Below, in pieces: positions 1 through 64,000 of a DNA stretch of 64,000 nt (the stretch's first letter is position 1; every line of letters starts with the position of its first letter). This stretch comes from an uncultured virus (IMG/VR IMGVR_UViG_3300025098_000016) (Duplodnaviria; Heunggongvirae; Uroviricota; Caudoviricetes): IMG/VR virus record IMGVR_UViG_3300025098_000016; one strand, written 5' to 3'. The notes beneath the pieces are model-generated. The model was not told the DNA's origin. It was given only the letters and a program-made list of their open reading frames with translations, and made no database searches. The position numbers and the translations under genes were made by a program.

Positions 1-508
1 TTACCATTTTGCCTTCAATAGGCTTATGTGTTAAGTATTGAATCTCACTGTTTGTTGGCTGTAGTGTAGTTAAACAACCTGCTAAAGGATATTCTACACT
101 TGGTTTTGGTGTGTCTAAAAATAACACACTTGTTAGTTGTTTTCCAGGTTGATGTGAATGCAATCCGCTGTATGCACCTGGTGGATATTTTACACCCCAT
201 GCTTTTTTAAAATCTTTAATACGGATAGGTAAATCTTGTAGCTGAAACTTAATAAACATTAAGTACTCTTCTCTAGGATCAATGTCTGTAGGATACTGCA
301 TATCTTGTTTATAATATAAAGTTCCGTTACCATAGTCAACATGTCGATCGTTAGAATTATCAAACAACTTTAAAAACTTTTTATAACCCGCATAGTATAA
401 ATCATCTACTACCCATGTATCAAGTGCTTGTAACCTTTCTGAATTAGGATCAAACATTGTTGAAATGCCTCCTAGAAACTGATCTGGTGATTGTGACGGA
501 CCTCCCAT
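1..508 (-). CDS. Putative 2OG-Fe(II) oxygenase, truncated by the window edge (not in ORF track)
   Basis: Manual translation from ATG at 508, just after the upstream gene's TAA: MGGPSQSPDQF...KAWGVKYPPGAYSGLHSHQPGKQLTSVLFLDTP...AGCL...HKPIEGKMV. The W-x-V-x-Y-x-x-G-x-Y-x-x-x-H-x-H...S-V-L-F-L pattern fits phage double-stranded beta-helix oxygenases. The frame is open to the window start. Confidence 0.7.
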   Translation of the reverse strand, partial: MGGPSQSPDQFLGGISTMFDPNSERLQALDTWVVDDLYYAGYKKFLKLFDNSNDRHVDYGNGTLYYKQDMQYPTDIDPREEYLMFIKFQLQDLPIRIKDFKKAWGVKYPPGAYSGLHSHQPGKQLTSVLFLDTPKPSVEYPLAGCLTTLQPTNSEIQYLTHKPIEGKMV

Positions 509-509
509 T

Positions 510-1574
510 TTACTGACCTGTATGACCTAAGATTTTTGCTTGTTGTTTATTACCATGTGATGCCCCATCTGCATGTACTACTCCATGAGTTGGGCATACG
601 TTTTCTGCTTGTGTTTCTTGCGGTTTGTAGTTTCCTGTGTAACTTCTCGGTTTCCCCAAACGCTTGCGAGCACTTGTAATAATTTTTTTAAAACTTTCAT
701 CGTTTAACTCCATAACTTCATCGTTAAATCGTTCAATTGAATCTTCCATTGTAAGTCTAATAGGACTAAACTTACGCTTGCCTTCGCCTAAATCAATAAT
801 ATCAAAGTCTGGTGAATTTGGATAAGAAATATTAATAGGATATGTACTACCAATAACACTAGTACACGTAGTACCTAATGCTTTTGCCATATGTTGTCCT
901 AAACTATCACATCCAATAAAATGATCGGCAATTTGAATTACGCTAGACCAAACTCTTACATCTGGAATTTGTGGAACTGCTACTGGAACTTTAGTGTTTT
1001 CTTCAACTACAACAGGAAATTCGCTCATTACAATCACAGCATAATCATCACGTAAGTCTTTACAAATACGTATAACATCATTTAAATGAAAACTTCTGCT
1101 AGTGCCGTCAATTACAAAGTCGCCCATGTTTTCAGCTGTGCGTCCAAATGGTTGAAATACTACTACTTTGTCTTTTCCAGTTACTGCTTTGATTTCTTCA
1201 ACAACTTTATACCCTTGTACAAGTTCATGCTTGTTCATATGTATAGTTGGATCTGGTAGATCTCTTACACCTTTATTGTTTATAGCAATATCAAATGCTT
1301 GTGCTAAACTACATTTTTGATTATAATATTCCCAAACCCTATAAGGTTCTGGAGAATAACAATCTCTGTCTTTAATGTAATCTTTGAATAAATTTTTATG
1401 CCAGTTGTCGTATGCTAGTTCGTGTAGTTGTGGATGACCTTTATAAAAGTCCATTCCGCCTTCACAAACAATAATAAAGTCTTGATCTGTTTCGTAGAGT
1501 TTTTCAAATGCTGGAATACTTGCAACAACTCTGCCTGCTCCACCGTTGATAAAATATGCTTTTTTGCGTTCCAA
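510..1574 (-). CDS. Glycosyltransferase family 9-like (heptosyltransferase-fold) protein
   Basis: N-terminal GGAGRVVASIPAF and C-terminal ADHFIGCDSLGQHMAKALGTTCTSVIG resemble GT9 motifs (GD..P; D-S-G-x-x-H-x-A-x-A-L-G). Confidence 0.65.
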   Translation of the reverse strand: MERKKAYFINGGAGRVVASIPAFEKLYETDQDFIIVCEGGMDFYKGHPQLHELAYDNWHKNLFKDYIKDRDCYSPEPYRVWEYYNQKCSLAQAFDIAINNKGVRDLPDPTIHMNKHELVQGYKVVEEIKAVTGKDKVVVFQPFGRTAENMGDFVIDGTSRSFHLNDVIRICKDLRDDYAVIVMSEFPVVVEENTKVPVAVPQIPDVRVWSSVIQIADHFIGCDSLGQHMAKALGTTCTSVIGSTYPINISYPNSPDFDIIDLGEGKRKFSPIRLTMEDSIERFNDEVMELNDESFKKIITSARKRLGKPRSYTGNYKPQETQAENVCPTHGVVHADGASHGNKQQAKILGHTGQ

Positions 1575-1597
1575 TGTTTTCTCCTGTATAGTACAAA

Positions 1598-1603
1598 TAT
1601 TTA
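1598..1603 (-). promoter_or_regulatory. T4-type late promoter core (TAAATA) for the GT9-like gene
   Basis: TAAATA 24 nt upstream of the ATG, followed by an AGGAG Shine-Dalgarno. A gp55 gene is present in the window. Confidence 0.6.
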
Positions 1604-1642
1604 TTGAGAGGATACTTTATAGGACGCCAATCTGGTAGTCAT

Positions 1643-1665
1643 AAAAAAAGGGCCTAGTGGCCCTT
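1643..1665 (-). terminator. Rho-independent terminator ending the tail-fibre block
   Basis: Minus strand AAGGGCC-ACTA-GGCCCTT followed by a T-run. Confidence 0.85.
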
Positions 1666-1690
1666 AATTTATTAATTTATAATGCTAAAT

Positions 1691-2482
1691 TTATTTTTTA
1701 CCTGCAACCTTTTGAGCGGCAACATCTACGTCAACAGCAAATGCACCTTCTCTATACGGATCTGCTGGATCTGCTGATGTGTCTGGATCACGCATATCTT
1801 TTGGTACTGTAGGAAACATCATAACTGCTTGCCATGGCTCGTAGCCGTTTGCTTGTGCCCAAGCTGGTAAATCTCTTAGTCTTTGTCTATAATCTTTCCA
1901 AGTCTGTTGAATAGATTCGGGAGCGTCTGTCTGTCCAACTTTAGCGTCTGTATCATGCAGATGAGAATCTCTAACATCTCTAAGATCTTGCCATGTTAGA
2001 TCCATTTTTGTACCTGTTGCGGCCCAATCATGAATGCCAATATTGAATGTTTCTGTAGCAAAATCATATGTGATGTTTTGTTCGTCGTATACATCTCTTG
2101 GCTCTAATTCGTCTGTATATTCAACGTCCATATAACCGTCTGGTGCGTCCCAAAGAATTTTCCATTCTCTTTGACGTCTCATTAATACTTGTTCGTCTTT
2201 ACCGTCATCGTTACCAATTTCACATAGTAAAGGATTTTCTTTACAATCAACAGTAACTCTTGTAATATCTGCGGCAGTTGGTCTTTCAAGATCCATCTTT
2301 TCCCATAGACACCAACCAGATTCTTTACCGTAGTTATCTGTATCTGCAGGGTCATTACCTATTTCAAACGTTAAAAATTCAGGACCTTTATAAGTAAAGG
2401 TGCCGGTTCTTCCGTTTTCAAAACTATTTTTTCTCCACTCGTCCCAAATTGGGTAAGTAAATGTTTTTTCAATTTTTCTCAT
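1691..2482 (-). CDS. Tail fibre assembly chaperone-like protein
   Basis: C-terminal LRDVRDSHLHDTD...WKDYRQRLRDLP...FP motif is typical of phage tail assembly chaperones; lies directly downstream of fibre/adhesin genes. Confidence 0.7.
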   Translation of the reverse strand: MRKIEKTFTYPIWDEWRKNSFENGRTGTFTYKGPEFLTFEIGNDPADTDNYGKESGWCLWEKMDLERPTAADITRVTVDCKENPLLCEIGNDDGKDEQVLMRRQREWKILWDAPDGYMDVEYTDELEPRDVYDEQNITYDFATETFNIGIHDWAATGTKMDLTWQDLRDVRDSHLHDTDAKVGQTDAPESIQQTWKDYRQRLRDLPAWAQANGYEPWQAVMMFPTVPKDMRDPDTSADPADPYREGAFAVDVDVAAQKVAGKK

Positions 2483-2511
2483 GTTATTCAGCTCCTAAAA
2501 CTATTTATCAT

Positions 2512-3351
2512 TTACATGAATGTTATTCGAACAACGCCTGAGCCGCCTTGTCCAGATCCACCTGCACAGCACTTAGCCCAGTTATTACAATATGAACTAA
2601 CGCCTGGCATTCCGCCTCCTGCTGGCCACTCAATGTGACAACCGCAATTACACCATCCTTCGGCAGTTACTGATACTGTCATTTTACCAATTAATGGAGG
2701 TTGTCCTGATCCTGAATACTGATACACACAGTGACAGTAACCATGTCCTGGTTCCCATCCTGTAGTTCCCATCATTCCAAAATCTGCTCCAAAAATACCA
2801 CATCTATTACAGTTTTCACAACCAAAGTGTGTGTGTCTTGGACCCCATGCGTCTCCATTACACATCCAGCCACCACAGCCGCCTACTGTACAAAAATTCG
2901 ATAAGTTATGTCCGTTTACATAACTCTTACAACCCATACTTGCACCACAAGTATGTGCTTTACCACATGGCCAAGCGCCACCAGCACATACACTGTACTG
3001 ACATCCTGGAGATGTTGCAATAGTCTTAGACCCGTAATTGCCTCCAGCGCCACCAATTGAAAATGAACAACAGTTACAGCAAGTGTGACCTGGGCCGCCA
3101 CCGCCACCTGACCAAATTTCAAATGTTACTGTACTTGCACCATCTGGTACACACCAATAACAGCATTTTCCGTTTGCTTGTTCGCAACAGCCACTTTGTC
3201 TAGCACACTGATGACATCTCATGCCACGTTCATTGTAGATCCATTGTACACCCATATTGTTGCCGTTACCGTGTGCGATATCAGCGGACGTAATTGTTCC
3301 GTTAACTATACTGTCATTTGCTACTTTTTTATAACTTGCGTATGTTGCCAT
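2512..3351 (-). CDS. Cys/Gly-rich adhesin-like protein, paralog 3
   Basis: EIWSGGGGG...GGAGGNY...GGSGVVRITF glycine-rich framework; 30 Cys counted in 279 aa. Confidence 0.6.
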   Translation of the reverse strand: MATYASYKKVANDSIVNGTITSADIAHGNGNNMGVQWIYNERGMRCHQCARQSGCCEQANGKCCYWCVPDGASTVTFEIWSGGGGGPGHTCCNCCSFSIGGAGGNYGSKTIATSPGCQYSVCAGGAWPCGKAHTCGASMGCKSYVNGHNLSNFCTVGGCGGWMCNGDAWGPRHTHFGCENCNRCGIFGADFGMMGTTGWEPGHGYCHCVYQYSGSGQPPLIGKMTVSVTAEGWCNCGCHIEWPAGGGMPGVSSYCNNWAKCCAGGSGQGGSGVVRITFM

Positions 3352-3363
3352 TTCTTATCCTTA

Positions 3364-4200
3364 CTATGCGAATGTTATTCTAACCATGCCTGATCCACCC
3401 ATATTGCCGCCTGCACAACATTTTGCCCAGTTACCACAATATGAACTTTGTCCTGTTTGTCCACCACCTGCAGGCCAGTTAACATAACAAGCACAGTTAC
3501 ACCACGCTTCTGCGTTAGCACCTGCACTGTGTCTGCCTACAAAAGGTGCCGAACCTGACATTCCCCAGTCTGCTGATTTACATTGACATCCACCGTGTCC
3601 ACCCATTACACCGGTTGATCCCATAATTCCAAAGTCTGCTCCAAAAATTCCACATATATTACAGTTACCACATGTTTGTGTATGGTTTGGTCCCCATGCA
3701 CCACCGTTACACATCCAACCTGGACATCCACCTGTAGTACAGAAGTTACTTAAATTTGCACCATTAACATAACTTTTACAACCCATTCCTGCGACACAAG
3801 TATGCGATTTACTACAACGCCATGTACCACCTGCACAAATTGAATATGTACAACCTGGACACGTACTAATAGTTTTTACTGCATAGTTACCACCTGATCC
3901 GCCTGCAGAGTGCATACAGTTGTTACAGCAAGTAGCGCCTGCGCCACCGCCTCCACCTGACCAAATTTCAAATACTACTTTTGAAGTGCTAGCCGGAACT
4001 GTCCAGTAGCAACACTTACCATTTGCTTGTTCACAACAATCGCCAGCATCTGAACATGCCATGCATCTCATGCCTCTTTCATTATAAACCCAAAATACGC
4101 AATACTTGTTACCTGCGCCAGCGCCTAGTTTAGCGGCCGTAATACTATTGTCTTGAAAGTTGTCTGCTGTTAATGTTTTATAACTTGCGTATGTTGCCAT
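3364..4200 (-). CDS. Cys/Gly-rich adhesin-like protein, paralog 2
   Basis: Colinear with its neighbours (MATYASYK...YNERGMRC...WAKCCAGG...RITF). Confidence 0.6.
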   Translation of the reverse strand: MATYASYKTLTADNFQDNSITAAKLGAGAGNKYCVFWVYNERGMRCMACSDAGDCCEQANGKCCYWTVPASTSKVVFEIWSGGGGGAGATCCNNCMHSAGGSGGNYAVKTISTCPGCTYSICAGGTWRCSKSHTCVAGMGCKSYVNGANLSNFCTTGGCPGWMCNGGAWGPNHTQTCGNCNICGIFGADFGIMGSTGVMGGHGGCQCKSADWGMSGSAPFVGRHSAGANAEAWCNCACYVNWPAGGGQTGQSSYCGNWAKCCAGGNMGGSGMVRITFA

Positions 4201-4212
4201 TATTTTCTTTCC

Positions 4213-5052
4213 TTATACAAACGTTATTTTTACTATGCCAGATCCACCTTGACCTGAACCACCTGCACAACATTTTGCCCAGTTACCACAGTAACTAGAT
4301 GTTCCTGGAACTCCACCGCCTGCTGGCCAAACAATGTGACATCCACATGCACACCATGCTTCGTTAGTAGTTGTACCACCGTAAGTTCCAATACCTGCGG
4401 CCGCTCCTGTCCAACCTGTTTGTCCGTGACATCTACAAGTTGTTGTACCTGCTTTAATACCCATACCGCCCATCATTCCAAAGTCAGCACCAAATATTCC
4501 ACATATATTACAGTTCGCACAGTTTGTTACAGCATGTCTTTGACCCCATGCATCACCATTACACATCCAGCCGCCACATGCGCCAGTAGCACAAAAGTTA
4601 CTTAGGTTGTGACCGTTAACATAGGATTTACAACCCATGCCCGCTGAACACGTATGTGATTTACCACATGGCCAACTTCCGCCTGCACAAACACTATATT
4701 GACATCCTGGATTGGTATCAATTGTTTGAATTGCATAGTTTCCGCCTGCGCCTCCAATTGCAAATGAACAACAATTACAACATGTATGTCCTGGACCGCC
4801 GCCTCCGCCGCTCCAGATTTCAAAAGTTACTTTGTAAACATTGTCTGGTGCACACCAGTAACAACATCTACCATTTGCCTGTTGACAACATCCTGATTGT
4901 CTTGCACACATGTGACATTGCATACCGCGTTCGTTGTATACCCATTGTGTCTTACGACAAGCACCTGCACCAGGTTGTAACTTGGTCCTTGTGATTGATC
5001 CGTCGGGTATTCCTTCCGATGTAACCTTTTTGTAACTGCTGTATGTTGCCAT
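4213..5052 (-). CDS. Cys/Gly-rich adhesin-like protein, paralog 1
   Basis: Colinear with the two downstream paralogs and with the same Cys spacing. Confidence 0.6.
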   Translation of the reverse strand: MATYSSYKKVTSEGIPDGSITRTKLQPGAGACRKTQWVYNERGMQCHMCARQSGCCQQANGRCCYWCAPDNVYKVTFEIWSGGGGGPGHTCCNCCSFAIGGAGGNYAIQTIDTNPGCQYSVCAGGSWPCGKSHTCSAGMGCKSYVNGHNLSNFCATGACGGWMCNGDAWGQRHAVTNCANCNICGIFGADFGMMGGMGIKAGTTTCRCHGQTGWTGAAAGIGTYGGTTTNEAWCACGCHIVWPAGGGVPGTSSYCGNWAKCCAGGSGQGGSGIVKITFV

Positions 5053-5073
5053 TTACGTTTCCTTAATAATTCT

Positions 5074-5529
5074 CTATACAGTGTAGATACGCCATCCGTA
5101 GCTATCGCCCGAATAAACAATATCAAATGCCGCGCCTTCTGTACTAACAGTCAAATTAGCTGAATCGCCTTGTATTAGTTTACCATTTCTTGCTAGTGTC
5201 AAAGCATTAGAGTCAAAAGTTTTTCTTAAGTCAAAGAATCTTATGACATCACCTACTGCTGGTGATCCTGGAAGTGTAATAGTAAATCCGCCGCCGTTAG
5301 TATCACAGAATATCTGTTCTCCTGATGCCGCTGAATACGTTGTACTAACTGTCTTAGCACTTAAAGTACCCACTGGTAACCATGCTGATTGATCGGAACT
5401 ATAAAGTTCTAACACACTTAAATCTGTGTTAAATCTTAATGCTCCTGAACCTGCATTAGTAGTTCTTTGTGCTGTAGTTCCAAAAGGGACAGTTAAACCT
5501 GGTGAACCTACTGATATTCTTCTTCCCAT
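5074..5529 (-). CDS. Short tail-fibre connector-like structural protein
   Basis: VPFGTTAQR...GALRFNTD motif plus DTNGGGFTITLP.SPAVGD.IRFFD, as in T4-like proximal fibre segments. Confidence 0.6.
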   Translation of the reverse strand: MGRRISVGSPGLTVPFGTTAQRTTNAGSGALRFNTDLSVLELYSSDQSAWLPVGTLSAKTVSTTYSAASGEQIFCDTNGGGFTITLPGSPAVGDVIRFFDLRKTFDSNALTLARNGKLIQGDSANLTVSTEGAAFDIVYSGDSYGWRIYTV

Positions 5530-5549
5530 TGCTTTATCCTATCCTTATG

Positions 5550-5876
5550 TTATGCCGCTGGTACGGCTGTTTCAATACCCATAACCATTGAGGTTACGTT
5601 AGCTTGACTTGATCTTACCACAACTTTTTTAGTTGCGTCAATTACAATACCAGTTCTCTCTAGTACGCCATTTGGACCAACGGATACATCATACTCTAAG
5701 TATTCTGCCGCTCCTGGTGTATCTCCAGTACTTGTTGATAATCTAATGTTTGTTGTATTCGAACCTCTGTTACAAAAGTTGATAGTAACAACACTATATG
5801 TATCAGCAGGCACTGTATAGATTGTAGTATTTGTATTTGCTGAAAGATCGCTTGATCCTAATATTCCTGATGCCAT
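5550..5876 (-). CDS. Small beta-rich virion protein (paralog of 16767-17096 and 25572-25916)
   Basis: IYTVPA...VVTINFCN...GIVIDA pattern shared with two other small ORFs; SD GGAG. Confidence 0.6.
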   Translation of the reverse strand: MASGILGSSDLSANTNTTIYTVPADTYSVVTINFCNRGSNTTNIRLSTSTGDTPGAAEYLEYDVSVGPNGVLERTGIVIDATKKVVVRSSQANVTSMVMGIETAVPAA

Positions 5877-5905
5877 TTTATTACTCCTATGTTAGTATTT
5901 AGCCA

Positions 5906-8900
5906 TTATGTTTTACTTGTTAAAAAGTACGCAAATGCAACTGGACTTCCACTTACACCGCCGTTAAAGTTCATTCCCGTAGTTACAGTAATTGGACTAT
6001 TATCGGTTGTACCTATTGTATTTCCAGTAATATTTATTTTACCTGCTGTAACTGCGTTAACGTTCAGAGAGCTACTTCCTCCACCAATCTGTGAATTGAT
6101 GTATGTAATAATTGCTCTTTGTGTCGGAACAACGTTATCTGAACTTGCACTAAATGTACCATCTGTACTAAATTCATTAATAACAGCGCCGCCTTGTCCT
6201 AAGCCAACTGCACCTAGTGACAATTCTTGTAGTCCTGCTAAACTGAATGCACTTGTATTCAAACTAGCTGATCCTGTTGATTGTTCAACGTTGAACAATC
6301 TACCAACTCTAAAGTTACCGTCTTGGTCAGTACTTGTGTAGAATATTCTACCTCCGCCTGACTCTGTAACTTCATCACTTGGATCATTAGCAACACTCGG
6401 TGTTCCTGGATAGTTAGTACTTGCAAAGTTACCTGTACCAATGTCTAGGAAATCGTGTCCTGTTAATCTTACTTGACTAAATCTCTTTCTTATTGTAATG
6501 TTAGTACCGTGCTCTGGAGAAGTTTCAACTCCTAAGTCTGGTGACACTTGTAAACTAGCAGTATAGTTACCTGAACTACCTAGTAGTTCTCTAACAAACA
6601 CAATTTTAAAGAATCTGCTATCGCCATCAAGTTGTAAGTTTGCACCTTCAACTGGAATATCACTCATTCCGTAAACGTTCATAAATTGTGCTGATTGATA
6701 AATGTCAGCATATCCATCACCGCTTACTGTGCCGCCTGCAGTTTCAAAGTCTGTACCTCTTCCAGTCCATGTTGGCTGTGCTAACACACCGTCAGCAATT
6801 CTAGTTTCCCATGGAACTTCAGTAGTTTCACTTGGATCTGTAATTGTTAATGTTGGAGTACTTGTGTAACCACTACCTGGATTAACAATATAGAACTGTG
6901 TAATTCTACCAGTTGTTACTTCTGCTCTAACTTGAGCTCCTGTACCACCGCCGCCAATTACTTGGACTCTTGGTTCAATACTGTATGCTGTTGTAGCATC
7001 AAGTGTTGCCTCAATACCGTTTGTTGGATGCCATGTTTCCCAGCCTGCCGCATTATCTGATTCTTTTGCAATACTAGCAACTTTGGTACCTGGATTGTAT
7101 GCACTAATAAATCCATACTGTCCTGCACCTGTACCTGCTGTAATAACAACTCTCATACCAATGTATTTTGTACTGTTGGCTGTTTCAGTGTTTGACAATG
7201 TAATAGATGTAGTTCCACCTGCCTGTGCAGTATTTTCACTACTAGAGTAACCTCTACCACCTATTGAGTCTGCATCATTAAACAATCCATCACTGTTAGT
7301 ATCTTTTTCATTGTAACTAGATCCATCATCTGGGTTACGTAATCTAACTTCAAACAATCCACCATTTACATAGTTACCGTTAGCTACTACTGCACCATAT
7401 CCATCTCCACTAATTGTGTAAGTTGCGTTAGTGTAGTTGTTACCAGCGTTAGTATATTCAAAGTGTATAATTTGATTACCGTCTGTTAATGCTCTACCAA
7501 TCTGTGCTTCAAGTTTTCTGTTGTTAACACCACCTGTTGTTGGAATCTCAGTAACGTCAATAAATTCTGATACTGCACCTTTGTCACCGTATGAACAGTT
7601 ACCATTAGTACCACGTATCTTACCGCCGTTTTCTGCAAGGTATCCAATATGTCCGTAGTATGAGAAAATACTAACAAGTTCTGCTCTACCTAAGTTTGTT
7701 ACCCATGCACCAATACCATCACTTAAAATTTGTGTAAAGTCGTTAGCAACAATTGAGTCATTACCACCGTTGTGTAGTGCTCCATCAACTTTTAGTCCTA
7801 CACATGCAGTACCAAAGTTTGTTACACCTTGTACATATGGAGAACGTGTTGTGATCCATACACGATCATCGTCTGGTCCCCAGCCTGGATCTAGTGAACA
7901 AAATGCTCCTGCTGTTGGACGTTTAGTTCCGTAAGCGTTTGCTGATCCTAATGTTCCTGATAATCCGCCTAATGTCATGTTTCTAATGCCTGTACCGTCT
8001 CTTAGTAAGTACATATTTTCTAATGTAGAACCGTTTACACTGTTACCATACATTAATCCTGCTATTAGTGTAGCATAGTTACTACCTTCACCTGTTGCAT
8101 TGATTAAGTCATATATAAATGCATCAATATAATGTGCAACATCTGCTTCACAAGCCGCTTCATCAAATGAGTATGCTGGATAGTTTACATTAATATATTT
8201 TGTAACATCACGTCCAATAAACGCTTTGTTCAAATGTAGTATTCTAGCCGCCGCAAACTTAGTTTGATCATCAACTCTTTCATTTGCACCTCTATATAAT
8301 GGTGCTGAACTATCGCCTGATGCTCCGTTAACTAAGTAATCAATTTGATCATATAGCTCTGTACATAAGTTTTCAACATAAGTTGATACTCCACTAGTAC
8401 TCCAAGGCTTACTAACATTCTGTGTAAGTGTATTGCCAGTTTGTCTTGTAATTGTTGTACCTTCAATAACATCGTCGATTATTGATTTCATGTGTAGAAT
8501 ACCAGCTAGTGAATAAGTTGTATCAGCTGATTCTGTTACACTTCCTGCTGGTTCAACTCTTGTACTACGTAGTTCGTCACCAACAATAGCTGTTAGTTCT
8601 GGAACTCTAATAGGTAATACTTCAGTATATGTTCCTGTTTTAACATAGATAACTTTGTGTATTTTCTTTGCTGTAGGAACTGTATAACCTGCACCTAGCG
8701 AAATAGCTGATGTAATAATAGCCATACTTGCTGTTAACTCTGTTAATGCATTTGATTCTTCAACTCTTGTAGCGTCTTTAATTTGTAAGTATCTATCACC
8801 CGATGCAACACTATCTAAATCTTGATAGTCTGCCGCTGGTGTAGCACTGTCTAGTACATCTTCTACTAGAGAAATTACAAAGTTAAGTGCCGCAACGTTT

Positions 8901-10747
8901 TGTGATTCTGAACCAGTTGTAAAGAAGTCCGGACTTACATTGTCTTTCATTGCTTGTGCAACTCTAACAGTATGTACGTTTCCGCCGTGCTTAAGATCTA
9001 ATACAATACCGTCTAATGCAAATCCTGCAAGTCTTTGGAACTTGTCTTCATCAAAAGCAAAACCAATAAAGAATGGTGATGTTTGTGTAATGATTTGTCT
9101 CTTAGCCCATTTTGCAGTTTCAAATGCAATGAACATTCTGTTTTCTTCTAATAGTGATGCCGCATTAGGATTCTTAGGTCCTTTTTCAACTTCTTCACAT
9201 GCGTAACGAATTGATTTCCAAGGACGGTCAAGTGTTCCTCCTCCTGTTGGGAATACTTTATTTGCACCGTTAGTTGCAACATAGTAAACATCAGGAGTTA
9301 AACCAAAATCTCTCCATTCAGGTATTCCACTTGCACTAACACTTAGTACTTGTCCTTCACCACCAATTGGTAATCTTGCAGGACCTGATCCTGAACGATA
9401 AAGTAAATCACCTTCAGTAGTAATTGCTGATTCCTCAGCACCACTTGCTAGTGTATTCCAATATGTACCATCGTCTGCAGATGGTTTATTAAGGTTGCTT
9501 GATGTGTGTGCAAGAATACAAATATAACTTATTAATCCTTCACGTACTGTATCACCTGCATCATATAATGTAGCAGTTGACCAACCGTTTTTCCATTCAA
9601 TACCTTGGTTTAGTCTTGACCAATAAGTAGAATTTGGTGGACGTTGTGCTTGGTTGTCAGCAATAGCTAGGTAAGTATAACCACCTAATCTTACAACATC
9701 GCCAATTCTGTAATCTTGGTTAGATGAATCATCGCCCCAGTCACCTCTATTATTAAAGCCTGAAGTTACTAGATCAAATTTTGAACTAGATGCAGGATTT
9801 TCTGCAAAAACGTTATCGTTAGCAACATATTGGTTACCACCATAAGTTACAAAATCACCTGGTTGATATCTTTCATCTGGTTGCCATGAATTTTCAAATT
9901 CTAGTCCAGGTACAAACTTTTCCCAATTTGCAATATCTGCTTGGAGTGTACCTAACTGTGAGTCTGGATTAGTAACAACTGATGTGTGATGAGTTGTACA
10001 AATATAAAGTGTTGCACCAAATAGTACAATGTCGTTAACTTTATATCTATAAGCATTAACCCATTCGCCTAAATATTCAAAACCTTTGTTTAGATAATCC
10101 CACTTACTTTGATCTGCTTCAAGTCCGTTTGCGGCTGTAGCATTTGAAGTGTGTCCAGTGTTACAAACATAAAGTGTTCCACCATATCTAATAATGTCGT
10201 TAATTTTGTAACGAGTTGAAATAGCCCAATTCTGTTTCCAGTCTTGACCTTCTGAGAACAAATCCCATTTTAAAATATCTTGTTCAAGTCCAAGTGCATT
10301 AGTGGCCGCGGCAGTGTGACCAGTGTTACACAAGTAAATGTTACCACCATATTTTACCAAGTCGTTTGCTTTATAAATTGTTCCAGCTACCCAGTTGTCT
10401 TTCCAGTCAATGGATGTAGCAAACTGATCCCATTTTGATTGATCAGCTTCTAGTGTTGCTTGTGCTGTGTGGCCAGTGTTACAAATGTAAATAATACCAC
10501 CATATCTTACGATGTCATTAATTTTGTAAAATGTTGATGTTGACCAATCACTTTGCCATTTTGTACCATCACTGAATAGATTCCAGTGTGATGCGTCTGT
10601 GTAGAAATCAGCACTTGAAGTATGCCCTTTCACTGCAACGTAAGTACGTCCACCGTACCTAATTACGTCATCTTTCAGGTAACTCGTTCCTGTTGTCCAC
10701 GAGTCCTTCCAAATAAATCTAATTCTACCTAGCTTAAATTCTGCCAT
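5906..10747 (-). CDS. Large tail fibre/virion structural protein with N-terminal Trp/Tyr repeat modules and beta-helix-like region
   Basis: About 9 repeats of W-x3-T-x-Y-x-x-N/G-D-x-V-x-YGG-x-x-Y-x-C-x3-HT (CBM5/12-like), then YYVATNG...GGTLDRPWKSIRYA...VYVKTGTYTEVLPI (beta-helix cap). Confidence 0.75.
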   Translation of the reverse strand: MAEFKLGRIRFIWKDSWTTGTSYLKDDVIRYGGRTYVAVKGHTSSADFYTDASHWNLFSDGTKWQSDWSTSTFYKINDIVRYGGIIYICNTGHTAQATLEADQSKWDQFATSIDWKDNWVAGTIYKANDLVKYGGNIYLCNTGHTAAATNALGLEQDILKWDLFSEGQDWKQNWAISTRYKINDIIRYGGTLYVCNTGHTSNATAANGLEADQSKWDYLNKGFEYLGEWVNAYRYKVNDIVLFGATLYICTTHHTSVVTNPDSQLGTLQADIANWEKFVPGLEFENSWQPDERYQPGDFVTYGGNQYVANDNVFAENPASSSKFDLVTSGFNNRGDWGDDSSNQDYRIGDVVRLGGYTYLAIADNQAQRPPNSTYWSRLNQGIEWKNGWSTATLYDAGDTVREGLISYICILAHTSSNLNKPSADDGTYWNTLASGAEESAITTEGDLLYRSGSGPARLPIGGEGQVLSVSASGIPEWRDFGLTPDVYYVATNGANKVFPTGGGTLDRPWKSIRYACEEVEKGPKNPNAASLLEENRMFIAFETAKWAKRQIITQTSPFFIGFAFDEDKFQRLAGFALDGIVLDLKHGGNVHTVRVAQAMKDNVSPDFFTTGSESQNVAALNFVISLVEDVLDSATPAADYQDLDSVASGDRYLQIKDATRVEESNALTELTASMAIITSAISLGAGYTVPTAKKIHKVIYVKTGTYTEVLPIRVPELTAIVGDELRSTRVEPAGSVTESADTTYSLAGILHMKSIIDDVIEGTTITRQTGNTLTQNVSKPWSTSGVSTYVENLCTELYDQIDYLVNGASGDSSAPLYRGANERVDDQTKFAAARILHLNKAFIGRDVTKYINVNYPAYSFDEAACEADVAHYIDAFIYDLINATGEGSNYATLIAGLMYGNSVNGSTLENMYLLRDGTGIRNMTLGGLSGTLGSANAYGTKRPTAGAFCSLDPGWGPDDDRVWITTRSPYVQGVTNFGTACVGLKVDGALHNGGNDSIVANDFTQILSDGIGAWVTNLGRAELVSIFSYYGHIGYLAENGGKIRGTNGNCSYGDKGAVSEFIDVTEIPTTGGVNNRKLEAQIGRALTDGNQIIHFEYTNAGNNYTNATYTISGDGYGAVVANGNYVNGGLFEVRLRNPDDGSSYNEKDTNSDGLFNDADSIGGRGYSSSENTAQAGGTTSITLSNTETANSTKYIGMRVVITAGTGAGQYGFISAYNPGTKVASIAKESDNAAGWETWHPTNGIEATLDATTAYSIEPRVQVIGGGGTGAQVRAEVTTGRITQFYIVNPGSGYTSTPTLTITDPSETTEVPWETRIADGVLAQPTWTGRGTDFETAGGTVSGDGYADIYQSAQFMNVYGMSDIPVEGANLQLDGDSRFFKIVFVRELLGSSGNYTASLQVSPDLGVETSPEHGTNITIRKRFSQVRLTGHDFLDIGTGNFASTNYPGTPSVANDPSDEVTESGGGRIFYTSTDQDGNFRVGRLFNVEQSTGSASLNTSAFSLAGLQELSLGAVGLGQGGAVINEFSTDGTFSASSDNVVPTQRAIITYINSQIGGGSSSLNVNAVTAGKINITGNTIGTTDNSPITVTTGMNFNGGVSGSPVAFAYFLTSKT

Positions 10748-10794
10748 TTTTTGCTCCGTTCTTGATATTATACATATTTATCATTATTATATCA

Positions 10795-13700
10795 TTATCC
10801 ATTAAAGTCATCTCGTTCAGTTCTGCCCGACATAAACATATTCATTGCGGCTAATCCGCCGCCTAGTGGTCCGTTAACAGTCAAGTCAACTGCTACAGTA
10901 GCCTGTGATTCTGGAACATTTACTCCAGCTGTGTTTGACCACGTAGTGTCTTCAAATACTAACTGACCTGCTGTTAGTTTGTTTGTAAACAAGTTTGATC
11001 CACCACCATTAAATCTATTTTCTATGTATAGTTTTAATGCATTTTGTGTTGGAACAATATTGTCTGAGTTAGCAACAAAAGTATTATCAGTACTAAATTC
11101 TCTAATAACAGCCTGTGTTCCTCCAACTCTAATTCCACCAAGTCTTAACTCATCTAGTCCTTCTAAGTCAAAGAAGTCTGCACTTAATGTAACACCACCT
11201 TGTGCCTGTGAAACTCTAAATAACTCACCAACTCTATAGTTACCATCTTGGTCTGTACTTGTGTAGAATACTCGTCCGCCGTTTGATTCAACAACTTCAT
11301 TTGCTTGTCTTGTTTCATTCGACGCTGATTGTCCAAATACATAAAGCCCTGGATAGTTAGTATTAGCAAAGTTACCAGTACCAATATCTAGGAAGTCATG
11401 TCCTGTAAGTCTACAGCTACTATAACGTTCACGTATAGTAACTCCGGTGCCATGTATAGGTGCTAATGCACGACCTAATACTGGACTAATTTGGAATGTT
11501 AATTCAATGTTTGGTGCTACACCGCTTGATTCTGTAACTTTAACCAATCTATAAATTGTATCACTTCCTGTAAATCTTACGTTTGCACCTGGTCCTGGAA
11601 TTAAACTCAGTCCACTAATTTTCATAGTGTTACCAATTTGTAATTCTTCTCCAAAACCATTACCAGCTATTGTTACAATCGCACTTTGATATCCTGTACC
11701 TCTATTAACAAATGTTGGTTGTGGTAAAGCGCCGTTGTTAATATCAACAACATAGTACGGCTCACTGTACTCTTCAGGATCTTCAACTGTTACTGTTGGT
11801 GGAGTAATATATCCACTACCTGGATTGTAAATATTAAACTGATTTAATTTTCCATCTTTTACTTCAACTCTTGCAAATGCTGTTGCACCACCAGTAATAA
11901 TGTTACCAACTGATCCTGCATTTGATAAGCCAACCCATGTTGGTAAGTTATTTCTAATTCCGCCTGCTATTGCTGTTAAGTTTCCTGTAGCTTCTCTTAC
12001 AGTCCAACCATATCCGTTATCTGAACTTACTGTTGTTCCAGTGCTACTTACTGCTAAGAATGCACCTTGTGTATAACCAATTTTCCAGTTTTCTCTACCT
12101 GAGTCTCCAACTAATTGCGAGTCTGACCATGCAGTACCAGTGTCACTGTAGATAACTCTATCTGACTGTGCCATTGTTGCAATCCAACAGTTGTTACCAA
12201 AAATTAAATCGCTGTATACTTCTGGTGCCGCAGGTGTTACCGCCGCTCCAGTGTTCCATGTTACTCCATTGTCTCCTGAATAAACTGTAGTACCGTCTTC
12301 AGCGATTGCAATCCATTTGCCTGCACCGTATGCTAGTCCTACCCACGTAGTTGCACTTCCGCCTGTTGCTACTGTAGTCCAAGATCCACTTGCAACTTGT
12401 GTTGAGTCGTCTCCTGTTGTAAGTGTGTTTTTATAAATGTTTGCATTGCCTGTAGCAAGACACATAATTGTATCATTGTTTGGTCCACCAATTGCAACAT
12501 GTTTCCAAGATGTACTTGCTGGAAGTGTTGAGTGATCAAAGTTAATACCATCATTTGAATATACTAGTTTGTTACTACCGTCTGCAACTGCCGCTATAAT
12601 TGGACCAGTTTTAGCAAAGCCTGACCAACTTAAACTGTAGTCTGCTAAATCTCTATTTGTCCAAACTGCGCCATCTGCTGAAACATAAAAGTCATTAGTT
12701 CCAGTTACAGCATAATACCACATACCAATGTCGTTACTATAACCCATACCCAGTGAACCTGTTTGTACACTGTTGTTAGACTTACTAAATGTTGGGCTTT
12801 CTATACTAACTCTTGGCTCATAAAAGTAAACTGTAGTTGCTGATAATGCTGTTACATTTAATTTCCCTGGAACAATATTATCCCATCCTGGTGAGTTAGT
12901 TGATTCTGTATATACTGTTGCAGTAAATGTTGCAGGATTATAACTTTGAATCCATCCATATTGTCCTGCACCAATACCTTCAGTAATAACAATACGCATT
13001 CCTATTAGCTGTGCCGCTGTTCTTACTTCTGAAGCCGCTAAAATAATGCTTGATAAATCTCCGCCCTGTGCTGAGTTACCAAAAGATTTAAATCCTCTAC
13101 CACCAACGTTTGTACTGTCATCTGGTAATTGTAAATCAATTTTTGAAATAGCACCTTGTCTAAATTCATCAAATTGCATATCTAGTCCAACACCTGATGC
13201 TTGAGTAGTTGATGCTGTTGCTTGTGTATAAGTTTGTCCTGTATTTTTGTATGCTAGTGCAAGTATAGAAGTACCTGTTGACCAAACTTCATCTACAGTT
13301 GCTTCTCCTGATTGGTTATTAACTGTAGCAGTTTGTGGAGTTTCTGTTGTATCAAATCCTTCTGATACACTACCAAATGTTCCGTACGAGTTGTTACCGT
13401 TAGTAGCACGTAAAATTCCGCCGCTCTCTGCTAGATAACCAATGTGTGCGTAATATGTAAACACTGATACAAGCTCTGAACGTCCTCTGTTTGTTGCCCA
13501 GTAACCAATGCCGTCACTTAGTACTTGTGTAAAGTCGTTAGCAACAATAGATCTGTTACCACCGTTGTGTAGTGATCCATCAATTTTCATACCAACACAG
13601 TTGTCACCAATTGTTGTAACACCTTGTACATATGTTGATCTACCGCCAGCAATTCTCTTTAAGTTTACAGCACCTGCTGATGCACTTACAAATGTGTGTG

Positions 13701-16383
13701 CTGATGTTTCAGAACTAATTCCTACATTCATTGTAATAATATTACCACTTACGTTTGTAATTTCAATGTTTTTATTATAATAAGGATCTGTAGTTCTTGG
13801 ATGGGAAAGTGGTGTAACATTTCCATCACTAGCACATGTCCATGTTAAACTTTGTGCGTCTAGTGTAATAGAATTTCCTATTTTAATGTTGTGTGACCAG
13901 TTTACAGAATTCATTGATGCAGTTACAAATCTATGTTCAGATACATTTGAACTTACACCTACATTTACTGTAATAGTAGTAGCTGTTTTTGCAACAATTT
14001 TACATAACTGTCCGCCGTGTGCTGGATCCGAAACTCTTGGATATGCTTGTGGGTTTGCATAGTTATTTGATGCACAACTAAATTGGATACTCTCGTCATC
14101 AAAAGTAACTTCTTCACCTACAGATAATCCATGTACAGTACCAAATTCTAATGTCATTTGTCCTGTTACAGGATCGTAAGTTGTTCCTGTTGTAGGTGTA
14201 TATTGTGCTGTTGGTAATGTCAATGTCATTACACCTGTTGTTGGTTCATAAGTACCAGCTGTTGGTGTATACTGCATATTGTTTACGTTTGCAATCCAAA
14301 CACTTGAATCGTCTGGTCCAGTACCTGGATCTAATGAAACAAACGCTCCGCCTGTTGGACGACTTGTTCCGTAATCGTTTGGTCCTACTAACACTCCTGT
14401 TAATCCTTTAAGTGTTAAGTTTCTAATTCCACAACCATTTCTAACATAAAACATATTTGATATGTTGTTAGCTGATGGAATAATTAATGCTTCTTGTGGT
14501 TGTGGCACACCGTGTATATAAGTTTTTTCGCCTAGTACAACATCGCCTTGATCAGTCATAGCCGGTCTAACTGTAGTTGATCTAAGTTCTGCACCTACTA
14601 GTGCAACTTTACTAGGAATACTAATTGGAAGTATTTCTGCAAAATCTCCTGACATAACTTTAACTGTTGCATGTTCGCCAACTCTGTTAGGTTCATCTGC
14701 TAATAAGTAATTCATTGCAAATCTAATAGTTCTAAATGGAGAGTTTAATGATCCACCTGCTGTAGCATCGTCAATACCGTTACGTGAAACATAATATAAA
14801 TTATCTTGTAAATCTAATGTATCCCATGCTGGCATACCGTTAGTTGATCTTAGCGTTTGTCCTGTTGCGCCAATTGGTAAACGTAATGTATCAATTGCTG
14901 TAGAATCTTGATCTTGGAATGTTTTCAAATCACCTTTTCTTGCTAACTTGTTAGTTAGTGTACCAAGTACTGCAATTTTCCAGTAGTTTTGATCTGGCTG
15001 TTCTACATCTAAATCTGGTCTTGATGCTGATTCACTTGAACGATGATATTGTAAACAAGTATACGAAGAACCTTGCCAGTTAACTATATCACCTTTAAAG
15101 TATTCAATATTATCTTCCCAATAGTCACGCCATTGTCTACCGTCAATAACTAATTCCCAGTATGCAGGCCATGTATCAGGCTGTAAGTTTGTACTGTCTT
15201 GAATAGCAATATATAAGCTACCTGAAAGACGTACTAGATCACCTGTTTTGTAATCTACAAATGCAGAGTCATCGCCTGCACCGTTCCAATTACCTTTAAA
15301 CGTATAACCTTCAAATGATACATTCCAATCAGTTCCATATAAACTTGGTTGTAATGCTGTATTAAATGTAATTGCTTTATAAATGTAACCACCGTAAAGT
15401 ACAGTATCACCAGGTTGATAATAAACGTTATCAGCCCAAACATTTTCATATTCACTACCAGGTAAGTATACTGCCCATCTACTTGCGGCATAGTCTGTAT
15501 TAAATCCACCACTGCCTGATGTTGATGTGTGTCCTACTAGACACTTCATTAAGTTGGCGCCACGTTTTACAATGTCGTGTTTCTTATATCTATAATCTGC
15601 TTGCCAAATACCTTCAATAGTTTCAACACCTGTATCTGGATCTTCGTAAACTTTTGTTACATATTCGATACCATCAAGTTGTACTGCCCATTTAGCTTGG
15701 TCTTCTTCTAGTCCAAGTGTAATAGAATCTGCTGATGTGTGTCCTTGAACACACTGATAAACAATACCACCGTACTTGACAATATCATTAACACGATAAC
15801 GTGTACCAATTGACCATGTAGCTCTCCATGTATCACTGTCTGACAATACTGTCCAGTCTGCTTGGTTAGCTTCAAGTCCTAACAGCGTAGTTGCGGCAGA
15901 AACGTGCTGATTAGTTGCTTTGTAAACTTTACCATTGTAACGTACAAGATCGTTTGTTCTATATAATGTATTAATTGTCCAGTTGTATTTCCAGTCAGCG
16001 GACGAAACAGCAACTAATGTCCATTTTCCAATGTCAGCAACTAGACCGTCTGTACCTGAAACAAATGTTGCGGCAGATGTATGTGATTCAGTACATTCGT
16101 AAATACTAGCACCGTATTTTACTAAGTTACCTATGGAGTAATCTGTACTAGTAGTCCAAGTATTTTTCCAAACTTTACCTTCTGATTGTTTAGTCCATTT
16201 TGGTTCAGCTGGTGTAACGTCTGTACCTGCTACGTCATTATAGAAAGTTCCTGCTGTATGTGTTTTTAATGCTACATACGTAAAACCTTGGTATTGTATC
16301 ATATCGTCAACGATATAATCACTACCACCGGCCCATTCGCCTTTCCAGTTAAATCTAATTCTACTAAGTTTAAATTCTGCCAT
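10795..16383 (-). CDS. Large tail fibre/virion structural protein, paralog of 5906-10747, with Asp-box propeller insertion
   Basis: Same start (MAEFKLxRIRFxWK) and same blocks (SIVANDFTQ; RLTGHDFLDIGTGNFA; FYTSTDQDGN). Extra S-x-D-G-x-x-W repeats at about 11900-12740. Confidence 0.75.
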   Translation of the reverse strand: MAEFKLSRIRFNWKGEWAGGSDYIVDDMIQYQGFTYVALKTHTAGTFYNDVAGTDVTPAEPKWTKQSEGKVWKNTWTTSTDYSIGNLVKYGASIYECTESHTSAATFVSGTDGLVADIGKWTLVAVSSADWKYNWTINTLYRTNDLVRYNGKVYKATNQHVSAATTLLGLEANQADWTVLSDSDTWRATWSIGTRYRVNDIVKYGGIVYQCVQGHTSADSITLGLEEDQAKWAVQLDGIEYVTKVYEDPDTGVETIEGIWQADYRYKKHDIVKRGANLMKCLVGHTSTSGSGGFNTDYAASRWAVYLPGSEYENVWADNVYYQPGDTVLYGGYIYKAITFNTALQPSLYGTDWNVSFEGYTFKGNWNGAGDDSAFVDYKTGDLVRLSGSLYIAIQDSTNLQPDTWPAYWELVIDGRQWRDYWEDNIEYFKGDIVNWQGSSYTCLQYHRSSESASRPDLDVEQPDQNYWKIAVLGTLTNKLARKGDLKTFQDQDSTAIDTLRLPIGATGQTLRSTNGMPAWDTLDLQDNLYYVSRNGIDDATAGGSLNSPFRTIRFAMNYLLADEPNRVGEHATVKVMSGDFAEILPISIPSKVALVGAELRSTTVRPAMTDQGDVVLGEKTYIHGVPQPQEALIIPSANNISNMFYVRNGCGIRNLTLKGLTGVLVGPNDYGTSRPTGGAFVSLDPGTGPDDSSVWIANVNNMQYTPTAGTYEPTTGVMTLTLPTAQYTPTTGTTYDPVTGQMTLEFGTVHGLSVGEEVTFDDESIQFSCASNNYANPQAYPRVSDPAHGGQLCKIVAKTATTITVNVGVSSNVSEHRFVTASMNSVNWSHNIKIGNSITLDAQSLTWTCASDGNVTPLSHPRTTDPYYNKNIEITNVSGNIITMNVGISSETSAHTFVSASAGAVNLKRIAGGRSTYVQGVTTIGDNCVGMKIDGSLHNGGNRSIVANDFTQVLSDGIGYWATNRGRSELVSVFTYYAHIGYLAESGGILRATNGNNSYGTFGSVSEGFDTTETPQTATVNNQSGEATVDEVWSTGTSILALAYKNTGQTYTQATASTTQASGVGLDMQFDEFRQGAISKIDLQLPDDSTNVGGRGFKSFGNSAQGGDLSSIILAASEVRTAAQLIGMRIVITEGIGAGQYGWIQSYNPATFTATVYTESTNSPGWDNIVPGKLNVTALSATTVYFYEPRVSIESPTFSKSNNSVQTGSLGMGYSNDIGMWYYAVTGTNDFYVSADGAVWTNRDLADYSLSWSGFAKTGPIIAAVADGSNKLVYSNDGINFDHSTLPASTSWKHVAIGGPNNDTIMCLATGNANIYKNTLTTGDDSTQVASGSWTTVATGGSATTWVGLAYGAGKWIAIAEDGTTVYSGDNGVTWNTGAAVTPAAPEVYSDLIFGNNCWIATMAQSDRVIYSDTGTAWSDSQLVGDSGRENWKIGYTQGAFLAVSSTGTTVSSDNGYGWTVREATGNLTAIAGGIRNNLPTWVGLSNAGSVGNIITGGATAFARVEVKDGKLNQFNIYNPGSGYITPPTVTVEDPEEYSEPYYVVDINNGALPQPTFVNRGTGYQSAIVTIAGNGFGEELQIGNTMKISGLSLIPGPGANVRFTGSDTIYRLVKVTESSGVAPNIELTFQISPVLGRALAPIHGTGVTIRERYSSCRLTGHDFLDIGTGNFANTNYPGLYVFGQSASNETRQANEVVESNGGRVFYTSTDQDGNYRVGELFRVSQAQGGVTLSADFFDLEGLDELRLGGIRVGGTQAVIREFSTDNTFVANSDNIVPTQNALKLYIENRFNGGGSNLFTNKLTAGQLVFEDTTWSNTAGVNVPESQATVAVDLTVNGPLGGGLAAMNMFMSGRTERDDFNG

Positions 16384-16407
16384 TTTCTTTACCTTTTACG
16401 TATTTAT

Positions 16408-16767
16408 TCATACTCCTGTCGGGTATGTATAATCCTCATTAATTCGTGCTACTAAATTTCCGCTATCGTCAATATAATAACTAATGCTTCTATTATCCCA
16501 TCTAAACTGCTCGTAGTTTAAATTTTCGTAAATCCTTTTGTGATTTACATCTCTACCTTCAAGAAAGTCTTCACCTTGTTGAAAATCTTCATAATTTTCT
16601 TCAGGATCACCTTCTCTGTTGATAACAATACTTTCGTGACTTTTTAATTGATCAACTTTACCAATAAATAGTTCACCTTCAGATGTTCTACGTAATCCAT
16701 AAAAATATCTTGCGTCAACTTGGTTGACCATATCTGAAAGACTTTGTCCTAAACTACCATCACTCAT
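16408..16767 (-). CDS. Hypothetical phage structural-module protein
   Basis: 119 aa ORF whose start overlaps the upstream stop (TAATG), inside the fibre operon. Confidence 0.6.
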   Translation of the reverse strand: MSDGSLGQSLSDMVNQVDARYFYGLRRTSEGELFIGKVDQLKSHESIVINREGDPEENYEDFQQGEDFLEGRDVNHKRIYENLNYEQFRWDNRSISYYIDDSGNLVARINEDYTYPTGV

Positions 16768-17096
16768 TATACTATCTCCACTAAGCTAAGAATCACATCA
16801 AGTGACTCAGTTGTGTCCGATGTAACATATAACGTATTGCTTGCATCAAGGACAATTTTTTCACCTTTACCAATTGGCTTCATTGCAGTACTTGGAGGAA
16901 TAGGCATTCCCTTAATCATGTATCCAATGGAACTTGCTTCATCGCCAATTTCAATATCAACACTTACCATACTACCTGTTAAATTAGCAATGTTCATACC
17001 AATAACAGTTGTACTTGTTGCGGCTGGTGTTGTGTAAACTGCTACCCGTTGAGTACCAATTTCTTTGCCTATTATATTTTTAAAATTAGTTGCCAT
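16767..17096 (-). CDS. Small beta-rich virion protein (paralog family)
   Basis: VYTTPAATSTTVIGMNIAN...KIVLDASNTLYV. Confidence 0.6.
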   Translation of the reverse strand: MATNFKNIIGKEIGTQRVAVYTTPAATSTTVIGMNIANLTGSMVSVDIEIGDEASSIGYMIKGMPIPPSTAMKPIGKGEKIVLDASNTLYVTSDTTESLDVILSLVEIV

Positions 17097-17104
17097 CTTT
17101 TTTC

Positions 17105-20100
17105 CTAAATTGTTAATGCAAGTTTAATTGCAATTTCCTCTGCATCGTTAAATGTAACAGCACCAGTAGCACCTGCAACTGAAACCCAGTTATTACCTAC
17201 ATCATATATTTCAACTCTGTCTTCCACTGTATTATAACGCATCATACCAAGTTCTGGACTAGGATGTCTATTTGCGTTATTACCAACTGGAATAACAAAA
17301 CCGCCTGTGCCATCAACTTTAAAGTATCCTGTACCTTGTTGTTTTAAAGAAGTAATAGCACCGTCTATAGTATTAGTTATCTGATTTCCGTTAAAACTAA
17401 AGTTTTCAACAGCAACATAACCGCTTCCATTTGCACGTAAAAGCAAGTTTTGATTAGTTGTAATTGTTTCTAATATGCTACCATGTATAGCAATATCGTC
17501 AACTTCTAAACGTTTTGCATCAAATCTTTGGCTAGTAACATCAGCTACTAGCGATCCGCCTGCATAAAAACGTAATGTGTCGTCATCTGCACCTGGTGTT
17601 AGTTCTGGTGTAATATACGTATCTCTGTCAATATCGTAAACTCCACCTAGTGTATTCCACTCAGTAGTGTATGCTTCAAATACTGAAGTATCTGTATTGT
17701 AACGTATCATACCTGCTATAGGTGATCCAGGACGCTGTGCTGTTGTACCTTTAGGTAATGTTAAAGATCCTGTACCATCAATTGTTACAGTTTGACTACT
17801 TGGATCTAATACAATATCACCACCTGGATTAGCAACAGTATTTCCACTAAGTTCAATGTTGTCAATAATAACTTGACCTACACCGTTAGTTGTAATATTA
17901 ATATCACCGTTACTTGCAGTTGTAGTAATTGTGTCATTATCAATAATAATATCATCAACAAGGACTTTACCAATATTTGCTTCTGACCAGTTTAATAATG
18001 CTGTACCTAATTTATAAGTGTCATCAATATTAGGTACAATGTCACTATCAATTCTTGCATTAATATTAATTGTATCTGTGTCTTCGTCACCTAGTGTAAT
18101 ATTGCCGCCAACAGTTACGTTTCCAGTAACATCTAAATTACCTGTAATATTAACATTGTCTTGTAAATTAATTGTGCTAGTGGAACTATTAATATTAATG
18201 TCGCCGCTTGTACTACTAATAGTATTTCCGCTTATTCTAATATTTCCACTTTCAACTTTTGTTCCGTCAATTATTGTTGTGCTTGTGCCGTCAGTAAATG
18301 TAATACCTTGGTTATTGTTGAATAAGAATTCTGCGTTAGTAAATGTTACTTCACCTGTGTCTTGATTAATTCTAAACAAGTCTCCAACTCTAAAGTCGCC
18401 TTTATGATCAACTGTACTAAAGTATACATTCGCATCACTATTTGCAACTACTTCGTTTTCTTGTATAACTGCTGTAATATCATTTGTTACGTCTTTACCT
18501 GTACCAATGTATGCAAGGTTCATACCAATTGCATAAACAACTGATCCGCTACCTGTGCCATGTATTCCATAGTTGCCGTAAACACTTGCACTTGCAATAC
18601 TTCTAATTTCTCCACCAAAGTCTGAATGGTCAATTAGTGTTAGTGCTGTAGCTGTACCACCTGCACTAAAGTCAATGTCTTGAATAAACGTATCATCGTC
18701 TACTAAAATTTGTGATCCGTTGTCACCATTAAAGTCTAATTTTAAAACTGTATACTGATCAACTACTGTTGGTGCTGTAGGGTTACTAAATGCTGTTGTT
18801 ACTCCAACACCTTTTCTAACTCTAAAGTCGTCTATACGTCCATCAAAGCCTTGTGTACCTGCATAATTGTTACCAATTACTAACGGCTTTGTAGTACCTA
18901 AATTTGTATTGTTACTTGCTGTTGCTTGTACTGCGCCATCTACAAATAATTTAATTGTAGAGCCCACTCTTGATATCATAATATGATAGTAAGTAGTGTT
19001 TACTAAAGTAATTGCAGGAGCCATAATCTCTGTATTACCAATGTATACTTTAGGCTGTCTATCAACTGTATAAAAATGTAATGCGTTGTCTGTATCTGAT
19101 CCTGCTCTAAAATCAAACTTACTTTCTGTTCCAGTATCATCTGCAATGTAAATTACACATTCAACACTAAAGTCACCAGTTCCAAAACCAAAATCACTTG
19201 CTGTTGTTAATGTAAATCTATCATCAGTACCGTCAAACAATCCCATACCAGTGCCATACTTAACTGCACCAGTTGTTGTTATCTGTGCATTACCAACTGC
19301 TGTAACTGTTTTCTTAGCTCTACTTAACGGTGTAATAAATCCGTTTGCTCTGCCGTCAATAATAACTTCATTAGTTGCAACACTTTCAATAGTTGATTGT
19401 GCTAGTTGTGTTCCGCTTGCATCTTTAAGTGTAATTGTTTGACCTGCGGCAGGTGTTGTTCCTTCTAACCCGCTATACTTAATTCTTGTTTTACCGTCGC
19501 CTTTAAGACCAGTTGTACCTTCAAGTATTTCAATGCCTTTGTCTGCAAAATATGTAAAACAGTTTAACCATTCTACTCTTGCACCATTAGTAACTTTTAG
19601 TCCACTTGCATTTGGCGTAATAAATGTTACACTATGGAAAAGCATACTTGCTTCACGTGAGTCTACGTGTGCAACACTACCATCTAAGTATGCTCCACGT
19701 CCTGCATCGCCTGCGGCGAATCCTCTTGGATCAGTGTTAGAAGTAGTTGTACCTTTTGTAATTACACTTACATTTCTAATGTAAGGTGATCTTTCATAAA
19801 CTCTAAAGTTATTTGCAAAACGGAAAGCATGTCCTGTAGTTGCTCCACTATTATAATAAAAATCTTTAATAGTAACATCTTCAACTGCTGAGTCGCCGTT
19901 CATTACAAATGCATCATTACTTTGTGTTCCGCTTGTTGGTGAAATTTCAACTGCACGTAAACTGTGTCCTCTTACTGTAACACCTTGTGGTACTGTTAAT
20001 GGAAATGCTTCTTGATATTGTCCAGGATAAATGTAAACTGTGTCGTGTAATCCTGCAAGCTCTAAACCCTTTGCAATAGTTGCAACAGGATCTTGTGGGT

Positions 20101-20821
20101 GTGTACCTGTTCTTACATCATTACCATTTGAGGAAACATATATAATATTTCCTGGAATACTAATTAGGTCAATAGCACCAAAGTCTAAGTCGTTTGTTGT
20201 TAGTGTGTTTGTTGTTACGTTAGCAAAATTACCTGTTGCCCAACGCTTTGTTTCAGTACCAATGTTATAAGTGTTATGCACATCAGGCATAATATCACTT
20301 GCAATGTCTGCATTAATAAAAATATTATCTGTATCTGAATCACCAATTGTAATATTTCCGTCTGCACTAATATTTCCTGTAGCGTGTAAGTTACCAGTAA
20401 CAGTTGTATTACCTACAATATTAATTACACCAGTGCCGTTAGCACGTATAAACAAATCATCATTTGTACTTGTATTTTCAATAAATGTGTTATTGATTTC
20501 TAAATCGCCTACAACAACTCTATTACCAACAATAGTATTGTCAGCAGTTGCAATAGCAAATTCTTGTGCGGAAGTTGATATAGTGCTTGTTGCACCATCA
20601 ATAGTTACGTTTCCAACTTGGAAGGTAGTATTTGTAATTTCTAGATCAGTTACTCTGGCAACGCCTGCAACATCTAATGCGTATTGAGGATTGGTGGTTT
20701 TGACACCGATTCGACGGTTTGTTACATCTAAGTATAATAAGTCTGTCTCAAAGGCTAAATCCGTCCCATTACGTAGGAGGTTTTCCTTTAAGAGAGGACC
20801 CGATATGCGACCAATTGCCAT
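17105..20821 (-). CDS. Tail fibre-like protein with beta-helix region and LamG/concanavalin-A-like domain
   Basis: YVSSNGND...PVATIAKGL...VYIYPGQYQE; FSVEC...YYHIMISRVGSTIKLFVDG...LVIG...FDGRIDDFRV (LamG-like, about 18720-19300); two PxG-x-x-A-x-R-P...RYN motifs. Confidence 0.75.
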   Translation of the reverse strand: MAIGRISGPLLKENLLRNGTDLAFETDLLYLDVTNRRIGVKTTNPQYALDVAGVARVTDLEITNTTFQVGNVTIDGATSTISTSAQEFAIATADNTIVGNRVVVGDLEINNTFIENTSTNDDLFIRANGTGVINIVGNTTVTGNLHATGNISADGNITIGDSDTDNIFINADIASDIMPDVHNTYNIGTETKRWATGNFANVTTNTLTTNDLDFGAIDLISIPGNIIYVSSNGNDVRTGTHPQDPVATIAKGLELAGLHDTVYIYPGQYQEAFPLTVPQGVTVRGHSLRAVEISPTSGTQSNDAFVMNGDSAVEDVTIKDFYYNSGATTGHAFRFANNFRVYERSPYIRNVSVITKGTTTSNTDPRGFAAGDAGRGAYLDGSVAHVDSREASMLFHSVTFITPNASGLKVTNGARVEWLNCFTYFADKGIEILEGTTGLKGDGKTRIKYSGLEGTTPAAGQTITLKDASGTQLAQSTIESVATNEVIIDGRANGFITPLSRAKKTVTAVGNAQITTTGAVKYGTGMGLFDGTDDRFTLTTASDFGFGTGDFSVECVIYIADDTGTESKFDFRAGSDTDNALHFYTVDRQPKVYIGNTEIMAPAITLVNTTYYHIMISRVGSTIKLFVDGAVQATASNNTNLGTTKPLVIGNNYAGTQGFDGRIDDFRVRKGVGVTTAFSNPTAPTVVDQYTVLKLDFNGDNGSQILVDDDTFIQDIDFSAGGTATALTLIDHSDFGGEIRSIASASVYGNYGIHGTGSGSVVYAIGMNLAYIGTGKDVTNDITAVIQENEVVANSDANVYFSTVDHKGDFRVGDLFRINQDTGEVTFTNAEFLFNNNQGITFTDGTSTTIIDGTKVESGNIRISGNTISSTSGDININSSTSTINLQDNVNITGNLDVTGNVTVGGNITLGDEDTDTININARIDSDIVPNIDDTYKLGTALLNWSEANIGKVLVDDIIIDNDTITTTASNGDINITTNGVGQVIIDNIELSGNTVANPGGDIVLDPSSQTVTIDGTGSLTLPKGTTAQRPGSPIAGMIRYNTDTSVFEAYTTEWNTLGGVYDIDRDTYITPELTPGADDDTLRFYAGGSLVADVTSQRFDAKRLEVDDIAIHGSILETITTNQNLLLRANGSGYVAVENFSFNGNQITNTIDGAITSLKQQGTGYFKVDGTGGFVIPVGNNANRHPSPELGMMRYNTVEDRVEIYDVGNNWVSVAGATGAVTFNDAEEIAIKLALTI

Positions 20822-20832
20822 CTTCTCTCCTA

Positions 20833-20946
20833 ATACGGGGATCCTGTCCCTCTAGCCAAAATTTTCAGCATTTGCTCTTTGCCGGCTAACCACAGTTTGT
20901 CCAGCATCGGGTTGGTCTACCCTTTGTGATGCGTTACTATTATTTA
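20833..20946 (-). promoter_or_regulatory. Late promoter (TAAATA 20941-20946) plus structured 5' leader of the 1238 aa fibre gene
   Basis: GC-rich ~110 nt leader with stems GCATC/GATGC, GGGT/ACCC, CTGT/ACAG and TAGCCGG/TTGGCTA, ending just before SD AGGAG. Confidence 0.6.
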
Positions 20947-20960
20947 GCTTAAAAGGAAAA

Positions 20961-23900
20961 TTAGTCTAGTATAAGGTTAAAAACGTAGGCCAATTCTTCA
21001 ACATCAGATGATTCAATACTTTCAACTTCACCAGCCGCATTAATCCAGTTAGATCCGTTCCAAGTTTCAAGATATTCTAGTGTTAAATTGTACCTAGTAT
21101 GACCAACTTCGGGTGATCCAGGACGCTGTGCAGTTGTACCTTGTGGTACAACCATACCACTAGTATTATCAATTTTTAAGAAAGCTTCGCCTGTTGTATT
21201 AGTTAAGTTAAAGGTAAAGTTATTACTTGACCAGTTCCATAATTCACTATCTCTAAATTTAACGTTTTCTATTTCAGTATATCCAGTTCCGTTAGATCTA
21301 AGTATACTTGTACCATCAGCTTCGTCACTTGATACTATATTTCCATCAATGCTAAATTTATGCTCACTACTAAATCCTGTTGATTCAATTAGTGTTCCGT
21401 TAAGTGTATGATTTGTTTGTCCTGCTGTAACAAAGTTAAATTGATTATTTGACAAATCTAAGTAAGTATCTCTGTCAGTATCGTAAATACCATCAAGTGA
21501 TACACTACCTGCAACTTCTAATCCTTCAAGTGTGCCAAAAGTATTATTATATCTTAATCCACCTTGTATTGCTGGACGTTGTTCTGTTGTACCTCTAGGA
21601 AGTGTTATATTGCTTGTTGCACTTACAGTTACATTACCTGCGGGTTTAAGTATAACATCTCTACTAGTTCCACCTAAATTATTTGTTACATTTGTCCAAT
21701 AATCTATTGATGGACTGTTTGTAATAGGCAAGTAAAATGAAGCAGTGGTTGCTATAGAATAACCTGCCGCATCATTAGCCGCTAGTGCTAAACTAGTATA
21801 ATGATCAAACAATGATGTTATACCAGGTGCTCTCCAAACTAATGCTCCAGACATTGTTGTTGTTAACAAATACAAATACTCATAACACAAGTCGTTATAA
21901 CTTAGTCCTGTAGGATCAGTATACCATGCAAAAGCCGGATAGTTATAGCCTGCTTGTCCGCCTGCTTGATATCCGCCACGTGCAGAATCCATTGCATTTG
22001 TAAGTGTGCTTGGCCTAGTTGTACTTAATTCTGTGTACAATCCGCTTATTCTTGGCATGAGCATATTCTTTAATATTTTTTCGCTTGCTAAATCTCTTTG
22101 ACCGCCTGCACCATCACCTAAATAACTATTCATTTCGCTTTGATAAACACCAAAGATTCTGTTTACTGCAAATGATCCAAATGTACTTGCTAGTGTTGTT
22201 TCTTCTGCTGAATCAGCATATACAACAATTCCATATAATCCACTTGAGAAAGTTGCAAGTAATGCTGTGTTATCAGCAACGCCGTCAAAGTCATTATCTA
22301 AATAACTTGCTAACATATTTGCCGCATGTTTAATTGCAAGGTCGCTAACGTTTGCTGTTCCTAATACAGGAATACCAAATACTGTAGTATACCTTGGAAG
22401 TTGTGTTTTAAATCCTTGATTTCCGTTAAAGATATCAGGAGTTGATAATTCGTAATCAGTAACAATAAATTCACCTTCAGGACTAAACTTACCAATAATT
22501 TTATTATCTTCAAATTCTAAGTTTTCTACACGAACTTTACCTGTACCTTTTGCAGTGATATACAAATCTGCATTTGTTTCATTAGTTGCAATAGTTTGAG
22601 ACGAAATACTAATACTGTCAATATTCGCTGTTTTAGTGTGTAATTCTTTCCAACGATTTGCGGCAGTACCTAAAGTTAAACCTTCAGTTGAACCAGGTTC
22701 AAAGTCTTGACTAATGTTTGTATTAAAATCAACAGTATCAGTTGGAGCATCACCTATTGTAGTAAGTGCGCCGCCAATTGATAAATTACCTGTCATATCA
22801 ATACTTGGTGCAGTTACACTACTTTGGAATACAATGTTTCCAACACTATTAAAATTAATAGCAGATTTTGTTGCTTCAATTACATTACCTTGAATAACGA
22901 TATTATCTAAAGCAACTACTCCTTGATTAAGTGTAACTGTGTCATTGTTGTTACGTATTTGTACTTGTGAATTTGTTGCAAAAATACTTTCAATATCAAA
23001 ACTAGTTCTTTCGTTTTCTAAGTCAACTAAAAACTTGTCACCAACTCTAAAGTTTCCTCTTTGATCTTGTCCTGTAAAATAAACTTTTGCATTGTTTAAT
23101 TCTGTTACTTCGTTTGCTTGTATAGCTGTTGTATTATCATTAGTTATATTTTTACCAGAACCAATATACGCAAAGTTTTGGTTAATCATATATGCTAAAC
23201 AGTCTGCGCCGTCAGCTTCAATACCTTTATTACCGTATACGTTAGCACTAGCAATAGTTCTTAACTCTCCGCCATATACTGTTGTTGCTTCTGGAGTTGT
23301 TCTACCAGCAGATCCTTGCAACATATAGATACCTTTGTTTGCAAAGTATGTGAAACTATTAAGCCATTCAACTCTTACACCATTTGTGATTGTTAATCCA
23401 TCTACACCGGGTGTAATAAATGTACAACTATGAAATAACATACTTGCACTTCTACTGTTAGATGCAACTACTTGTCCATCAACTAAAGCACCTTTGCCTG
23501 CATCTCCGGAATCAAATCCTCTTGGATCGCTTACACTTGTAGTTGTTCCTTTTGTAAGAACCGTAATGTTTCTAATATAAGGACTTCGCCCTGGCTCTTG
23601 TTCAAAAACAGTTGTTGAAAAGTTATTAGCAAACCTAAATCCGTATCCAGTATCTGCTCCACTATTATAATAAAAATCTTTAAGAGTAATATTTTCAATA
23701 GTTACATCACTGTTAACTAAAAATGCATCATTACTTTGTGTAGCTGATGTTGGGTAAATTTCAACACCTTTAATATTATCACCTTGGATTGTAACACCCT
23801 TAGGTACAGTCATTGGAAATGTTTCTTGGTACTGTCCTGGGTATATATAAATTAGATCTCCGTCTGTTGCAACGCTAAGGGCTTTTGTAAGCGTAGCAAA

Positions 23901-25016
23901 TGGACCGCCTGGGTTATTACCATCGTTAATATCATTACCGTTGTTTGAAGAAACATAATAAATTCCAACATCTTTTGTAAGTTCAATACCTCGATAAACT
24001 AGTCCACTAGCTTTTACACTGTCTGCAATTAAGTTATCAACAGCAATTCTAAATCCTTTTGCAGGACCTGTACTATCATCGTCTTTACCAATATGAAACC
24101 TATCACTATCATCTGGTATTAGATCGTTTTTAAATTCTGCTAAGAAACTTGCTGTGTCAGTACTGTCATCACCGATTGTAATTGAAGTACCACCGTATGT
24201 AATATTTCCTGTAGCATGTACATCACCTGTTACTGTAAGTGTTCCGCCAGTTTGTAGTTGTAATTGCTTAGGTACACTTCTTGGATAATATTTTTCAATG
24301 TATGCTTTAAATGCTTCTGTATTTGCATGTTCTGCAAGTGTGTTTGATGCAGGGAAAGCAGTACCGCTTACAAATTGCGTGTTTAATTCTTTTAATTGTA
24401 GTGCATCGTCGGCTTGAATATCTCCATCGCCGTCCCAGTCAAGTGCCGCTAATTCTTCTGATGTCCAGTTACCTGATTGTGATAATGATAGTGCATAATC
24501 ATACAAACGATCCATATCGTTAGGTGGACTACTTGCACTTATCTTTGGTCCTGGATCCCAATAGTTTCCGTAGTTACCATTGCTATTCCAAGCCGCTGTT
24601 TGTCCGTCAAATACTTCTGACTTAATACCAATGCCGCCATTAGTTTGTAATGCTTGAATACCGTCACCTTTAACAGCAAAGTTATAACTACCAATACCTG
24701 TTGTATTAATATATCCTTCAGGATGTGTAGATTTAAGCGTAACGTTTCCGCTAGGTGTACTAATACCTGTAGTTGCAAGTGTAATATCACCAACCTTAAG
24801 ACTGTTTCCAAATATAATATCTGGATCACTGCCTCCTGATGTTGTACGTAGTGTACCGCTAACTGTTAAATTTCTGGGAGTTGTAGTGGTGTTAATACCT
24901 AAGGTATTATCACGTTTGACAACAAGAAGGTCATTGTCAAATTTTAAATCTGCTAATTCTCTTAATAAGTTGTCTTGTAGTAACTGTCCACCAATGCGGG
25001 CAACTTGTGTACTCAT
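20961..25016 (-). CDS. Tail fibre-like protein, paralog of 17105-20821, with different inserted domains
   Basis: Shares the N-terminus (RIxGxLLxxNLLR), RSPYIRN, ASMLFHSxTFITP and RVEWLNxFTYFAxKGI. Carries a Ca-loop (DWDGDGDIQADD) and a metallopeptidase-like insert instead of LamG. Confidence 0.75.
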   Translation of the reverse strand: MSTQVARIGGQLLQDNLLRELADLKFDNDLLVVKRDNTLGINTTTTPRNLTVSGTLRTTSGGSDPDIIFGNSLKVGDITLATTGISTPSGNVTLKSTHPEGYINTTGIGSYNFAVKGDGIQALQTNGGIGIKSEVFDGQTAAWNSNGNYGNYWDPGPKISASSPPNDMDRLYDYALSLSQSGNWTSEELAALDWDGDGDIQADDALQLKELNTQFVSGTAFPASNTLAEHANTEAFKAYIEKYYPRSVPKQLQLQTGGTLTVTGDVHATGNITYGGTSITIGDDSTDTASFLAEFKNDLIPDDSDRFHIGKDDDSTGPAKGFRIAVDNLIADSVKASGLVYRGIELTKDVGIYYVSSNNGNDINDGNNPGGPFATLTKALSVATDGDLIYIYPGQYQETFPMTVPKGVTIQGDNIKGVEIYPTSATQSNDAFLVNSDVTIENITLKDFYYNSGADTGYGFRFANNFSTTVFEQEPGRSPYIRNITVLTKGTTTSVSDPRGFDSGDAGKGALVDGQVVASNSRSASMLFHSCTFITPGVDGLTITNGVRVEWLNSFTYFANKGIYMLQGSAGRTTPEATTVYGGELRTIASANVYGNKGIEADGADCLAYMINQNFAYIGSGKNITNDNTTAIQANEVTELNNAKVYFTGQDQRGNFRVGDKFLVDLENERTSFDIESIFATNSQVQIRNNNDTVTLNQGVVALDNIVIQGNVIEATKSAINFNSVGNIVFQSSVTAPSIDMTGNLSIGGALTTIGDAPTDTVDFNTNISQDFEPGSTEGLTLGTAANRWKELHTKTANIDSISISSQTIATNETNADLYITAKGTGKVRVENLEFEDNKIIGKFSPEGEFIVTDYELSTPDIFNGNQGFKTQLPRYTTVFGIPVLGTANVSDLAIKHAANMLASYLDNDFDGVADNTALLATFSSGLYGIVVYADSAEETTLASTFGSFAVNRIFGVYQSEMNSYLGDGAGGQRDLASEKILKNMLMPRISGLYTELSTTRPSTLTNAMDSARGGYQAGGQAGYNYPAFAWYTDPTGLSYNDLCYEYLYLLTTTMSGALVWRAPGITSLFDHYTSLALAANDAAGYSIATTASFYLPITNSPSIDYWTNVTNNLGGTSRDVILKPAGNVTVSATSNITLPRGTTEQRPAIQGGLRYNNTFGTLEGLEVAGSVSLDGIYDTDRDTYLDLSNNQFNFVTAGQTNHTLNGTLIESTGFSSEHKFSIDGNIVSSDEADGTSILRSNGTGYTEIENVKFRDSELWNWSSNNFTFNLTNTTGEAFLKIDNTSGMVVPQGTTAQRPGSPEVGHTRYNLTLEYLETWNGSNWINAAGEVESIESSDVEELAYVFNLILD

Positions 25017-25052
25017 AATATTCCCTCTCTACATTACTACTATTTATAGTAA

Positions 25053-25571
25053 TTACTTGTCGAAGTTATGTAGTACTTGTACTGGTTTTCCTGTTGGTAC
25101 TGGTGTTCCAAATACTAGATAATAACCTGCCGCATACGGAGCACCTGGTCCTGAACTTGGATTTTGTACTATTGTGTAGTTTGTTGTTGCTAATTGAAAT
25201 ACGTTTTCAATAGTAACTAAAATATTGTTTTCTGATATAGGCACTGGATAGTAACTATCGCCTGAATTTAATGGGCCAAATGTAGTTTCACTGCCGTCAC
25301 CATTACCTAAGTTTTGTTGTATGATAGTTGTTGGTTCTCTAAATCTAACTGGCTTCCAAGCACTATTTTGATAAACTTCAAAATCATTAGTATCGGAATT
25401 ATATCTAAGCATACCTTCAACACCAGTAAACGGTCTTTTGTTTTGGGTTCCCTTAGGTACAATTAATGCTTTATCAGTATTAATGGTTGCAAGACCTAAA
25501 GCATCAATATTGAGTCCTGCAGTATCTGAGTTAATACCTCTAGAAGTTGTTTGTGCTTTTAAAAATCTCAT
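25053..25571 (-). CDS. Short fibre/baseplate connector-like structural protein
   Basis: VPKGTQNKRP...GMLRYNSDTNDFEVY...W plus GDGSETTF...ILVTIENVFQ. Confidence 0.6.
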   Translation of the reverse strand: MRFLKAQTTSRGINSDTAGLNIDALGLATINTDKALIVPKGTQNKRPFTGVEGMLRYNSDTNDFEVYQNSAWKPVRFREPTTIIQQNLGNGDGSETTFGPLNSGDSYYPVPISENNILVTIENVFQLATTNYTIVQNPSSGPGAPYAAGYYLVFGTPVPTGKPVQVLHNFDK

Positions 25572-25916
25572 TTATACTTCCAAATAACTGATAGTCATAG
25601 CCAAGTTAGCTGGTGCTTGACTTGACGTAATAATCTTGTCGCCTGCTTCTAAAACTAACTTTTCAGTATCAAACGTAAATGTATCAGCGCCAGCAACTAC
25701 TAAATTATTAATAATTTGGTTAGCATTTGGATCTGAATTACCTTTAGTTTGTCCGCTTGGTACAACATGCAAGTCAAACTGTGAATCGTTTGATCCGCCT
25801 GTATCTGCAGGCTGTGTATTACAAACCATAATAGTTGTAATTGCATATCTTTTATTAGCGGGCACTGTTAAGTGTGTCTTGTCTGCTATAGATAGTTGTC
25901 CGTTTATAATCGCCAT
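25572..25916 (-). CDS. Small beta-rich virion protein (paralog family)
   Basis: LTVPA...AITTIMVCN...EKLVLEAGDKI. Confidence 0.6.
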   Translation of the reverse strand: MAIINGQLSIADKTHLTVPANKRYAITTIMVCNTQPADTGGSNDSQFDLHVVPSGQTKGNSDPNANQIINNLVVAGADTFTFDTEKLVLEAGDKIITSSQAPANLAMTISYLEV

Positions 25917-25927
25917 ATTTTCTTTCC

Positions 25928-26878
25928 TTAAAATAACATACTAAACAATAATGATCTATTAGTACTTATCAATTCGTCTTCGTCGCTATTCTTATTTGTG
26001 TACCAAACACCGCTATCACCTATTGCAGGTTCTTTTCCGTATACTGCAATGTTAGTGCCTGGATTAATACTAGTGCCGTCTGCTTGAACTGGCATTTTTA
26101 AAACGCCATCAATAGTTACAAATGAAGTTCCTGAACTGCTAAGTGTTAAGTCAGTTGCACTTGTTAATGTTGATATTGTATTGTCCTGGAATACAATGTC
26201 TTCAATTTCTGTTGTATTTTTCTTAAACTGTGCTACTTCTGCACCGTCAATAGTAATTTTTAGATTACTAACTCCGCCATCAATACTTTCGTCAAACAAA
26301 TTAAGAGCTGAGTCTCCTCTTGCAATACTTTGAATTGTAATAGTTTGAATACCTGTTGTAATAGCATCATCAACATATTTTTTATTAGGCAAATCGTCAT
26401 CGTCAGTAATTTGGTTTTCGTAGTCGTTTGTACCACTTACACTAACTACACCAGTTCCGCTATTAATAAGATATAAATCACCGCCACCAGTAGTAATAGC
26501 ATTTGTTCTTAAACCAATAATTGCATTGTCTGCTGTTTTAAAAACAAATGTTCCTGCTTTAACTGTTTGTGTTACAGGATCATTAAAAGATGTTTGCTCA
26601 TCAAATACTAATAAAGCATCTGTTGCTGTACCTCTATCAATTTGAATACCTGCTGTGTTTTCAGTAATGCCTGAACCGCTTTCGCCTTTGTTTAAAGTAA
26701 TAATGTTGTCAACTAAATCTAATGTTTGTGAATTAACAGTAGTTTGCGTACCATTAATTTGTAAGTCACCTGTAACAACAACTGTACCTGCCTGAGTACC
26801 TGTGTCAAGTGTAATAGTATTCCCACTTGATACTCTTGCTACATAGTTACCGGTATTTACATTTAAAATTTTTGACAT
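25928..26878 (-). CDS. Fibre/baseplate-associated structural protein
   Basis: VVVTGDLQINGTQTTVNS..L.L.DNIITLNKG...AGIQIDRG is a motif common in T4-like fibre proteins; also LPNKKYVDD. Confidence 0.6.
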   Translation of the reverse strand: MSKILNVNTGNYVARVSSGNTITLDTGTQAGTVVVTGDLQINGTQTTVNSQTLDLVDNIITLNKGESGSGITENTAGIQIDRGTATDALLVFDEQTSFNDPVTQTVKAGTFVFKTADNAIIGLRTNAITTGGGDLYLINSGTGVVSVSGTNDYENQITDDDDLPNKKYVDDAITTGIQTITIQSIARGDSALNLFDESIDGGVSNLKITIDGAEVAQFKKNTTEIEDIVFQDNTISTLTSATDLTLSSSGTSFVTIDGVLKMPVQADGTSINPGTNIAVYGKEPAIGDSGVWYTNKNSDEDELISTNRSLLFSMLF

Positions 26879-26925
26879 TTATAATTCCTTAAAGTAATGG
26901 GGGTAATAAATACCCCCAAAATCAT

Positions 26926-27387
26926 TTATGCGTCTTCTGTTAGATCGTCATCATCTGTACCAACTAATGTGTTATCATCGCCAGCTTCTTCCATTCTAAC
27001 AATTCCTGATGCCGCGGCACCTGTTAGAGCAAATTTTAATGATTGTCCGTCTAGTGCGTTAGATCCAGTAGCACTTGGCTTTGCTAAAACAACTTTACGT
27101 CCTGTAATTTTTGCAACACCATATGTTTCTGAGTCAGCACCTTGTACTGAAATTGACATTTCGCCTGCACTTAAAGCCGCAGGTAATACACCTGTTTTTA
27201 AAGTACAATCAAATGTACCGCCTGTACCGATTTCTTCGCAACGGAACTTTTTAGATCCTAGTTGCTTAACGATAAAGCCTTCTTTAACTGCTGTGCCGTT
27301 ATGAAAATTTACTTTGATTTCTGTTCCTGAAGCTGTCGGGCCTGTGCCTGCAACTGCAAAAAGTCTTTTGTTTAGTGGTCTTCCCAT
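26926..27387 (-). CDS. Hypothetical (probable virion) protein
   Basis: 153 aa, strong SD (AGGAG), own late promoter and structured leader; first gene of the fibre block. Confidence 0.6.
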   Translation of the reverse strand: MGRPLNKRLFAVAGTGPTASGTEIKVNFHNGTAVKEGFIVKQLGSKKFRCEEIGTGGTFDCTLKTGVLPAALSAGEMSISVQGADSETYGVAKITGRKVVLAKPSATGSNALDGQSLKFALTGAAASGIVRMEEAGDDNTLVGTDDDDLTEDA

Positions 27388-27402
27388 TTTTTTCTCCTAT
27401 AT

Positions 27403-27486
27403 AAGTAGTCCAATGCCCGTTCTATGAGCTACGCTGTGGGTACAGCATAAGTCCGCCTCGCGGCACACTATCGACACAAGTATTTA
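27403..27486 (-). promoter_or_regulatory. Late promoter (TAAATA 27481-27486) plus structured 5' leader
   Basis: Hairpins GCC-GCGA-GGC (GNRA loop) and TATGCTGT-ACCC-ACAGCGTA, enclosed by GTC..TAGTGT/GCATTG-GAC pairing. Confidence 0.6.
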
Positions 27487-27869
27487 TCATTCCTAATGTG
27501 ATTAATAAAAAATCGAATGTGATCAAAGTGTTTTGCTAGTGTTTCAAATAATTCAACATTTAAGTTATGTGTACATCTGTTATAACTTATTTTACCAATA
27601 CTTGAATAGTAATTAACATTAATACCGTATTCAGGAAATATACCTGTTACAAATAGACATGTATCACCTAGTGTTTTTGCATCTCTTGAGTGTTTTATCT
27701 CTAACATAGATTCTGCAAAAGATTTTGTTGGGAGGAAATTAGATTTATCAACATGCGAAGCAAGCAACAAAACAATATAATGTTCGATGTACTCGGGCAT
27801 TTCGATGCCTGTTCTATCTCGTGTCTCTAGTACAACATCATAGAACGCTGAGGCGTACTCGTCCTTCAT
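27468..27869 (-). CDS. Hypothetical protein (133 aa; start revised to MKDEYASAF)
   Basis: ATG at 27869 lies 5 nt after a TAAATA; the longer start in the track overlaps a terminator and the ncRNA. LGDTCLFVTGIFP...YYSSIGKISY resembles an uncharacterised bacterial family (recalled, not searched). Confidence 0.65.
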   Translation of the reverse strand: MKDEYASAFYDVVLETRDRTGIEMPEYIEHYIVLLLASHVDKSNFLPTKSFAESMLEIKHSRDAKTLGDTCLFVTGIFPEYGINVNYYSSIGKISYNRCTHNLNVELFETLAKHFDHIRFFINHIRNDKYLCR

Positions 27870-27886
27870 ACTAATATTTAGCCAAG

Positions 27887-27911
27887 AAAAAAGACTCCGA
27901 AGAGTCTTTTT
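27887..27911 (-). terminator. Rho-independent terminator of the ncRNA (bidirectional-looking)
   Basis: AAAAAAGACTC-TTCG-GAGTCTTTTTT with a C(UUCG)G loop. Confidence 0.9.
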
Positions 27912-27916
27912 AAAGT

Positions 27917-28132
27917 ATAAGCAAAATAGGTAGGATTCGGTTATACCTACAAGCACGTACACAGAATACCATTCTATCACGCACAACCTAGTTCCGCTCG
28001 GTAGAGCAATGTGATCCTCAGTCTCTCAACCTTGAACCTGGGTACCACCCCTAACTAGTCAAGTTCGACCCTTCTGGTAAAGGCCTCTTCCTTGCACTAT
28101 AAACAAAAATTAATTACTTTTTTGTTGCTTAT
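27917..28132 (-). ncRNA. Independent ~215 nt structured RNA, probably a manA RNA motif homolog
   Basis: Flanked by its own sigma70 promoter and terminator; the ends pair (ATAAGCAA/TTGCTTAT). Blocks GTGCAAGGAA, GTGGTACCCAGG and TGTAGGTATAACCGAATCCTACC match my recollection of phage manA RNAs. The family call is unverified; the ncRNA call itself is stronger. Confidence 0.7.
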
Positions 28133-28138
28133 GTACTT

Positions 28139-28167
28139 AATATAACAGACTTTATATATAAAGTCAA
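28139..28167 (-). promoter_or_regulatory. Sigma70-type promoter driving the ncRNA
   Basis: TTGACT-17 nt-TATATT. Confidence 0.8.
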
Positions 28168-28198
28168 CCTCTTTTTTGCCAAAATAGGAAAAAAAGTC

Positions 28199-28229
28199 AA
28201 AAAAATAGGCCCTCGAAAGGACCTATTTT
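28199..28229 (-). terminator. Rho-independent terminator after major capsid gene
   Basis: AAAATAGGTCCT-TTCG-AGGGCCTATTTTTTT. Confidence 0.9.
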
Positions 28230-28254
28230 AATTTTGTTTCTAAACTAAGAGATC

Positions 28255-29412
28255 TTAGCTGAAGCTTACGTTGGCAATTGAAACTTTGCCTAAGTAGTCA
28301 GCCGCGTTACCTAGTGAAGACGCAACGTTTGATAACTCAACATAACCGTAGCGTGTCATAAATGATACTACTGGCTCAAATGTTGATGGATCAAGTACAA
28401 CGCCACTTGACATTAATGGAATATAAGGAGCGTAGAACGCTGGTGCGTCTGATTCGCTTGATCCTTTGTATCCAACTAATACGTCAGTGCTGTCACCTGC
28501 ATATGCATCTACGTATACTTTCATTGCACCGTTCAAAGTACCAACCATTTTAGTGTTAGTTGGAGCTTCAAAAGTACCTTCAGTTGTACGTGCAAATGCA
28601 CTTGTTGTTGCAGACTGTAGGATAGTTAATGCAAATGGTGATACCACTGCATAGTTACCTGCGCCACGACGTGTTCTTGCCGCGATATCGTTAGCAACTT
28701 TGTTGATCATAACAGCTAATGCCGCATGCTCGTCGCCTACGAATGTTGCAGTTCCTGAAACGCCGTTTTGATCATATGCTTGGCTAGCTGTACCAGCTAG
28801 TGAACGCAATGATGCAAGGATCTCTTGATCGATCTCAGCAGTAATTTCTTGGGCTAATGCCGCCATTACTTCTGCTTCGATGTCGATGCCTTGTTGTGCT
28901 TGAGCGTCTTGAGCCGCTTCAAAAGTCCAGCGAGCTGATAGCTTTCTGGTTTTTGCTTCGACTGTCTGCTTTAAGATTTGGATTGACAATCTCTTGCCTG
29001 CTGTACCTTCTAAAGTAGCGGTTGCATCTGCTTTATCAGTTGAACCTCCACCTGAATATCCAACACCAATCTTAAATGGTGATAGAGCTTCTTCGCCTGC
29101 AGTCACATCATCTAATGTGTCTGAGTAACGAACTCTTAATGTGTGGATTTGACCCACGGGACCTGTCATTGGCTGTACACCGACTAATTCGTTGGCGATA
29201 ACAGTTGGCATAACACGTCTGATTACTGGTAGGATAACTCTGTTAAGAGTTGCAACATTCCCTGCTGAAGATGCACCTGCTGTAGCTGATTCTGCCAAAT
29301 ACCTTTTAGTATTTTCCAGAGTCACGCCCATCACGGCTTTCTTATTGCCTTCTAGGCCTTCAAGAAGTGCAGTCTTAGTATCCTGCCAGCGACTTTCTAA
29401 TAGTTCTGACAT
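28255..29412 (-). CDS. gp23: Major capsid protein (T4 gp23 family)
   Basis: VIRRVMPTVIANELVGVQPMTGPVGQI, VEAKTRKLSARWTFEAAQD, EITAEIDQEI, FYAPYIPL, FMTRYG. Confidence 0.97.
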   Translation of the reverse strand: MSELLESRWQDTKTALLEGLEGNKKAVMGVTLENTKRYLAESATAGASSAGNVATLNRVILPVIRRVMPTVIANELVGVQPMTGPVGQIHTLRVRYSDTLDDVTAGEEALSPFKIGVGYSGGGSTDKADATATLEGTAGKRLSIQILKQTVEAKTRKLSARWTFEAAQDAQAQQGIDIEAEVMAALAQEITAEIDQEILASLRSLAGTASQAYDQNGVSGTATFVGDEHAALAVMINKVANDIAARTRRGAGNYAVVSPFALTILQSATTSAFARTTEGTFEAPTNTKMVGTLNGAMKVYVDAYAGDSTDVLVGYKGSSESDAPAFYAPYIPLMSSGVVLDPSTFEPVVSFMTRYGYVELSNVASSLGNAADYLGKVSIANVSFS

Positions 29413-29422
29413 TTTTTTCTCC

Positions 29423-30526
29423 TTATTTCAATCCTGCAAGTCTTCTAATATCTACTACATTATCAGTAGCAGATGCTGTGCTTGCATCTATGTCATTGGT
29501 TTGTTTATTGCCTGTAATTTTTGTGCCTTCAGTGAGTGTTGCCTTGGTTTCCTTAGCTGGAGTGTTCCCTGCAATTACGCTTGGCATGTACTTATCGAAA
29601 GACTTATTAAGTTTCTCGGTTTGTACAGATTCCAGTAAGTCAGCCATGATTTCCTTTTGTTCACCATTTAATGGTGAAAGGAGTTCATTCATAACTTCTT
29701 TTCTTTTAGCTGTGTCTTTTGCAATTCTAATTTCAGCGTCTTTGCTTTCTACTAGTGTTGCTTTGTCTTCAGCTACTTTTTTAGCTTCAGCTAATTGTTT
29801 ATCTTTCAACCCAACTACTTTTAATAGTTTTGCTGTTTCGGACTTCTCATTAAGATAGCTGTTAGTATATTCTGTAGCGAAAGATTCGAAAATCTTGCGT
29901 CCAAAATCATTCTTACGAGCTGAATCAATGTCTTCCTTCAATTGAGTCATTTCTTTATTAAGACCTTTCTCAACTGTTTCAGCAACAATTTTCGTTGCGT
30001 CTGTGATAAACTTGGATTTAACTTTAGCTAGATGTGTTTTAGCTTCACGTACTAAACGTACCTTTGTTTCAGCTAAGTCTTTTTTGTCTTCATAAAACTC
30101 TGCGATTTCTTTAGATAATGAATCAACAACAAAATTCTCAAGTTTGGAAAACTTTCCTGCCATAGCTTTTTGATCTTCATGAAGTTCACCGATCTCTTTA
30201 CCTAACTGACCAACAACAAAGTTTTTCATTAACTCTGCGTTTTCACGCATTGCTACTGCATATTTTGCTCTTGCTTCGGCTAGTTTTTGACGATCGTCTG
30301 CGAACTCATTAAGTTCTTCTGCAAGTTTTTCTTCTAACATAGTATCAATAGCTTCCACCATTGTTGCTTTGTCATGCTCATACTTTTGAGCGAATTCCTC
30401 GCGAAGTTCAGCTGTGGCGCTCAAACGATTCTCTTGAATCCTTTGTTCCCATGCTTGTTCGATTTCTGCTCTGATATCTTCGGAAATTGCATTATTTTCA
30501 AAGAGTGCTTTCAGTGCATCTAACAT
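29423..30526 (-). CDS. gp22: Prohead core scaffolding protein (gp22-like)
   Basis: Long charged coiled coil between the protease and capsid genes; the call relies on synteny. Confidence 0.8.
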   Translation of the reverse strand: MLDALKALFENNAISEDIRAEIEQAWEQRIQENRLSATAELREEFAQKYEHDKATMVEAIDTMLEEKLAEELNEFADDRQKLAEARAKYAVAMRENAELMKNFVVGQLGKEIGELHEDQKAMAGKFSKLENFVVDSLSKEIAEFYEDKKDLAETKVRLVREAKTHLAKVKSKFITDATKIVAETVEKGLNKEMTQLKEDIDSARKNDFGRKIFESFATEYTNSYLNEKSETAKLLKVVGLKDKQLAEAKKVAEDKATLVESKDAEIRIAKDTAKRKEVMNELLSPLNGEQKEIMADLLESVQTEKLNKSFDKYMPSVIAGNTPAKETKATLTEGTKITGNKQTNDIDASTASATDNVVDIRRLAGLK

Positions 30527-30539
30527 TTTTTTCTCCTTG

Positions 30540-31172
30540 TTAGCGGAGACCGTTGATAATGTTCACCAACGATTCCTTTAAGTATTTCTGTGCCTTTTCG
30601 TCGCCGTTAAGTTCGCGAGCCATGTTCATTGCCTGATACCCACCACGGGTATTTAATAAGTGTTCGTAAATAGGCGTTGGATACGCCCCTGGAGCACTTG
30701 GTTGAGCAACGGCATCAACTGTAATAATTTCAAATTCGCTGACCTCGCCGCTTCCATCTTCTTTAACATTTCCAGATCCCCTAGACGAAACACCTAATTT
30801 TACACCATTTTGTATCATGGTTTGAATTAGTTGTCCCATCGGGGTTGGAATTACTTTAAGTTTTCCGTAACCGTTTGGACCATCCATCCACATTTCTGTG
30901 ATCATATGGCTTACACGATCTAAATTAACATTAAGTCCTTCAGGATGATCAACTTCACCTAATACACTATATCCGCCTTGGATTTGATCATTGAGCGTGT
31001 TGACAGCTCTACTAATCTCAGTTACAGGATATACACGTTGGTTAGCGTTACGAACACCACCTTGTATGCAGATACCTTTTAGATACAGGTCTTTTCCACC
31101 TGTTTCATTCTCAGTAGTCTCAACGACCATTTTTGCTTGGTCGAATGATAGTGTTTCAGTTAAGTTTAACAT
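30540..31172 (-). CDS. gp21: Prohead protease (T4 gp21 family)
   Basis: RNANQRVYP, LGEVDHP, GVSSRGSG, DAVAQPSAPGAYP. Confidence 0.95.
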   Translation of the reverse strand: MLNLTETLSFDQAKMVVETTENETGGKDLYLKGICIQGGVRNANQRVYPVTEISRAVNTLNDQIQGGYSVLGEVDHPEGLNVNLDRVSHMITEMWMDGPNGYGKLKVIPTPMGQLIQTMIQNGVKLGVSSRGSGNVKEDGSGEVSEFEIITVDAVAQPSAPGAYPTPIYEHLLNTRGGYQAMNMARELNGDEKAQKYLKESLVNIINGLR

Positions 31173-31192
31173 CTGTTATTCCTTAATCTCAA

Positions 31193-32170
31193 TTAAGAAC
31201 CAATAGTACTTTTACTATCTGTTCCAGTTTCGCCTGCGCCTTTTTTCTCTGCGCCATGGCCTTTAGCGTTTGAACTCATTGACTTAGAAGCTTTACCGCC
31301 TGGTACGTTAACGTTCCCTGCATTGTCTTCTTTAGGTGCACTTGCTTTTCCGCCTTTTTCTTCAGCTGATCCGCCAGCAATGTTACCTGCTGTTCCACCC
31401 ATGTCATTTTTACCAGCAACTGGTGATTTAGTGCCGTCTGTTCCAGTATCGCCCATTTTAGGTGTTACTTTCTCTACGTACTCTCTCATTTGCTCTCCAG
31501 CAGTTTTAGTGCCTTCGAAAGCTGGTGCTTCGTCTTCTACGCTAAGTTCGGGAGCGACATCAAATGCCTCTTCCTTGTCTTCATCACCTTCGTCATCCAT
31601 GTCCATGTCAGCGGCATCTTCGTCGCCTTCATCGCCATCATTGTCGCCAGCCATCATTTTTTCAAATTCTGACTTAAGATCATCAAGAGCATCTTCTAGA
31701 TCAACTACACGGTCTTCGATTTCTTCTTCATCGCCGTCCATATCGCCGTCTTCACCTTCTTCGTCGTCTGCTTCGATGTCTGCCATCATATCGTCAGCCG
31801 CGTCGCCGCCCATTGGGTCAGCTTCTGGTGTAATTTCGTCGAAGTTTTCATCAACTTCTTCGTCTGAAGCTTCGTCTACTTCTTCGTCAGTAGCTTCGTC
31901 AACTTCTTCGTCTGTTGCTTCGTTAGTCTCTTCGTCGTCTGAAGACTCATCTACTTCTTCATCTGAAGCTTCGTTAGTTTCTTCGTCATTTGACGCTTCA
32001 TCTACTTCTTCGTCTTTAACTTCGTCAAGATCTTCTAAATCTGATTCTAGCATCTTTTCATAGATACCACGTGACTTTTCAATAACAAATTCGTGAAACA
32101 GTTCATCTGCTCCAGCACGATCGTTATTGACAAGTTTTTCGAGCATTTGCTCTAATTTATTGTCTGCCAT
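31193..32170 (-). CDS. Highly acidic prohead core/internal head protein
   Basis: D/E-rich with tandem EEVDEASD repeats, located in the head module just upstream of gp21. Confidence 0.65.
   Translation of the reverse strand: MADNKLEQMLEKLVNNDRAGADELFHEFVIEKSRGIYEKMLESDLEDLDEVKDEEVDEASNDEETNEASDEEVDESSDDEETNEATDEEVDEATDEEVDEASDEEVDENFDEITPEADPMGGDAADDMMADIEADDEEGEDGDMDGDEEEIEDRVVDLEDALDDLKSEFEKMMAGDNDGDEGDEDAADMDMDDEGDEDKEEAFDVAPELSVEDEAPAFEGTKTAGEQMREYVEKVTPKMGDTGTDGTKSPVAGKNDMGGTAGNIAGGSAEEKGGKASAPKEDNAGNVNVPGGKASKSMSSNAKGHGAEKKGAGETGTDSKSTIGS
31843..32030 (-). repeat. Coding tandem repeat (24-27 nt units, DEEVDEAS/DEETNEAT)
   Basis: About 7 imperfect units visible in both DNA and protein. 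Confidence 0.8.
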
Positions 32171-32215
32171 TGTTTTCTCCTATATGTTTAATTAGTATGT
32201 AAGGCTGTCTAGTAT

Positions 32216-32221
32216 TATTTA
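32216..32221 (-). promoter_or_regulatory. Late promoter core TAAATA for the core-protease-scaffold-capsid operon
   Basis: TAAATA about 45 nt upstream of the ATG with SD AGGAG. Confidence 0.65.
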
Positions 32222-32282
32222 CACTATGTTTAATAAATGTACGGAAAACGGCGTCAAAACGAATCGTTTAGTCGCAAACCGT

Positions 32283-32882
32283 TTAAAAATCATAGTATCT
32301 TTTAAACTCACTCACTTTTATGTGAGATAAATTCGTACATTTCTTTAATTGTTTAGGTACAAAATCATCATCATCTGCTACAATTCTAATGTATTTTTTA
32401 CCTTGATGTGCATCACAAGTTGATGCTGTTTGCCTTTCCCAGTTGCCAAAGTATGTTGCTGGCTCGCCTTGTCTCTTATAATTGTGTGTTCCTGCGTATA
32501 AGTTATTTACCTTACTTCGATTGCCTTGAGTATCTAGTGATCCGTGAAAGTCCATGCCCAACATATAAATTGTATCATGTGCATGTGTGCTTGCAAGCCA
32601 TAATGCTGTAGGACCGCTACTCCAACCCTTGCTTGGATGGAAATAATTAAAACCTTGAAACGTGTGAAATTGTTTATTTGGATTAGTCCATACTTCGTGT
32701 TCCATTTGCCACTTGCTTTGATTAATTTCAAGTACCATCTTTACATCAACCGCAACTAAGTAATGCGGTTCAAAATGTCTGAACATTGCATTACATGCAT
32801 ATACTTTTCCGTAATTTTTAAGTGGGTATAGATCTATGTCTTTTCGGCTCTCGCCATTACCTATTACAAAGGCTACAGTCAT
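32283..32882 (-). CDS. Rossmann-like protein with GNGxS motif (sialyltransferase/MAF-like fold)
   Basis: AFVIGNGESR...VYACNA...PHYLVAVD...SSGPTALWLA...IYMLGMDF. Confidence 0.5.
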   Translation of the reverse strand: MTVAFVIGNGESRKDIDLYPLKNYGKVYACNAMFRHFEPHYLVAVDVKMVLEINQSKWQMEHEVWTNPNKQFHTFQGFNYFHPSKGWSSGPTALWLASTHAHDTIYMLGMDFHGSLDTQGNRSKVNNLYAGTHNYKRQGEPATYFGNWERQTASTCDAHQGKKYIRIVADDDDFVPKQLKKCTNLSHIKVSEFKRYYDF

Positions 32883-32893
32883 TGTAGAGCTTC

Positions 32894-33133
32894 CTATACT
32901 TCAGGTTGACCTTGAATACCGTACATTTGACGTACAAATTCTAATTCTTTTTGCTTTTCTTCTTGATGTAACTCTGATGCTCTGCGAGCTTTGTTTATTT
33001 GACGTAGTGTTAATCTTGTTTTGCGTGTGTCATCGCGATTTACAACGCTATGATCGTCAGTAGCATCATAACGTTTATCCTCAATAGGATCAATAGTTTC
33101 TTTATCAAAATAAAATAATTCTCTTAGTATCAT
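32894..33133 (-). CDS. Small head-module hypothetical protein
   Basis: 79 aa; MILRELF start; TAAATA 5 nt upstream. Confidence 0.65.
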   Translation of the reverse strand: MILRELFYFDKETIDPIEDKRYDATDDHSVVNRDDTRKTRLTLRQINKARRASELHQEEKQKELEFVRQMYGIQGQPEV

Positions 33134-33141
33134 GCTTGTAT

Positions 33142-34881
33142 TTATGCCGGAGGCGTTTCTGCGCCAGCATCTCCCCCTGGGTCTGGTGTTGTTACTGAAT
33201 CAACTCCTTCAGTTTCACCTGTAACCATTCCGTCAACATCGTCTGCAACTGGTTCATCGCCTGCTAAGTCACCTTCAATACCTGCTCCACTAATACCTGC
33301 TCCACGCATTTCTGCACTTGCGTCAGTTGGTGCTGTTGATAGGTTCTCGTCATTTTCTTCTTTCCAATAGCGTTCATTGTCTGCAATTTCTGAATCGCTC
33401 ATTCCTAAGAAACGTTTCATTGCATATCTGTTACTAATAAAAGGAATACTTTGAATTTGTGCAAACGTACCAATACGTTGATTGTCTAATTCACTTTGTC
33501 TATAACTTGCAAAGTTTTGTGGTGGTTGAAATAACAAGTCAAACATTGCAATGTCAACATTAATACCTTTTTCTATTAGGTAACGTTTAAATTCTTGATT
33601 GAATACTTCAGCTATAAGGTTCTGTAAACGCTCGCAATACTTGTTAAAGCGTAGCTCTTGTATGTATGCAGTACCTACTCTGCCGTCGTTAAATGAACTT
33701 TGACCTTCATCTTGTGCCGCGGCTGGTAAGTATGAACTTGGAATACGTAAACCTCTTACTAGTTTGTTTGTAAAGTATTTCAAGTCATCAATCTCACCTA
33801 AGTTAGTACCACCAGGTAGTGTTTCAACTTTAGATCCACGTCCTTCTGCTGTTTGCGGAAAGAAGTAATCTTCGTTAGTAGATAATGGATTGTAAGCACT
33901 ATCAATAACACTTGTGCCACCACCTGTTTTACTTGGTATACGTCTCTGATGTATTTCTGTTTTTACTCTCTCAACAAATTGCATAGCTAAATGACTTGGC
34001 ATGTTACCAACATCAACGTAAAATACTCTACGCTCTGGAGCTCTTTGTGTTCTGTAAATGATAATAGCATCTTCGAGTAATTCTTTTTGTTTGTATACTT
34101 TAAATATACCTTCTAACAAACTATTGCCAAAAGGTGCATTATTATCTAAGCCTTCGCTTAAACTCATATGTACCATATGCTTTGCATCAATAGCATGTTC
34201 TTTAGTTTTATCATGACCAAAGCGTCCTGCACTTGAGCCAGATGTTTGTGTGTTTCCAACCATACCGCGAACACCGCCGGTTAAGTATCCGTCACCACCA
34301 CCAGTTGCATTACCGTTTGTAGTATATGGTGTTGTTGCTACATTGTCTACAAAGTTTAAATTAAGATCTCTAACAATGTATTGTTCTGGTGTTTTACCTT
34401 CTGATTCATTAACAATAATACTTGAAACTTTTGCAGGATCAACATGATGCCATTTTTTAGTTTCAGGATCTCTAATAAAGAAAGCATCACCAAACTTAAA
34501 AACGTTACGCACAATTTTAAACATGCGTGTACTAAAATCATTAAGTTTAGTCCATTGCTGTAAGTATTGCTCTAATACTTTAATTTCTGAATTAGTAGCC
34601 ATCTTTTTAAAATCAATACTAAAACTTGTTTTATTAATTGGATTTTGCTGTGAACAAAACTCAGCTAAAATATCTAATGCCGCATTAACTTCACTATCTT
34701 GGTCCATAGTATTATATTGACCATATCGCTCAACTCTATTAGGAGCGCCTGTGTACACATCAGGTAAAAAACTTGAATAGTTTGATCTTGCAGGGCCAGC
34801 TTGTGTACCTTGACCAACGCTTAAAGGACTGCGAGTTCCTGCTTCGCCTTCAACTGGTGTAAAGTATCTTTTCCAACTCAT
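33142..34881 (-). CDS. gp20: Portal vertex protein (T4 gp20 family)
   Basis: LLEDAIIIYRTQRAPERRVFYVDVGNMP, EDYFFP...GRGSKVETLPGGTNLGEIDDLKYF, ELRFNKY. Confidence 0.97.
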   Translation of the reverse strand: MSWKRYFTPVEGEAGTRSPLSVGQGTQAGPARSNYSSFLPDVYTGAPNRVERYGQYNTMDQDSEVNAALDILAEFCSQQNPINKTSFSIDFKKMATNSEIKVLEQYLQQWTKLNDFSTRMFKIVRNVFKFGDAFFIRDPETKKWHHVDPAKVSSIIVNESEGKTPEQYIVRDLNLNFVDNVATTPYTTNGNATGGGDGYLTGGVRGMVGNTQTSGSSAGRFGHDKTKEHAIDAKHMVHMSLSEGLDNNAPFGNSLLEGIFKVYKQKELLEDAIIIYRTQRAPERRVFYVDVGNMPSHLAMQFVERVKTEIHQRRIPSKTGGGTSVIDSAYNPLSTNEDYFFPQTAEGRGSKVETLPGGTNLGEIDDLKYFTNKLVRGLRIPSSYLPAAAQDEGQSSFNDGRVGTAYIQELRFNKYCERLQNLIAEVFNQEFKRYLIEKGINVDIAMFDLLFQPPQNFASYRQSELDNQRIGTFAQIQSIPFISNRYAMKRFLGMSDSEIADNERYWKEENDENLSTAPTDASAEMRGAGISGAGIEGDLAGDEPVADDVDGMVTGETEGVDSVTTPDPGGDAGAETPPA

Positions 34882-34894
34882 ATCTTATCCTATC

Positions 34895-37213
34895 CTATCT
34901 ACCGTTTAAATTACCGTTTAGGTTTTGTGTGGCTTTTTTGGTATCTTTATTAACATTAATTAACTCTTCTAACTTAGTACTTATCGATTCCCACCAACTT
35001 TTCTCTTCATTACTGGCTTCATTCTGTTTGTCTAATGTTCCAGTACTATCAGTAGATTTACTACCGCCACCGGATTCTGCAACAACTTCTTCAATAGTAG
35101 TTGGATTTTGAGTTGTAGTCTCTGTTTGTGGAGTTTCTCCTGCATTAAGTCCTAGTTTGCCTCTTGCCCAATCACCTAATCTATTATCAGGTAAAATACC
35201 GCCAATAAACGATTTGATCGATTCCCAACTAAACAAGCCAGTAAACCCATCAACAACTCTTTTCCAAGCTGATTTTATTTTTATCTTAAGATTTTCTATG
35301 CTAAAGAACTCTTTTATGTTCTCCCAATCTATAAACATACTAACACCAGCAATAAGTAATCCAGCGATTTTAACCCAAGGATTTAATTTAGCTATAGCTT
35401 TAACTAACATCCAAGTAATAGAACCACCAATTGCTAAGAAACCTATGCCACTTAATAAAGAACTAAATGCTTCGTCTATCTTTGGTTTAATATTTTTGTC
35501 AAAGAATGCTTTAGGGTCAGCAAATAGATCTGTAAAGAAAGATTTAATAGCAGGACCATGCTGTTTCCATAACTCACTAAAAGTAGTCATCATATCGCCC
35601 ATTGTTTTTATCAATCCGCCTTCACGTTCTCCAGTACGTCCACCTGATCCTGGAGGACCTTCCATTGCCTTTTTGCCTAGGAACAAGTCTTTAAGGAAAT
35701 TTACTACATCACCAATTCCACTTTTCATTTTATTAAGACCGTCGCCTCTGAGCCATTCCCATGTTGAAGTCAATGATGGTAGTATTTGATCTTTAAATAT
35801 CTTACTAGCCTCTTCATACATTTTTTGAGCTTCTTCAGTAGTAGGTAAAAAGTCTCCAATGTCATCTGATAAAGTTTTAAATATTCCACTGTCAACAATT
35901 GACGCTTGTATGTCACCTTGTATTGTTGCAACTGTCTCAGCAAACGTACCCATTTTCTCTGTTACTTTATCACGCTTGGCTTGTTCTTCAGTAGTTGCAT
36001 CAGTTACTGTTTTTTGTGCTGTTTGAATACTACCAATGGTTGTAAGTAGTTCACCTGTTGCAGTTCCTCCAGCAAGTGCGGCTTGTACTCCAGCATCACC
36101 AAGTGTTTTGGCAAACTTCATACCGTCTTCTTTAACACCTACAATAAAGTTAGCCGCTTGTTCAGAAGTCATGTTTTGTATATTTTGTGCTTCTCTTCTA
36201 AACGTATCGTTGTTGGCCATTAACTGTTTTGTCAATGGATCGTTTGCAACTCCGTCAGCCATATCAAGTAGTGCCGCTTCAAGTTGAGGGGATGCCGCCG
36301 CCATTTGTTGTAATCTCAAAGCAAATTCATCACCGTGTTTATTAATTGCCATTTGGCGTCTAATATCTAGATTTTTTGCCTTCATTTCATCTTCTAGTGC
36401 TTTACGACTTTTACCTGTAAGTTTTGATATCTTATCAAGTTCAGATGAATATTTTAATGAGCCTTCAATTAATTGTTTATCTGTCATAAACTGTCGTCTA
36501 CCTGATACTTGCATCAACTCACTATAGTTTATAAAGTTTTCGTTTAGTTCTTCAGATGTAAAACCTATTTCTCTTAGTCTTGTACCTAAAGGACTTTGTC
36601 TAAGTTCTTTTGACAGTCCTGCAAAACGTCTTGCACCATCTCCAACTGTGTTGCCAAATATACGTAGGCTTTCACTTTGTTGACTAACAAGTTCAATAAA
36701 ATCTTGTTGTGGTATTGCCGCTTGTCCTGCAATTCTAGTAATCTCAAACATACTGTTACCAAAACTAGCACCAGTTTGTGTAAGTTGTCTAAAACTATTA
36801 ATTTGTGTGTCTAACACATTAGATAATATTCCTAATCCTGGAATAGGTAAATGTTTAGTAAAATCAGATAATTGTTGACCACCAAATGCTAATTCACTTG
36901 CAAATCCTGGAACTGCACCCACTACCGCTGAAACTGATGCAAGTAGTCCGTTAAGTATTCCGCCTGTTATACTTTTTAACTTCCCACCAAAACCAACAAC
37001 TGCGTCACCAGTATCGTCAAAATCTTTACCTAAGTTTTTTGCAGACTTTCCAGCTTTGTCAAGGTTACTACCAGCAGTACCGCCACCGCCGGCATTAGGA
37101 TTCATCTTACGTCCGCCTAAGGCTTTTAAGATTTCTCTTAAAGTAGCTTCAGATGCCGCATTATCAGCTGTTACTTCTCCAATTCCTGGAATATCAATTT
37201 TTACGTCTGCCAT
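34895..37213 (-). CDS. Probable tail tape measure protein
   Basis: Long helical A/K/L/E-rich protein with a hydrophobic segment (IGFLAIGGSITWML...NPWVKIAGLLIAGVSMF) and periodic aromatic residues; divergent from the hub/tail chaperone gene. Confidence 0.65.
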   Translation of the reverse strand: MADVKIDIPGIGEVTADNAASEATLREILKALGGRKMNPNAGGGGTAGSNLDKAGKSAKNLGKDFDDTGDAVVGFGGKLKSITGGILNGLLASVSAVVGAVPGFASELAFGGQQLSDFTKHLPIPGLGILSNVLDTQINSFRQLTQTGASFGNSMFEITRIAGQAAIPQQDFIELVSQQSESLRIFGNTVGDGARRFAGLSKELRQSPLGTRLREIGFTSEELNENFINYSELMQVSGRRQFMTDKQLIEGSLKYSSELDKISKLTGKSRKALEDEMKAKNLDIRRQMAINKHGDEFALRLQQMAAASPQLEAALLDMADGVANDPLTKQLMANNDTFRREAQNIQNMTSEQAANFIVGVKEDGMKFAKTLGDAGVQAALAGGTATGELLTTIGSIQTAQKTVTDATTEEQAKRDKVTEKMGTFAETVATIQGDIQASIVDSGIFKTLSDDIGDFLPTTEEAQKMYEEASKIFKDQILPSLTSTWEWLRGDGLNKMKSGIGDVVNFLKDLFLGKKAMEGPPGSGGRTGEREGGLIKTMGDMMTTFSELWKQHGPAIKSFFTDLFADPKAFFDKNIKPKIDEAFSSLLSGIGFLAIGGSITWMLVKAIAKLNPWVKIAGLLIAGVSMFIDWENIKEFFSIENLKIKIKSAWKRVVDGFTGLFSWESIKSFIGGILPDNRLGDWARGKLGLNAGETPQTETTTQNPTTIEEVVAESGGGSKSTDSTGTLDKQNEASNEEKSWWESISTKLEELINVNKDTKKATQNLNGNLNGR

Positions 37214-37240
37214 TTATTAAGTACTCACATTATATATAGC

Positions 37241-37272
37241 TATAAATATGTATGCTATTACAATAGTATTTA
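37241..37272. promoter_or_regulatory. Pair of opposed late promoters
   Basis: TATAAATA (+, 37241-37248) towards the gp26-like gene and TAAATA (-, 37267-37272) towards the tape measure gene. Confidence 0.65.
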
Positions 37273-37287
37273 GCAGGAGATATAAAC

Positions 37288-38274
37288 ATGGTAGATAATA
37301 ATGTCCCACCAAACATGGGAAATCAAGGCATGCAGATGGGTATGCCTCAGCAACCGTCAGCAAAAAATCCGGCACAACCGCCGATGCCGCCGATGCAAGC
37401 TCAACCAGTACCGGTACAACAGCCGGCTGGTAACCCATTAATAAAACATTTAAGACAACCTAAGATTTATGTAAAGTTACCTAGTGAAGGGCAATACTGG
37501 CCGCAGAATGCATTGCAGAAAACAGAAACAGGTGAATATCCTGTATATGCAATGACTGCCAAAGATGAGATTACGTTTAAAACACCAGATGCATTATTAA
37601 ACGGTCAAGCAACTGTTGATGTTATTCAAAGTTGTATGCCAAACATTAAAGACGCTTGGCACACTCCTAGTATTGACTTAGATGCAATTTTAGTTGCTAT
37701 TAGAATGGCTAGTTTTGGAGAGAAGATTGATATGTCTTCTACTGTTCCAGGAACTAACTTAACTAAAGACTTTCAATTAGATTTGCAAACAATTTACGAC
37801 AACTTAACTAATACAGAATACACTGATACATTTCAAATTGATGGCTTTAGAGTTCAAATAAAACCAGCTAGTTACAGAATGGTTACTCAACAAGCTATTA
37901 AAGCATTTGAGGAACAGCGTATTTTTACTACAGTTAACGATGACAGCATTGATGAAACTGTCAAACTAGAACGTTTTCAAAAAAGTTTTGCAAAGTTAAC
38001 TGATATTAATATTAATGCAGTTGTTGCTAATGTAGTTGCTATTCAACCTGATGGTGCAGAAGAAGCTGTTACTAATCCAAAGTATCTAAAAGAATTTTTA
38101 GAAGGTGCTGAAGCAAAAACATATAATCAAATTGCTGATTATATTAAATCTCAAAAAGAACGATTTGAGCAAAAGCCGTTAGTAGTAGAAGCAACTCCTG
38201 AAGAAATTGAAGCAGGTGCTAGTAAGACCTACGAAATACCAATTACATTCGATCAGAGTAATTTTTTCGGCTAA
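37288..38274 (+). CDS. Baseplate hub assembly chaperone (T4 gp26-like)
   Basis: LPSEG.YW...VYAMTAKDEI...PDALLNG...IDLDAILVAIRMASFGEKI; ends in the characteristic ...NFFG. Confidence 0.75.
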   Translation: MVDNNVPPNMGNQGMQMGMPQQPSAKNPAQPPMPPMQAQPVPVQQPAGNPLIKHLRQPKIYVKLPSEGQYWPQNALQKTETGEYPVYAMTAKDEITFKTPDALLNGQATVDVIQSCMPNIKDAWHTPSIDLDAILVAIRMASFGEKIDMSSTVPGTNLTKDFQLDLQTIYDNLTNTEYTDTFQIDGFRVQIKPASYRMVTQQAIKAFEEQRIFTTVNDDSIDETVKLERFQKSFAKLTDININAVVANVVAIQPDGAEEAVTNPKYLKEFLEGAEAKTYNQIADYIKSQKERFEQKPLVVEATPEEIEAGASKTYEIPITFDQSNFFG

Positions 38275-38498
38275 GGATCTTAACGTGGAGCCTCGACAAA
38301 ATCCTAAGCGAGGTTAAGGTCCTCGAAAACGAGGTAAAAGAAATCAAACATAGTATTATGAAACTAGTTTGGTGGTTCCGTGGTGGTATTCAACTTAATG
38401 ACGCATACTTACTATGTCGTGAGGATACCCTAATCTTAAATGATATCATTAAAGAGAATTTAGATACTGCCAAAGAAATTGGACAGCCTTTTTGGTAA
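38262..38498 (+). CDS. gp51-like frame, probably reached by -1 frameshift from the gp26-like gene (not in ORF track)
   Basis: The -1 frame is open from the T-TTT-TTC site: FFRLRILTWSLDKILSEVKVLENEVKEIKHSIMKLVWWFRGGIQLNDAYLLCREDTLILNDIIKENLDTAKEIGQPFW*. Confidence 0.7.
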   Translation, partial: FFRLRILTWSLDKILSEVKVLENEVKEIKHSIMKLVWWFRGGIQLNDAYLLCREDTLILNDIIKENLDTAKEIGQPFW

Positions 38499-38500
38499 GA

Positions 38501-39274
38501 CTAGGCTTTTACTTTTTTAGGTGCAGTTACAGTATAACCTTGTGACTTTAAGAATTTAATTGCTGACTTAACATCCATTGTTGGAGTAGCCATATCTTTA
38601 GCATCACTGTTACTACTAGCAGTCTTTGTGCTTGCTTGTGCCTTGCTAGTTTTTGAATCTTGTGCGCCTGCATCGCCATAAGAACTTTTATTAACTCTAC
38701 CACCTAGTTGTTTTTGAAAACCTTGTTGAACAAAACGTTTGATAATTTTCTTAGCTTGTCCACTTGATAATTGTACATCTACTTCATTTAATCTTGATTC
38801 ACTATACATAGATTCAATACCTGGGAGATTAGGTTGATCTGGTGTTAGTCCTGATGCTTGTGGAGAAAGTTTTTGTTTTAGTTTGCTTGCCGCTTGTCCT
38901 ACTTTGCTTGCTCCGGACTTAGCCGCGCCTGCGGCCGCTTTAGCGCCTTTAGCAACTTTTTTACCTGCTTTAGCCGCTTTTCTACCTAGACTAGGTTCTT
39001 GATTGATGTACTGCATTACTGCACTAGGTTTGCTTACAAAACCTTTTGCAACAAGAAAGTTAGCTAAACCTTTAGCTGTCATACCTTGTAGTTTAGGGTC
39101 TTGCTTACTTACTGCATAATAATCTTTGTAAATATTTGCAACTTCTTTATCTAGTTCAACATCTAACTGTGCGGCCTTGCCCATAGCTGTGTTTTTTCCT
39201 AGTGTTCTTTTCATAAATCTAATAGGACCTTCGTCAACTTGTTTAGATTCAGATAAAATGTCATGTACGTTCAT
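38501..39274 (-). CDS. Basic Lys/Ala-rich hypothetical protein, possible internal head protein
   Basis: MNVHDILSESKQVDE start and internal YSE/LNE sites resemble T4 gp21-cleaved internal proteins; TATAAATA promoter at 39296-39303. Confidence 0.55.
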   Translation of the reverse strand: MNVHDILSESKQVDEGPIRFMKRTLGKNTAMGKAAQLDVELDKEVANIYKDYYAVSKQDPKLQGMTAKGLANFLVAKGFVSKPSAVMQYINQEPSLGRKAAKAGKKVAKGAKAAAGAAKSGASKVGQAASKLKQKLSPQASGLTPDQPNLPGIESMYSESRLNEVDVQLSSGQAKKIIKRFVQQGFQKQLGGRVNKSSYGDAGAQDSKTSKAQASTKTASSNSDAKDMATPTMDVKSAIKFLKSQGYTVTAPKKVKA

Positions 39275-39339
39275 AGTTTAGCTCCCGATTAATTATATTT
39301 ATACTTTTCAACACAGAAATACTTATTAAATAACTCTAC

Positions 39340-39525
39340 ATGATTACAAGATATCGAATACTAGACAATCTCGATAATGAGATTGAAATTGTAAACAGTA
39401 TTGACGAAGTACATCAATATATAGAAACAATGCGTGATACACAACCTCATCTACAGCTCAGATATGAATCATTCGAAGTTAGTAGTGTTAAGTCGGGTTT
39501 TGGAAGAGATCCTGATCTACACTAA
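39340..39525 (+). CDS. Small hypothetical protein
   Basis: 61 aa ORF with TAAATA 7 nt upstream. Confidence 0.6.
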   Translation: MITRYRILDNLDNEIEIVNSIDEVHQYIETMRDTQPHLQLRYESFEVSSVKSGFGRDPDLH

Positions 39526-39534
39526 ATACTCGCC

Positions 39535-39606
39535 ATGTGTTCACCTATATTCTACTTCTTAGTTTTAACAGTAGTACTAATGTGGATAATCTATAAAAAC
39601 AATTAG
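39535..39606 (+). CDS. 23 aa hydrophobic peptide (not in ORF track)
   Basis: MCSPIFYFLVLTVVLMWIIYKNN*, with TAAATA 6 nt upstream. Confidence 0.45.
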   Translation: MCSPIFYFLVLTVVLMWIIYKNN

Positions 39607-40107
39607 AATTGTTACTTCGTAACAATTAGTTTATCGCTTACGCTCAAACTATAACACTTCGTTTGTTGATAGAATTAATAGATATGAATTAAAGCAATAT
39701 TACGTAGTAATATTGTAATTGCTTCATGTAGATTGTTTCAGTCAGACGGAACCTGTTTAGTGGTTCCATCTAATCTTGACACTTCATGTGAGTTCGTCAC
39801 AGCCGAGATTCGGAAATAGGTATTTTCACTGTTCAATGGGCTCTGACCTTTCCCAACCTACGTCGACATATGTAACATAAAGAGTACATTAACTAAGTTA
39901 ATGTGCAGTTTATAATACATTACCTCTCGCTTCGTTCCTATTGCTAAAGAGTTTTTATGAACATTGTGGTTCTTGACTAACAGCAACTAGCCTATATTGA
40001 TCGTTATGGTTCGTATGAATCAATATGTTACGTGTGTGGTTTTCATGCCACCCTTTCACAGCGGAATTATCTATCTGGCCCGCTATCCTTATGTGCTGTA
40101 TTGGCTT
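39607..40107 (-). ncRNA. ~500 nt structured non-coding element (large RNA and/or origin-like DNA)
   Basis: Largest non-coding gap in the window; at least 10 stems, several with G-U pairs that work only on the minus strand. Confidence 0.55.
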
Positions 40108-40109
40108 GC

Positions 40110-40532
40110 CTATATTTTTTGTAAGTGTTCTTTTAGAATCTTTGACCCGCCAACTCTAACATTAATAATACCATTATAGTAATCATCAGTTTCTAGTACT
40201 CTGCGTTCAAATTGTTCTCGTGCCTCTAAGTAACTTGCAATGCCTCTGCTTGGACAATAATGTAATATTTCTCTAGTAAAGTTGTCTTCGCCTAATGTTT
40301 CAACGTCTGCGTTAAGTCTATCACTAGATCCCCAATAGGTTTTCCAGTCACTTTCTTTTGTTCCACGTCTTTTATTCTTTTTGCCTTTTAGCGGAGGTTT
40401 AGTTGTCTTAAATTTTGCTAGTTTCTTGCCTACGTATTTCATGCCATTAGACTTATTTGTTATCAAGTATACAAATGCTTCAACGCCTTCAGGCATTTCT
40501 TTCACTTTTTTACCTTGATAAGTCCATTGCAT
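40110..40532 (-). CDS. Stand-alone GIY-YIG nuclease domain protein (SegE-like)
   Basis: FVYLITNKSNGMKYVGKK...YWGSS...NFTREIL...EAREQF...YYN; no C-terminal DNA-binding domain. Confidence 0.75.
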   Translation of the reverse strand: MQWTYQGKKVKEMPEGVEAFVYLITNKSNGMKYVGKKLAKFKTTKPPLKGKKNKRRGTKESDWKTYWGSSDRLNADVETLGEDNFTREILHYCPSRGIASYLEAREQFERRVLETDDYYNGIINVRVGGSKILKEHLQKI

Positions 40533-40550
40533 ACTGGTACTTACCGTTGC

Positions 40551-40751
40551 CTATGTTTTGGGGCCTTCCTTTTTGGAATTATGCTTATTGTGTATCTCGT
40601 CCATACGCTGTTTAGCTAGGCTACGTATTTCGCGTAACCACTTTCTGCTTTCACGGTGCGTTCGCACAGAGTTACGAGCCTCAAATTTCTCGTTTGCCTT
40701 AAAGTATGACATATATGCTTTTGTTAGCTTATCATGTATATCGTCATTCAT
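40551..40751 (-). CDS. Small basic helical protein, histone H1-like Hc1 type
   Basis: ANEKFEARNSVRTHRESRKWLREIRSLAKQRMDEI resembles the Hc1-like N.KAA..RARK.L.E...L.K..R.E pattern. Confidence 0.5.
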   Translation of the reverse strand: MNDDIHDKLTKAYMSYFKANEKFEARNSVRTHRESRKWLREIRSLAKQRMDEIHNKHNSKKEGPKT

Positions 40752-42519
40752 TGTGTATTTCTACATCGTTCTCATATGATGTAAAGCCATTTTCCTTTAT
40801 AACCTTAAGAACGTGTGTTACTCTTCCTACTAGTTCATCTTTATGGGATATAAGATAAACATTCTTTTGTCTTTCTCTACCCAGCTTCTTCAAAATACCT
40901 AAAGAGTTTTCAACTCCGCTAGTATCCATTCCGCTATCAATTAACTCATCAATAAACAATAAGTTGATATTCTGATACAAACTTTCCCAAACATCTCTAA
41001 ATGCAAAACTCATACCAAGTATAAGTCTATTACGCTCACCTCTACTTAAATTATCAAAGTCTAGATCTTGTCCTAGTTGTGTAATTTCGACTGTCAAGTC
41101 ATTTTGAAATACAACACTATGTGGTAATCCTAGTTTGTCAAGATAGTTAGTAAGTCTGTTGTTTAGGTATGCTAAGTTTTGATCAATAATTTTTTTACGA
41201 ATAAAACTATCTTTGTTAGTAAGCAGTTTTAACATAAAGTCTTGATGATCTTTTAAACTTGTTAAGTTGTTTACAGTATCCCAATCAATTACTTGTATTG
41301 CTGTTTCATTTAAATCATCAATCTGTTCTTGATAAGGATCAATTTCTGTTTTAGAACGATCAAGTGCTTCTTGTAATTGTGCTACATTCTGTTTATGATC
41401 ATATACTTCTTTAAGTGTTTCATAAAATGTTGTAGGTTGACCATTAATATCACCAATATTATCTAGTGCAGTTGTTACGTCAGTAACTTTAGAACTTACT
41501 TCAGACTGATATGCAATAGCGTCTTTAAGTTCTTTATCTTTTTTACCTTGTAGTTCGTCTTTTTTCTCGTCATGCAGTTCTTGACCACACGTATGACAAG
41601 TGCCTTGATCTAAATTTTTAGAGTCTTTTTGTGCTTTTTCAACACTTCTGTCTGCACGTACTAGTGCTGGCTCTAATGTGCTTAATTCCTTTTTAAGAGC
41701 CAAAATGGCATTATTTTGTTCTGCCCAATTTGCTAGTTTTTCGTGTTTATCTAATTCATTATCTACATCTAAGTGTTCTAATTCGTCAATCGAGCGTTCT
41801 AATTTAGCAATATCTTCTTTTTGTTTTGTATTCCATGCACTTTGTTTTGTTTGCAAACTACGAATAGTTTCACCAATACGTGTATTACTAGATTCAATAG
41901 CATTTATACGAGCAGTTTCGTCTGTAATTGCTTCTTTAGTTTGTCTTACTTTTTCTTTAAGTACTTCCGCTTTTTCAGATAATATTGTAATACCAAGTAA
42001 CTGTTCAATAATATCTTTTTGATCATTGACTCGCATACTTAAGAACGGTTCTGTGTATGTGTTTAGTGCAACAATATGCTTAAACATATTATGCGACATA
42101 CCCAATAGATGTATAATGTCTTCTTGTGTTTTGCGACTATCACCTTGTGACTCATCTAACATCTCTTGTTCTTGTTCATTTACATAGAACTTTAAGATAT
42201 TAGGACCACGTCCTCTTTCAATCTTATAATTTTGTCCGTCCTTTTCAAAAGACAGTGTAACCAACATACCTTTGTTGTTAGTTTTATTAATTAAATTATT
42301 GCGTTTAATATTTGTTAAAGCAAGCCCGTACAAGGCATAACTTAATGCATTTATAATAGTAGTCTTACCTGTACCATTACGTGATCCGCTATCATCGCCA
42401 CCTTGGTCAAGGTTTTCTCCTAGCACAAGTGTTAGTTGTTGTTTATCAAAATCAACTGCTTGGGTCTGATTGCCCACACTCATGAAGTTCTTTACGGTTA
42501 AACTTTTTATTTTAATCAT
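40744..42519 (-). CDS. gp46: Recombination endonuclease ATPase subunit (gp46 / SbcC / Rad50)
   Basis: Walker A NGTGKTT, zinc hook CHTCGQ, signature LSRGE, Walker B LLFIDE, ISH. Confidence 0.95.
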   Translation of the reverse strand: MIKIKSLTVKNFMSVGNQTQAVDFDKQQLTLVLGENLDQGGDDSGSRNGTGKTTIINALSYALYGLALTNIKRNNLINKTNNKGMLVTLSFEKDGQNYKIERGRGPNILKFYVNEQEQEMLDESQGDSRKTQEDIIHLLGMSHNMFKHIVALNTYTEPFLSMRVNDQKDIIEQLLGITILSEKAEVLKEKVRQTKEAITDETARINAIESSNTRIGETIRSLQTKQSAWNTKQKEDIAKLERSIDELEHLDVDNELDKHEKLANWAEQNNAILALKKELSTLEPALVRADRSVEKAQKDSKNLDQGTCHTCGQELHDEKKDELQGKKDKELKDAIAYQSEVSSKVTDVTTALDNIGDINGQPTTFYETLKEVYDHKQNVAQLQEALDRSKTEIDPYQEQIDDLNETAIQVIDWDTVNNLTSLKDHQDFMLKLLTNKDSFIRKKIIDQNLAYLNNRLTNYLDKLGLPHSVVFQNDLTVEITQLGQDLDFDNLSRGERNRLILGMSFAFRDVWESLYQNINLLFIDELIDSGMDTSGVENSLGILKKLGRERQKNVYLISHKDELVGRVTHVLKVIKENGFTSYENDVEIHNE

Positions 42520-43526
42520 AGTTCGTCATAGATTCCCAATAATAACTTCTTGTCGTAGTTTTCTGTATCCAATGCAGTAATTTCTTTAGTAACAATTTCA
42601 TCTACACTTTCAAATGTACTAATGTCAATGTCTGTATGTATTTCTTCGTCTTGTTGACTAGGAATTAGTGTAATTTCTCTGCAATCGTATTCGTTAATAA
42701 ATGTTTCCTTTATAAAACTTGCTTCTTCATAACTAATTGGAAGATCAAGTGTTACTCTAAGATACATTTTGTTTTTAAGTAGTGTGTCTTTTTCGTCTAG
42801 TAGTTGACTAAGTTTAACCGTGCGATACTTAGGACAGTCAAGCCAATCAATATATTGTGGTTCTTCGTTATTTTCTTTATCAAGTATCATCATACCACGT
42901 TTATCATCCCATGCATCTGCATAGTTGTGTGGAAAAGCATTACCCATATAATGTACTGCACCTTGTACTTGGCGTTTATGGAAGTGTCCGCTAAACACAT
43001 ACTCTTGATGTTTAAAATGATCAGCTTTTAGTTCGCCATGATCAGGCATCTGCACCATTGCATTCATATAGAAACTAGGTAGTTCAAAATGACCAAACAT
43101 ATATTTTGTTTTAATATTGCTAATCTTTTTCCATTCTTCACCAACAAGCCAAGGGACTAATGCAACATCATCTTCAACTAGTATTTCATCTACATATGTA
43201 ATACCAGGAATATGTTTGCCAAACTCTACACTGTAAACATCACGTTTGTCTTTGTAGTACAAGTCATGATTACCTGCAAAAAAGTAAAACTTTTCAAAAG
43301 CCGCACCTAATTTTTCTAGGCAACGTGTAGTCGCGTCTAGTGTTTGTACATTAATTGTATTTCTATTGTGATGCCAGTCACCGCAGAAAATACCAGTCTC
43401 ACAACCGTTTGCTTTTGCTTGTTCAATAAACCAATCTACAAAGTCTTCACAATCTTGTAAATGTAGTCTACTGTTAGACTTCAGTCCTAGGTGAATATCT
43501 GTAAACACCGCCGCTTTTTTAAACAT
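42516..43526 (-). CDS. gp47: Recombination endonuclease nuclease subunit (gp47 / SbcD / Mre11)
   Basis: Metallophosphoesterase motifs TDIHLG, GDWHH, GNHD, GHFH. Confidence 0.95.
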   Translation of the reverse strand: MFKKAAVFTDIHLGLKSNSRLHLQDCEDFVDWFIEQAKANGCETGIFCGDWHHNRNTINVQTLDATTRCLEKLGAAFEKFYFFAGNHDLYYKDKRDVYSVEFGKHIPGITYVDEILVEDDVALVPWLVGEEWKKISNIKTKYMFGHFELPSFYMNAMVQMPDHGELKADHFKHQEYVFSGHFHKRQVQGAVHYMGNAFPHNYADAWDDKRGMMILDKENNEEPQYIDWLDCPKYRTVKLSQLLDEKDTLLKNKMYLRVTLDLPISYEEASFIKETFINEYDCREITLIPSQQDEEIHTDIDISTFESVDEIVTKEITALDTENYDKKLLLGIYDEL

Positions 43527-43545
43527 CCGTACTCCTCTTTTGTAT

Positions 43546-43574
43546 ATTATACGTTATAATTTGATATAAGTCAA
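43546..43574 (-). promoter_or_regulatory. Sigma70-type promoter for gp47-gp46
   Basis: TTGACT-17 nt-TATAAT. Confidence 0.8.
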
Positions 43575-44419
43575 GTGTTTTTGGAAGGATTTGGTACAGG
43601 TGGTTTAGCATCTTGTGTTTTAACACGATCCCATTCGCCTTGTGCTTGTCTAGTATAACTAGGATTCATATTGTTCATTTCTAATATATCATCTCTAATA
43701 TTTTGATTACGTTTTTCAATATTAATAACTCTAACAAATGAATTTGTAACTGCCGCAGTATAATAAGCAAAAGGATTATTGGACTTTGATTCGTCAAACT
43801 GTAAACCAATTTGTGCTAACTGTAGAATTGCTTGTCCACGCATCTCGTCATTGTATGTGTACCCACGTACATTGCCTCTTGTTGCATAACGATCACAAAG
43901 TTTCATCCACATCATAGCAAGTTTATTAGTTGCTTTACCGTGTGATTTGTTAAAGTATCCGTTGTCCATACCACCTTCCCAATGGCTTTTGCCTATACAC
44001 ACTAGTTCTCCAGCTTCATCATGTTTAAAATGTTGGAAGGGAGGAAAGTTTAATTTTACTCTATAGTCTGCAGGTGTTTTAGGATTTTTCTTACGTCCAG
44101 GCTCTTCTGGAATATGGTCAAATGACATAATACGAAATACTAGTTCTTCTTTTGTTATCTTTCGATAGTCAATTTCAAACTCTGCTAGTTTTACTCTCTT
44201 GCCTGCTAATTTAGCGGCTTCAAAGGCTTGTTGCTGTAAGCGTTTTGCTTTATTGCGTTTTGCTTCAGCTATTGTTCTAATATTAATTTTACCAATTTCT
44301 GGTAAGATTATATCATATTGGCCATACTCAGGATCAACATAACTACAGAATGTAGTCTTGGATTTGTGTATTTCCTTTAATATGTCCTTGTTGTTTAGAT
44401 AATTTACACGTTTATTCAT
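43571..44419 (-). CDS. gp55: Late transcription sigma factor (T4 gp55 family)
   Basis: NYLNNKDIL; NVRGYTYNDEM...FDESKSNNPFAYYT...NSFVRVINIEK; adjacent to gp47 as in T4-like phages. Confidence 0.9.
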   Translation of the reverse strand: MNKRVNYLNNKDILKEIHKSKTTFCSYVDPEYGQYDIILPEIGKINIRTIAEAKRNKAKRLQQQAFEAAKLAGKRVKLAEFEIDYRKITKEELVFRIMSFDHIPEEPGRKKNPKTPADYRVKLNFPPFQHFKHDEAGELVCIGKSHWEGGMDNGYFNKSHGKATNKLAMMWMKLCDRYATRGNVRGYTYNDEMRGQAILQLAQIGLQFDESKSNNPFAYYTAAVTNSFVRVINIEKRNQNIRDDILEMNNMNPSYTRQAQGEWDRVKTQDAKPPVPNPSKNT

Positions 44420-44441
44420 ATTTTCTCCGATTGTTTGTTAT

Positions 44442-44470
44442 ATTATAAACTACTCTGTTAATAAAGTCAA
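44442..44470 (-). promoter_or_regulatory. Sigma70-type promoter for gp55
   Basis: TTGACT-17 nt-TATAAT. Confidence 0.85.
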
Positions 44471-44471
44471 C

Positions 44472-44477
44472 TAAATA
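44472..44477 (+). promoter_or_regulatory. Late promoter TAAATA for the baseplate operon
   Basis: TAAATA followed by SD AGGAG and the ATG at 44502. Confidence 0.7.
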
Positions 44478-44501
44478 ATGTATATAGGAGACAATTAAAT
44501 T

Positions 44502-45434
44502 ATGGCAAGAAATAGAGACAGTGATTACGTATCTGCTCGCAACTATGCGGCGGGTCAAAAGAAACCCCCTACAGGCACTGGCGCCGCAGGACAGAATGTA
44601 GCAAGCGGTAATGTTCCTGATTTTATATCAGGTGGTATTGACACTATAAAAGATATTGGACAAGACATATTTGGTGATATTGCAGGTGATCTAGGATCTA
44701 AAATGCGAGGTGTGAACCTTCCAAAGAAAGGTGCTAATAACTTTGAAGCAAAATCAAAAGCATTTTTTAATACAGATGTTGAAAACAAAGATTGGCGTGT
44801 CAAATTATCAGTTCCTCCATCAATTGCCGCAGATGGAATACTAAATCCGTTAAACGAAGCATCTACAGGTGGAAACATGGTTTTTCCTTATACACCTACA
44901 ATTATTATCAGTCATTCAGCCGCATATAATACTGTAAGCCCTATACATAATAATTATCCGTTCTTTGCGTATCAGAACTCACAAGTGGACGCAATGACCA
45001 TTGTGGGACAATTTTACGTCCAAAATGCAACAGAAGCAAGATATTGGATGGCATGTTTACATTATTTAAGAACAATGACCAAAATGGATTATGGAATGAA
45101 CAGCACAGGGTCTCCACCACCTATTGCAAAATTAAATGGTTATGGTGACTATGTATTCAACAATGTTCCAGTTATTATACAAAACTTTACAGTTGATATG
45201 CCTAATGAAGTTGATTATATTAGTACAGGATTTAGTACAGGCCCACGTTTATCTGGTCGAGAAGCACAACGAGCTATGATGGATCAGTCTGCTACAAAAC
45301 TAAATTACGGTTGGGCACCAGCTGAATCACAATTTAGTATTACAGTCCAACCTATATACAGTAGATCAAAACAATCAACATTTAATTATACAGACTTTAC
45401 TAATGGATCTAATCTTGGACAAGGATATATTTAA
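44502..45434 (+). CDS. Baseplate tail-tube initiator/cap-like protein (gp48/gp54-like)
   Basis: VFPYTPTI...GQF...GSPPPIAKLNGYG...VPVIIQNFTVD tube-fold pattern; precedes the gp53-like gene. Confidence 0.6.
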   Translation: MARNRDSDYVSARNYAAGQKKPPTGTGAAGQNVASGNVPDFISGGIDTIKDIGQDIFGDIAGDLGSKMRGVNLPKKGANNFEAKSKAFFNTDVENKDWRVKLSVPPSIAADGILNPLNEASTGGNMVFPYTPTIIISHSAAYNTVSPIHNNYPFFAYQNSQVDAMTIVGQFYVQNATEARYWMACLHYLRTMTKMDYGMNSTGSPPPIAKLNGYGDYVFNNVPVIIQNFTVDMPNEVDYISTGFSTGPRLSGREAQRAMMDQSATKLNYGWAPAESQFSITVQPIYSRSKQSTFNYTDFTNGSNLGQGYI

Positions 45435-45721
45435 TGAGTAGCCCATACAAACATACAAAAACACAATTCAACGGAAATCTTGATATATTATCAATCAGAC
45501 CTGTGCCAGCATATGCTGATGATCCGTTATATACTATTGAGCCTCAGTATACACACAGGCCAGATTTACTAGCTCATGACATGTATGGATCAAACAAACT
45601 ATGGTGGGTTTTTGCACAAAGAAATTTAGACGTTATTGAAGACCCTGTATACGACATGGTACCTGGAGTACAAATTTATTTGCCAGATCCAAAACGTGTT
45701 AAAGAAGCAATTGGAGAATAA
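45434..45721 (+). CDS. Baseplate wedge protein (gp53-like, LysM-type)
   Basis: HRPDLLAHDMYGSNKLWWVFAQRN...PGVQIYLP. Confidence 0.8.
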   Translation: MSSPYKHTKTQFNGNLDILSIRPVPAYADDPLYTIEPQYTHRPDLLAHDMYGSNKLWWVFAQRNLDVIEDPVYDMVPGVQIYLPDPKRVKEAIGE

Positions 45722-45723
45722 AT

Positions 45724-48717
45724 TTGTCTACATACCGAACGGATCCTAAAACTGGAGAAGCACTAATCACTCCAGGTAATAAAGTAGATCCAAAAGACAA
45801 AAGCGGTAAAACATATAATGAGTTGGGTACAAAACCTCCCAAACAACCAAAGCCAGCCGAAGGCGATCCTGAAGAAGCTAAAAAGGTTATGCGAGCTCTT
45901 GGCATGCATGGTCTTGCCGACATGTATGAAACAAACGGAGAGGCCGCTAAGAAGGGCGAAATACCTCCTTTCTTCCAAGGACATCCGTTTTCAGGAATTA
46001 TTAGTAAAGCTAATCAAACTTCAAGTCCTATAGTTAAAGTTTTAGAACAAGATGAACCGTACCCAGTATCACAAAACTATGGAGCCAGAGGATCACAATC
46101 AGCAACATTTGGCGATGTTTCAAAAGTTAAGACACCGCCTAAAGCTCTATCATCTCAAATATCACAACAACCAGGATCATTACCGTTACCAAATGAATTA
46201 GAATCATTTGCATCTTATAATAATATATTTTCGTTTGGATGCATAAGTCCAGATGAATTAAATTTTCCAGATGATACCTACAGAAAAACCGGTCTTAGAA
46301 ATGGACACATGGTGCTCAAATCTGGAGGATCATTTAATGCTGATCAAAAACCAAGAACACATGCAGAAAAACACTACAATATAGATACACAATATTTTAT
46401 AGATAATGTAGATATACAAACTGTAATTGCACCAAACAAAAAAAGTAGATCAACTAATTTTTATAATTTAAGTTTTGAAATTAGAGAACCATATAGTATG
46501 GGCCAACTTTTACAAACAATGCAATTAGCATCTAACAATGCAGGATATACTAATTATTTAGAAGCACCTTGGTTATTGTCAATTAATTTTGTAGGCTGGC
46601 AAGATATAGGTGAAGGAGAAGTTAATCCCCAACTATCGTCAGCTAAACGTCTTTTACCTTTAAAAATTGTAAGTGTTGATTTTAATGTTGATACAGAAGG
46701 TTCAATTTATAGATTTTCTTGTAGTGCATTTAATGACGAAGCATTTCAAGATGGAACACAAAACTTGCCATGTAATGTTACTATACACGGGACAGACCTT
46801 GAAGAAATTTGTCAATCAGGATTAGGAAGTTTAGCAACACAAATTAACACACATTTATTACAAAAACAAAAGTTCCAAAAAAATAAAGTTGAAACAGATG
46901 AATTTGTATTTTCTTTCCCAACAGATACTTCAAGTGCGGCGGCGGCAGATGCAATGAAAGATGCTACAAATTCTGGAACAGAATATGGTAAAAATACTGC
47001 AACTGAAGGGGACGATTATATAATTAAAGAAGGAATTAATTATGATGCGGCCTATACAACAATTGATTCTCGAGAAGATGGTGCAGGCTATGCTGAGGAC
47101 ACTAGAGATTGGGCCGAGAGTAAAGGCAAGCAGAAAAAAGACTATGTTAATTCATTATTAGGTTATAGTATTAAAAGAGGTAATCTAAGCGAAACAATTA
47201 AAAAAACAATAGCAAATAGAGATACAGGAACTAATGCTATTGGTAGAAATAAAATTACAACTGAAATACCAACAGCATATGGAGATACTCCATTTGGCAA
47301 ATCAGGATTTGCTTTAAATCCTAAAACAATGACATATTCAAAAAATGGCACTCTAATTAATCCTCAACAACGCACTATACAGTTTAGAGCCGGAACACCA
47401 ATACAAAGAGTCCTTGAAGAGCTTGTGTTATTAAGTGCCTTTGGTGAAACTATAATGAGAAAAGAGCTTCAAGCTAAAGATGGTACTATACCTTGGTTTA
47501 GAGTTGAAGCTGATGTATATATGGTTGCTGATAAAGAAGCCGAAAAAGCACTAGGACGAATGCCAAGAATTTACGTATATAAAGTTGTACCATATAGAGC
47601 AAATACAAGTATATTTAAATTACCTAATGACCCACCAGCAGGATATAATAAACTAGTTGAAGAAGCGGCCAAAGCATACAATTATATGTACACAGGACTT
47701 AATAAAGATATTTTAGAATTTAATATCGAATTTAATAATGCATTTTATAGATCTATATCAACTGATTATAACAATAACAGCGGTAACAACGATGCTTCAA
47801 ATCAGTCTTCAACAGAAAAAAGTACAGAACTTGAATTAGACAACGATACTTCAGATAAAACTGGTGCTAACGTAACAAACATACAAAGCGATGTATCACA
47901 GTCTAAATCACAAGAACTTGCTGGTGCAGTGACTGAAACAGCAGAAAGAAGAATGGCTAGACAGTTTAATGAAGCCCTTGTAAACAGTGATGTTGACTTA
48001 TTAACAATGACTATTAAAATTTTAGGAGATCCTTATTATATTGCAGATAGCGGAACAGGAAATTATAACGCAAGTGTAACTGAATGGACGAATGTCACTT
48101 CGGATGGAAGTATTAGTTACCAAAACGGACAAGTTGATATATTGCTAAACTTTTTATCTCCTATAGATATTGATCCACAAGCAGGAAATTATAAAATGGA
48201 CGGACCAGCTGTTGGAGTTTCAAACTTCAGTGGATTGTATCAAGTTGTTGGAGTCAATAATAATTTTTCAGGCAACTTATTTACACAAGAACTTGAACTA
48301 GTAAAACGTCCTAACTTTGATTTAAAAGATCTAGAAGAAGCGGCCAAAAAGAAAATACAAGACCAAAAAGAAGCCTATACAAAAGCACAAAATGAAGCTA
48401 AAGCTAAATTTGGCGAAAACAGTCCTCAGCATGATTTTGCTGTAGCTGATAAAAATATGGATGGCATAATAGATGTTAGCGAACAACAACAAGCTAATTT
48501 AACTACAGAAGAAGCGGCTAAGTTAGCAACTGATAAAGATAAACCAAAACCATCACAACCAAAAGTAGATAAAAATGCACAGGTTGACTCAGATGTCGAC
48601 TATCAAAGAGAAGCATTTGGAAAAACAAGTAACCCAAATGCTGGTATAGATGGTGGCTATGGTGCAGATAACACAGCTGACTTACCAGGCGATGACGGCG
48701 ACTATGGAGCACGATAG
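45724..48717 (+). CDS. Baseplate hub protein (gp27-like, large)
   Basis: Lies between gp53 and gp5; IKILGDP and FSGLYQVVGVNNNFSGNLFTQELEL; TTG start with SD GGAG. Confidence 0.6.
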   Translation: MSTYRTDPKTGEALITPGNKVDPKDKSGKTYNELGTKPPKQPKPAEGDPEEAKKVMRALGMHGLADMYETNGEAAKKGEIPPFFQGHPFSGIISKANQTSSPIVKVLEQDEPYPVSQNYGARGSQSATFGDVSKVKTPPKALSSQISQQPGSLPLPNELESFASYNNIFSFGCISPDELNFPDDTYRKTGLRNGHMVLKSGGSFNADQKPRTHAEKHYNIDTQYFIDNVDIQTVIAPNKKSRSTNFYNLSFEIREPYSMGQLLQTMQLASNNAGYTNYLEAPWLLSINFVGWQDIGEGEVNPQLSSAKRLLPLKIVSVDFNVDTEGSIYRFSCSAFNDEAFQDGTQNLPCNVTIHGTDLEEICQSGLGSLATQINTHLLQKQKFQKNKVETDEFVFSFPTDTSSAAAADAMKDATNSGTEYGKNTATEGDDYIIKEGINYDAAYTTIDSREDGAGYAEDTRDWAESKGKQKKDYVNSLLGYSIKRGNLSETIKKTIANRDTGTNAIGRNKITTEIPTAYGDTPFGKSGFALNPKTMTYSKNGTLINPQQRTIQFRAGTPIQRVLEELVLLSAFGETIMRKELQAKDGTIPWFRVEADVYMVADKEAEKALGRMPRIYVYKVVPYRANTSIFKLPNDPPAGYNKLVEEAAKAYNYMYTGLNKDILEFNIEFNNAFYRSISTDYNNNSGNNDASNQSSTEKSTELELDNDTSDKTGANVTNIQSDVSQSKSQELAGAVTETAERRMARQFNEALVNSDVDLLTMTIKILGDPYYIADSGTGNYNASVTEWTNVTSDGSISYQNGQVDILLNFLSPIDIDPQAGNYKMDGPAVGVSNFSGLYQVVGVNNNFSGNLFTQELELVKRPNFDLKDLEEAAKKKIQDQKEAYTKAQNEAKAKFGENSPQHDFAVADKNMDGIIDVSEQQQANLTTEEAAKLATDKDKPKPSQPKVDKNAQVDSDVDYQREAFGKTSNPNAGIDGGYGADNTADLPGDDGDYGAR

Positions 48718-48723
48718 AACATA

Positions 48724-51489
48724 ATGGATCAAATAGAATCAAATAATATTAATAAACGCTCGTCGGGTGTTGGCCTTGCAAAAATGCCTCCAGGCCCTTT
48801 TCTAGCAAAAGTAGTTAATCATTTAGATCCTAAACGTCAGGGAGCATTACGAGTACAGTTATTACCTAACACAGTTGCTGGCTCAGACGATTTAGACGAT
48901 GGACAATTATTTACAGCTAGGTATTGCTCACCGTTTTACGGAACTACAGATGTTCGTAGTAACGGAAAAAATAACGACTATTATAATACGCAACAGAGTT
49001 ACGGATTTTGGGCAGTACCACCTGATCCAGGAACTAAAGTTCTTGTTATATTTGCAGAAGGATCACCAAACCAGTGTTATTGGATAGGATGTATTCAAGA
49101 CGAATATATGAACATGATGGTTCCAGGCGGTTATCCAGCAGATAAGTCAACTAATATTGTACAAGACGGGATACTGGATGACTTCAAAGGTAAAAGTTTA
49201 CCCGTAGGAGAATTTAATAAAGGTATTGGAGCTAACGCAACAGGACCTTTAGATATACGTAAAGGAAATAATCCAGATAAATTTCCAAGACCTATTAATC
49301 CTATGATGTCTTTGACACTTGCAAAACAAGGACTTGAACAAGATGTTATTAGAGGAACAACAACTACAAGTTCAAGACGTGACATTCCTAATACTGTTTA
49401 TGGTTGGAATACTCCTGGACCTTTAGATAAGCGTGATGGCAAGCCAAAAGGAAAATATGGAGATGTACGAAGTGCATCTTATATGTTTAGAAGCAGACTA
49501 GGCGGATCAGCATTTACAATGGACGATGGAGATCCTACTATTCTTAGAAATGGAATAGCAAAAGAAAATCCAGCACTATATTATGATATTGAGAATACTC
49601 CTGATAATATTAGTAAGTCAGATGTTACGTTACCGTTCAATGAACATATTAGATTACGTTCAAGAACAGGGCATCAAATTTTATTACATAACACAGAAGA
49701 TTTAATTTACATTGGTAATGCAAATGGTACAGCATGGATTGAATTAACATCAAATGGCAAAATTGATGTGTACGCACAAGATAGTATTAACCTAAGAACA
49801 GAAACAGATCTTAACATAAAAGCTGATAGAGATATAAACATTGAGTCTGGTAAAGATATTAACTTTACAGCAGGACGTAATTATAAGTTAATGGTTAATA
49901 ATGATAGAGATGTTAAAACAAATAAAAACGAAACTACATTTGTTGGAATGGACAAAAACGAATGGACAGGTAATAATCATACTGTAGCAGTGGGTAGTGA
50001 TCAAGACATTCAAATCAAAGGAACACAGCGTTCAACAATTAACGGAGATTATAATTTACAAGTTAGTCAAGATGGACATATTGCTATAAACGCAAACTTA
50101 CATAGTAAAGTAGTTGGCGATTACAGACAGACTGTAAATGGAGCGTTTAATTTAAATACTGTAGGCGATAATAAATTTACAAGTGCCGCTAACACACAAA
50201 TTAAAAGTACTCTTGCAAATAAATTAGATGCAGGAACAACAACAAGTATTCTAAGTATAGGTACACATTCTGAAACAGCATCACAAGTACACATGAATAG
50301 TACAGTGCCTGCTACGGCGGCTGACACAGCAGATGTAATCGGTGATACATTTACTAAATCAGCAACTAATGCGGTATTAGACGATGCTAACGAAGTACGA
50401 GATAAAGATGATAATATTATTAATGATGCTGACGGAAATCCGTTGAGAGTAACAGCAGATGCAACAAGAGCAAGTGTTGCAGTTGAAGCAAACAGACCAA
50501 GACGTATTCCAAGACATGAACCATGGGACGGACACGAAAACATTAATCCAGCAGGACATACTCCTAGTGCTACAGCAAGTATATTAGCACCGTCACCAGA
50601 AGTTAGATTACAACAACCTCAAATTGATAAAGATAGTGATATACCTGATTACTCAGAAACATCGGGTATCTATAATGCACAAGATGCATACATCCAAGAT
50701 CCAGTAACAGGTGAGCGTGTAAGAGAACCATTTGATGCTGACAAAGTTCCAACTAAAAATACAGATAATGCATCAGGCAACCAGCCAGCAGATCCAGTAC
50801 CAGTAGATGATATGCAACGGTATTTCTTAAGCGAACTTATAAAAGGTTTAGGATTAGATCCATTAACTTGGAAATCAACTAATGCTTATGCAGTAGCAAT
50901 GGCTTGTGCCCAAGTACAAAAAGAATGTAATTTTGAACCAAGGTCAGAAAATATGAACTATAGAGTATCAACTCTACAGCGTGTATGGCCAAATAGGTTT
51001 GGTGGATCAGCAGGTAAGCGTAAAGCAGAAGCACTAGTTGCTGGCGGACCGCCAGCTATTGCAAATTCAGTATACGGAAACAGAATGGGTAACGGTCCTC
51101 CAGAAACAGGCGATGGATTTAGATATAGAGGTAGAGGACTTATACAAATTACAGGAACATATAACTATAAAAAATATGGCGGACTAGCAGGTGTTGATAT
51201 TTACAACAATGCTGACATGGCAAACGATCCTACAGTTGCTACAAAAGTTGCAGTAGCATACTTAAAAAGTAAAAGTGTAGATTGGACAAGTACAAGTTTT
51301 AGTTCTCTAGGATCACAATTTAAAAAAGCAGTTGGATATGCTGATTCAAACGGTTCAAACACAGCAAGCAGAATTGGATTAGGAAAAGGATTCTATCAAA
51401 AAATTATTAACAATGAACTTACACCATTGGCAAGTTTAACAACAACGACACCTATTGATAAAGGTGCAGGAACATCACAGGTACAATAA
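48724..51489 (+). CDS. gp5: Baseplate spike protein (gp5-like) with C-terminal GH19 peptidoglycan hydrolase domain
   Basis: OB-fold (DPKRQGALRV; PPDPGTKVLVIF), RSRTGHQI, beta-helix repeats, then AQVQKEC...ENMNY...YGNRMGNG...DGFRYRGRGLIQITGTYNY (GH19). Confidence 0.85.
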   Translation: MDQIESNNINKRSSGVGLAKMPPGPFLAKVVNHLDPKRQGALRVQLLPNTVAGSDDLDDGQLFTARYCSPFYGTTDVRSNGKNNDYYNTQQSYGFWAVPPDPGTKVLVIFAEGSPNQCYWIGCIQDEYMNMMVPGGYPADKSTNIVQDGILDDFKGKSLPVGEFNKGIGANATGPLDIRKGNNPDKFPRPINPMMSLTLAKQGLEQDVIRGTTTTSSRRDIPNTVYGWNTPGPLDKRDGKPKGKYGDVRSASYMFRSRLGGSAFTMDDGDPTILRNGIAKENPALYYDIENTPDNISKSDVTLPFNEHIRLRSRTGHQILLHNTEDLIYIGNANGTAWIELTSNGKIDVYAQDSINLRTETDLNIKADRDINIESGKDINFTAGRNYKLMVNNDRDVKTNKNETTFVGMDKNEWTGNNHTVAVGSDQDIQIKGTQRSTINGDYNLQVSQDGHIAINANLHSKVVGDYRQTVNGAFNLNTVGDNKFTSAANTQIKSTLANKLDAGTTTSILSIGTHSETASQVHMNSTVPATAADTADVIGDTFTKSATNAVLDDANEVRDKDDNIINDADGNPLRVTADATRASVAVEANRPRRIPRHEPWDGHENINPAGHTPSATASILAPSPEVRLQQPQIDKDSDIPDYSETSGIYNAQDAYIQDPVTGERVREPFDADKVPTKNTDNASGNQPADPVPVDDMQRYFLSELIKGLGLDPLTWKSTNAYAVAMACAQVQKECNFEPRSENMNYRVSTLQRVWPNRFGGSAGKRKAEALVAGGPPAIANSVYGNRMGNGPPETGDGFRYRGRGLIQITGTYNYKKYGGLAGVDIYNNADMANDPTVATKVAVAYLKSKSVDWTSTSFSSLGSQFKKAVGYADSNGSNTASRIGLGKGFYQKIINNELTPLASLTTTTPIDKGAGTSQVQ

Positions 51490-51752
51490 TGCCAGGAATA
51501 AGCAGAGATAACGATACATCAGGAGGAGACTTAATTCCTAGTCAAACAACAGTGTTTGCTAATGGAGAAAAAGTAATTGTAGACAATGACGGTGTAGCAG
51601 GACACGGAGTGCTACCTCATATTCCTCAAAATATTATTGCTGGATCTAATAATGTTTTTATTGGTGGCATAGCAGTATGCAATGCAGGCGATGGAAATAC
51701 AGTGTGTGACCATACAGCTACAGGTAGTGGTGATGTTTTGGTCGGAGATTAA
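51489..51752 (+). CDS. PAAR-like spike tip protein (gp5.4-like)
   Basis: MPGISR.ND...TVFANG...GH...H...GSNNVFIGGIAVCNAGD...CDH.ATGSGDVLVG. Confidence 0.85.
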   Translation: MPGISRDNDTSGGDLIPSQTTVFANGEKVIVDNDGVAGHGVLPHIPQNIIAGSNNVFIGGIAVCNAGDGNTVCDHTATGSGDVLVGD

Positions 51753-51770
51753 AATAAGGTAAATATTAAC

Positions 51771-52205
51771 ATGGCAACAGACTTATACAAAACAATTAAA
51801 ATTACTCCTAAAACAGAGTCAAAACCGCCTGTAGCACAAAAAGCCTACAGAGGATTTAGTACGGTTAATCCTGATAATAATTCTTTTCAGCAGTTTGATA
51901 TTTCATTAATTAAACAAAATTTATTAAATCATCTTAATATACGTCAAGGAGAAAAATTATCTGATCCTAGATTTGGTTGTATTATTTGGGATGCCTTATA
52001 CGAGCCATTAACATCACAATTGAAAGACGCAATTACAGCTAATGTTACAAATATTGTAAATTATGACCCTAGAACACAAGCAACAGGTGTTCAAGTTTCA
52101 GAATATGAAAGCGGATTACAAATAGAATGTACATTGATGTACTTAGACTATAATATTAGCGAACAACTAAAGTTACAGTTTGATAAAAGCGTTGGACTTT
52201 CGTGA
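51771..52205 (+). CDS. gp25: Baseplate wedge subunit (gp25 family)
   Basis: LIKQNLLNHLNIRQGEKLSDPRFGCIIWDALYEP...YDPR. Confidence 0.9.
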   Translation: MATDLYKTIKITPKTESKPPVAQKAYRGFSTVNPDNNSFQQFDISLIKQNLLNHLNIRQGEKLSDPRFGCIIWDALYEPLTSQLKDAITANVTNIVNYDPRTQATGVQVSEYESGLQIECTLMYLDYNISEQLKLQFDKSVGLS

Positions 52206-52268
52206 CACAATTAAGTACTAGTATTATTGTTTTCAATAAATACAGTAGAGTTTAAAGAAGGATAATCA

Positions 52269-55200
52269 ATGTCATCAACCGACAGACAAAATAGACTGCT
52301 ACTTGCAGAAGATTGGCAGAAAGTATATCAAAGTTACCGTAATGCGGAATTCCGTAGTTATGACTTTGACACACTTAGACGGGCAATGATCACCTATCTA
52401 AGACAAAATTACCCAGAAGATTTTAACGACTATGTAGACACATCAGAGTATCTTGCTCTTATTGACATGATTGCATTCTTAGGGCAAAATATTAGTTACA
52501 GAGTTGATCTAAACGCAAGAGAAAACTTTTTAGAACTAGCTGAACGTAGAGAATCAGTTCTCCGTTTAGCACGTATGCTATCGTACAATCCTAAACGTAA
52601 TCAATGTGCAAACGGATTACTTAAATTTGAAACAGTAAGTACTACAGAAGCTCTAACTGATAGCAACGGTATTAACTTAGCAGACCAAACTATTATTTGG
52701 AATGACCCTAGTAATTCTAATTGGTCAGAACAGTTTAGACGTGTGTTAAATTCAGCACTGCCACAAAACGGAACAATTGGTAAGCCATCAATAACTAAAG
52801 CAATTAATGGAGTACTTACACAACAATATAGATTTACATCTGCAGGTAATGATGTTCCTATATACTCTTTTAGTAAATCAGTTAATGGTAGTACAACACA
52901 GTTTGAAATTGTATCAACAGGTATTGATACTGATTTTGATGTAATAACAGAAGAAAATCCTGTACCAGGAAATAGTTTAGCATTTTTATATAGAGAAGAT
53001 GGAAGAGGATCCGGAAGTTCAAACTCAGGATACTTTTTACATTTTAGACAAGGTAGTTTAAAATCTAATGCATTTGATATTTCTAGTCCTTCGGCTAACC
53101 AGAGAATTTCTATTGAAGCAGAAAATATTAATGATAGTGATGTTTGGCTTTATGGTTTAAACAGTGCTGGTGTTCCTAGTAAAATTTGGACAAAGGTAAG
53201 TTCAACTGAAGGAAACAATGCAATTTATAATAGTTTAAACAAAAAGATTAAAGACTTTTATGTTGTACAAACTAGATCAAATGACGAAATTAGTTTAGTA
53301 TTTGCTGATGGAACATTTGGTAACTTACCACAGGGAGGATTTAGACTTTATTATAGAACTAGTGCTAACAGATCATTAAGTATTAATCCGGCAGAGTTAA
53401 CAAATATTACTATTAGTTTTCCTTATCTTTCTAAGTCAGGAACAACAGAAACAATGACTGTTGGCTTAGAGCTTAAAACAGCAGTAACTAATGCTACTAT
53501 TAGTGAAACAACATCAAGTATTAGAACTAATGCTCCGCAAACTTACTATACACAAAATAGAATGGTTACAGGCGAAGATTATAATATTGTTCCTTTAACA
53601 ACTAACCAAGAAATTATTAAAGTAAAATCAACAAATAGAGTTGCTAGTGGTATTAGTAGATATTTTGATCTTAAAGATGCTACCGGAAAATATTCTAGTA
53701 CAAACTTGTACGGAAGTGATGGCATACTTTATAGAGAGCCTTATGAAAATAAAGAATCCTTTACGTTTAATACTCAAACAGATATTGAAGGTACTATTGA
53801 AAATACAATATTACCTATTATACAAAATAGAGCAGTTAGTAATTTTTACTTTGCAAACTATGCTAAGATTATTGTTAGTGATCTTAATGCTACATGGAAG
53901 CAAACAACTAAAACAACTAATAGTTCAACAGGACTATTAAACAATATTAATGACGTTGCATATCAACTAGGAACATTTACAGGCGGTTCATTAAAATATG
54001 TAGAAGCAGGAGCATTACTTAAATTTAAACCACCAGTAGGATTTTATTTTATTGGAGACGGAGAACTTACAAGCGATGCATCAGCAAAAGGTGCAAGTAC
54101 ATATAAGTGGGTAAAAGTTATAAGTGTAGACGGTGCAGGTACAAGTGTTAGTACTACAACAGGCGAAGGTCCAGTTGTGTTTAATGAAATATTACCTGCA
54201 AACAGTATACTAGAAGAAGTTAAACCAAAATTAGTAAAAGACATTACATCTGATGTTAGATCTCAAATTATTGATCAAGTATTTTCGTACAAAACATTTG
54301 CATTAAGATATGATCAAGTTACAAGAAATTGGCGTATCATTATTAACGAAAACTTAAACACAGTAGATGTTTTTAGTAATGGTAAAACAGGTGATGTAAC
54401 AAATAACCAACTTGACTCAAGTTGGCTAATACTATTTGAAACAAACGGTGAAAAATATACAGTCACAAACCGAGGACTAAGATATATTTTTGAAAGTGAT
54501 AAAGAACTTTCTTTTTACTTTGATGGACAAAATAAAATTTATGATTCACAAACAGGACAGTTGGTAAAAGATAAAGTTGCAATTATGAACTTTAATACTA
54601 AGCCAGATGAACTTACACCATTTAATAATGACGTTAATTGGGAAATTGTTAATACTTTCCGAAATGCAGATGGATATATTAATAGTAAAAAAGTAGAAGT
54701 TAGTTTCTTTGATCTAAACGATGATGGCAGTATTGATGATCCAGATATATTTGATGTTGTAGTTGCACCTTTAACAAATACATCTACAAAATATATCTTC
54801 TTAAAGAAAGAATCATCTGATCAAGGATTTAGCAAATACAATTATTATAATGCAGGCAGTACAATTAAAACAGTTACAACAGAAACTGATATTGGAGCAT
54901 ACAGTCAGTATTCGTCAGGACAGATTTTCTATATTATTGATAACGATAACTTTAAAGTATTAACTAATAATGTCCTTGTAGTAACAGCAGATTATAAAGC
55001 ACACGTTGGTAGAGCAGATTTAAAATTCCAATATGTACATAGTGCAGATGACGGAAATAGAATTGATCCAAGTGTAAGTAATATTATTGATGTTTATATG
55101 CTTACACAAACATATGATCAAAATTATAGAAAGTTTATTAGCGGAGCGATTGCTACAAAACCTTTGCCACCAAGCACAGACGAATTATTTCAAAACTACG

Positions 55201-55829
55201 GTGCAGAAATTGCTCAGTATAAATCAATTAGTGATGAAGTAATTTATCACTCAGTAGAATACAAACCTTTGTTTGGAAAACATGCACAAGAAAATTTACA
55301 AGCAACAATTAAAATTGTAAAAAATAGCGGAGAAGTAGTTAATAACAATGAAGTAAAAACACAAGTAATTGGAGCAATTAATTCATTCTTTAGTTTACAA
55401 AATTGGGATTTTGGAAATACATTTCATTTTACTGAACTTGCAACATACATAATGAATAGAACAGCACCAGATGTTGTTAATATTTTATTAGTACCAAAAC
55501 AATCATCTCAAGGGTTTGGAAGTTTGTATGAAGTTAAAGCAGAAAATAACGAGATTTTTATTAACGATGCAACAGTAGATGATATTGAAATTATTGATAG
55601 TGTAACAGCATCTAGAATACAATCAGCAGGTAATGTAGTTACATCAACAGGAACTATTAATACAGGAATTAAGAGTCAAGCATTGTCAACAACAAGCACT
55701 ACAACTACAACTACATCTACATCTACAACTACTACAACAAGTAGTTCGAGTAGTTCAAGCAGTTCAAGCGGATCAGGATCAAGCGGCGGTAGCGGAAGCT
55801 CCGGCGGTAGCGGAGGATATGGTTACTAA
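52269..55829 (+). CDS. gp6: Baseplate wedge subunit (gp6 family)
   Basis: DFDTLR, ENFLELAERRESVLRLARMLSYNPK, FADGTFG, ET..SIRTNAP..Y.TQNRMVTGEDY. Confidence 0.9.
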   Translation: MSSTDRQNRLLLAEDWQKVYQSYRNAEFRSYDFDTLRRAMITYLRQNYPEDFNDYVDTSEYLALIDMIAFLGQNISYRVDLNARENFLELAERRESVLRLARMLSYNPKRNQCANGLLKFETVSTTEALTDSNGINLADQTIIWNDPSNSNWSEQFRRVLNSALPQNGTIGKPSITKAINGVLTQQYRFTSAGNDVPIYSFSKSVNGSTTQFEIVSTGIDTDFDVITEENPVPGNSLAFLYREDGRGSGSSNSGYFLHFRQGSLKSNAFDISSPSANQRISIEAENINDSDVWLYGLNSAGVPSKIWTKVSSTEGNNAIYNSLNKKIKDFYVVQTRSNDEISLVFADGTFGNLPQGGFRLYYRTSANRSLSINPAELTNITISFPYLSKSGTTETMTVGLELKTAVTNATISETTSSIRTNAPQTYYTQNRMVTGEDYNIVPLTTNQEIIKVKSTNRVASGISRYFDLKDATGKYSSTNLYGSDGILYREPYENKESFTFNTQTDIEGTIENTILPIIQNRAVSNFYFANYAKIIVSDLNATWKQTTKTTNSSTGLLNNINDVAYQLGTFTGGSLKYVEAGALLKFKPPVGFYFIGDGELTSDASAKGASTYKWVKVISVDGAGTSVSTTTGEGPVVFNEILPANSILEEVKPKLVKDITSDVRSQIIDQVFSYKTFALRYDQVTRNWRIIINENLNTVDVFSNGKTGDVTNNQLDSSWLILFETNGEKYTVTNRGLRYIFESDKELSFYFDGQNKIYDSQTGQLVKDKVAIMNFNTKPDELTPFNNDVNWEIVNTFRNADGYINSKKVEVSFFDLNDDGSIDDPDIFDVVVAPLTNTSTKYIFLKKESSDQGFSKYNYYNAGSTIKTVTTETDIGAYSQYSSGQIFYIIDNDNFKVLTNNVLVVTADYKAHVGRADLKFQYVHSADDGNRIDPSVSNIIDVYMLTQTYDQNYRKFISGAIATKPLPPSTDELFQNYGAEIAQYKSISDEVIYHSVEYKPLFGKHAQENLQATIKIVKNSGEVVNNNEVKTQVIGAINSFFSLQNWDFGNTFHFTELATYIMNRTAPDVVNILLVPKQSSQGFGSLYEVKAENNEIFINDATVDDIEIIDSVTASRIQSAGNVVTSTGTINTGIKSQALSTTSTTTTTTSTSTTTTTSSSSSSSSSSGSGSSGGSGSSGGSGGYGY

Positions 55830-58800
55830 TGGCACAAGATGAAAGTCCAATCCCAACAAGCGGGGATGCAAAAAGAAGAACAGCTGATTTACTACCAAGA
55901 TATTTTAGAACAACAGCAAACAAAAAGTTTCTAAGTAGTACAATTGATCAGCTAACTCAGCCTGGGTCAATTGAAAAGATCGACGGCTATATTGGACGTA
56001 GAGATTCAAAAGCATTTAAGTCTACTGATAATTATGTTTCTGATGTTTCAGCTGACAGAGAAAATTATCAACTAGAACCTGTTGCAACAGTTACAGATAA
56101 CTTAGGTAATACAACTTACTACGGTGACTATCGAGATTACATAAACAGTAGTAAAATTAGAAATACAGATAACGCTAATCATAGTTTATATAATTCGCAA
56201 GAATACTATGCTTGGAACCCACACATCAACTGGGATAAGTTTGTAAATTTTAGAGAATACTACTGGTTACCCGCAGGACCTAACGAAGTTCCTGTTTACG
56301 GAACTGCACGAAATATTACTAGCACGTTCGCAGTAAAGCGTCAAGATAATGTAGATAATAATTCTTATATTTTTAGCGAAGAAAACAAAGTAAGCAATCC
56401 AACAATTACTTTATATAGAGGGCAAACATATAATTTTGATATAGATGCTGTTGATATGCCCTTTAGCATTAGAACTAGTAATAGTATTGATGATGATACA
56501 AACTTATATAGTACTGGAGTAAGCCAGCAAAAAGTTGAACAAGGTACAATAACTTGGACAATTGATTTAGAATCACCCGATGCTTTATATTACACAAACG
56601 GAAATGATATTGAAACATCAGGACTTATTATTATAAGAGATATTAGAGACAATACAAAACTTAATGTAGGTAACGAAATCGTTGGCAAAAAAACTTATAC
56701 TATGCAAAATGGTTATGAATTAACCAATGGTATGAAAGTTAAGTTTTACGGAACAATTACACCAGCTAAGTACGGTGAAGGTAATTGGTATGTTGAAGGC
56801 GTTGGCGAATCTATTACATTAATAGCAGAAGAAGACTTAGTTATTACTGCTGACTATTTGTCAGATGTATCTACTGAATTTGATGCACAAGGATTTGCTT
56901 CACTACCATTTGGAGACGCTACTTCTTATGCTACTCTAAAAGACTATATTGTTATTAATAGATCGTCTAAAGATAGTAATCAGTGGTCACGTTATAATAA
57001 ATGGACACATAAAAGTGTTATTGAAACTGTTGCCAAAATTAACAATGTTCCTGTAGAATTAGATCAAACTTATAGAGCTACAAGACCAATTATTGAATTT
57101 GATGCAGGCCTAAAACTTTACAATTTTGGAACACAGTCAAAAACATCAGTTGATTTAGTTGATACAGTTACTAAAGATGTATTTTCAGACATTGAAGGAC
57201 AAGCAGGTTATTTTGTTGACGGTGTTGAGCTTGTATCAGGAATGCGTGTATTATTTACAGCAGACCCAGATAGTTTTGTTGCTGGTAAAATTTATGAAGT
57301 TAGTTTTATTAGTCAAAACGGACAAGTTCAAATTGCACTTAAAGAAACTACAGATGCTGTTCCATTAGAAAATGAAACAGTTCTTGTAAAAGCAGGTACA
57401 AATTTTAAAGGTAAGATCTTTTACTATAACGGTACTACTTGGAAACAAACACAAGATAAAATAAAAGTTAATCAACAACCATTATTTGATTTATATGACG
57501 ATACTGGAGCACAACTTTCTACACTAGATTCAAGTACATTTATTGGCAACAAAGTGTTTAGTTATAAAGTTGGTACAGGTACAAATGATACAGAATTAGG
57601 ATTTCCGTTAAGTTATAGAACTATTGAAAATAGTGGTGACATTGTTTTTGATTTTAATCTACTAGCAGACACTTATCAATATGACGAGACAGTAGATGTA
57701 CTTACAGTTAGTACTGATACAGCATTACTAAGAAAGTATACTGACAGAACTTCTTATACTAACGAATCAGGTTGGACTAAAGCATTAACTAAATCTAAAC
57801 AACCTGTAGTAGAGCAATTTACAGTTTTAGAAAGAACAAATAATTTTATTGTTGATGTTTATTTGAACAGTGGTAATTTAAATGATTTAGATGTTAAAGT
57901 TTATGTAAACAGTGTCCGTAAATATGACGGTGTCGATTATACAATTAATAGAATAAACGGTTACGCATATGTTGCATTTTATACAGACTTAGTTGAATCT
58001 GATAAACTTGTTTTAAAAACAACATCTAGTGCGCCAAAAGTAGATGGGCTAGGGCATTACGAATTTCCAATTAACTTTGAAAAAAATCCACAAAACGAAA
58101 ATGTTACAACATTTACACTAGGCGAAGTATTAGACCATGTTGATAGTATTGTTGATAATATAAACGGATTTGAAGGAGTATATCCAGGTGTTAGTAATCT
58201 ACGTGATCTAGGTGCTTCATCAAAATACGGATTAAAATTTGTACAACATAGTGGACCAATTAACCTTGCATTATATAATTTAACAGATAAAGACTATGAT
58301 GCTATCGAGGCAATGAAATGGTCAGGCTTTGAATATATTAAATTTAAAAGAGAATTTTTAAGAATAGCAAACGAACTTGGATTTGAAGGAACTGATAAAG
58401 TACACGTTGACAAGGTGCTTACTGAACTTAATTCAAGCAAAACTAATAGCGATGCATTTTACTTTAGTGATATGTTAGCACACGGTGGCGAAACAACAGT
58501 AAGACATGCAATTGAAGATGGGTCACAAACAATATTTTCACTAGCAAATGGTATTGACTTTACAACGTTATCTGAAAAAGCAGTATTAGCATACCTAAAT
58601 GAAAAACAGTTAGTACTTAATAAAGATTATACAGTTAGTGCAGATGGATTTTTAACATTGTTAAATGCTCCAAGTGCTGGAGATGTATTAGACGTTTATG
58701 AATATGTTTCAACTGATGGTTGTTGGGTTCCGCCCACTCCTACTAAGTTAGGATTGTATCCTAAGTTTACTCCTGAAATATTTTTAGACGATACTTATAT

Positions 58801-61800
58801 CAAAACACCAACAGATAGTACAGGTCCTTGGAAAGTATATGGCAGAGACGAAACAACAACTAAGTCTTACAAAGGCAAACTTGGTTGGTTCTATCCTTTG
58901 TATACAGATGAAGTATCTGCACAACAAGAAGATTTAAGAAATAGTGGTAACGGAACAGCACATACACATGTATTTGCAGGATCTAACAAAATATTTTATA
59001 TGCCCAACGGCACAATGAATCATGCTACTAATGATAGTCAAACATATTTTGAGTATGAAGGCGCAAAACCAATGTTGCAAGGACACGATGGATCTTTGTG
59101 GAGATGTTTTGGAGACTTTAGAGACAACTTATTATTAGATCTTGAAAAAAGAATTTACAATAATCTAAAACTTCCTTATAACGAAAATATCTTAGATATT
59201 GTAGATTATATTCCTAGCAAAGCTAGAACTACAGGATTTACTAGAAGACAAGTTTCTAAAACAATGATATCTGAATTTAATAATTGGTTAGAAACTGTTG
59301 GTAGTCCAGACTATGTATCTAATACAATTTATAGATCCGGCGATGGATTCACATACAACTATGCATCAGCAGGAGATCCAAATGGAAATCCTTTAACAGG
59401 TTTTTGGAGATCAATTTATAAAGACTTCTATAACACAGATAGACCACACAGTCATCCGTGGGAAATACTTGGATTTAAAGAAAAGCCAACTTGGTTTGAT
59501 GACGAATACGGTTCAGCACCGTACACAAGTAATAACTTACTACTTTGGGAAGATTTGTCTAAAGGTATTGTAAGAGGTGCAGAAGGTTCAAAGGTAACAT
59601 ATAGAAACAAGTTTAAAAACGAAGATATTTACAAATATATTCCAGTTGACGCTAACGGAGATTTATTAGCACCAAGTGACACAGGTTATGCTGTAGGAAA
59701 CATTCCTACTACTAATGGTAACGAATTTGCATTTGGCGACGAAGGTCCTGTAGAAACTGCATGGCGTAGAAGTTCACACTATCCATTTAGTTTAATGATT
59801 TCATGGGCGTTAAATCAACCAGCACAGTTTTTTGGATTAGCGTTTGACAGAAGTAGAATTGTACGTAACGGTGCAAACCAATTAGTATATAAAGATACAA
59901 GTAAGCGTATTGAATTAGATAAATTAGTATTTCCAAATAGTGCAACGGATTCAGCAAGAGTATTTACAGCAGGTATTGTAAATTATATGCAAGGATACTT
60001 AATTGATAATGATACACTTAGATTTACTGAATATGCAAATAATTTAAAAGCAATCGAAAATAAACTAGGATCTAAAATTGGCGGATTTACACAAAAGTCA
60101 AAATTTAAATTAATATTAGATTCAAGAACACCAACAAATGAAGGTAATGTTTTTGTACCAGAGGAAAACTATAAAATACATTTAACTAAAAGTATTCCTT
60201 TAGATGTATATTCTTATAGCGGAGTTATAATTGAAATTGCTCCAGGTGGATACATTGTAAAAGGATATGATAAAGATAATCCTGTGTTTAAATATTATCC
60301 TGTAAGAAGAAAAAATAGCGACCAAGTAATTAATGTTGGTGGAGTAAGTGAAAACTTCTTAACTTGGACAACAGGAAAAACATATGAATCAGGACAGATT
60401 GTTGAAGTAGCTGACTCTTATTTTAGAGTTAAAGTTTCTCATACAGCAGGTGACGCATTTAATCAAGACAATTTTCAAAAATTAGCTGAACTACCAGAAG
60501 AAGGTGGTGCATCAGCATACGTCTCAACTAACTATGCAAAAGAACTACAAGAAATGCAATATGGAACATTGCTTAGAGAAAAACAAGATGTAGTTGATTT
60601 ATTACTAGGATACCAAGAATATTTAAAAACAGCAGGATTTAAATTCAATAATTTTAATCAAGAGATTGAAGAAATTGAAAATTGGGTACTGAGTGCAAAA
60701 GAATTTTTATTCTGGACTACACAGGCTTGGGATAGTGGAACTATTCTTACACTAAGTCCAAGTGCAAGACAAATTGAATTTACAAAAGAATACACTGTTG
60801 TTGACGATATATATGATAACTTTTATGATTATAGTTTATTAAAAGCAGACGGTAAACGATTGCTTGCAGATTTTGCAACAACTGAGCGTGATAATACAAA
60901 CGAGTTTGGAATCTTTGTAAGAAATACAAATGATGGAATATATCATCTTAAGATTCCTGTAGTACAACATGAACATGCAATCATTATTGATAACAATACA
61001 GTATTTGGTGATGTAATTTATAATAGAGCTCAAGGTTATAGACAAGAAAGAATTAAAGTTAAAGGATATCGCTCAGATGAATGGAATGGTTCATATAATA
61101 TCCCAGGATTTATTTTTGATGATGCAAAACCAACTGAATGGGTTTCTTGGCAAGATTACTCAATTGGCGCATTAGTAAAACACAAACAATTTTATTATGT
61201 TGCTACTAAGAATGTAACAGGAACAGAAAAGTTTGTAGATTCAAACTGGGTAAGATTAAACGAAAAACCAGAACAACAATTACTACCTAACTTTGATTAT
61301 AAAGCAAGACAGTTTGCAGATTTTTACGATCTTGATTCTGATAACTTTGATATGGAACAACAAAAGTTAGCACAACATCTAACTGGATATCAAAAACGTA
61401 AGTATCTTGAAAATATCATTAACGATGATGTAAGTCAATTTAAGTTCTATCAAGGTGCTATTCAAGACAAAGGAACACGAAATGTTCTTACAAAACTGTT
61501 TGATAAATTAGGAAGTGCTAACAAAGATAGTTTAGAGTTTTATGAAGAATGGGCTATACGTGCAGGACGTTATGGAGCAACAACAGGCGACGAACAGTTT
61601 GATCTTATACTTGACGAAGCAAAATATAGACAAGAGCCACAGCTGATCGAGTTAGTTGATGTAATTAATCCACAAGATACAAGTTTAATTTATAGATTAG
61701 ATAGAAACGGTGTATACGTTAAACCTGACAATTATGATCATAAGCCCTTACCAACAAAATATTTTAATGATGACAACAGTTATATTAAAACAGCAGGGTA

Positions 61801-64000
61801 TGTTAATCCTTTAGATGTTACAGCATCATTAGCATCATATGATGCTATCTTAGATCAACCTTTGTATGCTTCAGGTAGCTATATTTGGACTGCTACAGAT
61901 AAAAGCCAACAAACATGGGGAGTGTATAAAACCCAATCAACAGATTATCGAATTACAGCAGTAACTGAAAGCCAACAAAATATATTTACAATTACTTTAG
62001 ATAAACAGGCTGATTTTACAAAAGGTGATATTATTGGTATTCATGATATATCAGATGCAACTAACGGATATTATAAAGTTAACAGTATTGAGCTTAATGT
62101 TGTTAAACTAGCATCAGTTGAAGGCGAAGATGTTGAAGCAACAGAAGACAATGCCGATGTAAATGGATTCATTACTGAATTTAAAAAAGCAAGACTATCT
62201 ACACTATCACTTGCTAACGATAGTATCAAGAAAGATCCAAACAACCTGTTTAGTTTAAACGGAAACAATAATGCAACTAATACAATTTGGGTTGATGACG
62301 ATGATACTGGTAAATGGATTGTACTTAAAAATAAACAAGTTTTTGAATTAAAACCTAATATTATTAATACCGCGGCAGGTTTACTAGACTCAACTGAAAA
62401 AGATTTTGGTAGTGCGTTTAGTGTAACAAAAAATAATAATCGTATTGCAATTACTGCGCCTAAAGATTTAAATGGTAGCGTTTACGTTTATCAAAGACCT
62501 AGTGATAATACTGAATTTGGTTTCATACAACAGATTGACGAGCAACTATTCTTGTTTGATTCAAATGGCGGATTTGGCCAAAGTGTTGCAATGAGCCCAG
62601 ATGGCAAGTATCTTGCAATTGGCTCGCCACATGCTTCAAATGTTAAAAGCAAATTAAAAGGTGATTTTGAAAATAGTATTTCTTACGTACAGAACGATAT
62701 TGTACTATATTCAAATCAGTTATGGAAAGCGGCAAGGAACATTGAAGCTGATGCATTACAGTTGTATCAAAATCATTCATCCAACGCCCAATCTAAAGGT
62801 AATGATTACATAAGCGATACGCAGAGCTATCCAGAAATTGAATATATTGTAAGAGGCGATTATACATTAGGCGCTGATTCAGATACAGATCATATTTTAG
62901 TTAGAGCAGAAAAAGAACAGTTTGAAGGAACTAAGATAGGTGATATATTAACTCTTAAATGGAATGAATATACAACATCAAATCAAATAGGTACGCTACC
63001 ATTTAACAACGATAGTACACTTACTAAATCATTATTAAATGGTCAACACACTATTGCTAATAAAGTACAACACATTGTACATATTCAAAGTGCATTAAGT
63101 GTTCCTGACGCTGGCACAGAAATTACTACAGATACTTGTAGAGCAACACTAGCCTATAGAAGAATTAATAATGAAAACGAGATGCAAGTTTATATTAAAA
63201 ATGTAAACGGAGCATTTACAGGATCAGGTTCAATATATGCCAATGGCATTCTAGTTGGAGAATATGAAGAAGTACTTCAAATTACTGATGATTATCATAC
63301 AGGTTGGTGGTATATTGATGTTGGTTCATCATTTAATTCAACAGAGCTTACAGAGAAAAATGCAAATCTAGTAATACAAAATATTACACTAGAAGGTAAT
63401 GTAGTTAACGATCCTTATTTTAGTAATATTTTAGATACTAAACAACTACAAAATATTCTTAATCCAACTAAAGTTTCAGAGTTAGGAATACTATCTCATA
63501 CACAAGGACAAAGTAATGTACAAGTGCTTGATAGCAAGTGGTGGATTAGAACACCGTTAGAACACGGAAACAGTATTAGTGTAGGTGACAAGACAAGAGT
63601 TTGGTTAAATGATATTCGTCTTAACGGAGTAGTGCAAGATCCAACTGCTATTGGATTAACATCAACTTATATTAATGATACAGAGCATACTGTAATTGAT
63701 GTATGGAATGGTTATGTAGAAGTTAGATTAACAAACTTTGATTTGAACGGTGATCCGTTTATTCCAAATGTTGGCGATACATTAACAGATACTGCAACAG
63801 GTTCAACAGCTGAAATTGCATACATTGAAAGATCATTTGCTACAGCAAAAATTTATGTTAAAAATAGAAACGGCACTTGGGCAGTAGGATCAGACTTTGG
63901 TACAAATTCAAATGCAACATTTATTGAAAATGATTCAACTGTAAGAACTATGGGTCCTATTAATTCAGCACAAATGGAAAATAGTGTTTCAGGACCATTA
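55829..64000 (+). CDS. Very large baseplate wedge protein (gp7-like), >2700 aa, runs off the window (not in ORF track)
   Basis: ATG overlaps the gp6 stop (TAATG): MAQDESPIP...ADLLPRYFRTTANKKFLSSTIDQL. The last codons (...MENSVSGPL) are in the same frame. I did not check every codon, but its absence from the stop-terminated ORF track fits an open frame. Confidence 0.75.
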   Translation, partial: MAQDESPIPTSGDAKRRTADLLPRYFRTTANKKFLSSTIDQLTQPGSIEKIDGYIGRRDSKAFKSTDNYVSDVSADRENYQLEPVATVTDNLGNTTYYGDYRDYINSSKIRNTDNANHSLYNSQEYYAWNPHINWDKFVNFREYYWLPAGPNEVPVYGTARNITSTFAVKRQDNVDNNSYIFSEENKVSNPTITLYRGQTYNFDIDAVDMPFSIRTSNSIDDDTNLYSTGVSQQKVEQGTITWTIDLESPDALYYTNGNDIETSGLIIIRDIRDNTKLNVGNEIVGKKTYTMQNGYELTNGMKVKFYGTITPAKYGEGNWYVEGVGESITLIAEEDLVITADYLSDVSTEFDAQGFASLPFGDATSYATLKDYIVINRSSKDSNQWSRYNKWTHKSVIETVAKINNVPVELDQTYRATRPIIEFDAGLKLYNFGTQSKTSVDLVDTVTKDVFSDIEGQAGYFVDGVELVSGMRVLFTADPDSFVAGKIYEVSFISQNGQVQIALKETTDAVPLENETVLVKAGTNFKGKIFYYNGTTWKQTQDKIKVNQQPLFDLYDDTGAQLSTLDSSTFIGNKVFSYKVGTGTNDTELGFPLSYRTIENSGDIVFDFNLLADTYQYDETVDVLTVSTDTALLRKYTDRTSYTNESGWTKALTKSKQPVVEQFTVLERTNNFIVDVYLNSGNLNDLDVKVYVNSVRKYDGVDYTINRINGYAYVAFYTDLVESDKLVLKTTSSAPKVDGLGHYEFPINFEKNPQNENVTTFTLGEVLDHVDSIVDNINGFEGVYPGVSNLRDLGASSKYGLKFVQHSGPINLALYNLTDKDYDAIEAMKWSGFEYIKFKREFLRIANELGFEGTDKVHVDKVLTELNSSKTNSDAFYFSDMLAHGGETTVRHAIEDGSQTIFSLANGIDFTTLSEKAVLAYLNEKQLVLNKDYTVSADGFLTLLNAPSAGDVLDVYEYVSTDGCWVPPTPTKLGLYPKFTPEIFLDDTYIKTPTDSTGPWKVYGRDETTTKSYKGKLGWFYPLYTDEVSAQQEDLRNSGNGTAHTHVFAGSNKIFYMPNGTMNHATNDSQTYFEYEGAKPMLQGHDGSLWRCFGDFRDNLLLDLEKRIYNNLKLPYNENILDIVDYIPSKARTTGFTRRQVSKTMISEFNNWLETVGSPDYVSNTIYRSGDGFTYNYASAGDPNGNPLTGFWRSIYKDFYNTDRPHSHPWEILGFKEKPTWFDDEYGSAPYTSNNLLLWEDLSKGIVRGAEGSKVTYRNKFKNEDIYKYIPVDANGDLLAPSDTGYAVGNIPTTNGNEFAFGDEGPVETAWRRSSHYPFSLMISWALNQPAQFFGLAFDRSRIVRNGANQLVYKDTSKRIELDKLVFPNSATDSARVFTAGIVNYMQGYLIDNDTLRFTEYANNLKAIENKLGSKIGGFTQKSKFKLILDSRTPTNEGNVFVPEENYKIHLTKSIPLDVYSYSGVIIEIAPGGYIVKGYDKDNPVFKYYPVRRKNSDQVINVGGVSENFLTWTTGKTYESGQIVEVADSYFRVKVSHTAGDAFNQDNFQKLAELPEEGGASAYVSTNYAKELQEMQYGTLLREKQDVVDLLLGYQEYLKTAGFKFNNFNQEIEEIENWVLSAKEFLFWTTQAWDSGTILTLSPSARQIEFTKEYTVVDDIYDNFYDYSLLKADGKRLLADFATTERDNTNEFGIFVRNTNDGIYHLKIPVVQHEHAIIIDNNTVFGDVIYNRAQGYRQERIKVKGYRSDEWNGSYNIPGFIFDDAKPTEWVSWQDYSIGALVKHKQFYYVATKNVTGTEKFVDSNWVRLNEKPEQQLLPNFDYKARQFADFYDLDSDNFDMEQQKLAQHLTGYQKRKYLENIINDDVSQFKFYQGAIQDKGTRNVLTKLFDKLGSANKDSLEFYEEWAIRAGRYGATTGDEQFDLILDEAKYRQEPQLIELVDVINPQDTSLIYRLDRNGVYVKPDNYDHKPLPTKYFNDDNSYIKTAGYVNPLDVTASLASYDAILDQPLYASGSYIWTATDKSQQTWGVYKTQSTDYRITAVTESQQNIFTITLDKQADFTKGDIIGIHDISDATNGYYKVNSIELNVVKLASVEGEDVEATEDNADVNGFITEFKKARLSTLSLANDSIKKDPNNLFSLNGNNNATNTIWVDDDDTGKWIVLKNKQVFELKPNIINTAAGLLDSTEKDFGSAFSVTKNNNRIAITAPKDLNGSVYVYQRPSDNTEFGFIQQIDEQLFLFDSNGGFGQSVAMSPDGKYLAIGSPHASNVKSKLKGDFENSISYVQNDIVLYSNQLWKAARNIEADALQLYQNHSSNAQSKGNDYISDTQSYPEIEYIVRGDYTLGADSDTDHILVRAEKEQFEGTKIGDILTLKWNEYTTSNQIGTLPFNNDSTLTKSLLNGQHTIANKVQHIVHIQSALSVPDAGTEITTDTCRATLAYRRINNENEMQVYIKNVNGAFTGSGSIYANGILVGEYEEVLQITDDYHTGWWYIDVGSSFNSTELTEKNANLVIQNITLEGNVVNDPYFSNILDTKQLQNILNPTKVSELGILSHTQGQSNVQVLDSKWWIRTPLEHGNSISVGDKTRVWLNDIRLNGVVQDPTAIGLTSTYINDTEHTVIDVWNGYVEVRLTNFDLNGDPFIPNVGDTLTDTATGSTAEIAYIERSFATAKIYVKNRNGTWAVGSDFGTNSNATFIENDSTVRTMGPINSAQMENSVSGPL

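Follow-up and report, generated by a model that had tools for sequence, protein, structure and literature searches.

A conserved structured RNA with twin repeat boxes downstream of a short GIY-YIG nuclease gene in marine phages

The tRNA gene cluster of phages T4 and T6 harbours a free-standing homing endonuclease gene of the GIY-YIG type, which encodes SegB. Phage T4 also contains the mobE and gene 60 bypass cassette, in which a homing endonuclease gene is joined to a short hairpin element with matching flanks. IscB and TnpB use RuvC/HNH domains. Among the large, structured orphan RNAs known from phages and metagenomes are GOLLD, ROOL, IMES and manA. The bacterial Ssn enzymes (about 94 aa, cd10448) are described as cleaving ssDNA without acting on RNA, and their genes as flanked by NTS/SRM hairpin repeats, with a role for the sequence adjacent to the hairpin (PMC11893778).

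The locus described here lies in a window of 64,000 nucleotides, the whole stretch of DNA that was analysed, where a GIY-YIG gene is followed by a structured RNA carrying two short repeat boxes, R1 and R2, on either side of a hairpin, P5. As for SegB, a Seg-type GIY-YIG gene adjoins conserved structured-RNA genes in a T4-like phage, and RNA and nuclease are each found without the other elsewhere; unlike SegB, the nuclease has no C-terminal DNA-binding part and is fixed rather than sporadic in its clade, and the RNA is not a tRNA. With IscB/TnpB and omega RNA (HEARO, IS605-orfB), the locus shares a small nuclease gene and a large structured RNA on the same strand. However, the nuclease is of the GIY-YIG type, co-occurrence is not obligate, and the RNA has no variable guide end and no Rfam match and lies 150-570 nt downstream behind a variable spacer, without overlap with the gene end. 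In the mobE/gene 60 cassette, too, a homing endonuclease gene travels with an element having matching sequences on both sides of a hairpin, but here no reading frame runs through R1 or R2 and the linker lengths vary by non-multiples of three. GOLLD, ROOL, IMES and manA are likewise phage-borne, strongly conserved RNAs with several stems and a pseudoknot, of unknown function and abundant in marine data; the present RNA differs in having no sequence or structure match in Rfam 15, and to our knowledge direct-repeat boxes changing in parallel are a feature of none of the four. For none of the RNA families compared did we find a description of two short direct repeats that mutate in step without a complement in cis. 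The tandem units of type III toxin-antitoxin systems were not found, as only boxes of 8-13 nt are repeated, and no ToxN-like neighbour was identified in the Pfam and PHROG searches. With the Ssn enzymes (PMC11893778), the likeness is that of a single-domain GIY-YIG gene flanked by a conserved hairpin-containing element; here, however, the protein belongs to the SegE type, and a single large pseudoknotted unit, present once per genome, makes up the element. Instead of a many-copy target repeat, one copy was found in the window and one P5 per locus in 261 loci.

The features of the locus are as follows, with the evidence in brackets.
39296-39303, minus strand: TATAAATA ahead of a gene for 257 aa at 38501-39274 (exact sequence match)
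39340-39525, plus strand: small convergent ORF, 61 aa (tblastn, 34-93% identity in 12 of 52 loci)
39595-39626, minus strand: hairpin H3 (ATTGTTAC-GAA-GTAACAAT) with a U-run, likely 3' end of the RNA (read from the sequence)
39627-39651, minus strand: hairpin H2 with the conserved GAGCGTAAGCG block (GAGYG..AGYG block)
39695-39716, minus strand: hairpin H1, immediately after R2, loop C-UAC-G (hairpin survey)
39720-39871, minus strand: conserved RNA core (nhmmer, pattern, covariance model R1 at 161.7 bits, RNAalifold, pair counts)
39722-39733, minus strand: R2 box, ATCTACATGAAG (7-mer equality with R1, mutual information)
39740-39745 with 39843-39848, minus strand: likely pseudoknot of CUGACU with GGUCAG in the P2 loop (99.3% paired)
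39744-39771, minus strand: hairpin P5, AGATGGAACC / GGTTCCGTCT, loop variable, 3' strand near-invariant (98.4% paired)
39782-39793, minus strand: R1 box, ACTCACATGAAG (7-mer equality with R2, mutual information)
39813-39864, minus strand: stem P1 (39857-39864 with 39813-39820) enclosing P2 (39852-39855 with 39837-39840) (pair counts)
39872-39920, minus strand: lineage-specific hairpin insert CATTAAC/GTTAATG (39884-39906); short GCGTAAGCG-type hairpins elsewhere
39921-39966, minus strand: upstream conserved block (..CTTTAGCAATAGGAACGAAGCGAGAGGTA), possible 5' part of the RNA (11-mers in 21-27% of 71 loci)
39967-40109, minus strand: lineage-specific hairpin-rich spacer after the nuclease stop (11-mers common to 0-8% of 71 related loci)
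40110-40532, minus strand: short SegE-family GIY-YIG nuclease gene, 140 aa (PF19835, phrog_447, AF2/Foldseek)
40551-40751, minus strand: small basic ORF, 66 aa, between gp46 and the nuclease gene (tblastn, 42 of 52 type-I loci)

For the 140-aa ORF, a GIY-YIG catalytic domain was identified by PF19835 (SegE_GIY-YIG), which matched residues 3-123 above the cut-off in the Pfam profile search (E 3.9e-34). About 17 residues are left outside the domain, in agreement with the preliminary description of a minimal enzyme without a DNA-binding extension. In the PHROG profile search the protein was matched by phrog_447 (E 9.6e-38), and the profile length of 148 positions shows that a short size is usual in this family. 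An AF2 model was obtained with a pLDDT of 94; its top Foldseek matches are the I-TevI catalytic domain, although weak (1mk0, TMt 0.65, E 0.45). Y22, Y33, G35, R87 (90% or more), E88 and N120 are retained in the family alignment. The C-terminal DNA-binding extension typical of Seg-type homing endonucleases is absent from this protein and its relatives are equally long; beyond the catalytic domain only a Lys/Arg-rich segment is present, without a recognition domain. Since a short length is the norm of the family, the missing DNA-binding domain alone does not call for an RNA partner. Only GIY-YIG families matched at the locus in the profile searches, which identified no RuvC nuclease with or without HNH. 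A relative of the nuclease is encoded in 598 of 600 pattern-matched IMG/VR stretches, with identities of 75-96% among the best 80 IMG/VR relatives. Sporadic presence and absence at one site, as known for Seg homing genes, was not observed: every T4-like locus keyed by the RNA carries the nuclease, as do 34 of 36 decidable loci keyed by gp46. Some identity outliers hint at exchange, for example locus L003, with 61% identity for gp46 and 91% for the nuclease.

The RNA locus forms the end of a same-strand gp47-gp46-nuclease operon, which is followed by the small convergent ORF and a late promoter, TATAAATA, which we take to be the T4-type consensus. TAAGTA at 40538-40543, proposed as a late-type promoter of the nuclease gene, is present but differs from this consensus. 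For the 66-aa ORF at 40551-40751, no family match was identified in the Pfam and PHROG profile searches. The composition signal of the locus reflects gene orientation.

The gap after the nuclease gene had been described as the largest of the window, and this holds at both ORF cut-offs used, with an ORF-free stretch of 471 nt (39526-39996) for ORFs of at least 60 aa and of 835 nt (39275-40109) for ORFs of at least 90 aa. A coding function of the gap was rejected, as only ORFs of 32-34 aa are contained in it and indels do not occur in threes. The gap folds better than shuffled sequences, with z scores of -3.24 for the minus and -2.50 for the plus strand. All stems listed in the preliminary description were located at their positions, and the repeat reported twice was recovered as ACATGAAG at 39722-39729 and 39782-39789. 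However, the single structured unit of about 500 nt that had been proposed is conserved only in part. The spacer hairpins at 39970-40109 (AGCGG/CCGCT, GTGG/CCAC, ATATTGAT/ATCAATAT and GGCTAG/TTAGTC) are not conserved, with 11-mers common to 0-8% of 71 related loci, the CATTAAC/GTTAATG stem is a lineage-specific insert rather than part of a common element, and the GUGA/UCAC stem, P4, was dropped because it is paired in only 69% of cells. The conserved core of about 150 nt probably sits within an RNA of about 370 nt on the minus strand, at about 39597-39966.

The fold of the core was evaluated by RNAalifold and by pair counts over 47 diverse core sequences. P1, P2 and P5 are 98-100% paired, and three pairs change on both sides. 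Overall, 94.9% of cells are paired, versus 30-46% once the 3' partners were slid by 1-3 columns. P1 is paired in 100% of cells, with one pair changed from UA to CG or GC in 4 of the 47 sequences, and P2 in 98.4%, with an invariant loop of 11 nt. In P5, two pairs have changed on both sides and G-U cells are many; its stem letters are wholly different in type-II and type-III variants. Some 100 cells of P1, P2, P5 and the pseudoknot hold G-U pairs that are valid on the minus strand only, versus 11 non-standard cells. Compensatory and G-U changes thus bear out both the earlier proposal of a structured RNA on the minus strand and the strand preference of the G-U pairs. A pseudoknot most likely forms by pairing of the P2 loop with CUGACY, immediately 3' of P5. 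Its changes are one-sided only (G-U/G-C and C-G/U-G), with no double-sided change in the 47 sequences; in type-III variants an analogous GAGUUA/UGACUC pairing was seen by eye.

Downstream of R2, 121 of 145 distinct sequences have a hairpin with a dG of -4 or lower within 50 nt, the loops at the H1 position mostly being C(UUC)G, C(AUUC)G or C(UAC)G, and the GAGYG..AGYG block is present in 124 of 145. H3 was not called by a simple terminator scan, which needs three G-C pairs. Blocks of 17-29 nt are near-invariant and more conserved than the flanking coding DNA, with gp46 protein identity going down to 53%; the variable parts of the RNA are loops, linkers and inserts. Kissing of the H1 and H3 loops was rejected by eye, as the loop centres do not match either in the window or in locus L142, and UNCG tetraloops were rejected as an RNA signature, the loops being C(UUC)G or C(UAC)G triloops.

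R1 and R2 are direct repeats on either side of P5, and their 7-mers vary by 1-2 nt and are duplicated. The R1 7-mer equals the R2 7-mer in 190 of 194 distinct cores, comprising 12 variants, and in 102 of 105 sequences in another comparison; for each variable R1 column, the matching R2 column is the top mutual-information partner. Divergent variants of the RNA keep the repeat with other letters (AGATAAT, AGATGAT, ACTTGAT, ATATGAT, TCATGAT and TCGTGAT), and so do nuclease-free loci (ACAGAAA, ACATGAA and ATCATCAAGT). No complement of R1/R2 was found in cis within 900 nt on either side in the variant lineages, G-U pairs being allowed, and mutual information identified no third column covarying with the boxes. 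Matches to R in trans within the window are at chance level only, and in five contigs of 31-120 kb the complement of the R 11-mer occurs only at the RNA itself and at one other site. The changing of both boxes together in every lineage, combined with the lack of a complement nearby, points to two equivalent contact sites. Tandem-unit turnover was rejected as the cause of the equality, P5 being never duplicated in 261 loci, and so was a copy of the start of the downstream gene, since these starts are generic (ATGAAR) and do not track the R variants.

Known families were searched for in several catalogues. With Rfam 15, the region 39200-40700 gave no match at E values up to 10, apart from a chance CRISPR-DR60 match inside an ORF, and seven variant loci gave none at E values up to 1, in line with the earlier statement that no known RNA family was recognised. 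The Rfam families manA and freshwater-2 occur elsewhere in the window. A tRNA, tmRNA or other known RNA family was rejected, none being found in the region. A catalogue of about 8,500 phage candidate RNAs contained no match in six supplement files, although its alignment files may list the motif (PMC10690425), and a sequence search against solved structures returned nothing relevant. The RNA is uncatalogued among the sources searched and is widely conserved in marine phages.

The core was identified in more than 230 viral and metagenome contigs, which is a lower bound, its pattern occurring in at least 120 IMG/VR stretches and at least 119 metagenome stretches. In bacterial genome assemblies, mostly MAGs, only three true matches were found, all with a GIY-YIG gene, and these are read as phage-like contigs. 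Among the matches listed, the nuclease is upstream of the RNA in 71 of 73 loci keyed by the RNA motif, in 94 of 96 when nuclease-keyed loci are included, and in 48 of 51 loci of the metagenome sample. A gp46-keyed sample contained 34 loci with both, the nuclease coming first in all 34 of these T4-like loci, and three with neither, one of which is undetermined. The co-occurrence proposed earlier is thus complete in T4-like phages in three differently keyed samples, and neither gene order nor strand varies among the T4-like loci with enough sequence. The pair is kept in three RNA subtypes and in two different arrangements with gp46, including one in which the cassette is convergent with gp46. 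All exceptions to the order are unrelated phages with the RNA alone, which belong to three groups and have terminase-type neighbours. In the reverse direction, of 68 nuclease loci that extend at least 650 nt downstream, 44 have an R-hairpin-R module 250-470 nt after the stop, curated from 50 script matches (controls: 21 of 68 on the antisense strand, 7 of 68 upstream). A generic detector was uninformative, as it gave matches on both strands in 68 of 68 loci, and was set aside. The module is missing from the other 24 of the 68 loci and from phage Melnitz, about a third of the related genes.

Assembled contigs from four metatranscriptome studies cover the nuclease ORF through to 39728, with DNA carry-over being possible. 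One RNA-library contig of 193 nt runs from 39962 to 39728, skips 39870-39920 and has nine other letters there. RNA-library contigs of four runs do not cover 39300-39700, which proves nothing. For the RNA, neither a sigma-70-like promoter nor a terminator was convincingly identified in a consensus scan of the minus strand. The contigs hint that the RNA may be expressed.

The reading that we favour, with some reserve, is that the gap contains an autonomous structured phage RNA with twin contact boxes, coupled to a parked nuclease that it does not guide. In this RNA, P1 encloses P2, R1 and R2 flank P5, and three further hairpins follow; the folded 5' domain would keep the boxes in place. R1 and R2 may serve as equivalent contact sites for one trans-acting partner, which could be a nucleic acid that base-pairs with them or a dimeric protein with its two halves. 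The GIY-YIG gene would be a free-standing homing-type nuclease that became fixed beside the RNA gene in T4-like phages, giving a two-gene cassette that is probably co-transcribed and for which SegB in the T4 tRNA cluster would be the closest analogy. The preliminary description had suggested that the RNA supplies specificity or a scaffold to the nuclease. Of this, the structured RNA and the co-occurrence stand, but no feature of an RNA-guided nuclease was found: the expected variable guide-like end is absent, variation being limited to loops, linkers and inserts, and an obligate pairing is contradicted by the RNA alone in three phage groups and the nuclease alone in 24 of 68 loci. The RNA is probably not the guide of the nuclease, because it also occurs without it.

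A merely parked selfish gene would be expected to show weaker coupling than that observed in about 150 T4-like loci, and such complete coupling is equally compatible with a functional partnership, in which the RNA would serve the single-domain GIY-YIG enzyme as, for instance, cofactor, scaffold, regulator or substrate; R1 and R2 might be sites of recognition or cutting by the enzyme, or might direct it to a nucleic-acid target. We regard such a partnership as unlikely, but worth serious consideration. It would account for the invariant order and strand in T4-like loci with enough sequence, for the persistence of the pair over three RNA subtypes and two gp46 arrangements and for the module behind 44 of 68 nuclease genes, and it would suit a protein that has no recognition domain except for its Lys/Arg-rich segment and is strongly conserved, unlike a decaying selfish gene. 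However, the equality of R1 and R2 is maintained in three nuclease-free phage groups, the module is missing from 24 of 68 nuclease loci and from Melnitz, and a hypervariable guide segment is absent. Ssn, the sole single-domain GIY-YIG family that has its own target on its flanks, acts on ssDNA and not on RNA (PMC11893778), and our literature search found no precedent for an RNA-guided GIY-YIG enzyme.

A role at the DNA level, as a replication origin or priming site or as an Ssn-like ssDNA target, with transcription being incidental or providing a primer, is improbable in our estimate. R1 and R2 would then be iteron-like protein sites flanking an extruded hairpin. Direct repeats changing in parallel are a product of co-evolving DNA-binding proteins at iterons, as for geminivirus Rep. 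C(GAA)G mini-hairpins are a hallmark of stable single-stranded DNA hairpins, and their recurrence here leaves room for a DNA-level role on the same strand; on the other strand, H1 has the same loop type as H3. The element adjoins terminase genes in the nuclease-free phages, and Ssn enzymes likewise have their own hairpin targets at their flanks (PMC11893778). The strand-asymmetric G-U pairs, the long-range pseudoknot and the compensatory changes, however, suit a folded single strand and not duplex sites. RNA-library contigs cover the locus, the copy number of P5 and R is constant in 261 loci, and the protein is assigned by Pfam to the SegE type rather than matched to Ssn.

A narrower proposal is that R1 and R2 are twin recognition elements, by which the RNA directs the GIY-YIG enzyme to a nucleic-acid target or at which the enzyme processes the RNA. 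This we hold to be very doubtful; under such an arrangement the nuclease-free copies would be relics or would use another partner. An ordinary 3' UTR, whose terminators or stability hairpins insulate the early gp47-gp46-nuclease operon from convergent and late genes, would fit the position at the end of the same-strand operon before the convergent small ORF and late promoter, the lineage specificity of several hairpins and the RNA-library contigs bridging the end of the nuclease ORF and the spacer, but is highly improbable given near-invariant blocks of 17-29 nt that exceed the flanking coding DNA in conservation, the same core in unrelated phages and other contexts, and a pseudoknot and paired R boxes without a role in termination.

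To return to the autonomous RNA, few sequences of these abundant ocean phages are as strongly conserved, and the boxes R1 and R2, mutating in step, point to a specific partner. If this partner is the nuclease, the pair would represent a new class of RNA-dependent enzyme and the first RNA-dependent GIY-YIG nuclease system. If it is a host molecule, the RNA would represent a new way in which phages control marine bacteria.

The stretch originates from a marine T4-like myophage, in which the gene order was identified as gp46, a small ORF, the nuclease gene, the RNA, variable genes and the baseplate hub gene. In some phages an alternative arrangement is present, with the nuclease-RNA pair convergent to gp46.

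Features of the stretch
40744-43526, minus strand: gp47 and gp46 recombination nuclease genes
39782-39793: R1 box, ACTCACATGAAG, flanking hairpin P5 of the RNA
39722-39733: R2 box, ATCTACATGAAG, flanking hairpin P5 of the RNA
37288-38274, plus strand: baseplate hub gene
27920-28124, minus strand: manA RNA (Rfam, 62.9 bits, above gathering score)
27385-27467, minus strand: freshwater-2 RNA (Rfam, 65.1 bits, above gathering score)

The manA match overlaps the ORF-free gap at 27987-28254, the second largest in the window. A Lys/Ala-rich gene of 257 aa (38501-39274), for which no family match was obtained, was found in only seven of 52 related loci; 21 nt 5' of its start, an exact TATAAATA is present at 39296-39303 (minus strand).

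The 140-aa ORF (40110-40532, minus strand) matches PF19835, SegE_GIY-YIG, with an E value of 3.9e-34. It also matches PHROG 447, the profile of which comprises 148 positions, so that the short form is normal for this nuclease family. A relative is encoded in 598 of 600 pattern-matched IMG/VR stretches, the best 80 relatives from IMG/VR being 75-96% identical, and named relatives of the gene were identified in Kyanoviridae-type phages only. A 20-sequence alignment retains Tyr, Arg, Glu and Asn at the catalytic positions. Structure prediction by AF2 was of high confidence (pLDDT 94), the top PDB fold matches of the model being the I-TevI catalytic domain, below significance; a search of solved structures by sequence gave nothing relevant.

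The gap following the nuclease gene is, as stated in the preliminary description, the largest of the window, that is, its largest ORF-free stretch. It folds better than its shuffles on both strands (z -3.24 for minus, -2.50 for plus). Comparison with 71 related loci, by which the gap was divided into parts, showed that the proposed structured element of about 500 nt is conserved at 39720-39871, while the 140 nt adjoining the nuclease stop, with four of the stems described earlier, are not. Conservation of 39720-39871, where runs of 17-29 nt are invariant, far exceeds that of the genes on either side. The block 39921-39966 is common to about a quarter of the loci, and 39884-39906 forms an inserted hairpin, replaced elsewhere by a short GCGTAAGCG-type hairpin. 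The proximal spacer, comprising the first ~100 nt 3' of the nuclease stop, contains short repeats of its own, tandem or direct, in six loci (L016, L021, L029, L038, L057, L078). These vary from lineage to lineage and include AAGGCACA- and CACAGACACCAAGTCA-types; in a further locus, L020, the 20-nt CACTTAAACTAAAAACTTAA occurs three times.

For the conserved core, stems P1, P2 and P5 were predicted by RNAalifold, and pairs were counted in 47 sequences less than 90% alike. P1 is paired in 100%, with one pair changing from U-A to C-G or G-C; P2 and P5 are each paired in 98%, both sides being changed in two pairs of P5. A pseudoknot is proposed between the invariant P2 loop GGUCAG and CUGACY just 3' of P5 (99% paired, one-sided changes only). 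When the 3' partners were slid by 1-3 columns, pairing fell from 94.9% to 30-46%. The GTGA/TCAC stem suggested earlier is paired in just 69% of cells. About 100 G-U cells in the stem alignment identify the folded strand as the minus strand of the window, which is the strand of the nuclease gene and the one that the wobbles had been said to favour. Three further elements lie 3' of R2: first hairpin H1, then H2, a conserved block present in 124 of 145 sequences, and last H3, a hairpin that has a U-run. Assignment of the H1 loops as UNCG tetraloops was rejected, the loops being triloops of the form C(UUC)G or C(UAC)G.

The 7-mers of R1 and R2 agree exactly in 102 of 105 sequences; among the matches listed, 194 distinct cores were obtained from contigs of viruses and metagenomes, and 190 of these show the same identity. 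Among these matches 12 variants occur: ACATGAA (144), ACATGAT (9), ACATAAT (8), ACGTGAA (8), ACAGGAA (5), GCATGAA (4), GCATAAA (3) and five rarer ones. Three of the four exceptions differ at one position, and in the fourth no R1 box was detected. By mutual information, the best partner of each variable R1 column is the matching R2 column, and no third column covaries with them. A complement of the R box was found neither within 900 nt nor in the window, and in five contigs of 31-120 kb only in the RNA itself and at one further site. The boxes do not vary with the start of the gene that follows, so that an origin as copies of that start was rejected; tandem turnover does not account for the identity either, because no duplication of P5 was seen in 261 loci. 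Taken together, these comparisons argue that the R1/R2 identity is selected. The simplest reading is that one partner would be contacted twice, via R1 and R2.

A covariance model gave weak full-length matches in further loci, at the same place 3' of the nuclease gene. In variant loci, read individually, the 5' domain is different and the 3' module is retained: a first box precedes a hairpin whose stem sequence is unrelated, and then come a tail of UAUGRCUC type, a second copy of the box and a further hairpin. A script identified this module in 50 of 68 nuclease loci with at least 650 nt downstream (controls: 21/68 on the antisense strand, 7/68 upstream). Of these matches 44 were kept, in which the 7-mer fits and the module lies 250-470 nt beyond the nuclease stop, and six were dropped (L012, L020, L023, L024, L028, L068). 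Several of the 24 remaining loci contain, by eye only, other extended non-coding stretches whose motifs are similar in part. In four loci (L012, L020, L042, L078) a further large non-coding element lies 150-600 nt 3' of a nuclease-family stop, having only the short motifs GGTACAGCGTAACCGCC and CACTGGTCTGACC in common with the RNA; L042 has a GGTGAAG box on each side of a hairpin.

Part of the stretch occurs in 20 runs from 15 studies, 16 of the runs being RNA libraries. Contigs of four metatranscriptomes span the nuclease ORF and continue downstream of it to 39728, a single 193-nt RNA-library contig extends from 39962 to 39728, and the ORF end and spacer are bridged by RNA-library contigs. The locus is thus present in RNA libraries, the assembled contigs giving presence, not ends, strand or level.

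No support was found for an IscB/TnpB-like guide RNA, the comparison drawn in the preliminary description: the GIY-YIG fold differs from that of IscB/TnpB, the RNA has no variable guide-like end, and RNA and nuclease need not occur together. SegB in the T4 tRNA cluster, a Seg-type gene adjoining conserved RNA genes, offers the closest analogy; unlike SegB, the present nuclease is fixed and without a binding domain. A rival explanation is a role of the element at the DNA level. According to PMC11893778, single-domain GIY-YIG proteins, the Ssn enzymes, can read a hairpin element flanking their own gene, the target being read as single-stranded DNA, not RNA. As noted earlier, the RNA family is not a recognised one: no description was found in the literature searched, though the candidate-RNA catalogue of PMC10690425, compared by passages and six supplement files, may contain it.

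In T4-like phages the same association was seen in three samples. Among the matches listed, 73 loci found by the RNA pattern only have at least 800 nt upstream, and in 71 of them the nuclease gene lies 150-570 nt upstream, on the strand of the RNA; the nuclease precedes the RNA in 94 of 96 when loci found via the nuclease are added, and in 48 of 51 loci from metagenomes that extend 900 nt or more upstream. Of 37 gp46-keyed loci that extend 1300 nt or more downstream, both are present in 34 and neither in three, one of the three having the nuclease gene 1.9 kb further on, where the sequence ends before the RNA could show. All five exceptions are other phage kinds with terminase-type neighbours, containing the RNA with R1=R2 and no nuclease gene; with further such contigs they form three sequence groups. 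One locus of a group without a GIY-YIG gene (L119) has an HNH endonuclease gene (638-1039, plus strand) ~1.5 kb upstream of the RNA, followed by the terminase small and large subunit genes. In Melnitz phage, the nuclease gene is present in a different context, with small ORFs after it. Each gene is therefore able to exist without the other. Two contigs of one Neomarinimicrobiota MAG (L203, 335 kb; L204, 153 kb) both contain the cassette in near-identical sequence and probably represent phage DNA that was binned with a bacterial genome. In T4-like phages, nuclease and RNA behave as one cassette. In four loci (L003, L075, L076, L160) nuclease identity to the window is 78-91% and gp46 identity only 53-61%, a contrast which hints that the nuclease-RNA cassette may be exchanged between diverged phages.
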